64,000 nt of DNA, from the NCBI GenBank assembly GCA_051294375.1, contig CM119263.1:29910099-29974098 (forward strand), written 5' to 3'. Source of the stretch: Paraspadella gotoi. Its lineage: Eukaryota; Animalia; Chaetognatha. The notes under the pieces were generated by a model that searched no databases, was not told where the DNA came from, and was given only the letters and a program-made list of their open reading frames with translations. The position numbers were made by a program, and so were the translations under genes. Shown here piece by piece: positions 1 through 64,000 of the stretch (positions are counted from its first letter, which is position 1; every line of letters starts with the position of its first letter).

Positions 1-516
1 AAATTTGAGGATTTTCCCTTCTTAACAAATGAGTATCGAGCAACCAACTTTATGCAAGTTATGAGCATTTCTATTGTGTGACAGACCGACGTACAGACAT
101 ACCGACCGATAGACCGACAGACCGACCGAAAAGTGACTTGTCGTGTTGCTTCACTCGCGGCGCAACTAAAAAAGAGAAAAAAAGGAGAAAAAGGAGAAAA
201 AAGGAGGAAAAAGGAAAAGAGAAATATCCCATGAAGAGAATGATCCCATAGTCAGGCAGCGTAAAAGATGACGACGACGACGACGACGACGACAACGACG
301 ACTGAAAAAGAGCCGGACCGGATTTCTGTCACTTGTTTCGCTATTTATTATTATAATTTTTTTGAGCAAAAGAAAGCGGTCACTAAATATGTTTTACTTA
401 TATTTATATAGCATTACGATTGCCCAAAACTGTTTTAATTAAATTAAACTATAATATTTATTAATTTGTGAAAGTTTTCCCAACTCAAAAGACGGTTTCG
501 ATTTTAGTCGAAGAGG
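1..516. repeat. Repeat block with (ACCG/ACAG)n and (GAC)n, duplicated at ~3794-4475; DINE-1/HINE-like non-autonomous element
   Basis: Near-identical sequence from 'aaatttgaggattttcccttcttaacaaatg' to 'ttttagtcgaagagg' occurs at both sites. Family assignment is inference from the tetranucleotide core. Confidence 0.6.
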
Positions 517-527
517 NNNNNNNNNNT

Positions 528-743
528 GTTTCGCCGCAGTGACTGCATTATCACGTGTATTTTTAGTGACATATCATGACATGATATGACATGAAATGAN
601 NNNNNNNNNNNNNNNNNNNNNNNNAAATACACGGGCTAAGAAGATATTGTCATCATGTAGTCGTGTCATGTCGTTCAATGTCCATACTCATGTTGATCAA
701 AAGGGAAGATGCACGTGAAATTAAAGTCAACTGCGGCGCAAAC
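528..743. mobile_element. Small MITE-like element with ~35-bp imperfect TIRs
   Basis: gtttcgccgcagtgac...atcacgtgtat (528-560) is roughly the reverse complement of atgcacgtgaaa...gtcaactgcggcgcaaac (709-743). Confidence 0.55.
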
Positions 744-1354
744 TCATTGGAAGAACCGATCTTAATTTTTGGGGGTGTGAGATTGGTTTACTCCATGCTA
801 ATGGAGCTATCTTCCAAAGTCTCCCGCTCGAATGTTTAACATGGGCTTCTTGGAAGAATAAGAATTCTTTGTCTTTAAAAATTTAATTATCAACAAAATA
901 ATTCATGCGGAAAACACGTAAAAGGACTAAAGATTCGTGCTCATCTCTCTCCAAAGTTAATATAAAAATCAAATAAAAAATAAAAAGACGCAGGCGAACA
1001 ATTGGCCGAACCGCGACCAGATAGTTCACAAGCGGCAAATGTATGAGAGAAAGAGAGAGCACGGAATATTATAGGCAGAGCGAGCGCGTACTATTTTTCT
1101 CTCAGGGGGGAAAAACTAAATAGAAATTTGATTAGGTTCTGTTTCGCTGATTTATTTGGTGCAAAAAAACTCATAGAGGCAGACGAATGCTTTCAATCGT
1201 TGCATTGGTAGATCCTCGCATGCGAAAATAGAGATGCGTTGTCTTAAGGATATATACCACGAACACACCGATCATAGGAATAATTGATCAAGGCTAAATT
1301 AGATGCAGGTATGAAACGAGAGAGAGAGAGAGAGAGAGAAGAAGAGGAAGAGCA

Positions 1355-1399
<45 letters not shown>

Positions 1400-3793
1400 A
1401 GAGCAGAGAGATTAGAGAGAAGAGAGAGAGGTCAGGTGCAGAAAATTAAGAAGGCAACTCGGGTTGCCAGTTAATTTACCCAAAGTCTGTCACGATTCTT
1501 GATCCCCGATTTCATCATTTTCATTTCGAGGAAGAAAACAACGAGTGACGACGTACGACGACACGCATAACGACGACTACGACGACGACCGACGACTACG
1601 ACGACGACGAACGACGACGCACGAACGACGCCGACGACGCTGAAATTTTTGTTTTCGCGATTTTCCTCTGGGGATTTTTTCCCCTCACCACTTTTCCTCT
1701 TCCCTCCGCCTCATATTGAAGAACAACAGTCGCGAGTTCGTCGTGAAAAAAGAAAGGGAGAGAAAAGATCTTCGGATTCTGAAAGACTTATATTCTCCCC
1801 TCCTCTTCCTCCTCCTCCTACTCTTAACTCCTCCTCCTCCCTCCTCCTCCTCCTTTCTCTTCACGCTCGATTCCTCTTTCGTCCGTAAAACTAAGGATTC
1901 TTTTCTCCGCTTAAAAAAAAGACTTTCTCTCTGTGATCACTCTCTTCTTCTCTTTCTCTCTCTCTCATCTCTCTCTCTCTCTGTCTCTCTCTCTCAGTCT
2001 CTCTCTCTCTCTTCTCTCTGCTACTCTCTCTCCCTCCTTTGACGCGCATTTCTCGCCTCGACGCGTTCATTTTTGGGTGCCGAACGCCGCTTCGTCGTTC
2101 GTTCGCTCGTCGTCGTTCCGTCGTCGTCCGTCGTCCCTCGTCGTCGTCGTCGTCTTTTCTTACAACTCGGGTCTCGGGCCTTCGAACAGTTGTCCGAGTT
2201 GGGATTTCACGGAAACAGCCTCCAATTTCTTTTCAACCATCTGTCACTGAACAGATGAACGTCTCGTTAAAACCTTAATTTATTCACATGAACTCTTTCG
2301 TCACACTTTAAACCTTCACGGAAATTCTTTTTTCCGTTTCGGAACATTAAACTGACCAAATTAAAACCGAATTTCCTTTATTTTCCTTAATTTTTTTTCC
2401 ATTTTCAGTTTTTGCGAACGTAAACGAAAAACCGGATTCTGTTTCTTAATCTGCCATTTTTATCACGAGACCGTTTTTTGGCTAATCACCCCAATTTTAT
2501 CAACCGAATGATCAAATCACCGACAAAGATTTTAAAATTAATCAAGAAAAAGTTTTATCAAATTCTCGTTCGAGCAGAGATCGAGCCAGGCGTCTTCTTA
2601 TCTCCTTACGTTAATTACAACGGCGCCCATCGCTGTCTCCCTCAGCGAGCCGTCGCCGATCTTCTCACTTTCCTCAGGCGACTCGGCGCCACACATCCAC
2701 CAATTCTTCCGGCGCAGAGACTGCATCTTCCCGACGCCGAGATTCTACACCGCGCGCCAAATTATCAGGGAGACCTTTCTTTGCCAAGGCGGCCCCCCTT
2801 GGGTCTCTACTCTCGTCTCCTCTCTCTCGTCTTCTCTCTCCTCTCGATTCTCTCATCTCTCTCTCATCCTCTTCTCTCTCTACCTCGCTCTCTCATTCCT
2901 CTCCATCTTCTCTCGTCCATAGCGCCGGTTCCGGCTCTCGCCTCACCAACCGATGCCTCGTCTAGGCAGCGCCGCCCGTCAAATCCTTGCACGGCGAGAA
3001 AGAACGCGGCCGGAGACGACCGAGATACCAACCGACAAAAGACGACCGACGAAAAACCGACGCCGGATGCGAGTGCAAGCCGACAAATCGTCGGCGCCGA
3101 ATTCCTGATTCGCCTGACGTGAAGCCGGAAGATTCGGAAAGGGGAAAAGAATAAATTGAATCTCGACGGATTTTAAATGAGATAAGAATAAAATATTTAA
3201 TAATAATTATTTAAAAAAAACGAGAATAAAAAATGTGACCGGAAACTTTGGTCCGACACTGCGAAACCTCGGGCGTCTTGAGAAAATCCTGTAAATTTTC
3301 CTCGCGCGGGTTGCGATCTGCCATTTTGGAACTAGGTGAAACAAGTCTTCAGTGATGCTCTGGTGGGTAATTCGCTCGTGGATGTGACTCCTTTCAATAC
3401 TGTGGATATGGGCCTGATCGATGTGACGCCGTTGTATTTAATCTATTATATTTTTTTTGGAAATGATGTTGTTTAATAAGTATCAAGTATTGTGGTAAAT
3501 TAATTATTACTTTGTATTTATGAAAATAATAAGCAACCAAACATAAAATTTCCATTCATTTAATAGTTAAGAGCTATCAATTCACTGGACACATTTGGAC
3601 GGCTGCTTGGTGGTTTAAGGCCTTCAAGATCACCTTGCAAACTTTCAACAAAACTCTCTCTGTTGATTGTTTGTTCATCCCAAAGCATCTTGCTTCACTA
3701 TCAATGAATGGTATGACACGCACTGCATCGGAATTCCGTCTTTTGTTTTTTACAGTTTTAGGATTTCCTGAACGCGGCGCTAGTAGACACTTA

Positions 3794-4207
3794 AATTTGA
3801 GGATTTTCCCTTCTTAACAAATGAGTATCGAGTAACCAATTTTATGCAAGTTATGAGCATTTCTAACATGAGACAGACCGACGGAAAGACATACCGACCG
3901 ACCGACAGACCGACCGAAAAGTGACTTGTCGTATTGCTTCACGAGTATTCGCGGCGCAACTAAATAGGAGAAAAAAAGGAGAAAAAAGGAGAAAAAAGGA
4001 GGAAAAAGGAAAAGAGAAATATNNNNNNNNNNNNNNNNNNNNNNNNNNNNNNNNNNNNNNNNNNNNNNNNNNNNNNNNNNNNNNNNNNNNNNNNNNNNNN
4101 NNNNNNNNNNNNNNNNNNNNNNNNNNNNNNNNNNNNNNNNNNNNNNNNNNNNNNNNNNNNNNNNNNNNNNNNNNNNNNNNNNNNNNNNNNNNNNNNNNNN
4201 NNNNNNN

Positions 4208-4239
<32 letters not shown>

Positions 4240-4475
4240 ACGGCTGAAAAAGAGCCGGACCGGATTTCCGTCACTTGTTTCGCTATATAATAATAATTTT
4301 TTTAAAAATTTGTTTGAGCGAAAGAAAGCGGTCACTAAATATATTTTACTTTATTGCTTTAGCAGTACGATTGCCCAAAACTGTTTAAATTAAATATAAT
4401 TACAATTTAGAAAAATTATTAATTTGTGAAAGTTTTCCCAACTCAAAAGCCGGTTTTAATTTTAGTCGAAGAGGC
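3794..4475. repeat. Second copy of the 1-516 repeat block, interrupted by a gap
   Basis: Direct sequence match to 1-516. Confidence 0.7.
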
Positions 4476-5239
4476 GTTACTTTTCGATGTGAAGAATGAC
4501 ATTTTCGACATCATCGTCTCCGCATCTTGCCGCAGACTCTAGCGCTACTGCCGCCGTCGCCGCCGCCGCCGTCGCCCCTTTCTACCGCCTCTCCGCCTGG
4601 CATAGCGGAGACTAATGTCCGTAAATACATAATGGGCCGCAGCAAGAAAGATGCCTCTTTGGTTTGACGGGGCAGAACCANNNNNNNNNNNNNNNNNNNN
4701 NNNNNNNNNNNNNNNNNNNNNNNNNNNNNNNNNNNNNNNNNNNNNNNNNNNNNNNNNNNNNNNNNNNNNNNNNNNNNNNNNNNNNNNNNNNNNNNNNNNN
4801 NNNNNNNNNNNNNNNNNNNNNNNNNNNNNNNNNNNNNNNNNNNNNNNNNNNNNNNNNNNNNNNNNNNNNNNNNNNNNNNNNNNNNNNNNNNNNNNNNNNN
4901 NNNNNNNNNNNNNNNNNNNNNNNNNNNNNTGAAAAGAGAAATGAATTGAAAAAAATGGATTGAATTGAAAAGGAATAAGTGGAAGAAATTGGTGGAAAAT
5001 ACGTAGAAAGTGTAAAGAGAAATGAAAAAGAGGAAATGGAAAAGAGAAAAAAGGAAATGGAAATATAAAGAAAAGAGGAAATGGAAATCCCCATCCCCGC
5101 TCTCCCTTCTCCTTCCCCATACCCGCTCCCCCTTCTCCCTTTCCCTTCCCCCTCTCCTTCTCCCTACCCTCTTCCCCTTCCACCTTCCCCTTTCCCCCAG
5201 AATCGAAAGAAGGAAAGAATTGGAGCGAAAAAAGGGAGG

Positions 5240-5565
5240 AGCGATGCTGCGATCTGAGAAGAATGTGAAGACAGAAATGCGATCAAATGGAAATATGATG
5301 CGATCTGAGAATAATGTGAAGATAGAGATGCGATCAAAGGGAAATTTTATGCGATATAAGGAGAATGTGAAGATAGAGATGCGATCAAAGAGAAATGTTA
5401 TGCGATATAAGAAGAATGTGTAGACGGAGTTGCAAACAAAGGGAAATATGACGTGATCTAAAAAGAAAATGAAGACAGGGTGGGATCACAGGGAAATGTG
5501 ATGCGATCAAAGGGAAATGTGATACAATCTGTGTAGAAATGTGAAAACAAAGATGCGATCAAAAG
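5240..5565. repeat. ~39-bp minisatellite (gatgcgatc..gagaatgtgaagatagagatgcgatcaaagggaaat)
   Basis: Visible tandem units; they explain the repetitive C-terminus of ORF 5022-5423. Confidence 0.75.
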
Positions 5566-7943
5566 TTTTTATAAACAAAATGGATCAATAGACAGAGTTG
5601 GTCGGCCTTGACCGTCTATAGGTCCATGTATTTACGATCAAGTAATTTGTGACACTGAATAAAACTATCTTGAAATATATTTGATGAAAAAAGATAACAT
5701 GAATCCACGATGCAATCAGTGAAAAACACAACATGAAATGAATTACTCATAGTGCTATCTGTGTAGAAATGCGAAGACAAAGATGCCATCCAAAAAATAT
5801 TTGAATCGATCTGTGAAAACACTTAACAGTTAACAGCCAACAGTTAAAACGAAATGCTATTCACATTAATATTAATATTAACGATTATGAGGTTTGGCGT
5901 AGCAAAGTGGCTTTAGTTAGTGGTGATGGAAAATAACTATGGAAAGTGGCAATGGGAGATGGCAAATGGCAATGGGCGCTGGAAGGCTCCGTTACGAGGG
6001 GAAAGCGTCAACAAAGTCAGTGATTAACGATTCGAAACAGAGAAGAGACAGAGAGAGAGAGAGAGGAGAGAGAGGGGAAGAGAGAGAGAGAGAGAGAGAC
6101 GAAGAGAGAGTGAGAGAGAGAGAGAGAGTAGAGAGAGATCGTGAGGGAACAAAGACAAGAGAACGAGAGAGAGAGAGGAGAGAGAGAGCGAGAGAGATGA
6201 GAAAGAGAGAAGAGACATGAGAGGAACGAGAGAGACAGAGAGCGTTGAGAATAAAAAAAGGAACCAAAGGGAGAAGTGGCCATCAGTCTTCTCAATTTGA
6301 GGCTGCCGAGTCGCTCAAGGTCTTCGCCTCGGACCGAACGCCTCTCTACTTGTTAGAGGTAATGGAAAGGGGAGGTGAGTTGCGGTGGAGAGGGGCGAGG
6401 GAAAGTGAGGATGGCGTGAGGACACATGTTTTTTAGACAAGTTTGGAAGTAAAAACATAGGTTAAAGTGAGGAAAAAGTCAGAAAAGACAGAGGTAAGAG
6501 AAAGAGAGAGAAAAGAGCAAAAAAAGACAGAGGAAAAAAGTAAAAGAGGACAGAAAAATAATTGTAAGGAAAGGATTTAAGGCAAAGAAAAGAAGCTGGA
6601 TTTTGAATGAAATGTAATTCTTGAAATGAATCTTTAGGCTTTTCACTATTATATGTAGTTTAATATTAGATTTCTGACTCTATAATAATTTGAAGATAAG
6701 TGTTTCAGTTAGTTTTAGTCCATTTCCCCTAGCTATTACGTAAAAAAACTTAAAATAGTGGTGCAGGACTTTCAAAACGAGATATGGGTGGAGAAAGAGA
6801 TCAGCAGAAGATGAGGAGAGAGACGAGAGAGAGAGAGAGAGAGAGAGAAGGAGAGAGGAGAGAGACGAGAAGAGGAGCAAGGAAGAGGGACAAGAAATAA
6901 AAGCAGAAAAAAGTAGTTTGAGAATATAACTCACCCCAAACAGCAGACCCACCAGAAGAGAAGAGAGAGAGAGAGAGAGAGAACGAGAGTGACAAGCAGA
7001 GGAGCACCCAGAAGAGAGAGAGAATAGAAATTTTTCACTGGGTAATCATCATCATCATCCTCCATTCTGACTCTCTCATTCGAACGACATCCAACAACGA
7101 TTTCAATTGAACTTCTCTTCGGCTGTCAGCAATCTCCCTCTCATCGTCTCGCAACCTCGGATGCGAATTGCCACATCAGCAAACAAGAAGTCGCGAAATC
7201 TTTGACCAAAAAATACCCTATCCGCACTTTCTCTTTTCTTTTTCTATTTTTTCTCCTATTCTTTTTCTTTCCTCTTTCTTTCTCTATCTTCTTCTCTCGC
7301 TCTCTATTTCGTTTCTTTTCCTTGTTTGCTTTTCTTTTGCAAGCTCAACTCAAAATTTCCAGTTGCCTTTTCTTTAGGATTCTCGAATTTCTTACACACA
7401 AGTAGTACTTATATTAGTTTTTTCATAAAGGAATAGCCTTTGTTAAATATATTCGATAATTTTTTTTTTTACTTTTTATAAATAGAAGTTTTGTAATTTC
7501 CTTTCTAGCTTGAGATTGAATCTACTACGTAATTAAATTTCAACTAGGGCGGATAGGGTTCAAAACTTTAGGAGTCTTGAAGTCTAAAACTCTTAGGTAA
7601 AAAAAGAAACATTTTTTAAAAAAATTCGATTTCTAATTCTTTTATTGTCATTGCTATTACAAAATTACACATATACTGGATTATAATATAAAAATGTTGT
7701 TTTCTATAATACATATCTTAACTTTTTTAAAAAGGATTCTGAAGTACGGAGAGCATAGTAAATGTTTAAAAATAAAAATTTTTAACATACAAATTCAAAC
7801 AATCAAAGTATTGTATGTTTTCTTGGTCAAAATCAAAGAAAAAAAAATTAAAAAAATTGACTGATATGATGATTATAAATAAAAAAAAGAGAGAAAATGT
7901 GCAACGTAGAATTTTGTAATTTAACATAAACGATTTTTATTAG

Positions 7944-7995
7944 AGTTGGACATGTTTCGGCTTTAGCTTATTTCAAACCTTCATACCAGCATTAG
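7944..7995 (-). ncRNA. Degenerate copy of a minimal type I hammerhead ribozyme (Penelope pLTR fragment)
   Basis: Minus strand: ctggtatgaaggtttg...taaagccGAAACATGTC caact; the CUGAUGA box is disrupted. Duplicate of the 12557 copy. Confidence 0.45.
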
Positions 7996-10900
7996 TGAAA
8001 TTCATAATAAATTTTGGATCGCAAAAAGAAGAGGTGTACAAGAGATCTGAGGGCAGATGGAGAGATGAGAAGAGGTTAACAAGTTTTTCCGTTCTCAACA
8101 CAAGTGGTGAGGTTACCAGAATAAGTGGCCCAGATGTCGAATGGACATGAGAAGGGTATGAAGACGATTGACGACAGTTGAAAAGAATGAAACACGTAAG
8201 AGAGAGAGAGGGAAGAAAGAGAAACAAAAACACAGTAGATAAAATATAATTATAAAATACGTTTTTGCAATGTACCAACAATTAGAAAAGTTTGAAAACT
8301 AACATGGAGAATATTTAAAACATTTTAAACCCTAGTAGATAAAATAAGTTAGCTAAGGGAATCAGTTACTAGGTGAAAATAATTAATGAAAGAGAAAATA
8401 GTTTTATGTTTTCAAATATTTTTACAACATCTTTGATCAAATATCGAAAAAACAGAGATTAATCCTTGTGTTAGACATGGCAACTTTTTGCAAAGCTACC
8501 TTTGATATCGATTGAAAATAAAAAAACCAAAAAAAAATTCGCCTTTTCTAATTTTATAAAATAAATAAGTTAATATAAATGAAATAGGAGTAACATATAT
8601 TTGATAAAAAATATTGCCTATTCAATATTTTTTTAAAAATTCTGAACATTTTAAAACAGAGACTGGCTTAATTCAAGCATTTTCTTAACCACCTTACCTA
8701 TCTCTCCGCCACATACTGTATTAGTATCATCTCATAGATAACAAATTAAAACTGATTTACCTAAATTTTAAAAAATATAATAAATGTTCACCAATAACAA
8801 CCAAAGGATTAAGTTCTATTATAACACAGAAATTTTCCAAAAAAGAATTGCCTAAAAAAAAAAGAATAAGGAAAATTAGTTCATATTTTCCTAAAGAGTA
8901 TAGGTTAATGTACGGTCGGGTTAATGGAAGCTTAGCGTTATCGATAGGCAGATTAAGCACGTTAGGGAACTTCGTTAGTGATTAGTTTTTGGGTGAAGAA
9001 TGTGGAAAGGTGAACAGAAAAACAACGGAAATCAAGGAAAGAGGAGAAGGAAAGAAAAAATAACAAAACCGTAGCTGAGCGGCCCATTTATTTTTTACCA
9101 CTTCTAGTCAAACGAAAGGGCCAAAAGATTAAAAACCGAGGTTTTTTTATATCTTTTTTTCAGAAACGAAATCGATTAAGCACTTGCCAAAAAAAAACTC
9201 ATAACCATTACTAGATGTCTATTCCTAAAGAAACATATAAAAAATTGTCCGGGAAAAACCCTAAAGCTTGGTCTGCAAAAACAACAATCGGAGGTAGGCT
9301 AAAAAACCTCGCCATGACTGCGTGCGAAATTAACAGACTACCTTAGTCAATAAAAATTTGAGATCGAACAGGACATTCTATACTTTGTTCTCCGTTCTTA
9401 TCCCTCACATGAAACTTAAAAACCCAAAAACACTTAACTTAACAAGGCAGTAAAAGAAACAAGGACAAAAACCAACCTACATCTTCCTCATAAACAACAA
9501 CTGCATTCTTTACAACAAACAATGCCTTACCGAACATGCTTAAAAAAGCAATAGTGTTTGTGAGACATTCGACTGTAACGTCGTTCGTCGTCGTTTTTCG
9601 TCTCCAACTCATCATGCCCTCGTTTGAACCTAGCCTATTTGGATGAAAAGTTTAAATTAAACAGCTTCTATCGTCGCGTCGTCGTCGTCGTCGTCCGTCA
9701 AGTCACAACTAACCTACTTTCGTTTTTTTTGAGTTGGTTAGAGGAATTTTCTATGCAGTTTATCACAATTTGTCGTTATATCTCAACAGTCGCTCCCCTC
9801 ACTTATCATCGTTTTTCCTTCAATCCCTTGTCAGATTGTCCGTCGTCCGTCGTCTGTATGCGGAGTCGGTCGTCCGTCGAGTCGTCCCCCGCAGTCTCTT
9901 CTTTTCCTTTGTTACGAAAGGAAAACGTCAAAAAGCGCGGTCATATTGCACGATAAAAAAAGTCAACGTGATCAACTCTCAGTCATGGTAAGATAGTCAA
10001 GATTTTTCACAAAAGACTCCCAAGCTCACGCGTGAATTTCGTTTTCATTTGTTGACCCAGAAACTGTTGAAGAGTCCAACGAAATTTACCGATCGACGAG
10101 TCAGTGAAGGAAAGGAATAAAAGTTGGAAGCTCAAAGTCACAGCCAATTGAAAAGTAAAAAAAAGCGCTAAGGAAAGCTTGAAGCCTGAAACTATAGCTG
10201 ACAGGAAAATGTCTATTTGATTAGAAAAAGTATGTCATCAAGTAATAATTAGAACAACCCCTTCATACGAAGATCGATAATGGAATGAATTTGCAAGCGG
10301 TTAAATTATAGGAGAAAGTGATTGTTTAAATTTATAAAACATTAAAAATCATTATTCTTAACATTGAGAGGACATAACGAATTTTTTAATTCACATATTT
10401 AACAATTTTATTTCTCACACAGAAAAAACTTGGTTCTCTCTTTTAAAAAAACCTATCACAAACAACTTTTAACTTTAGGATTCACTCCTCTTCTGTTTTT
10501 TTTCTTGTTTCCTTTTCTCTCTTTCTTAGTTATCGTTCTTGTTCTCTTTTTCTTCTGCTTTTTCTCTTACTTTTTTCCTGCACGTGATTTTGGTGTCTTT
10601 TCCTTTTTTTCTACATGTCTTGCTACGTACTTTTTTCTTCCCACTTATTATTTTCGCTCTTGGCTTTATCTTTCTTGTTGTCCTCTACTTTTCTTTATCT
10701 CTTTTCCTTTGATGTGTGAGTGAGGCGTGTCATTTCGCCATCTACTTCTTTTATCTTTCCCGTTTCCACGCTCTTTAATCTCACAGCAGTCCATGCCATA
10801 TGGACCGCACTTTTTTTTCTTTTTTATTTTCTTTTCTTTCTTTTTTTTTCTGTTTTATGTTTTCTTTTTTTTCTTTTCTCTCGTGTCTTCTTTTTAATGT

Positions 10901-12556
10901 ATCACCACACACCTTGTTCTAATATCAGCAGACTTCNNNNNNNNNNNNNNNNNNNNNNNNNGAGAGAGAGAGAGAGAGAGAGAGGTGAAAAAAAAGGAAC
11001 AAAGGGAGGGAAAGTTCGGCATCAGTCTTCCAATTTGAGGCTGCGAGTCGCTCAAGGTCTTCGCCGCCGACGCCTCTCTACTTGTTAGAGGTAATGGAAA
11101 GGGGGAGCTGAGGTGTTGAGGTTGAGAGGCGGCGAGGCGAAAGTGAGGATCGGGTGAAGACACCAATGTTGTTTGACAAGTTTGGAAAGTAAAACAAGGC
11201 GCTTAAAGTGAGGAAAAAAGTCTGAAAGAAAGAGGAAGAGAAAAGCAAGAGAAAAAAGAGAGAAAAGAGGGACAGAAAAAATACGTAAAAGTAGACAGAA
11301 AAAATAATTGAAGGAAAGGATTTAAGGAAAGAAAAAGAAGCTTGGATTTTGAAATGTTAATTTGAAATGATCTTTAGGTTATTCACTAGTTTAATGTAGT
11401 TTAATTATTAATATTCGACTTCATAATAATAAAATAATGTATTCAGTTAGTTTTGCTCTTATCCCTAGGCTATTACGTAAAAAACTTTAAAATGTTGGTG
11501 CAGGACGTTTCTGTTCGAATGGGTGGAAAAGAGAGAGCAGCTGAGAGAGAGAGAGACTAGAGAGAGAGAAGAGATGGAGAGAGAGAGGAGAGAGAGCCTG
11601 AAGAGAGAGGAGAGAAGAGAGAGAGAGAGAAGAGCGAGAGGAGAGAGACAGAGAGAGAAATAAAACAGCCAGAAAAAAGTAGGTGAGATAAAGTAGAAGA
11701 GAGAGAGAGAAGAGAGAGAGTAGGAGAGAGAGAGAGAGAGAGAGCAGAGAGAATGAGATTTTGTTTTTCACGATGGCTGTAATTCATCATCATCATCCTC
11801 TCATTCTCTCTCCTCATCAAACGAAATCTCCGATTTGCAATGACTCTCTCCTTCAATCTCCCTCTCAATCTCTCCAACTCTCGGATGAATTCCAATCTAG
11901 ACAATTCGCAAATATTGACCAAGAAATTCGCTCGTTTCTCTCTTTTCTTTTTCTTTCTCTTTCTTCTCTTTTCTTTTTCTATTTCTTATTCTTCTTTTTC
12001 TTTTCTTTTTAACTCAAAATTCAATTGCCTTTTCGTTTATGGCATTTTTCGAATTTTAACACAATATGTACCTTTATATTAATTATTTTATTGCATACAA
12101 GAAAGCCTTTTTTTTTCGATATTTTTTTTCTTTAAAAGTTTTGTTAATTTTCTCTCTATGTAGAAATCTACTATTGAAATTAAATTCATTAGCGGGCGGG
12201 CGCTTCAAAAACTTTTAGTCTTGAGTCACTTTTTAGGTAAAAAAAGAATTTATTTAAAAAAGTTTCGATTTTAATGCTTTTATTGTTGCTAATTAAAAAT
12301 TACAATATTTACTTAATATAATTGATAAAAATTGTGTTTTAATCAATCTTAACTTTTTTTGATGGATTCTGCCATAGGAAGCATAAAAATTTAAATAAAA
12401 AAAATTTTAACACAAGATTCAAATAATATTTATGTTTTCTGCGTCAAAATAAGAAAACAGTAATAAAATTATCGAAAATTGATGATTGATGATGATTATA
12501 AATAGTTTTTTCATGAGAGCAAAGAATTTTGAATTTAACAACGATTTTTTATTAGT

Positions 12557-12610
12557 AGTTGCGACATGTTTCGGCTTGCCTTATTTTCAAGCCTTCATCA
12601 GCATACTGAC
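12557..12610 (-). ncRNA. Minimal type I hammerhead ribozyme in a solo Penelope-like pLTR fragment
   Basis: Minus strand: CTGATGA a GGCTTG aaaataagg CAAGCC GAAAC ATGTC. Flanks resemble the PLE arm at 35.7-36.0 kb. Confidence 0.75.
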
Positions 12611-13434
12611 ATTTCAATAATAAATTTGTTGCAAAAGAAAGAGTGTGAGAGGAGAGAGAGAGACAGAGAGAGAGAGAGAGGGTAAAAGTTTTATTCAACA
12701 AATGTGTGAGACAGAATAGTTGGCATCAGATGTCGAGAACAGGTTTAAGGTGAGGACAGATTGAGTGAGTTGTTGAAAAGATAGGAAACTTGTTAAAGAG
12801 AGAGAGAGAGAGAGAGAGTTGAGAGAGAGAAAACAAAAACAACAGAGATAAATAAATAATAAAGATACATTTTTGCAATTGGTACAACACAAAGCATAAA
12901 GGAGTTTGAAAAACTTAACATTTGGAGAAAATTTTAACATTTAACTACGTGAATAAAATAAGTAATTAGCTTAAGGATAGTTAAGTGAAATGATATGAAA
13001 TATGAAAGGAAATAGTTTTTCTAGTTTTTTCATATTTTTTACACCACTATGATCAAAAATATCGAAAAACATGAATTATACTTTGTGTAGACCACTTTTG
13101 CAAGCCTACCTGAATCCTGATCTTAAAAATTAAAAAAATCCAAAAAAAAATTAATTAGCCTTTTCTATATTATAAATAAATATTAAAAAAAATTAAAATA
13201 TGGACAGTAAATATTAATAAAAATTGCCTATTCAAATTTTTTAAAAAATGCGTCTACAATTTCGTTTGAGCAGGTGCTTAATTCAAAATTTCTTAACACC
13301 CTTACTGAGTTAGTCTCCCCCTACTCTCTAGTTCTAATCAGAAACAAAGAAAACTAACTTTTCCTAAATGTTAAGAAGATAAAAATTCACAACTATACTT
13401 TGGTTAAATAAGCTAAGTTCTATTTAAAAAAGTC

Positions 13435-13623
13435 GGCCTTATTTTCCCAGAATGCCCTATTTTATCTTGAATTCGAAATTAGGTTAATTTTCTTAGCGGG
13501 AGATTAGGTTAGAGGTTCGGGTTATGGCTTAGGTTAGTGAGTAAGGTTAGGGACTTCGTTAGTGATTAGGTTTTGGGGATTTGGGTTAGGGAACAGAAAT
13601 GGGGCTCTCTCGGAAAAGAGAGC
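13435..13623. mobile_element. MITE-like element with TTAGGG-like internal repeats
   Basis: Left end ggccttattttcccagaatgccc, right end gaaatggggctctctcggaaaag; interior ttaggg/ttagg variants. Confidence 0.55.
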
Positions 13624-14127
13624 AGAGAAGTCAATTCAGAGAAAAAAGTAACTCCGCGCGCCATTTTTTTTCTCACAAAAATTAAACTCATTTTTTATTC
13701 TTTTTTTCACCTTCGAACGAAATCGATGAACACAAGGACTCAATTACTGATGTCTATTTCCTCAAATGAAAAATTCGCCGGTCAACTGGCAGCCTTGTCT
13801 GCAAAATTGCAACAATGCGAGGTAGCTCGCCAGTTGACCGTGCGAAATTAACACTCAATTTAAAATTGCTTTGAATGACGATATCTACTTTGTATCTCTA
13901 TCACCACTAACAACAACAACAACAAAAAACAAAGACAAAAACAACTACATCTTCCTCTAAAACAACAACATTCTTTACAACAAAAAGCCTTTACCGAAGC
14001 TTTTACTTAAAAGCAATGGTGTTTGGAGACATCGACGTGGTCGTCGTCGTCGTCGTCGTCGTTTTCGTCTCCACTCTCATCCTCTTTGTCGCCTCTACCA
14101 TGGAGACAAAGTTAAAACGAGCTTCTA

Positions 14128-14160
<33 letters not shown>

Positions 14161-14329
14161 ACTACTTCGTTGTTTTGAGTTGGTAGAGGGATTTCTATCA
14201 AGTTTATCATTGTCGTTATCAACATCGTTCCCCTCCTTTTTCATCTGTTTTCCACAATCCCCTTTCAGAATTGTCGTCGTCGTCGTCGTCGTCGTCGTCC
14301 CCCATCTTCTTCCCTTTGTTACGACGTAA

Positions 14330-14432
14330 AAGCGCGTGAATCACGAGTCAAAAAAGTCACGTGATCTCAGTCACGCGATTTCACAAAAGACTCCCGAAGT
14401 CACGTGATGCGTTTCATTCACCGGAAGTCGCT
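14330..14432. promoter_or_regulatory. Putative housekeeping-type promoter: two GTCACGTGA E-boxes and a CCGGAAGT ETS site
   Basis: gtcacgtga at ~14356 and ~14399 and ccggaagt at 14421, just upstream of a minus-strand ATG-GGG-(GAC)n at ~14306. Confidence 0.4.
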
Positions 14433-17049
14433 TTGGCCTCACGAAGTTTACGATCGACGAGTCGAGTGAAGGAAGGAAGGAAAAGTTGGAAGCTCAAAGT
14501 CACAAGTTGAAAGTAAAAAAAAACTAAGGAAAGCTGAAAGCTGAAAGCTAATAGCTGACAGGACTGTCTATTTATTAGAAAAAGTATGTCATATAATATA
14601 AACTTATAAAGATCAAATGAATGATTTTGAACGTTAAAATGGAGAAATGATTTTTAAATTTATTTAAAACATTAAAACATTATTCTTTAACATTGAGCAA
14701 TTTTTTATTATCCTGGCGTTCTGATTAGAAATACAGTATGTTAACAGATTTTTTATTTCTACAACAGAAAAACTTGGGTTCTCTTTTAAAAACCTCACAA
14801 ACAACTTTTTAACTTTAGGATTCAATCCTTTTTCTTTTTTTCTTTTTCCTTTTTCTTTCTTTTTCTTGTATCTTTCTTTCTCTTCTTCTTTTTCTTACTT
14901 TTCCTCACTTTTGTGTCTTTCTTTTTCTATGTCTTTCTGTACTTTTTCTTTCTCTCATTATTCTTTTGTCTTACTTTCTTGTTTGTCTCACTTTCTTTAT
15001 TTTTCCTTTTGAGTGTGAGGCGGTGTGATTCCCATCTACTTTCTTTCCTCGTTTCACGCTCTTTATTCACAGTCATTCCTCATTGATCACTTTTTTTTAT
15101 TTCTTTTTTTTCTTTTTTTCTTCTTCTTTACTTTTCTATCACTTTCCCCTTGTTTTTTCTTACGTATATCATTTTACCTTCTATTTTCCCATTATTTTTT
15201 ACTTAACGATTTATAATCATCAGTTTCTCATTCCTATTTTACTATTTTCAACTTATTTCATTATTATTACTACCTTCATATATTTTTCCATTTTTTTCTT
15301 TCTCCTCTCTTCATCCCATCCAATCGTCCTAAGATTTATTTTCCGACTCTATTCTTCTCTTCCTCCTATTTTTTCTTCCTCCCTTAAAATGTATCAACTT
15401 TTAGTTTTTTCTTTGTATCTTTTTTCTTGTCTCTTATATATCATCTTCACTATTTCCTTTTTCTGTCTTATCTTTTCCAGAATCTATTTTCTTATCATAA
15501 CTTCCTCTTTTTCTATCACTTCCCTCTCTTTCTTCCCCACCCCTTTCTCTCACTTCCCCCCTAATTTCTAAATCTCTTCCCTCCCTCCCTCCTCCCCCTC
15601 CCTTTCCCTCCCCACTCCCTCTCAGGCTCCCTCCCTCCCTCCCTTCCTTCTTTTTTTCTCTCTCCCTCCCTCCCTCTTCTCCTCCTTCTCTCCCCCCCTC
15701 CTCTCCTGCCTTTCCCACCTTCCCTGCCATCTTCATCCCTCAACCGTCCTTCTGTCCTTACTCCACTCCTTCATCTTTCACTCGTGTAACTGCACCGCCT
15801 ATCCGTCTCCCCGTCCTTCCTCGTCCGCGCTTCTCTTACGCTCCTGCTTCGGCCTGCTCCTCTCCTTTTCGATGATTCTCTATCGTTTCGTCTCTCCATT
15901 ATCCTCTTCTACTGTTCTTGATTCCTTCATCTCTTCCGACCTCACTGTGAGCTATCCTTCTCTCCTCATGGTCCACCTTCCGTGCTCATCTTCCTATCCC
16001 CTCACCTTCACCTGTCACTGCCTTCCTCTCCCCTTCCCCGCTTCCCTCAACTCTCTTCACCCACCCTCCCCCTGCCTTGCGCTCCCTCTTCCCTCTCACG
16101 GCTCCCTCCCTTAACTCTATTTCCTCTAGGCCTATTCTTCTCTCCTCTCTCTAGTCCTCTTCTCCTTCCTCACCTGCGTTCTAGTGCTCCTACTGCCTGT
16201 TCCTCCCTCATTCCCTCTTCCCTCCTTCTGCCTCCCTCTCTTCTTCCCTTGGCCTCCGCTGTCATCAATCACAGGGCCGGGTCGACCCTTAAGGCTAAAA
16301 GTGAGAAGAACCAACGAGGACCTCACGCTAACCTTTTTCTTCCCCAGAGCCCGGGCAATACGGCTCCCTACCTCTCTCTCTCTCTCTCTCTCTCTCTCCT
16401 CCTTCCGCTCTCTCTCTCTCTCTGTCAATTTCTCGTCAAGAAACATTACGGGACCAGAGAATAAAGATTTCAGTTTGCCTTGAATTATAAATAGGTAAAA
16501 AATCTATTCAGAAAATACAACAAAGAAAACGCATTTTAATTCAAGGTTTCTATACATTTCCTAAACTTCATTTGCATATTGCAGTAAATCCGTAAGGATT
16601 TTTTGAAATCTTTTTTAGGAGAGCAAATTGGGCATCTAAATTTTTTTTTCGTTTAGGATTGTAATTTGATTTGATTTTATTGTAATTGAAAAAGTGAAGT
16701 TAAGTATTATTTCATTTTTTTCAAAGAAAATGAGATGTAAGTCTAAAAGAATAAAAAGAAAAATAAAAAAATAATATTAGCTATAAAAAATTGTAGCCGG
16801 TTGGGATAATAAAATCTTTACTTTTATGTCACTTTACGTCTTTATGTAACCTCTGTTTCTATTATTTTTGAAATAAAAAAAAAAAAAAAATAGCGTTTTT
16901 ATTTAATCCTTAAACGTTCTGGAAAGTAATTTTTTATAGATTCTTATGAATTCGTTTATAACTTTAAAAAGTATTGTTTTTATTGATACCGTTGCTGTTT
17001 TTCTATTTCATAATTGTGTTAATATAACAAAAATTACGGAGTGAGTGAC

Positions 17050-19547
17050 TTAAAGATTAAACGAATAACCATATTCCTTCCCTTGGCAGTTGAGGCTATT
17101 GGTGCCTGCAATGGAACCGACTTTTGCCAGAATCTCTTCCCTTTTTCCGTTTCGCGACTGAAAAAAAATCTCAATCTTTCGTCCATTTGGACGAGAATCA
17201 CAGATGCGCCCTGAATTGAAATCAGAGAAGACCCTCCGCCGACTGCAGCGGGAGGAAGGTGCTGCCGCTGCGGTCCTCGATGCAGCAGCCCGGTCCTGCT
17301 GCGGCGTGAGGGAAAAAGGGCGTCGACCAAAAAAAAAAGCTTTCTTTCNNNNNNNNNNNNNNNNNNNNNNNNNNNNNNNNNNNNNNNNNNNNNNNNNNNN
17401 NNNNNNNNNNNNNNNNNNNNNNNNNNNNNNNNNNNNNNNNNNNNNNNNNNNNNNNNNNNNNNNNNNNNNNNNNNNNNNNNNNNNNNNNNNNNNNNNNNNN
17501 NNNNNNNNNNNNNNNNNNNNNNNNNNNNNNNNNNNNNNNNNNNNNNNNNNNNNNNNNNNNNNNNNNNNNNNNNNNNNNNNNNNNNNNNNNNNNNNNNNNN
17601 NNNNNNNNNNNNNNNNNNNNNNNNNNNNNNNNNNNNNNNNNNNNNNNNNNNNNNNNNNNNNNNNNNNNNNNNNNNNNNNNNNNNNNNNNNNNNNNNNNNN
17701 NNNNNNNNNNNNNNNNNNNNNNNNNNNNNNNNNNNNNNNNNNNNNNNNNNNNNNNNNNNNNNNNNNNNNNNNNNNNNNNNNNNNNNNNNNNNNNNNNNNN
17801 NNNNNNNNNNNNNNNNNNNNNNNNNNNNNNNNNNNNNNNNNNNNNNNNNNNNNNNNNNNNNNNNNNNNNNNNNNNNNNNNNNNNNNNNNNNNNNNNNNNN
17901 NNNNNNNNNNNNNNNNNNNNNNNNNNNNNNNNNNNNNNNNNNNNNNNNNNNNNNNNNNNNNNNNNNNNNNNNNNNNNNNNNNNNNNNNNNNNNNNNNNNN
18001 NNNNNNNNAAAAAAACGATCCTTTGGGTGATCAGTTTCACCGGTGATTCGCGATCTCACTCCCTTTCTCTTATCGGTGAAACTGGCCAGTGAACTTGCAG
18101 GAGAATCGCCGGGAAAATCATCGAGTCATCGGGCTTATTATGATTTCCTTGACATTGTACATTTTAAAACGTAATTCGTATTTCATCCTGTTCACGTCGC
18201 CATACCTTTTTGTTTTTCTTGCTCACACTGTTCTCGTTTTGTTTTTTCGATTTTTTTTTTCTTGTTGTCGTTTTTGATTAAGTTTTGTTTTTGTTGTTTT
18301 TTTGTTTTTGTTTTTCTTGACTTACCTCCAATGGTTTGTCCGTGGCCGGCGTGTGAAAATTGTTCCAAGAACACTGCTTCAAGTTTTTCTTTATGAAATT
18401 CAATGTGTTGTTCCCGATTATTTCTTGCGAGATGTCGTTCGGAGAGACTCCTGATTTGAAGATTGATTGATTGCTTGATCGGTGGTAAGTTTGATTTGTT
18501 AGTATCGTTAAGAATAAAGTTAATGGACGTTTGATTGGTTAAATGCGTAAAGAAACGACGTTTGATTGGTTGAATGAGTCACTTATCACTTGATTGACTC
18601 AAGTGAATATAAATTAATATAAATCATCTATTTGAAAACTGGAACAGAAAGAGAATCGAGCCTAGTGTTGGGTAGATGCACCCTCTATTTTCTGAAGACA
18701 ACACTAACGTCCCCATCCCAAACAGATAAATAATATTATATTTAAATATTTAACGCAAAAAATATTTTAAATGAAATCATAAATAATAGTTATTCTAAAC
18801 CAAAAAAAATAAATAAATAAGAAATAAATAAATAAAGATAGTGAAGCAAGTAATTTTGCAAGTTTCATAAATCAAAGTATCGACCTTGAGCTGGTCCACC
18901 GATTCGATCGCTTCTCTCGTCTTCCAAATCGTTGCCTCTCAAAGTCTCCGATTTCGGAACGATGCAGCATTTAAGGCATCTCTGTCAACAAGTGAACAAA
19001 AATTAAGGCTTTTAGGGCATTTCTGCGAATAAGTGAACAATATTTAAAGAGTGGAGATTCTGATTATTATTAGATAGCGAGAAAATTAAATCGCCGGCCG
19101 AATTCGTTGAAAATTTCAATTCCCGCTAGGAAATTATGTTGCTCACTCTGTTCTTTTCCTTATTTGGAATTTTTTTTGGACTCGTTTTGTTTACAAATGT
19201 AAACCAAATTTTCTTTCTCTTTCTCGCCGTATAAAAATGAAAGCCACTTTGTACAATTAGCCAATTCGATTCTATTCGCTTTTCTGATTTGGGGGTAAAC
19301 TTTCGCAATGCCCGACTACACACTTAATATTTAAAAAATACCGCACTTTTTTTTTAACCAAAAAACTACAGTAATTACCCGCCTTTTCGTAGCTTACCTT
19401 CTCCACGAATACCTTACCTTTCTTCGTCATCGATTCAATTACCTTACCTTCTCATTTCCTCACCCAAATCACTCACCTGTCGTCTTCGAATTCCGTCCAC
19501 TTTTGTTTGAAGAGAAAAGAATAAAAGAAAAATGACGACAAAGAATT

Positions 19548-19583
<36 letters not shown>

Positions 19584-19764
19584 TTCGTCGCGTCTTTAAA
19601 ATCGGCGTCGACGAAGAAGACATCAAGTCTCTGGTCAACATCGTCGTCGTCTTAGTCGTCATCTTCGTCGTCGTCGTCTTAGCCGATCTCGGAGTCGCCG
19701 GGACGATGCATCGTTTGTGAAGTCGTGAGATGTGAAGATCGATTTGTCCAGAAGTTGATTTCAT
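17050..19764 (-). CDS. Putative secreted protein with a CTHRC1 C-terminal-like domain; partial, gap inside
   Basis: Phase-compatible GT-AG exons 19764-19477 (hydrophobic KFFVVIFLLFFSL), 18981-18885 and 18450-18326 (NLKQCSWNNF, cf. CTHRC1 NYKQCSW). Noisy downstream fragments read FSCKFT (~18100) and QG-ICD (~17200). Confidence 0.4.
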
Positions 19765-20723
19765 TGTTGTCTCCGTCGTCGTCGTTGTCGTCGTCGTCGT
19801 CGTCGTCGTCGTCGTTGAATCTTGGATCTTGAATATTTTATGGAATCATGACCGTGAAAAATACGTGAATGCTCCTTCACTAATCTTTCACCGATCATTC
19901 ACCGAGCATTTCTCGTTGACGTTCACAAACTCTAAAGTTTTTTTGATTTGTTTCGATGTTTTTGTTTAGTTATTCTGAAGAGAAAATCGTTAAAATTGCA
20001 GATTTCTGAATCGCGTTAAACGAATTCTCAATTTGAGAAATTATAAAAATTAAAAAGTAATGAAAATTTTTATATATTTATATATTATATATTATATTAT
20101 ATATCATATTATGTATTTTTTATTATCTTTTATTCTCTTTATTAATTGCTTTTTTCTAGTTGCGTTCGTTTCTTATCATCTCACACCAAATTTTCTTTAT
20201 CTTAGCCCGATCTATTTAACATTATAGACCCCGTCCCAGTTTTGTAATTTTAAAATTTGTATTTTGTAATAAAGATATGAATTATCAAAAAAAATTTCGA
20301 TCCTCACAGCGAAGATTTCTTTCAAAATCGCGCGAGAAAAAGTTTTTCGCGTTCGACGTCCACGACGCGATTTCCGNNNNNNNNNNNNNNNNNNNNNNNN
20401 NNNNNNNNNNNNNNNNNNNNNNNNNNNNNNNNNNNNNNNNNNNNNNNNNNNNNNNNNNNNNNNNNNNNNNNNNNNNNNNNNNNNNNNNNNNNNNNNNNNN
20501 NNNNNNNNNNNNNNNNNNNNNNNNNNNNNNNNNNNNNNNNNNNNNNNNNNNNNNNNNNNNNNNNNNNNNNNNNNNNNNNNNNNNNNNNNNNNNNNNNNNN
20601 NNNNNNNNNNNNNNNNNNNNNNNNNNNNNNNNNNNNNNNNNNNNNNNNNNNNNNNNNNNNNNNNNNNNNNNNNNNNNNNNNNNNNNNNNNNNNNNNNNNN
20701 NNNNNNNNNNNNNNNNNNNNNNN

Positions 20724-20760
<37 letters not shown>

Positions 20761-21605
20761 GGCAGATAGAGAGAGAGATAGTTGGTTGCTGACAAATTTT
20801 CCCAAGACAATTCGTTGACCTCAGTTGAAGGAAGAAGTAGAAAGGAAAAAGTTTTTAATGGTTCAGAAAAGAAGAGAAGAGAAGAGAAGAGAAGAGAAGA
20901 GAAGAGAAGAGAAGAGAAGAGAAGAGAAGAAAAGAGAATAAAAAGCAAAGATGAGAAAAAGAAAGGAGAAATAAAAAGAGCTAGGATGACAAAAGGGAAA
21001 AAGTAAATATGAAAAAAAGAAAAAGAAAAAAGCAAAGATGAGAAAAATAGAAAAGAAAAAAGAGCAAAGATGATAAAAAAAAGTTAATATGAAAAAAGAG
21101 AAAGAAAAAAAGCATAGATGAGAAAAAGAGAAAGGAAAAAAGAGCAAAGCTGAAAACAAAATAAGAAATCAAAGTACAAAGAAAAAAAAAGTAAGGATGA
21201 AATAAAAAGAAGAGACAAATGTTGCAAGAAATGAAAAAACAGATTTGGGTCAATCGCCTCATTGACTGTTGATATCAGATACCATAACATAAACTTAAAT
21301 GCCCCATCATCTTTAAAATTTCCCTTTATCTCAAACCATCTTTAACCATCTTTAACCATCTTTAACCATCATTAACCATCTCTAACCCTTAAATCCCCCA
21401 TTTGAATTGTCCTCACGTCCCGCTCGCACAAACTATGGTAGAGAAAATCCCNNNNNNNNNNNNNNNNNNNNNNNNNNNNNNNNNNNNNNNNNNNNNNNNN
21501 NNNNNNNNNNNNNNNNNNNNNNNNNNNNNNNNNNNNNNNNNNNNNNNNNNNNNNNNNNNNNNNNNNNNNNNNNNNNNNNNNNNNNNNNNNNNNNNNNNNN
21601 NNNNN

Positions 21606-21642
<37 letters not shown>

Positions 21643-21856
21643 CAAAAAGACAAAAAGACAGGGAGAGAAAAAAAACCTACAACCAATGTAAAAAATGCTA
21701 AAACCAAAAAAAAGAACCATTTCAATTAGTTAACATCACTAATATGAATGTTTAAAAAAGTTGTTTTAATCATAATTAATGAAATCAAAACGAACAAACT
21801 TTAAAAAAAAACGAAATATCAAAAATTTCTTCTTTTTTTTCCACTAAAAGTTATAG

Positions 21857-22055
21857 GGCCTCATATTCCCAGAACGCCCCTTTTCAACTCAAATTCGGAA
21901 TTAACCTAAAGTGTAAAAATTAAGTCAAAGGTTAGGGATTAAGTAAGGGATTGGGTTAAAGGTTAAAGGATAAAGATTGAGGTTGAAATTTAATGATTAG
22001 GGTGAAAGGTGAAGTTAGGGTAAGGCATTAGGGTAAGGCATTAAGGTTAGGAATT
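21857..22055. mobile_element. TTAGGG-filled MITE-like copy (right end not seen)
   Basis: ggcctcatattcccagaacgcccc end followed by ttaggg variants. Confidence 0.5.
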
Positions 22056-22057
22056 TA

Positions 22058-22221
22058 TACAGGACGAGATTCATACAAGACGATATTTTTCTAGGATGAG
22101 ATTCATATAGGACGAGATTCTTACAGGACGAGATTCATACAGGACGAGATCCATCGAGAACGAGATTCATACAGGACGAGATTCATCCAGGATGAGATTC
22201 ATATAGGACGAAATTCATACA
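22058..22221. repeat. 16-bp minisatellite acaggacgagattcat (also ~28410-28510)
   Basis: Visible tandem units. Confidence 0.8.
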
Positions 22222-22661
22222 GCCATATCTTCGGCTGATTCTTTGTTGGTTTCGTCTGACGNNNNNNNNNNNNNNNNNNNNNNNNNNNNNNNNNNNNNNN
22301 NNNNNNNNNNNNNNNNNNNNNNNNNNNNNNNNNNNNNNNNNNNNNNNNNNNNNNNNNNNNNNNNNNNNNNNNNNNNNNNNNNNNNNNNNNNNNNNNNNNN
22401 NNNNNNNNNNNNNNNNNNNNNNNNNNNNNNNNNNNNNNNNNNNNNNNNNNNNNNNNNNNNNNNNNNNNNNNNNNNNNNNNNNNNNNNNNNNNNNNNNNNN
22501 NNNNNNNNNNNNNNNNNNNNNNNNNNNNNNNNNNNNNNNNNNNNNNNNNNNNNNNNNNNNNNNNNNNNNNNNNNNNNNNNNNNNNNNNNNNNNNNNNNNN
22601 NNNNNNNNNNNNNNNNNNNNNNNNNNNNNNNNNNNNNNNNNNNNNNNNNNNNNNNNNNNNN

Positions 22662-25600
22662 TTCCTTCGTGGCAAATTTCAGGGATGCATCCCCACTCGT
22701 AAACCTATGCGTCGAAGTATACAATCGTTTTTAGAATGTATTAAAATTTTAAAATATAATTAAAAAATTCCCGAAATCTTTTTTTGGTCATTTGTCTCCA
22801 ACAATTTTAGTGTTACATTTCATCAGAGTAGGGCCAATCTATATTAATAGGTTGGGCCAGAGGTTTGATTTGGCAACCTTCCCAAATGAATGAATACATT
22901 TCTAAAAAACTTTCAAAAATATTTTCACTAATCATTAAATTTTTAATATTTATTTAGAGATGAAACATCAAACTTTTTTTAAATTTTGTATTTTTAAAAG
23001 CAGATTCAGATAGCTTATAAAAAGTTGTATACACAAAGTATAATTCTAATTTTCAATATCTTTTTTCATCATCATCTTACGATGATTTTATTAGTTTTTA
23101 TTAATTTTTGGTAATAAAACATTGAAATTACATTTTTGTTTAACTTTCTAAGCTCCATCAGAATTAATTTTTCAAGAAAATTAAAATATAATATAATATA
23201 GCAATATAATAATTAAATTAGCGAATTACTCATAGTTCAAAATAACATTTCAAAAAAATATCTTAACACAATAATGAATACCGATAATGAATTTTCAATT
23301 TTACAACTATTATTATAATTATGTTTAATCCAAAAGTCTCACCTCTGCCGAATGGTCGGGCGACACATAAAGCCAATAGGTTTCTTTTGCTCCAACTTTT
23401 GGAGATCTCTCTTCAAAATGAAAACATTTTTTGTTTTTGAGAATTTCCCTGAAGTAATCAAAAATTGAGGATCATATGATGACTTTTTTGATAAAAGGTT
23501 TGTTGAAACAACAAAGCGATCGTTCTTATTTCAAAGAATATAAGGATTTAGATGTCTTTTCATACAATTGAAACATTCTTTAAAACATTCTTTGAAACAT
23601 TATACCACTTGTCCTGATTGAAAAATTGCAGTGACCTGCTATGTCCTTATTTTGTAAGAGTCATGGAGGCCTTAAACCACCAAAGCCTGTCTAAAGTCAG
23701 GGAAATAAGATAGCTTATTTATTAAATGAATGGAGAATTTTTATATTGATTGTACCAATTTCATAGAAGCCACCACACATTAGTTACAATTACCAAAACA
23801 GAAACATTCATAACGAAAATTTTTAACACGAATATTTTTTTCATTTTTAATTTTGGAACAGTCAAATTCTACTAAAAATTGGTACGTCCAATATAAAAAA
23901 ATCATTCATTTATTTAAAAAAATAATCTATCGTGTACCTGACTTTAGAAAGTCTATGGTAAGTTAAGACCTCCAGCCGTCTTACCGAATAACAACAAAAC
24001 ACCTCAACATAACTCCACAATAGGGCGCTGCAGCCCTGCAGCCCTCAAGTATTATGTCAACAACAACAGACGCCCCCCCCCACCAGGTTTCCAAAGAGAC
24101 TTGTGCCATCATTGGTTCTCCTGTTGATTCCATCTTTTGCGCCATTTCCATTCCTTTGCCGAACAGAGAATATTTGGGGACTTTTCTACCAATAACACCC
24201 GCGACGACGGGGCTGAATTCAAGAAGTAGATTTGAGTTTGTTTAATGACTATTATTTTATGTTTTGATTTGTGTTTTAACAAAAGGCTTGCCTTTTATTT
24301 GACCAAGTTTGAGGATTTAGCGTTTTTAAATAGTTTGCCTTACTGGCTTACAAATCATATTTATCTCAATTTACTTTTAAATTTTTTCCCCCTCATTTTC
24401 TTTTTTTCAAAACTTTGAAAAAAATTGTGGCTTAAAATTGTAGCTTAAAATTAGAGGCCTTGTTCACTGAATATTTCTTCACTGAATATTTCTTCACTGA
24501 ATATTTCTTCACTGATTATTTCTTCACTAAATATTTCTTCACTGAATATTACCTTTTGATTAAACGCATTATTCTGAATGTTTCAGCTTTGTAACTTGTT
24601 AAATTTATTATTTCGAAATTGTTTAGCAATTGTTTTTTTTCTTTTGTCTTAATAATTCTTTCTTTTATTAGCCCCCCTACCCCTAGGCCACTTCCTAATT
24701 CTTACCAATATTCGCCGGATGTATCACCCCGCTCTTAACCTCACCCAGTGTGAATTCCAACTCTAATCTGGATGCTGTGAAAGTCGGTCTTTCCATCGAC
24801 TTCCATCGATGTTGCGGGATAACGAATCGATTAAACAATCTCCAACATCGCAGAGCGAACTTAGCACGTTTTGTGCCGCCTGTTTAGAATCGCCGTGCAA
24901 CGCCTGTGGTTTTGGCGACCGGTATTGAAAAAAAAAGTTGTAGCAAAATGACACCAAACGTTATCAAATATTAGCTAATGTCAGTTTTGGAAATGTAATG
25001 CGTCAAATGACATATGACTTGATAAAATAACCTCCTCTCAAAAAAAAACATCAAAAGACATGCATTGAGGCAAGAGATTAATAAAACATCACCAAATCTC
25101 AAAACCCGCGGTGCCTCACTCTCTTGATTTTGAGGACTGATAAAGTAAAGATAAGATAGACTAAGATAAAGATAAGATAAGATAAGAAAGATAGATAGAT
25201 AAAGATAAGATAAGATAAGGTAAGATTACAGTTTTCCGAAAGGCAATCCCGCGGCGACGATTATAAGAATCGTCCTATGTAATCGATCTTGTAGAGATCG
25301 GTTTCTGACGAGATGAGCGAGTCGCGTTAGAGAAGTTAAGGATGGTTATCAACTGTTCGGGAGAAAGGCCAGAGGAAAGAAACGAGTGTAGTTGACTATC
25401 TGTCCGCTGGCAAAGGATGGTCACTCGCTCGTGCCTTCGTGTGGACCTTAGAATGTTTGCGTCATCGTAGGATAATCGATACAAAAAAAGTATGTCAGTT
25501 TCTATTTCAGACGAACAGATTAAGGAATACAGTTGCCTCTGGCGACTCGAGTGAACTCTGTTCATAAAGGTTAACTTCAGTTACCAAAATTAAAATTTAT

Positions 25601-28060
25601 AAAAATCTTTTTTTGCGGAAACTTCTAATTTTAAAAGGTTGATTTAGAATTTTTAAAGAAATTTAACAAGGCCTACCATCTTGTTTATGCATAGCTTAAG
25701 TAATATGAAATGCTCGTTTTTTTTTCAATTGAAACTTTTCATCCGCTTCACCCTAAGCATAGAACCTTCTTTCCGCTGAGGAAGTTGAACTCCGCTACGT
25801 CCTAGGATGGAAAGCATGTTGTGGCTCGCAGCTCCCGCCTAGAGGATGTGTGGGGAAGGGAGAGACACGAAATTAAAGGATGTAGTGGATGTAGCTAGCT
25901 TCGCGAGGCTAGAGGAGTGTCGTCGGGAAGGGGAAAAAAACTGATGTTAGTTATGAGCAACTGCTCCAACTAAAGGGAAAAGGTGGAGTCCCAGTAAGGA
26001 GCTAAAGATGGAGGAAAAGATCGATTAAGGATGGATTAGATAACTTTTTCTTTATTGCGAGCAAGTACTGCCTTTCTTAAAGGGATGGATAGACAACCTT
26101 TTTCTTTTGAGCAAGTACTCTTTCCCTTCTTCTGAACGACGCTATCTCGGTCCAAGTGTGTAGAAAAATAATCCATTCGCGAGAGAATGTGTGTCGTTAC
26201 GGTCTTTTTACGCCCTCCCAGACCTTCTGAGGAAAGAGCAGGCCTTAGAGAGAGAGAGACCGAGACGAGGAGAGAGAGAGAAGGAGAGAGAGAGATTGAG
26301 CGAGAGGAAAAGCAAAAATCTTACAAAATAAGAAATTATCTATTCTGTAAAGACTTTCGATTTCGTTGTGTTTTGAAATTGGCGAAAAACAAATAGATTT
26401 GTTTTTTTTTGTCTAATACAATTCGTTGAAAAAAAAAAAAACAAATATAATGTTTTCGCCAAACGCAAATTATATAAAATAGATATTAAATCAATTATAT
26501 ACAATCATTAAAAATTATATAAAATAGATATTAAACAATTGATTAATTACAATCATTAAAATTCATACAAAAATAGATATTAAAACAATTTATAATTGTT
26601 AAATAGTTTATAAATATTGAATTTAGGTTTCGAACATAATATTTGTTATTATATGAAAATACCAATACGTACTAGCCTTAAAATCTCAAACTCGTCGCTC
26701 TTTCTATGATTTCAATGGTTTAAATATTTAGTTTCTTAAAGTGCTCTCACTCGCCCTTTCTGATCCAAGTTATTGGGTACATAGTTCTCCAAAAAAAGTC
26801 GAAAGTTCGTTTTTAGATTGGTCTATTTAAATTTAAAGGGAAGTATAAAAGGGCAAGTAGATGTTAAAACTTTAGGAGATTGCCCAGGAAACATTACAGG
26901 GTTAAAACATGATAAATATTTTGTAACTTTTTGAATGAATTCTAATCATTGAAATTATATTTTGTACAGCTTTGTAGCTCTCTCTCTCTGGCTCTCTATC
27001 TTTAGCTGCTCTCTCTCTATAACTCACTCTTGTTGCTCTGCTCTGATTATTTTATTAAAAATTAAAATCTCATGATCTTAGGATTGCATTTCTTATTTTT
27101 GAGAGGAAATAGGCTCTTCGCCCAGTGGAAATCTACAAGGTACAGATTAGCGTTAGAGCTAAGTGCGTCAATAATAACAAGATGATTAAAAATTACTATA
27201 AAAATAAGATTATTACCAACTTAATTATAAACAATTCATTAAAACATCATACAAAAATAGAATATTAAACAATTTATAATACAATTGAAATTAAAACTTA
27301 CTTTGGCGAAGCAGTGGGGCGGAGGGAAAAGGCCTTCTGACCGCCACTTTGTGGGCAAATGAGAATATCGGAATTTAGTTGTTGGATATCTAAATATTAA
27401 AATACAATTTTCTAATCGTTTAAACCTATGGGTTAACCATGACGCTATTTTCTTTGGATGATATGTTTTTGTCTAGTCGTTAAATTTTACCAAGCCAAGA
27501 ACCTGAGTCTTGTTATGAGCAATTATTTCCCTTAAACGGTATATAAAATCACTGTTTAATTATTCTTATCAGAACCTGTTCATTACTTTTGCTGTAAAAA
27601 ATAATGCCAAAAGGAAACTTTTAACTTAATTGCTAACTATCAAAAATGTCCGGTTTAGGAAGACCGTTACGAATAATATTTTTCTTCAGGGAAAAATAGT
27701 ATGCTGAAATACATTATAATGATAGTACTTAGGTCTGATGCCAATAAAGCTTTAGGACTCAACTTTTAGGTACTAAAACCTTTTGTCAGAATGAGCTGTG
27801 GACTGATAATTTTTTTTTGGCTAAATAAAACACTCCTTTTGTTCAAATTAATTTCATGCTCATGATATTATCCAAAACCTATAGTATATCTCCTTCGATA
27901 GGTTATGTTTAGATCTGCATTTACCTAAAATACAATCATTCACTTTCTTTGATTATTTATTCACATTTACTAAATCCACGATCTGAATTAATCTCACTCT
28001 GTCCCTCTATTCTTTTCTTATTGGAATCACAGCAAATATTCCTCTGAAATACAAAAATAA
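22662..28060 (-). pseudogene. Duplicate of the 3' half of the receptor guanylyl cyclase (late kinase and cyclase exons); probably an alternative haplotype or noisy read
   Basis: Collinear with 28.9-33.5 kb. Exons ~24212-24084 (GPVVAGVIGRKVPKYSLFG) and 23448-23343 are clean here; others are frameshifted. Confidence 0.7.
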
Positions 28061-28654
28061 TACATTTGAGACATAACTACTTAAAAATAATATTTATACT
28101 TATTGGGTAACTTTTTTTTGTTCCTTTTTTTAGTAATGAAGGCACTAAGGAAAGATATTTGCCACAAGAAAAAAAACAGAAATAAGAAGAAAAAGAAAGA
28201 GAAAGAGAAGAAGATAAGAAAAGAATAACGAATTAAGAGATATAGAAAAAAAGAAAATAATTAATAAAAAAATAAATAAAAAAATAAATAAACNNNNNNN
28301 NNNNNNNNNNNNNNNNNNNNNNNNNNNNNNNNNNNNNNNNNNNNNNNNNNNNNNNNNNNNNNNNNNNNNNNNNNNNNNNNNNNNNNNNNNNNNAGGAAGA
28401 TTTCTTACAAGGACGAGATTCATACAGGACGAAGAAGATCCATCGAGAACGAGATGCGTACAGGAGCGAGATTCACAGGATGAGATTCATTATAGGACAC
28501 AATTCATGACAGCCCCTATCATCTACGGCTGATTCTTTGCTTGGTTTCGTCTGACGCAGATCTCCGATGACGAATTAGGATTTGGTAATTTTCGCCTTCC
28601 CCAGAATTTTAGATTTGTTTGGAATGAGAGAGTATGAGAGAGAGAGAGAGATAG

Positions 28655-28703
<49 letters not shown>

Positions 28704-28792
28704 TTAGTAGAGTGTCATAAACGGCGCGGTTTGGCTCTATTGTGGTTTTGTGTCGTCTGTGTGTCTGTTTATCATTCTTCTCTCTGTCTCAT

Positions 28793-28830
<38 letters not shown>

Positions 28831-28861
28831 CTCTCCTCTCTCTCTCTCTCTCTTCTCTTCT

Positions 28862-31800
28862 TTATTCCTTTTTTTTTTCCGTTGTAATTCCGCGAGATCG
28901 TAGAACAAGATTATCGTTCCTTCGTGCAAATTTCAGGGATGCATCCCCACTCGTAAACACTAATTGCGCTCGAGCACTCTCACATCGTTTTTAGATGTAA
29001 TTAAATTTTAAAAACACTAATTAAAAAATTCCCGAAATCTTTTTTGGTCATCTGTCTCAACAATTTTAGTGTTAACATTTCATACGAGTAGAGGCCAAAT
29101 CATATATTAATGGTTGGCAGAAGGTTTGACTTTGGCAACCTTCCAATGATTGTCATCAAAACCTTTCAAAAAATATTCTACTAATCCATTAAATTTTTAA
29201 TATTAGAGACCTGAAACATCACCACACTTTTCTTTTAATTTTGTATTTTTAAAAGCAGATTCAGATAGCTTATAATAAAGTGGTATACAGCAGCAAAGTA
29301 AATTCTAGTTCAATATCTTTTTATCGATCATCTCCTACGATGATTTTATTAGTTTTTAATTAATTTTATAGGTAATAAAACATTGAAATTACATTTTTGT
29401 TTAACTTCTAAGCGTCCCATCAGAATTAATTTTCAAGAAAATTAAAATATAATATAATATAGCAATATAATAATTAAAATTAGCGAATTACTCATAGTTC
29501 AAGAATAACATTTCAAAACATATACTTAATTCTTGAACACGATAAATGAATCCGATATTGAATTTTCAATTTTACAACTATTTATATAATTATGTTTAAT
29601 CCAAAGTCTCACCCTGCCGAATGGATCGGCGAACAAAAGCCAATAGTTCTTTTGCCCAGACTTTTGGAGATCTCTCTCTCAATGAAAACATTTTTTGTTT
29701 TTGAGAATTTCCCTAGAAGTAATCAAAAAATTGAGGACTTATATGAGACTTTTTTGATAAAAGTTGTTTGATGAACAACAAAGACGATCTTCGCATTATT
29801 CAAAAGAATATAAGGAATTACGATGTCTTTTCATACATTGAAACATTCTAAAATTCTTTGAAACAATTTAAACCACTATGTCCTGATTGAAAAATTGCAG
29901 TGACCTGCTGATGTCCTTAGTTTTGTAAGAGTCTGGGAGGCCTTAAACAACCACAAGCCTGTCTTTGAAAAGCAGGGAAATAAGATACTTCATTTATAAT
30001 GAATGGAGAATTTTTATATTGATTGTACCAATTCAATAGAAGCAACCACACATTGAGTACAATTACCAAACAGAAACTTCTAACGAAAATTTTTAACACG
30101 AATTATTTTTTCATTTTTAATTTTGGAACAGTCAAATTCTACTAAAAATTGGTACGTCCCCAATATAAAAATCATTCATTTATTTAAAAAATAATCTATC
30201 GTGTACCTGACTTTTAGAAAGTCTATGGTAAGTTAAGACCTTCCAGCCGTCCTTCCGAATAACAACAAAAACCTCAACTAACTCCACAAGATAGGGCGCT
30301 GCAGCCCTGCAGCCCGTCAAGTATTATGTCAACAACAGCAAGACGCCCCCCACCAGGTTTCCAAAGAGACTTGTGCCATCATTGGTTCTCCTGTTGATTC
30401 CATCTTTTGCGCCATTTCCATTCCTTTGCCGAACAGAGAATATTTGGGGACTTTTCTACCAATAACACCGCGACGACGGGGCTGAATTCAAGAAGTAGAT
30501 TTGAGTTTTGTTTAATGACTATTATTTTATATGTTTTGATTTTAGTGTTTTAAACAAAAGGCTTGCCTTTTATTTGACCAAGTTTGAGGATTTAGCGTTT
30601 CTAAATAGTTTGCCTTACTGGCTTACAAATCCATATTATCTCAATTTACTTTTAAATTTTTCCCCCTCATTTTTCTTTTTTTCAAAAACTTTGAAAAAAA
30701 TTGTGGCTTAAAAATTGTAAGCTTAAAATTAGAGGCCTTGTTCACTGAATATTTCTTCACTGAATATTTCTTACTACAACATGAATATTAGTCCTTCACT
30801 GTATTATTCTTCACTTAAATATTTCTTCACCTGAATATTAACCTTTTTGATTAAACGCATTATTCTGAATGTTTCAGCGTTTGTAAAACTTGTTAAATTT
30901 ATTATTGTCGAAATGTTTAGCAATTGTTTTTTTTTTTTTTCTTTTGTCTTAAATTAATTTCTTTCTTTTATTAGCCCCCCTACCCCTAGGCCACTTCCTA
31001 ATCTTACCAATGATTTCACGCCGATGTATCCACCGCTCTTACCTCACCCAGTGTGAATTCCAACCCTAATCACTCTAATCTGGATGCTGTGAAAGTCGGT
31101 CTTTCCATCGATGTTGCGGATAACGAATCGATAAACAATCTCCAACATCGCGAGAGCGAACTTGGCCACGTTTTGTGCGCCTTTAGAATCGGCCGTCGGA
31201 ACGCCTATGGTTTTGGGACGGTAATTGAAAAACAAAAATGACAAAATGACACCAAACGTTATCAAAATATACTAAATGTCAGTTGTAAATGTAATGGTCA
31301 AATGACATATGATTATAAATATGATTAAAAAAAAAAACATCAAAAGACATAGCATTGAGGCAAGATAATAAAACATCAGACAATCTCAAACCCCGGGTGC
31401 ATAGATTTTGATTTTAGGACTGATAAAGTAAGATAAGATAAGATAAGATAAGATAAGATAAGATAAGATAAGATAAGTAAGATTACAGTTTCCACGAACC
31501 CGCGGCGACGATATAAGAATCCCCTATGGTATCGATCTTGTAGAGATCGTGTTTCTTTACGAGATGATCGAGTCGCGTGTAGAGAAAGTTAAGGATGGTT
31601 ATCACTTGTTCGGGAGAAAGGCCAGAGGAGAAACGAGTGTAGTTGACTATGTCGCTGCAAAGGATGGTCACTCGCTCGTGCCATTCCGTGTGGACCTTAG
31701 AATGGTGCGTCATCGTAGGATAATCGATTACAAAAAGTATTTTCAGTTTCTATTTCCAGACGAACAGATTTAAGGAATACAGTTGCCTCTGGCGACTCGA

Positions 31801-32428
31801 GTTGAACTCTGTTCATAAAGTTAACTTCAGTTACCAAAAATAAAATTTATAAAATCTTTTTTGAAACTTCTAATTTTAAAAGGTTGATAAGAATTTTTAA
31901 AAGAAATTTAAAAGGCCTACATTTTTTATGCATAGGATAAGATATGAAATTCTTTTTTTTTTTCAAATTGAAACTTTTCATCGCTTCACCCTAAGCAAAC
32001 CTTCTTTCCGCTGAGGAGTTGACTCGCTACTCTAGGAGGAAGCATGTTGTGGATGAGCAGCTCCAGCTAGAGGAGTGTGTGGGGAAGGGAAGCAAGAAAT
32101 TAAAGGATGTAGTGGATGAGCGGCTCCAGCTAGAGGAGTGTCGTGGGAAGGGGAAAAAACTGATGTTAGTTATGAGCAACTCCAACTAAAGGAAAGAGGC
32201 GGAGTAGTAAGGAATTAGGGATGTTAAACATAATTTGTTCCAGCTAAAGGAGAAAGACGATTAAGGGATGGATTAGACAACCTTTTTCTTTTTGAGCAAG
32301 TACTCTTTCTTCTTCTGAACGACGCTCTCGTCCAAGTGTTGAGAAAAATAATCCATTCGCGAGAGAAGTGTGTCGTAGAGTCTTTTACGACCCTCCAGAC
32401 TTCTGAGGAAAGAGCAGGCCTTAGAGAG

Positions 32429-32503
<75 letters not shown>

Positions 32504-33741
32504 GAAAATCTTACAAAATAAGAAAATTATATATTGTGTAAAGACTTTCGATTTCATTGTGTTTTGAAATTTGGCGAAAAACAATTATGATTTTTTTTTT
32601 TCAACGAATTGTATTAGACAAAAAAAAATAATTGTTTTTTGCCAAACGCAAATTATATAAAAATAGATATTAAACAATTATAATACAATCATTAAAATTA
32701 TATAAAAATAGATATTAAACAATTATAATACAATCATTAAAATCATACAAAAATAGATATTAAACAATTATAATACAATGATTAAAACTTACTTGCGAAG
32801 CAGTGGGGCGGAGGAAAGGCCTTTCTGACCAGCACTTTTGGGCAAATGAGAATATCGGATTTAGTTTGGAATCTAAATATTAAAATACAATTTCTAATGT
32901 TAAAACCATGTTAACCATGACGCTATTTTTCTTGTGGATGAATGTTTTGTATGTTAAAATTTTAAAGCAAGAACCTCGATTTTGGATGAGCAATATTTCC
33001 CTTAATACGGTATATAAAATCACTGTTTAATTATCTTTCAGAATTGTTATTACTTTTCTATTGTAAAAATAATTGCAAAGGAAACTTTTAACTAATTGCT
33101 TACTATCAAAAATGTCGGTAAAGACCGGACGAAAATATTTTTCTTCAGGAAATAGTATCTGAAATACATATAATGATAGTACTTAGTACTTGATGACAAA
33201 GCTTTAGGACTAATTTAGGACTAATAACCTTTTGCAGAATGGCTTGGACTGATAATTTTTTTTTGGTATAAAACACTCCTTTGTGTTCAAATATTTCATG
33301 CATGATTATTCCAAAACTATATATATCTCCTTCGTAGGTTATGTTTAGATCTGATTTACCTAAAATACAATCATTCACTTTCTTTGTAATTTATTCACAT
33401 TTACTAATCACGACTGAATTAATCTCACTCTGTCCTCTATTCTTCTTTGGAATCACAGCAAATATTCCTCTGAAATACAAAAATAATACATTGAGACATA
33501 ACTTACTAAAAATAATATTTATACTTATTGGGTAACTTTTTTGTTCCTTTTTTTAGTAAGCAAAGGCAAAAGGAAGAGAGAAAGAAAGAAAGAAGAAAGA
33601 AAGAAAGAAAGAAAGAAAAAAAGAAAATAAATAAAAAATAATAAATAAAAAATAAATAAAAAAAAAAATCACAAAAAATAGATAAGAAAAAATAAATAAA
33701 AAAATAAATAAAAAAATAAATAAAAAAATGAACAAATAAAC

Positions 33742-33772
<31 letters not shown>

Positions 33773-34823
33773 AAAATTAATCTATCAATCAATCAATCAA
33801 TCATTCAATCAATAAATCAATCAATCAATCAATCAACCCAACCCAAAAAAATAATAAATTCTCAATTACTTTTTATTCAAATCTCTCAATAATTCGGGAC
33901 AAATCCAAAGAAGTTTCTTCCCATGTTCTTTAAACCAAGAAGAGATACTCGATCTTTCTCTCAAATTTCCTTCGGCTGAGAAGTAATCTCTGCAGAAACA
34001 AAGCATTTCAACATATAAATTACAATTACAAAAAAATTAAAACGGAATTCTCTAAATGTTATGTTCATTTCGTTACATAACGTATCACATAAACATCGCT
34101 ATTATGACACAAATGACTCCAGCGAAAAACTAACTTTTTTTTTTTGAAATATAGAGATATAATTCATATGCTTTAAAACGATATGGCGAAATAGTGATAG
34201 AAAAAGGACCTAAATTAAGTTTTAATAAATTTTAAGATTCAACTCGTCATTACTTATACTCTTTGACTGCAATTCAGTACTCACTGATGACTTATAAAAT
34301 CCCATCCGTTCCATTTCAACAATTCCGGTTCAAATGCTGACAGTTTGACGAAAAAATTAACATCCACCTTAAAAAATGAGACACAACATTCTAGATTAGA
34401 ACAGAGTCTTGATTGAAATCTTGCAGGTTCCTGCGGGATGGATGAAAGCCTTATAGCCTGAGCAAAGTCACCAAGCAAGATAGCTTATTCAATAAATGAA
34501 TGGATATTGGATAATGTTAAAATTAAGACACCTTAAAAAAAAAGAATCATCACCAAGCAAGAGGTGCTTCTCAATCTTCCGTGAGGAATCTTGACCGTGT
34601 CATGGAGATATCGCAACGCCATCGCAATGTCGTGGGCCATCGAAACTTTGATGCGAGTGTCCAGAACCGGAAAGTCGTGGAGGACATTTTGAACGCTGCC
34701 CCGAGGAAGATACTCCATGACGACGTAACCGGGGACAGTGTCGAAGCAGTAGCCAATGAGGTAACCAATGAAATCGCGAGACATGCTCTGTCAAAGAGGA
34801 ATTATTATTATTAACTATTAATA

Positions 34824-34906
<83 letters not shown>

Positions 34907-35814
34907 CACCTGACAAAAATGTATATCCAAAGGCTTAATAAGGTGAACGAGATATTTTGTGAGGACCCGAGGTTTCACGGCCACAATTCTTCCTTCGTAA
35001 ATCGCGGTTTTTATGAATTCGTGAGGAAGTGATTTTTCATTCGGCCGATCTCGAAAGGAAAAAGAGAAACTGTAGTAATGTAATATCACTACCCGTTGAA
35101 TATGGCTGTTGCTTCCATCAGCACCGCAAATGCGTTTTTGGCTAACACTTCGTCTCCGGACTTAATGGTCCCGGGTTCTAGCCCCGGCCTTCCGCCAGAT
35201 CCGAAGTTTCGGAAAGCAACGCTAATGAGGGAAAAATCTCCTCGATCCACTGGGAGGTGGGAACTCTTAGTGTGGGGGTGATCCACACCGTCATTCGAGA
35301 ATGGATGGATATTCACTCTTCTCTTGTCATCATTCATTTACAACTTTGCTGTCGTTAAAGTTTTAACGACAAAATTTGATGACGAATTCTCGGGAATAAT
35401 TTAAAAAAAAGTTCTATAAAGATGACGAGAACAACGGTGTATTTACTTAAGCAAGGTTTGGGAGTCCCGTCGCTGATCCAGGAAGTGCTGTAAAAAAATT
35501 GGCAGCTAAGGTTGGTTAAAAAGACATTCCTTACGAAAAAAGCCAAATATTATATTATATATATTATATATACCGCATAGAAACAAAAACATGGAAAAAT
35601 ATTAAGGTATAACTCGCTTTCATACGCATTAATAATTATTTAAATCTGTACAATAATCATCATCACTTATAGCAAATTTATCAGGACAAAAACAGTTTTA
35701 TTTGACAACGATTTAATTGACAACAATTTAGTCAGACATGTTTCGGCTCTTTCACTTAGAGCCTTCATCAGTGCTTTTGACAATCAATATTTAGTCTCTG
35801 TTAAAGTAAGTTTT

Positions 35815-35884
<70 letters not shown>

Positions 35885-37166
35885 GAGGGAGAGTTTCCAA
35901 AAAAGAATAAGGTAAGGGACAGTGGTCAGATGTGAGGACAGCTGAAGGTAAGGAGAGGGAAGAAGTAAGTCTTTGAAAAATGAAAAGAGTGAGAGAGAGA
36001 GAGAGAGAGAGAGAGCAAAAGAGAATAAAGTGCATTAAATAATCTAAATATAAACTGAAATTAAATGTTAACAATGGAAATAAATAAGTTAGTAGAATAA
36101 AGTGAAATTTGAAATAAAAAATAAGTGTGTGGGATAGATAAGTGAAGAAAAGTGAAAGTAAGTAAAAGAAAGAGCTCAAAAATGAGCTCGCCCCCCCCCT
36201 GGCCGGGCAAATGGAGCACGTTGACGATAAGGTCGGGTCATTGGCCTGTCATAGGTTGCGAGGGTATACATGTAGAGTTTGTCATGCTGGGATCCGGAAG
36301 AGATCCGCCTGGGAAAATGCCAAGTGCTACTCGTATATCCCTTTGGCCTGATAAGCCTGCGACAGCCCTCCTCTCACCTGATGGTGAGGCAGGCAGTTGC
36401 CTGTTCTGGCCTGTTTTGCTACAGGAGATACAGACTCCTCTCCCTCCTCCTGTAGCCGTCGTTTTGGGCGACGCTCGGCGCGAGGAGAGTCACGCCAAGT
36501 TGCTACAGGCTCAGGAAAGGTATCGGACGTCCATTGCCTGCTGAGAGGCCTCCGTCTGACCCGTTGAGTGGGATCGCTCTGGGCGTTCCACCACCATTTT
36601 GATAAGCGAATCATAGCTTGGAGGGAGGTCGAATCGTCCTCCATCACGGTTCAGAGAGGGTTCGAGAGCTTTGATGTAGATTGCCTCTCTAATACCTCTG
36701 GAAAACCAGTTTGGGTCATGGGACAGCACGAGACAGTTTCTCTGAACAGATGGCCAGAATTTGCCGTGTGCTCGGCAATGGCCGATAAGTAATGACCACG
36801 TGGGTCTCGATATGGTTTTGTGTGCTGCTTGAACCGATCTGTCAGAGACTTTCCTGTCTTGCCCACGTATGCTGCTGTGCAGGGTTGGTAGCCCTTCCCT
36901 GCACAGGCCGCCCAGTAGACGGCTCCTGATGTTTTCGGTCTGGGGATTTTATCTTTCGGTTTCATTTTTGAGCTCTTTCTTTTACTTACTTTCACTTTTC
37001 TTCACTTATCTATCCCTCACCACTTATTTTCTATTTCAAATTTCACTTTATTCTACTAACTTATTTATTTCCATTGTTAACATTTAATTTCAGTTTATAT
37101 TTAGATTATTTAATGCACTTTATCTCTGTTGTACATTGCTAAATGTATTGTTAAAATTTTTGATTT

Positions 37167-37227
<61 letters not shown>

Positions 37228-39668
37228 ACTTACTTTAACAGAGACTAAATATTGATTGTCAAAAGCACTGATGAAGGCTCTAAGTGAAAGAGCCGAAACA
37301 TGTCTGACTAAATTGTGTCAATTAAATCGTTGTCAAATAAAACTGTTTTTGTCCTAATACCTCAAAAAACAACGAAAAGAGAGTATATACATAAAGCAAA
37401 TTTATCAAAATTAATGCAAGAAAACAACAGGGACAAAAACCTTTTGGAGGAAGCAGTGATATCTTTATTTTTGTCCGTAATTTCTTCGGTTATTTTTGGT
37501 CTTTTTTTTTCACAATTAAAAAGAAAAAAAAATGGTGATCAAAAAATTGGAGTGAAGTAGGAGAGAGGCGTGATCGTATATCAGGGAAAGTTCAAGGGGC
37601 TTTCTCACAACTTTTGACCTCCTCACTGTCTCTCTCTTCTCTTCCTGTCTCTCTCTCCCTCTCGCTTATAAAACAATAAGAAACGTCCAACACACTTGTA
37701 GTGACTGACTACAGCCAGATAAAATATTCGTGAAGCTAGCAAAAAAACAGGTTCCAATTAAGGCCTTATTTTCTAAGAACGCCCCATTTTTTTTTAAATT
37801 CGGATTAATCTAAATTAATTTTTAGGTTTGACGATTAGATTAAAGGTTGGGGTTAAGGATTAGGATAAAGATTAGGTTGAGGATTATCGTTAGTGATTGC
37901 CTTAATGATTAGGGTTAATGATTAGGGTTAGGGATTAGGTTAGGGTTAAGGATTATGTTAGGATTAAGGATTAGGATTAGGGTTAACGCTTAGGTTAGGG
38001 TTAGTAATAAATTTTGATAAAAGATAACAATTTTTTTCTTATTTATAAATATTTTTTTATTTTTTTAAATATATTTCGACTTTCCAGTTATTAGTTTTTT
38101 TTTCAGTACAAAAAAATTTTTAAAAATAATAATCATTGTTTCAAAATAATAAAAACTTTTTTTTTTTAAATTTTAAAAAATTTAAAAATTTTAAACACAA
38201 AAAACATAATATTAAGTTTAGAATTAGGTCCAGGGATTAAGGAATTGAAATCGGGGCCTTTCGTAAAAGATGTTCCACACCTTTGCGTAACAATAGCCGA
38301 ACACAATTAACTGTTTATCATATCCCTAGTCTCACTTTTCGAATTTCAAATTCTCCTTTTCTATGATCCATTTGGGTTTATGAACCGAAACCAGAATTCT
38401 CTTTCGATATGCAGCCAGACACACGACGAGCAGAGCCAATAGGGCGATGACGCCGCCCACCACGTAGGGCCAGATCTGTTCCCAAATAGGAAGGCCGGGG
38501 GAATGTGCGGTTCTATATATCTACATAAATATAGATATAAATATAGATTAATTATTTGATTTAACGATTAATTTTATCGTCAAATCGATAAACTATTTTA
38601 TTGATTAATCGATTTTTTCTTTGAATTTTGTTTTCTTTGTCGATTTATTGATTTATGAAACATGTTTATTTTTTTTATTGACTGATTGATTAGAACCCTG
38701 ATTGATTGATTAACTCACTGATTGATTTATTAATTTGATTAATTTATTAATTTGATTGATTGATTGATTCATTGATTGATTAACTCACTGATTGATTGAT
38801 TAATTTGATTGATTGATTAATTTATCACTGATTGATTGATTAATTTTATTGATTGATTTATTTATTGATTGATTGATTAGTCGATTTAGTGATGAAAGAA
38901 TTGTGATATTTTGTTATTTATGAAGTCACCTAAATCTGCTTTAAAAAAAAAAATACTAATAATCACCAGACAATTTCGATTGCCGATGCCGCATTTCGGC
39001 ACGTCCGGCGGAACGCTGTACTCGAAGGCCGGAAACAAAAAGCCGAGATTTTTGGCCGGTACCGTCGATATGTTTGAATAATAATCGTCTTCTTCGTCGT
39101 AGTCGAACAGAAATGTGAGAGCTCGAGTGAACTTTCCCTCGGGTTTGTTCATGGCGAAAAGTCCGTATTCCACCGCAAAGTCTCCGTTTGAGCGCAGGCG
39201 AGTCTTTTGACGGAAGCCGACTTCGTTCAAGCGCTCCTCGTCGATGATGACCGAACAAGACCGATTGTGAAATGATAAGGTGGCACCGAAGGAGCCTGAG
39301 TGCGGACGGAATGCGAAAAATGTGCAAAAAAGAGTTATTTATTAATAATTTCTTAAGATTTAACGTTCTTCAAATAAGCAGCAACTGTAATTCCAATGTG
39401 TCGCGCCGCGATGATTATTTTATCTTTGAGTGAACAATTTTAAATCTCTGAATTCCTATTTAACATGTAATATATTCATCATTACCGTCATCCGTAACCC
39501 GGAGGCCGCAGCGCTCGGACAAAATCGCAATCGCGCGGAGAGAGAGCGAGACGGCTTGCGTCGTCCGATCCCACGAGGTAACGTTATACGCGGGTGATTC
39601 TGGTGTCACAGTTATGCGGAGAATTGATTCGTAGACCCGCTTCAATTTGGAGTCGTTATCTGAAGGGA

Positions 39669-39714
<46 letters not shown>

Positions 39715-39842
39715 AAGCTATTTTCAAACATTCTAACAGCAAGGCAGACCTACAGACATACCAACAAATATATCCACTATCTGATTCAATGACTTAATCC
39801 AATTAACATATACGTCCGGTTCGAAGCAATCTCACCAGACAA

Positions 39843-39877
<35 letters not shown>

Positions 39878-42800
39878 TACTCACCAGCCGATTCAACCAC
39901 TTGATCCGCCTCCTCATCCTGTTCTATCCAAGGATACTCTATTTTCTCCCCGTGATCCCAAGAGATCAAATCGAAGAAGACGTACTCCCCGTAGAAGAAT
40001 TCCAGGTTGTCGGCCGCCTTGACGACTTCCCTCATCTGACGCCTGGATGCGCAAACGATGACGATGGCGAAGCGGGAGCCGACTCTCTTGTTGAAGACGT
40101 CGTTGAGGCTGTAGGTTTGCGCGGAGCAAAAATACAAGATATGATATATGAAGTCTTGTTCCCCTTTTAATTTTTTTGTATTTGAGATAATACTATGGCC
40201 CAAGAAAAAAAAAAAGAAAATTCACTCGCTCAATTTTTCCGTTCCATAGTTTATCTAAAGCAATCAGAGGAAAAAAATGTTTCCAAAAATAGCAAAACTG
40301 GTTTAGTTGACTTTTTTGAAGTGAAATATAGCTAAAACAAACAATTTAAACCGGTTTTCATCCATAAAGATATAAAAAAAACTTGTTTATATAAATATTG
40401 AGTTTATCGGGACTAAAATCCACCAAACCGTTAATATCCGCGGCCCATTGGTGCCGGAGGCAAGTCCTTTCGCCTCAAAACCCAAAGGGTCCGGGGTTCT
40501 AGCCCGGTGGTCGTCTGGCAGTTAAGAGGGACGGGCGGCGCTTAACCCGCCTGTAACATGGTGTTACAGCCTGATCCGAAGCTCAGGGACTGCTTATATT
40601 GAACGGTTCTGTCACTAACACATAACAATAATTACTGTCTCTTCATTGGTGAGCCCGACTTCCGAACACAACAGCAACAACAACACTTTCAGGCGTCATG
40701 CCTCAACCTGGCGATGCACTTTCCGCCCACAACACATCAGGTGACATGCCTCAACTTGGTGATGAACTTTCCACCAACAACAACAATTCACTGAAGAGAT
40801 GCAACAGACTTCTCCCTACGGGAGGGGGGATGTATGGTGGACTAAAATCCACCAACCGTTCATCAGCGGCCATTGGTGCCGGAGGCAAGTCATTCGCCTC
40901 CAACCCAAAGGTCCGGGGTTCTAGCCCGGTGGTCGTCTGGCAGTTAAGAGGGACGGGGTGCTTAACCCGCCTGTAACATGGTGTTACAGCCTGATCCGAA
41001 GTCAGGGACTGCTTATATTGAACGGCTTCTGTGACTAACACATAACAATAATTACTGTCTCTTCAGAGTGATTCTAAAAGCTAAGTATTTTTCATAAAAA
41101 TTTCTAAAAGTGGAAAACAAGTACCAAGAAGTCAATATCCTGTTTAAAGTTTTAATGTTTACAGACAATAAATTCTGTACATATTAAAAATAAACCTCTA
41201 CGTTCTCATCTCAAACTCAATAAAATGGAACAAATCATGTTTGAGCAAACAATGCCGGATCTGCCCACGATCATTATCAATTATCATTATCATTAATTAA
41301 TTTATTAATTAATTATTTCATTAATTAATATTAATTTTTTTTATTCGTGTCAAAAACGTTTTCCACTTTGTCTTGCCTCTCAATCACAAAACAACAATCT
41401 CGATCACAAAATTAATTAACTAATTAATTAATTTATACAAATAATTAATAAATAATTAATTACTTATTTATTAATAATTAATTAATGCAGCTTGAATTTA
41501 CATTTAATATAAAAATAAAAAAGCATAATAAAATAGTGAAATAGTTTGTTTGTTTTTTCCATTTTAACTCATTTCCACTCATTTCCTGCTCGATCACACA
41601 CTTTCCTACCCATATACAAAATTTGAAGTCAATCGCTCCATATTAACTCATTTCCATTTGAACGATTTTATCGAAACTTTATTTCCAGCTCAATCACACA
41701 CTTTCCTACCCACACACAAAATTTCATTCCAATCCATCCATAAAATGACGAGTAATTGGTGTTTTTTGCTAAAGTGGGACGGACGGAGGGACAGACAGAC
41801 AGACGGACGGACGGACATCATTTTTTTTTCCATAATTTATCATAATTCGATGTTCTGACATGATATAAGTGAATGCCCGACAAGATTGGGGGAGGCGGAC
41901 CGACGGACCGACCAAGTGAATTATAAAGCCGGAATCCGGCTAAAAAAAGGATGTCAGATTTAACTTAAAAGCAACAATAGCGGAAGGTGGCGACAGAGTA
42001 AAAAGGCTCTAAAGCCAAATGGTGATTTCACTGATACCTTTTTGTGTCATAATCACAACCTCTCTTGAGTTGGAGGATTTTTTTAACAGGACGATGTCAA
42101 TGTCAATTTATTTTTCTTTATGTTTATATTATGAAGGTTTTAAACATCATTTGACTAAAAACATAGTTTCCCGATCACCCGAGATTAATACGTTGCTTTA
42201 TTTTTAGTGGTTCCAAAAAAGCAAAACTTTATTTATTAATAAATAAATTTGTTTTTAACCTATGAAAACAGTTGTTATCTTCTGAATTTCATATGTATTT
42301 GATTTAAACTTTCTGATCAACTATTTTTCAAAATTTTGTAGTCGGGCATATCATAAGTTCACCCCGCCTATAAGTATAACACTTTCGTGACCCGGTGGCT
42401 CATTGAGTAAAGCCATCAGCTCAATCCCGACCCGATAACTACCCTGCGGGAAGCGTGAGGACGGTCGTAAGCCGCTTTGGGGGCTAGAGGGGTTAAAGAA
42501 GTTGCGGATAGTCATCTTCAGCCCACTTAGGGCCTTATCCACAATTTTTTGTAATTTTCAACAAAATAATGTTTTTAATAATATTTAAATATTGTTTAAT
42601 ACAAGTGTTTTTGTATTTCTATACTTGAAAACATTTTTAAATACTTGGATTTAGTTATACTTGACAAAAGTTAATCCTACTAACCATTTTTGTCTTATCT
42701 TTACAAAATTATAAAATCGATAGAACCGAAAAATTGCCCAAGCGAATTTTTAAATTTTTTGATCTTAAAGAATAGTTTTACATGTGTTTAAAAAAATTAA

Positions 42801-45800
42801 TAGGGCACAAGAAGTCCTTCGTCTTTTATTGTATTTATACTTCTCCCATCTGTCGGTGACGTCGCTGCTATCGATCTCGAGGTCGGTCTCGTCGACGAGA
42901 AGTTTGAGAAGATCGGCGCAATTGTTGTATTTCATTAAAGAGCCGACTCTGTGGAGCTCGCTCTGGGGAAAAAAGACGGGAGAATGAGAAAATTATGGAC
43001 TTTTAGATCGTGATTATGGGCATTTCGAAATGGAAGAATGAGTCTGGCACTTTTGCTGAATTAATGCTTATAGGTGGGGTAAACTTAGGCAATGCCCAAC
43101 TACATGCCCCCCAGATTGTAACTGCTTTCAGTAGAGGGAGGGGAGCAATCTTCAGCTAGTCCAGAGGACTGGAATCAGAAGGTTGGAATACGCTCGACAG
43201 GATTGGCTCACCAGTGTGGCTAAGTTGGGCTGAAGAGTGCTATCCGTAAATTCTCTGCTCCCTCAGCTGCCATGGAACTAGTCTTGAAGGTTTTCCAGGC
43301 CCCCAAAGCGGTTTACGGCCGTCCTCATGCTTCCCGCAGGGTAGGTACCGGGTTTGATTAAACCCGGTACCAAGTGGTCATGATGACTTTACTCAATGAG
43401 CCACCGGGTCACAACTGAAAGGTTCATGTTTATAGGCGGGGTGAACTTATGCTATGCCCGACTACATATAGAATTATCGAAATAAACAATGTGACTTTGT
43501 CATAATTTTGGAGTTTTAAAATGAAAAAATTAAGCGTCTGTAGCAAAATGGCAGAAATTAACTTACACACTCTGAAAGGGAAGAAAAAAGATCTCATTCG
43601 CAGAAATGAATATGCTTTTTACATTTTTTCAAACGAAATTTAAATTATGAAATTGGTACAACCAATATAAAAATGATCCATTCATTTAATAAATAAGCTA
43701 TCTTGCCCATGACTTTGAACAGGCTTGGTGATTTATAAGGCCTCCATCACTCTTACAAGATAATGACATAGCAGGTCCCTGCAAGCTTTCAATCAAGACT
43801 CTCTCACAGTCTCGTTTATTTACTCCCAGATTACCTGGCTTCCCTATCAATGAAGTGGTATAATATTTCAAAGAATGTTTCAATTGTATGAAAAGACCAC
43901 TCCCTTAAGTATTAGATTGGGAATACTTATTGTACTCCGCATTAGCATCAAAACAAGGAGCTGAATTTTATGAAATTGGTACAACCATATAAAAATTATC
44001 CATTTCACTTAATAATAAGCTATCTTGCCCCTGACTTTGGACAGGCTTTGGTGGTTTAAGGCCTCCATCACTCTTACAAAGATAATGACTAGCAGGTCCC
44101 GTGAAGCTTTTCAATCAAGACTCTCTCACAGTCTTGATTCTTGATGATGTAATTAACATTTAATCTCACCGAATATAAATAAAAGGCTTTCGTCCAACCA
44201 AAAAACTTCATCGTCTCATTAATAATTCTGACCAATTCCCAGTTTCCACCTCCGTGCCTAAAGCATCTTTCGCAAGCTGGATAAATTAGAAAATGACTTA
44301 TATTTCCTTATTTAAATGAATTGAAACAAGAAACGTGCAATGCAATTATAAAAAAAATAATTTAAAAAAACTCATTGCTTACCATAAAAAATATCAAAAT
44401 TTTAAATTTTGAAATCAGTTTCGAATTCCCCATGAAAAGTTGATAAAAGGAAATATAGAATATTTTATTGAGTGGGCCAAAATCAGAAAAAAAACCTGGG
44501 ATAATTAACCAATGAGTAATTCGAATTCGAATTCAAGACTAAGAAAAAAACATTTGGAATTTTGATTTTTTCTATGGCAAGTACAATCTACGATGGGCTA
44601 ATCCAGAAAATAATTTTTTTTATATTAAATGTTCATTGGTTATTTATTAAAAATTAGAATTTTAATCTACAACTTTCACTACACCTTACTACACCATACT
44701 CAATAGGCTGAAGTGATAAAAAGATTAAGCGAGTTAACAATATTTTTTTGCTGCCTCCGTATATGAAATTGGTACAACCAATATAAAAATTATCTATTCA
44801 TTTAATAAATAAGCTATCTTGCCCCTGACGTTGGACAGGCTTCGGTGGTTTAGGCCTCAATCACTCTTACAAGATAATGACATAGCAGGTCCATGCAAGC
44901 TTTCAATCAAGATTCTCTCACAGTCTCGTTTATTCACTCCTAGAGTACCTGGCTTCCCTATCAATGAAGTGGTATAATGTTTCAAAGAATGTTTCAATTG
45001 TATGAAAAGACCACTCCCTTAAGTATTAGATCGGGGAATACTATATTGTACTCCACCCAGCATCAAAATACAAGGAGCTGAATTTTATAAAATTTGTACA
45101 ACCAATATAATGTAATTTAAAAAATAATGCTTTTTTAAAATAATAAGTAATAATATCCTTATAAATTTATAAAATTTCAAATTGATTTATTTAAAATTTT
45201 AATAACAGATTCGGATTCGAGAAAAAAATAAGAAACTTTTATAAAATATGTTTTATATTATTATATAATATTTTGATGTTAAAGCTGTGAAAAAGGATAA
45301 AAATGGTTTATCATATAATAGTTTCTTCTACAGAGAGTTAAAAATTTGAGAATTTTGACCTTTTTTCCAATTTTGATACTGAAGACAAAGAAATTTGTGA
45401 TAACATATTTTATATTTTTGATCAAACTTTTTATGAGAAATCTGAATGTGTAATAAAAATTTTTAAAAATTATTTTGAAAATGAAAACTATAAATTAAAA
45501 CTATAAATATATTGTATTTTGCTTTTCTATTCCCGAAACAATATTAACAAAATATTTTTTTGTATTCAATAATCATACTATTTTGCATAAAATTATTATT
45601 ATGATTTGACTCAAATCAAATTTTTGTCTTCAAGTGCTCCACTCTATTACTCAATACTCATTACCCAAATTCCTCTGCGTTCTCATAAACTTTCGATTGT
45701 CCAACAAGGTCGATCCGTCGAATGTGTATTGAAATAGATTTTGAAAAAGCGCGAAGCTTATTAAGTTGACGTTTAGACTATCGGGACCGAAAATAGCGAC

Positions 45801-46311
45801 CACGTAGCATTTGTATCTGAGGGGTTTTTTTTTAAATTCTAAATGATGCGATAATCCTTTCTTTTTCGTTGTTTATTTATATTAGGGAAAGCAAAGTATT
45901 TTGAATTTGTAACAACGATTTTTTAATTAAGAGTTGGACATGTTTTGGCTAGATTACTTCATTCTCAATGAAAAATAAAAAGATTGTAAAATTTTTCTTA
46001 GGTTTTTTTTCTTGGTCCAATAGAAAAAAGAAAATGTTTAAAAGTTTTGAAGCTTTAAAGTTTAATCATTCTGCGTAGGTTTTGGTGATGATGATTCTTG
46101 CTGGTCTATCGGATTTATTTTAAATTGTTTTTAAAAACTCACCCAATCAATCAACACTGACTCAATCACTTCACTCACCCTTGACAGTCCATTTTTATGT
46201 CGTTGATCGTTTTCAACACATTCGCTCTGGGTTCGTCAGGGATCGATTGATTTCCGTGAAAAATCCAAGCGAAGCAAAGGAGTCCCTTCGTCGGCAGAGT
46301 TGATTCATCGT
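28862..46311 (-). CDS. Receptor-type guanylyl cyclase (NPR-like architecture), ~20 exons; first exon(s) not resolved
   Basis: Mostly phase-consistent GT-AG exons: 46311-46179, 45816-45658 (AIFGP), 44257-44170 (FGWTK), 42962-42841, 40108-39885, 39659-39486, 39295-38967 (PPDVPKCG), 38520-38336 (TM), 35487-35447, ~35049-34910, 34787-34554, 34367-34285, 33989-33870 (LLWICPELLR), 33469-33429, 33359-~33183 (GDIYSFGII), 32872-32793 (CWSERP), 32419-32282, 32066-32001 (MLPP), 31695-31500, 31204-31048, 30481-30354, ~29712-29613, ~28959-28862. Confidence 0.9.
31500..31695 (-). CDS. Cyclase catalytic-domain exon
   Basis: VTILCSDIVNYT...LYKIDTIGDSYIVAAG; 196 nt with AG/GT boundaries. Confidence 0.92.
34554..34787 (-). 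CDS. Guanylyl cyclase kinase-homology exon
   Basis: VMEYLPRGSVQNVL...DIAMALRYLH...HGRLRSTSCL is typical of receptor-GC pseudokinase domains. Confidence 0.9.
35730..35782 (-). ncRNA. Minimal type I hammerhead ribozyme (left arm)
   Basis: Minus strand: agca CTGATGA a GGCTCT aagtgaa AGAGCC GAAAC ATGTC tgact. Confidence 0.85.
36511..36960 (-). pseudogene. GIY-YIG endonuclease domain of the Penelope-like element (one frameshift)
   Basis: KDKIP..SGAVY..C...C..AYVGKTGKSL..RFKQH...SAIAEH...GH, then REAIYI...PSLNRDGG..LP..Y. Confidence 0.88.
37258..37312 (+). ncRNA. Minimal type I hammerhead ribozyme (right arm)
   Basis: CTGATGA 37268-37274, stem II ggctct/agagcc, GAAAC 37295-37299, GTC cleavage triplet ending at 37304. 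Confidence 0.85.
37762..38276. mobile_element. TTAGGG-filled MITE-like copy
   Basis: ggccttattttctaagaacgccccatt ... gaaatcggggcctttcgtaaaag ends with many ttaggg units inside. Confidence 0.55.
38336..38520 (-). CDS. Guanylyl cyclase transmembrane exon
   Basis: IWPYVVGGVIALLALLVVCLAAYRKR: hydrophobic helix followed by a basic stop-transfer sequence. Confidence 0.85.
40404..41065 (+). mobile_element. Complete TRIM, family A, with tRNA-containing LTRs
   Basis: 5' LTR 40404-40645 (noisy start) and 3' LTR 40831-41065 (TGT...TCA). PBS TGGTGAGCCCGAC at 40647, PPT gggagggggga 40820-40830, TSD GAGT at 40400-40403 and 41066-41069, 185-bp non-coding interior. Confidence 0.88.
40866..40936 (+). promoter_or_regulatory. 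tRNA-like Pol III promoter inside the family A LTR (second copy ~40440-40515)
   Basis: Acceptor-like pairing gcggcca/tggtcgt, A-box-like TGGTGCCGGAGG, B-box-like GGTTCTAGCCC with a ccggg/cccgg stem; anticodon arm degenerate. Confidence 0.7.
41560..41948. mobile_element. DINE-1/HINE-like non-autonomous element
   Basis: Internal ~95-bp duplication, (GACG/GACA)n core, terminal hairpin agccggaatccggct followed by an A-run. Confidence 0.45.
42337..42543 (+). mobile_element. Solo LTR of TRIM family B, internally deleted
   Basis: TGTAGTCGGG...TTATCCACA flanked by ATTT on both sides. Confidence 0.82.
43036..43466 (-). mobile_element. TRIM family B: 5' LTR, interior and partial 3' LTR
   Basis: Minus strand: LTR 43466-43215 (TGTAG...CCACA), PBS TGGTGAGCCAATC 43213-43201, 110-bp interior, G6 tract 43112-43107, then a new TGTAG LTR start at 43104. 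Confidence 0.8.
43648..45110. repeat. ~320-bp dispersed and tandem repeat family (units 43648-43968, 43969-44135, 44762-45110)
   Basis: Shared core atgaaattggtacaaccaatataaaa...ggtggtttaaggcctcc; related copies near 3530, 23555 (inverted), 23875, 29825 (inverted), 30145. Confidence 0.75.
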
Positions 46312-48329
46312 CTGAGACGCGGATTTGGATGGATCGTTTGTTTTTTAAGAGACTCGATTTTAAGCCTTAAGCATATTATATCATTTTTTTAACAAGGTCA
46401 AGGATTCGAAATTTAAAAAAAAATTGCGATTCATTGACTTTACTCTCTAGGAAAAAAAACATATCACATAATTGTTGAAAAATTCATTTATTCAATAAAA
46501 AATATTACTGCTTAGTGCTTACATTTGTGTAGGCATGCTTTTGTACAGCGAATTGGGGTATGATAGTAAAATGTTTTCCACACCTTTAATGCAATTTTTT
46601 TCAGCCACGATATTGATGTTGCATGACTTTGCATCTTTTCTGAGAGCTATAATAATATTTTTTGAACCAAAAAAAAGTGTCTTTAGCATTGCCAATTTAA
46701 AAAAAAAATAACTCCATTTGAAATAAAAGAAAATAACTAAATACCAATAATAGTAAAAAATTAAATAAGATTTTTTTTATCATTTTTTATTTGAAGTAGT
46801 GATCTTTTTTTGCCTGTTAATCTAAACGATTTTACATATGAAAAAATGGAAGGAAGCTATGGAAAAGAAATTTGATATAGATTTTTTAAAAATTTGATTT
46901 TTTAAAATCGAATAAGTTTTCGAGTAGATATCTTCTACTAAAAATGTGATATACTTTTTTCATAGATGGTACGTTTGATCACTTGTTTTTAAAAAGCCTC
47001 ACCTCTAAACTTCTAGTTCTTGTCTTATTTTCATTTTATTGTTATTTTTTAACAAAGAACAAAAATTTAATATTTCCTATTTGACTGTTCATTTATTTTC
47101 CAAGAAACTCACTTCAAGGCTCATTTGCATATTTCTTTCTCTTTTTTTCGTTATCGACGTTTTTTCGTTGTATATGTATTTGTCTTTATGTCGTTGTCTT
47201 TGTTATCGTTGTTGTTTTAGTTGTTTTTGTTGTGGGCATTACTCTTGTGAATTCTGGTGAAGACGTCGGCTTTGGCGATAATTTCTTTATTCAGGGGAAA
47301 TTCATCGGAAAGAAATTCGTGCATCCGAAAAAATTGTTTGTGGTTTTGGTCCATGTTGAAGAGGACGATGAGTTTAGAGAAGCCGGGAGGTGGGGGTGAT
47401 CGGGTGCAGACGAATGGCTGGGAGTCGAGGGGGAGAGGGAGAGAGAGAGAGAGTCAGAAAGACAGAGATGAGGGAAAGGGGAAGGAAGTCAGAGGAGAGA
47501 TCAAGAGAGAAAGATGAAAAATGAATAGATAGAGAAATGAGTAAAGGAGAAAGAAAACATAAAATAACATAACAATTATGGCAACAGCCGGGTAGCCTGT
47601 AATGACCATTGGGATGGGGCATCTCGCTGAGCCAATGGGATTGGAAGAATATACCGGCACACAGTATGATTAAGGAATTATCTTTACTTGAAATCAAGAA
47701 CGTCTAAAAAAGCACAGAAAACAAAACAAAAAAACGACAACTGCTCTATTTGTTTAATCTCTATTTCACAACAACAACAACAATTACTTCGTAAGGTTGA
47801 CGAGACAAATCCGTCGACACGAGAGGCAGAAAGATGAACAGAAACAAAATGGCCGCCTTCTCTTCGTCGTCAAGAAAACGCGAAAGATGAAATATGAGAA
47901 ACATCGCAATAAAAAAAAAGATCAAAACGAAAAATATTAAGATGAAACGACGATAAAAGTGAATTTTAGAGAATAATTTTTTTTTATTCTACGGGATTCA
48001 TTTTCATTTTTCTATTCAGTGGCATTAATAATTTTATTTTTTTGATTTTTGCGAGTGGAATTTGTAAAACGAATATAAAGATTATTCAATCATGATGAGC
48101 TTAGCCCTCCCTCGCTCTCACAAGAAAATAACATAGCTGGCCACATAATTTTTTTTTAAATCAAGACTCTCACAGTCTTGGCCTCCTTATAAATGAAGTT
48201 TTATAACATGTCTCTGTTAATTGTATCTGTATGTATATCTTTTTAAAGTAAATAAAACTATTAACTTTATGAATCCACGAAAACCTAAATAAAAAATCTT
48301 AAAAGCATAAAGATCGAGCCGCTTCGATA

Positions 48330-48548
48330 GTAACCAAATATTGATCGCGATGATAACCAAATATTGATGCGATGATAACCAAATATTGACGCGATGATAA
48401 CCAATAATTGATGGCGATGATAACAAAATGACTGATGTGATGATAATCAAATGATTGATGCGATGATAGTCATTCATTGATATGATGATAATCATTCATT
48501 GATACGATGATAGTCATTCATTGATGCGATGATAGTGATTCATTGACG
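48330..48548. repeat. 21-bp minisatellite tgatgcgatgataaccaaata
   Basis: Visible tandem units. Confidence 0.75.
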
Positions 48549-48595
48549 CGCTGAATCATTCATCGTAAATAAAACAAACAAATGCGTGTATGAGT

Positions 48596-48653
<58 letters not shown>

Positions 48654-48822
48654 CTGGACAGTTTTCCCGCCAACGAAACGCATTATTAGGTCTCTCTCGT
48701 TTATATAAAGAATAATCAGAATTTTTAGAAAAAAAATCCACGAAAATCTCGGATGTAAATTTGTGATTTTGTATTGAGAAAAAAGCGCGGAATAAATGGC
48801 GATAATAAAAGTTTTTAGAAGG

Positions 48823-48859
<37 letters not shown>

Positions 48860-49250
48860 AGAGAGAGAGAGAGAGAGAGAGAAAGAGGGAGGGAGAGTGA
48901 GAAAAGAGAGAGGGAGAGAGAGTTTTCCCACCAACGAGACGCATTATTAGGTCACTCTCGTTTATATCGGTTATCCGTTGCCTCGCAAGGCGTCGTGAAA
49001 TTGGGTCTATGTTGATTTTTTTTTTATACACGTAACGCGTTATTAGGTCATGTTCCTCGACATTGTTTACTTGTTGCTCCGCAACGACCACGAAATCTAG
49101 GTTAAGTAAGTTATTGTATTTTGGGATTTTGTATTGAGATAAAATAATAAATGGCGATAATAAAAGTTTTTAGAAGGAAAAAATCCACGAAAATCTCGGA
49201 ATAAATGGCGATAATAAAAGTTTTTAGAAGGAAAAAAAAAGAGAGAGAAA

Positions 49251-49292
<42 letters not shown>

Positions 49293-50329
49293 TAGAGAGA
49301 AAAAGATTGTTCTTTTTTTAGGAAGAAACCAGACCGAGGTACAAATTATCAGAATAACAAAAAAGGAATGTTTAATTTGACTATAATCTCTCTTATCAAC
49401 TCCTATTTTAGATATAATTTGCCAATAGTGGGCCAACCGGTCCAAAGTTGCAATAATAAATAAAAACAAAATTTTTTTTTTATAATGTGATGCATGCAAT
49501 TATATTATTCGGCGAAAGTGCTGCATATATAATAGGTCACATTAGCTGATTTATATGTGATAATGCATATCATTATAAGTTATTCTTCATTTTTAAAAAA
49601 AAATAATAAGAGAGAGAAGAGAGAGAGAGAGGAGAGAGAGAGAGAGAAAGAAAAAGAAAAACCGAATTTCTTTCCAATTATATCTCAGATATAAATTTGG
49701 GATTTTGTATTGAAAAAAAAAGCGCGGAATAAATGGCGATAATAAAAGTTTTGAGAAGGAAAAAAATAATCAGAATTTTTCAAAAAATGAACGATCGTAC
49801 AGAGTGAGAGAGACAGAAAGACAGAAAGAGAGAGAAAGAGAGACAGAAAGAGAAAAAGAGAGACAAAGAGACAGAAAGAAAGAGAAAGCTGGAAGCCAGC
49901 TGAACAGTCACTGCAGAACCTGAACTCGTTTTTTAAGGGTTCAGAAAAAGCAGCAACTGACAAATATAGGAAAAGAAAATCTATATATAATTTAAAGAAA
50001 TAAAAGAAAGGCAAAAATATGTTACAATTGTTTACAATTTGAAATTTTTCCAATTTTTTCCAATCGCAGCTTGTAAAAGATTTAATTTATATTTGTATTA
50101 AAATTAAGATATAGCTTCTCATTAAAAAAATCCTTTGAGTTCCCATTTTTATTAAAAATTTAAAACAAATTTTTTGAATTTCATCTTCAATATTATATAC
50201 TGCAATATGTAAATTAGGTTAAAGCATTTCTATATACTAATTTGGATATTATAAGGAGTACTTTAATCTCATTTGCATATTGCAGTAAATCATAATGAAG
50301 TGGAAATTCAAACAAAAAATACTTAAATC

Positions 50330-50620
50330 CAAATGTAATATGAAAATATCACAGCTATTTCAAGATGAAAAGCCATATCTAAATTTTTAACTTACTATGA
50401 TCGCACACTTTTGTAAAACTTTATCATAATTCATAATAATTTTTATTTTAAAAAAAACGGTAAGTCACAGCCAAACCTATAAAAGCGTAGTAGTTTTTAT
50501 ATATGAAAACAGCGTGACGGACGACGACGACGACGACGACGACGACTACGTCACAAAGAAGCAACCCTAAAACATTATAGAGCCTGACCCGGCTTCGCCG
50601 GTCAAGGCTCGATAAAAATA
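50330..50620. mobile_element. DINE-1/HINE-like element with (GAC)n and a 3' hairpin
   Basis: gagcctgacccggc-ttc-gccggtcaaggctc hairpin followed by an A-run. Confidence 0.4.
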
Positions 50621-52343
50621 TTTTCTCAATCTAAAACAACGATATAGAAAATATTCGTAACAGTAATTAGGAAGCCGCTATAGAAAAAGAAGCCAGTGAC
50701 TTTTTTCTTATAATTTTTATATCGAAGAGATGTGAATGACGGGAATATTGTAAAATCTCAAGTTTCGCTTTAAATCGGACCTCACATTGTGGAGAATCTA
50801 GGAACCCATCAAAATTCCAATCCCTTTTTTTCAAACATTTCCTACGCCTTTTAAGATTTTAAGCCGATTCTGACTTCCTCTTACAAACTTATAATTCCGC
50901 AAGTTAATTTTTTTTTCTTAAACGAGCGAAGGGAATCCATAACTTTCTGTTTTTATGATTCTGCCGTAAAAAAATATAATGAATAACATTAACATTGGGA
51001 ATTATGAAAGTAAAATGTCTTGTGAGCCTGTGAGAGTTTAAATAATTAAAAGATTCGCCTATTTTATTAATTGGAAAAATGACATTAAGTGAAGTAGTTG
51101 AACGTCTTCCAGCTCATTTCAGTAAACATCCCTGTTCTCTAACATAAAATAATGTTACTTTGCTGGTGAAAAGAAAGATAAATAGTTAGGCTGTGATGGG
51201 GTGAATAATATTTTGGTAGAAATTTTGTAAGCATGCTGTAATATCATGAAGCAAATATTTAAGTGAAAAAAAAATTATATTTCTTTATCCAAAAAAGCTT
51301 AAAAGTTTTACTATAGTACAATTTAGCCCTTTTTTCTCTTCAGAATCACTAAAAGAATTTAAAATTATTCATTTATTTTTATGGGGTTTCATTAGTTTTA
51401 AAATTCATTATAATTTTGACTTAGTTTTTGACACTCACCCTGTAAAGAGGTTTTCAGCAAAAATAATTCTAATATTGTAAACATTGTATGTGCTAATGAT
51501 TAAGCTTCATTTTGGTACTATTGCCAATCCTGTATCTTTGTTCCTTCAAGAGATATCGAAAATCAGTTTTTCTCTCAAACCTTCCTTTTAATTTCTTATT
51601 AAATAAAATTTCATGTTGTCAAACAGACGCAATGGACTTTACAATGTTGTGTTTACTATGAAGAGTTTGGTCAATAAATGAAAAGAAAAATTTGGTAAAA
51701 CAAGCTCTTGAGACAAGAGCTTTTAATCTCAAAATTCGAAGTAATATTATAATGTTGAACATACCCTAGCCCCGTTTACAAATTTTGAAAAGCAAAATTT
51801 CCCTTTCATTCTATAGTAAAAACAAGGTTTGAAAATTCTCCGGGAGATGACTAGTGCATTTACCCCTGGCTTTTGTTTGATATTAAAATCCTTTATCACA
51901 GCCATATAGACGAATTTGGCTAGCTCATTTAAGATATAACGCTATCGGAATCGTGTGTTTTTACAACTTTTTTACCCCGGGCGAATTTTCTGGCAATCTC
52001 GTTTGCAATTTGGTAGTCAGATTTTTAACGGAAATCTCTATTAGCAAAAATGTTGAATTTTTTTTTAACGAGATTCTCGTCTACAGTAATGTTAAATTCG
52101 AGTTTAATTCAAAATTAAAAAAAACAAAATTCAACAAAAAATATAACAGTGCCCAAATATTACGGTCTACACAGTTCAAGTATTATGATGAAAAAATGAG
52201 ATGTGAAGATAATTAAATGATTCATAGAATCATTAACAGAGTTGTTATAAAATTATCTGTGTTTCACAAACAAACTCCACTTTCAATAAAACACAAATAG
52301 GGAATTCTCTTTTAATGGAATAATTCGATAATTCGCGATAATT

Positions 52344-52655
52344 CGTTCGACAGGATGGGCTCAACTTTGTGGATAAGGCCCTAAGTGGGGCCGAAGAGTG
52401 CTCACCGCAACTTCTTTAACCCCCTCTAGCAGCCATGGAATGGGTCCTGGGCTTGGAACCAGGCTTGAGGGTTTTCCAGGCCCCCAAGGCGGCTTACGGC
52501 CGTCCTCACGCTTTCCGCAGGGTAGGTACCATTAGAAATCGACCTCGGTACCTGAGCTGGTCATGAGCTGATGGTATTACTCTATGAGCAATCGAATCAC
52601 GACTGAAGATGTCATGCTTACAGGCGGGATGAACTTATAGCAATGCCCGAATACA
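52344..52655 (-). mobile_element. TRIM family B LTR (52655-52368) plus a degenerate PBS region
   Basis: Aligns with 54176-54461; adjacent tgagcccatcctgtcgaacg matches the start of the interior at ~43200. Confidence 0.75.
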
Positions 52656-52783
52656 TCAATACATTTTCTCCATCTACTCAATGAAACCCATTTCGCCTTG
52701 TCCTTCACGTCAACTCAAGGCATGCCTCTTCGCCATGTCCATTACGTTAACTCAAGGCATGCCTCTTCGCCATGTCCATTATG

Positions 52784-63872
<11,089 letters not shown>

Positions 63873-64000
63873 CTGTTTTGTTTCAAGTTTGGGTTTTTTT
63901 TTAAGAGAAAACAAAGTAAAAACGGGTTTTGTGAATAAAGAAAATTATTATGTTATAGAAAAAAAATATTGAGGTTTGATTACAAAAACACTCGGGAAGG

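Follow-up and report, generated by a model that had tools for sequence, protein, structure and literature searches.

The 64,000-nt stretch of DNA analysed here (the window) contains a receptor guanylyl cyclase gene with ANF-receptor, kinase-like and cyclase exons. This order of domains points to an animal host. Three word-based protein searches returned no match, and HMMER yielded only distant cyclases (57% at best), some of which are named from krill, whitefly and nematodes. Seemingly within an intron of the gene, and on the strand opposite to it, lies a 662-bp unit of two LTRs and an internal region (40404-41065), termed family A. Its features are listed in Table 1.

Table 1. Features of the family A element and its immediate flanks, in window positions. 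Twister features are predicted.
Feature	Position	Strand	Remarks
Left target-site duplication, GAGT	40400-40403	+	
5' LTR, TTAT start, CA end	40404-40645	+	LTR alignment; contigs exit at 40645
tRNA-like module, 5' LTR	40440-40515	+	A box 40449-40460, B box 40495-40505
Type-P5 twister fold, 5' LTR	40517-40594	+	directly past the tRNA module
P5 of 5' LTR twister	40517-22/40589-94	+	
P2 of 5' LTR twister	40526,28,29/40546-48	+	
Conserved GA of 5' LTR twister	40530-31	+	
Pseudoknot T1 of 5' LTR twister	40532-34/40576-78	+	
Self-complementary linker of 5' LTR twister	40537-42	+	
Predicted cut, 5' LTR twister	between U40543 and A40544	+	
Pseudoknot T2 of 5' LTR twister	40549-50/40581-82	+	
P3 of 5' LTR twister	40551-69	+	
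P4 of 5' LTR twister	40570-74/40583-87	+	
Non-coding internal region	40646-40832	+	two 46-nt repeats among CAA-rich spacers
Primer-binding site, tRNA-Trp type	40647-40659	+	12 of its first 13 bases agree with Fig. S2 of PMC10886601, by eye
Polypurine tract	40820-40830	+	adjoins TGT at 40831
3' LTR, start TG (40831) or TA (40833)	40831-41065	+	LTR alignment; contigs enter at 40833
tRNA-like module, 3' LTR	40866-40937	+	A box 40874-40885, B box 40917-40927; 7-bp acceptor, 5-bp T stem
Second twister fold, 3' LTR	40939-41013	+	linker 40957-40962, predicted cut 40963/40964
Right target-site duplication, GAGT	41066-41069	+	
First T run of at least 4 past the element	41088-41092	+	likely terminates Pol III in this copy

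The LTRs align from 40410 to 40645 and from 40839 to 41065 with 92.8% identity (237 columns, 6 substitutions and 11 gap columns), whereby several differences are single bases in short runs of the 5' LTR. Both LTRs end in CA. The TGG of the primer site is located at 40647, 1 nt past the 5' LTR. The internal repeats (40689-40734 and 40737-40782) are 48 nt apart, and the region possibly contains a packaging signal. The longest ATG frame encodes 92 aa and has only a sub-threshold match to a glycine-rich Pfam entry; a credible ORF is absent. A 4-bp target duplication was seen in the one family A copy that was read, namely the element at 40404-41065. An earlier, sequence-only reading of this locus had described a TRIM based on the LTRs, the TGG primer site, the purine tract, the GAGT duplication, the CA ends and the lack of a credible ORF, and this anatomy is confirmed. 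At 35149-35184 there is a likeness of 35 nt that is confined to the B-box region; it was not counted as a further copy.

The family was surveyed in assembled contigs of four public runs, X1, X5 and X9 from organism A and X10 from organism B. Contigs leave the element exactly at 40645 in 245 (X1), 119 (X5) and 60 (X9) cases and enter it at 40833 in 171, 96 and 29 cases, respectively. The flanks of the contigs crossing these ends are unrelated, with an agreement of only 0.42-0.45. Run X10 yielded 5 short matching pieces. Fixed ends with unrelated flanks in three of the four runs thus place family A at hundreds of dispersed sites at least. It is a real dispersed, high-copy, non-coding LTR retrotransposon (TRIM). 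The summed depth of the internal region is ~6,000 times that of a nearby exon in X1 and X5, a figure which is not a copy number. Some contig joints lead back into the element; as a read may cross from one LTR to the other, they were not used to argue for tandem arrays.

The sequence-only reading had itself named an ordinary tRNA-SINE tandem without fixed ends as the competing case. The fixed ends rule out such a tandem. The 5' repeat indeed has no TG start and a 4-base duplication could be due to chance, but besides the ends at hundreds of unrelated sites the primer site and the purine tract are in place, an A-rich or simple-repeat tail is absent, and the sister family B (see below) has solo LTRs and 4-bp duplications. 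That two tRNA-SINE copies in tandem mimic an LTR element is therefore exceedingly improbable. The exact left end is less clear-cut. Other copies break at 40833 (TAT) and not at 40831, which, like the TTAT at the front of the 5' LTR, suggests a TA...CA family. In favour of a TG start, there is a TG at 40831 and family B starts with TG. The left end of family A may be TA.

Each LTR contains a tRNA-like module. Its A and B boxes show one mismatch each to the consensus, which is equalled by 7 of 1000 shuffles per LTR. When the acceptor and T stems of the 3' LTR are included, none of 5000 shuffles pass. A T>C exchange at 40514/40936, common in the family among the variants listed, replaces the G-U at the first position of the acceptor by G-C. 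ARAGORN and Rfam call no tRNA in the family A LTRs, so that the module is tRNA-like and degenerate. The tRNA-like segment noted previously in each LTR stands, with boxes and stems exceeding shuffled sequence, and judged from these motifs it likely serves as Pol III promoter. The folding of the segment from the tRNA module to the end is not unusual (z -1.1). Self-priming by the tRNA-like end of the LTR was discarded, as this 3' end is by eye not complementary to the primer site.

The earlier observation that the sense strand of the 662-bp element is free of TTTT is correct, but not significant. When the 427 nt of non-redundant sequence are shuffled 5000 times, 21% of the shuffles are likewise free of TTTT if dinucleotides are kept and 48% if only mononucleotides are. 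Its absence is within chance and thus no evidence if taken alone. The analysis supports the overall proposal of an LTR element that is non-autonomous, has a Pol III-type promoter derived from a tRNA as well as a 4-bp duplication, and likely relies on a Gypsy partner. It overlooked, however, a twister fold, and this changes the likely mechanism.

Directly after the tRNA module each family A LTR holds a predicted twister of type P5. P4 comprises 5 bp; P3 and P5, optional stems in this type, have 8 bp and 6-7 bp. In the 5' LTR the UAA, the GA, the L4 loop as well as T1 and T2 are all present, while in the 3' LTR of this copy one base of T2 is missing near 41001. Read in permuted (P5) order, the 5' LTR agrees with the Rfam twister-P1 consensus line in UAA, GC, P3 and P4, and further in the U-NNN-AA-GC loop and in the GA plus T1 partner. 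The T1 triplet pair is that of the phage P5 twisters L195 and L213, both above the Rfam cut-off. A G>A exchange in P5 (40517/40939), a common family variant among those listed, keeps the pairing.

Compared to described type-P5 twisters (Rfam RF02684; PMC5408937), family A resembles them in the order of elements, in the UAA cut site, the GA and the loop of P4, as well as in P3, P5 and the two pseudoknots. It differs in P2, which consists of three 5'-strand bases plus a bulge, and in P1, which is a 6-nt linker instead of a hairpin. Moreover, P3 is part of the family A fold but is missing from the Rfam P5 model. The P2 of three pairs and a bulge is found in families A, B and C alike and is one base short of the standard, which is four Watson-Crick pairs (PMC5408937). 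According to a suggestion relayed there, the active site of the twister may be disturbed when P2 changes in length, and P1 is dispensable in vitro (PMC5408937). In family A no P1 hairpin is formed, with at most 2 bp in cis.

The fold was evaluated with a pairing descriptor that was composed after sight of the element and allows a 3-base P2. It matches at 40543 and, with a P2 of at least 3, in none of 20,000 shuffled versions of the element. On fetched loci 9 of 234 pass; of the eight of these examined with Rfam, seven are twisters and one is unmatched. A looser descriptor finds 4 sites in the window compared to a mean of 0.03 per simulated window (60 windows).

Homology models are less responsive. 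Rfam finds neither a twister nor a hammerhead on the family A element. A model built from 7 natural twister cores, too weak for a decision, gives the two LTRs non-significant E values of 2.6 and 3.4. Conversely, a family A model applied to 54 decoy loci ranks the two true P5 twisters first, only with E 0.46 and over P4. In pseudoknot-free nested fold prediction P2 has a probability of 0 and P4 of ~0.2, with a competing stem being dominant. Reference twisters were sought by pattern scans of phage and prokaryote collections followed by Rfam. Five of nine such loci are assigned to twister-P1 (E 3.5e-13 to 9e-5, all below cut-off) and two of three to Twister-P5 above cut-off. The phage scans for P5 twisters returned 0 loci, 13 loci with no Rfam twister, and 54 loci with 2 confirmed by Rfam. 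A metagenome scan with a 19-nt hairpin gave 2 matches without further likeness.

Rfam being silent on the family A copy and the low scores of the natural-twister model would fit a different folded element, e.g. a SINE body or a packaging signal, which is twister-like by chance. We consider this very unlikely given the failure of all shuffles, the excess of sites in the window over simulation, and a homologue in family C which Rfam itself names Twister-P5 (25.8 bits, E 4e-4, under the cut-off of 37.6).

Family C and a second LTR family, B, hold the other sites that the looser descriptor finds in the window. Family B is a TRIM with an LTR of ~286 bp and TG...CA ends. Both complete solo LTRs (2/2) have 4-bp duplications, and in one copy a primer site, a short internal part and a purine tract are followed by the beginning of a second LTR. 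As in family A, the A and B boxes precede the twister fold, and the first 9 bases of the primer site are common to both families. The Rfam twister match on family B reaches only E 0.44. Family C is a tandem unit of ~325 bp in which LTR anatomy is absent and the twister motif is present.

The LTRs of families A and B share little sequence, the best match being 23 nt over P4. A model from the two family A LTRs returns B and C copies as the next six matches (E 2e-6 to 0.24), along with two reverse-strand self-matches of family A. In the 10-row alignment of A, B and C, which includes the self-matches and to which the nested stems were fitted, 98% of the cells pair. T1, lying outside the model, is paired in 95.8% of the cells with double changes at two of three pairs, and T2, also outside, is paired in 100% of them, one of its two pairs showing a double change, whereby these counts reflect three families (A, B, C) and not many. 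That stems and both pseudoknots are kept by double changes despite so little shared sequence argues for selection on the fold inside the LTRs.

The same comparison bears on the question whether the ribozyme is still of use. Family A might be an ordinary Helenus-type TRIM into which a SINE or retrozyme, headed by a tRNA and bearing a twister, was once inserted, the ribozyme now being inactive and only the promoter mattering. Helenus has been proposed to originate from the insertion of a SINE (PMC10886601), family C as a non-LTR tandem with the same motif in the same window could be the donor, and the silence of Rfam, the non-standard P2 and the vestigial P1 would be expected. We hold this to be unlikely, as double changes have preserved all stems and the two pseudoknots in A and B.

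A further regularity concerns the linker that takes the place of P1. The six bases before UAA are able to self-pair in 2 of 2 copies of family A and 4 of 4 copies of family B, although the linker was unconstrained in the search, and they are self-complementary in the aligned family C copies, too. As a background, 39 of 1431 6-mers self-pair with at least two Watson-Crick pairs. The outer pair varies by family (G-U, C-G or A-U). Between the linkers of the two family A LTRs six consecutive pairs are possible. Three of these are G-U, but most family reads have G-C at one of the three. T>C at 40959 in the linker, common in the family among the variants listed, keeps the pairing.

We lean towards the view that family A is a TRIM with a tRNA-like promoter and a predicted twister per LTR, the latter cutting out unit-length RNA for likely Gypsy-driven copying. 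Pol III would start near 40440 and the transcript would run through to the T run at 41088. In this transcript the linkers of the two LTRs would pair and supply P1 in trans, with the consequence that cutting would be favoured only in transcripts that contain both LTRs. Cleavage at 40543/44 and 40963/64 would free a 420-nt RNA (40544-40963) without terminal repeat, which a host RNA ligase would close into a circle. With a single ribozyme and no P1 partner this circle would be comparatively stable. tRNA-Trp would then prime at the primer site of the circular RNA, and reverse transcriptase and integrase of a Gypsy element would rebuild both LTRs and integrate the product with a 4-bp duplication. 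As proposed, the mechanism follows by analogy the plant retrozyme model, with a twister replacing the hammerhead and an internal Pol III promoter being added. The circle step has been argued in that model (PMC4918200), and ligation of animal retrozymes by RtcB has been shown in vitro (PMC7229834).

A single cut would keep ~100 nt of repeat and allow ordinary strand transfer, hence the circle is likely but not required. Copying could accordingly proceed from linear RNA although the twister is active: 40440-40963 and 40544-41065 each retain a terminal repeat, and a twister would in that case trim the RNA or replace a terminator. The short P2 and the competing fold suggest incomplete cutting, and in Schistosoma mansoni twisters trim the 5' ends of Perere-3 RNA (PMC8501958). 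On the other hand, identical ribozymes and linker pairing between the LTRs favour double cutting, and plant LTR retrozymes accumulate as circles (PMC4918200). Overall we regard the linear route, in which a circle is unnecessary, as rather doubtful and maintain the circular one.

The closest counterparts in design are the LTR retrozymes of plants (Cervera et al. 2016; PMC4918200). They are likewise non-coding with a ribozyme in each LTR (a predicted one in family A), a primer site, a purine tract, 4-bp duplications, solo LTRs (here seen in family B) and a likely Gypsy partner. There, too, the terminal repeat is lost on cutting, and the circle model resolves this (PMC4918200). In contrast, they carry a type III hammerhead and produce RNAs of 600-800 nt, while family A has a predicted twister, resides in an animal and would release 420 nt; a tRNA-type promoter as in family A is not noted for them in the parts of PMC4918200 covered. 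LTR retrozymes are described as mainly plant and hammerhead-bearing (PMC7229834, PMC7761336, bioRxiv 10.64898/2026.07.22.740005), and animal retrozymes are stated to be without LTR, PBS and PPT (PMC7229834, PMC7761336). Family A thus likely works like an LTR retrozyme, judged by this analogy, but lies outside the group as defined, its motif being twister-type and not hammerhead.

Small ribozyme-bearing repeats of animals are also known as non-LTR retrozymes and as Schistosoma SINEs with promoter plus hammerhead; some animal retrozymes are cut only as dimers, and RtcB closes their circles in vitro (PMC7229834, PMC6765202, bioRxiv 10.64898/2026.07.22.740005). These differ from family A by being tandem, hammerhead-bearing and Penelope-linked, without LTR, primer site and purine tract (PMC7229834, PMC6765202). 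The Perere-3 (RTE) twisters of S. mansoni are tied to a retrotransposon, too, with a twister at the 5' end and P1-less variants, but the element is autonomous, non-LTR and has a single ribozyme (PMC8501958). The covered parts of PMC6765202, PMC8501958 and PMC13570524 contain no case of a twister in an LTR.

With respect to the promoter, the nearest relatives are the Helenus (TRIMp3) elements, TRIMs with tRNA-derived sequence in the LTR and inferred Gypsy partners (Kojima 2024; PMC10886601). They occur in fungi, six animal phyla and one lycophyte, with 4-bp duplications in animals (PMC10886601). The sequence-only reading had attributed 5S to Helenus and tRNA to Ajax; this is reversed, as Helenus is the tRNA-bearing type and Ajax, from nemerteans, the 5S type (PMC10886601). 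Since Helenus is already described, a tRNA promoter in a TRIM LTR is not new. Pol III transcription is unproven for the published Helenus elements as well (PMC10886601).

Family A shares with them the short non-coding LTR design, A and B boxes in the LTRs, the primer site and the purine tract. Its 4-bp duplication is that of animal Helenus, its 662 bp fall within the range of 311-1263 bp, and among wasps two families have a primer site of the tRNA-Trp type and five LTRs begin with TATAAC (PMC10886601). Family A falls under the Helenus definition and on the promoter alone would be a further member of this type. It differs in having the tRNA module early in the LTR followed by the twister, where many Helenus LTRs have a T-rich run instead. 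No ribozyme is reported for Helenus in the covered parts of PMC10886601, in which the word appears once, in the title of a reference. None of the animal consensus LTRs there resembles family A by eye, and searching the supplement for three exact motifs of the family A LTR returned 0 matches (PMC10886601).

In the literature covered, which included few subscription papers, neither an LTR element with a twister nor a Helenus ribozyme is reported. Family A would join the designs of Helenus and plant retrozymes, a combination which we did not find in print. If true, a twister LTR element in an animal would extend LTR retrozymes beyond plants and hammerheads and give the twister a role in LTR retrotransposition. 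It would also offer one answer to how Pol III-driven TRIMs set their RNA ends without a terminator. More generally, one may think of a class of animal LTR retrozymes with their own tRNA-type Pol III promoter, in which dimeric twisters gated by a self-complementary P1 cut only full-length RNA, followed by the circle and Gypsy-driven copying. It would include at least two LTR families here, and two wasp Helenus families apparently with a hammerhead. We offer this generalization tentatively, as a possibility somewhat short of even.

Published Helenus families may hold overlooked ribozymes, and two already seem to. In the wasp elements Helenus-2_SyJa and Helenus-2_SyUm, for which the covered parts of PMC10886601 mention no hammerhead and which have the same primer type, an apparent type III hammerhead is visible by eye past the B box.

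Family B is a second TRIM (short non-coding LTR retrotransposon) in the window. Its LTRs have TG...CA termini and contain A and B boxes together with a predicted P5 twister fold. Two solo LTRs are flanked by 4-bp duplications, and one copy retains a primer site, an internal part of ~110 nt, a purine tract and a second LTR that is truncated. Introns of the C2-domain gene contain family B LTRs.

Repeats, genes and reference twisters
Feature	Location	Strand	Source
Family B copy	42337-42543	+	window
Family B copy	43064-43466	-	window
Family B copy	52368-52655	-	window
Family B copy	54176-54461	-	window
Family B copy	62833-63080	+	window
Family C	23611-23768	+	window
Family C	29880-30041	+	window
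Family C	30146-30241	-	window
Family C	43645-44142	-	window
Family C	44762-45110	-	window
Divergent receptor guanylyl cyclase gene, hosts the 662-bp family A element	23984-47453	-	window
Exons of C2-domain (synaptotagmin-like) gene	52787-63286	-	window
Type-P5 twister	L195:77-134	+	phage contig, above Rfam cut-off
Type-P5 twister	L213:77-134	+	phage contig, above Rfam cut-off

Family C is a tandem unit of ~325 bp in the window. A P5 twister lacking stem P3 is predicted within it (Rfam E 4e-4, below the Rfam cut-off), and its T2 pseudoknot is AC/GU. Family C looks like a twister-based non-LTR retrozyme. Among the loci fetched for reference twisters, L174 satisfies our pairing descriptor for the twister fold, yet has no Rfam match.

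As to family A, the 662-bp TRIM, flanks adjoining both ends of other copies in run contigs show an alternating A/T 4-mer as majority letters. This hints at a preferred target sequence, although AT-rich flanks could mimic it by chance. At 35149-35200(+) in the window, a short B-box-like fragment resembling the family A tRNA module precedes a segment similar to the L4 loop of the twister; it is possibly a decayed relative.

In the wasp Helenus-2_SyJa-LTR and Helenus-2_SyUm-LTR (PMC10886601, Data S1), the sequence after the B box looks by eye like a complete type III hammerhead whose loops are complementary. Both elements have a tRNA-Trp type primer site, and the paper does not mention such a motif (PMC10886601).

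The last cyclase exon of the guanylyl cyclase gene occurs twice, inside a 4-kb duplication (22662-26596/28917-32774). Within 35679-37359, inverted repeats (35679-35872/37168-37359 and 36016-36185/36962-37131) enclose a reading frame at 36514-36948(-). This frame has no Pfam match and seems similar to a Penelope-like element's end. A further 2.5-kb duplication (6228-8774/10968-13377) shows ~72% identity.
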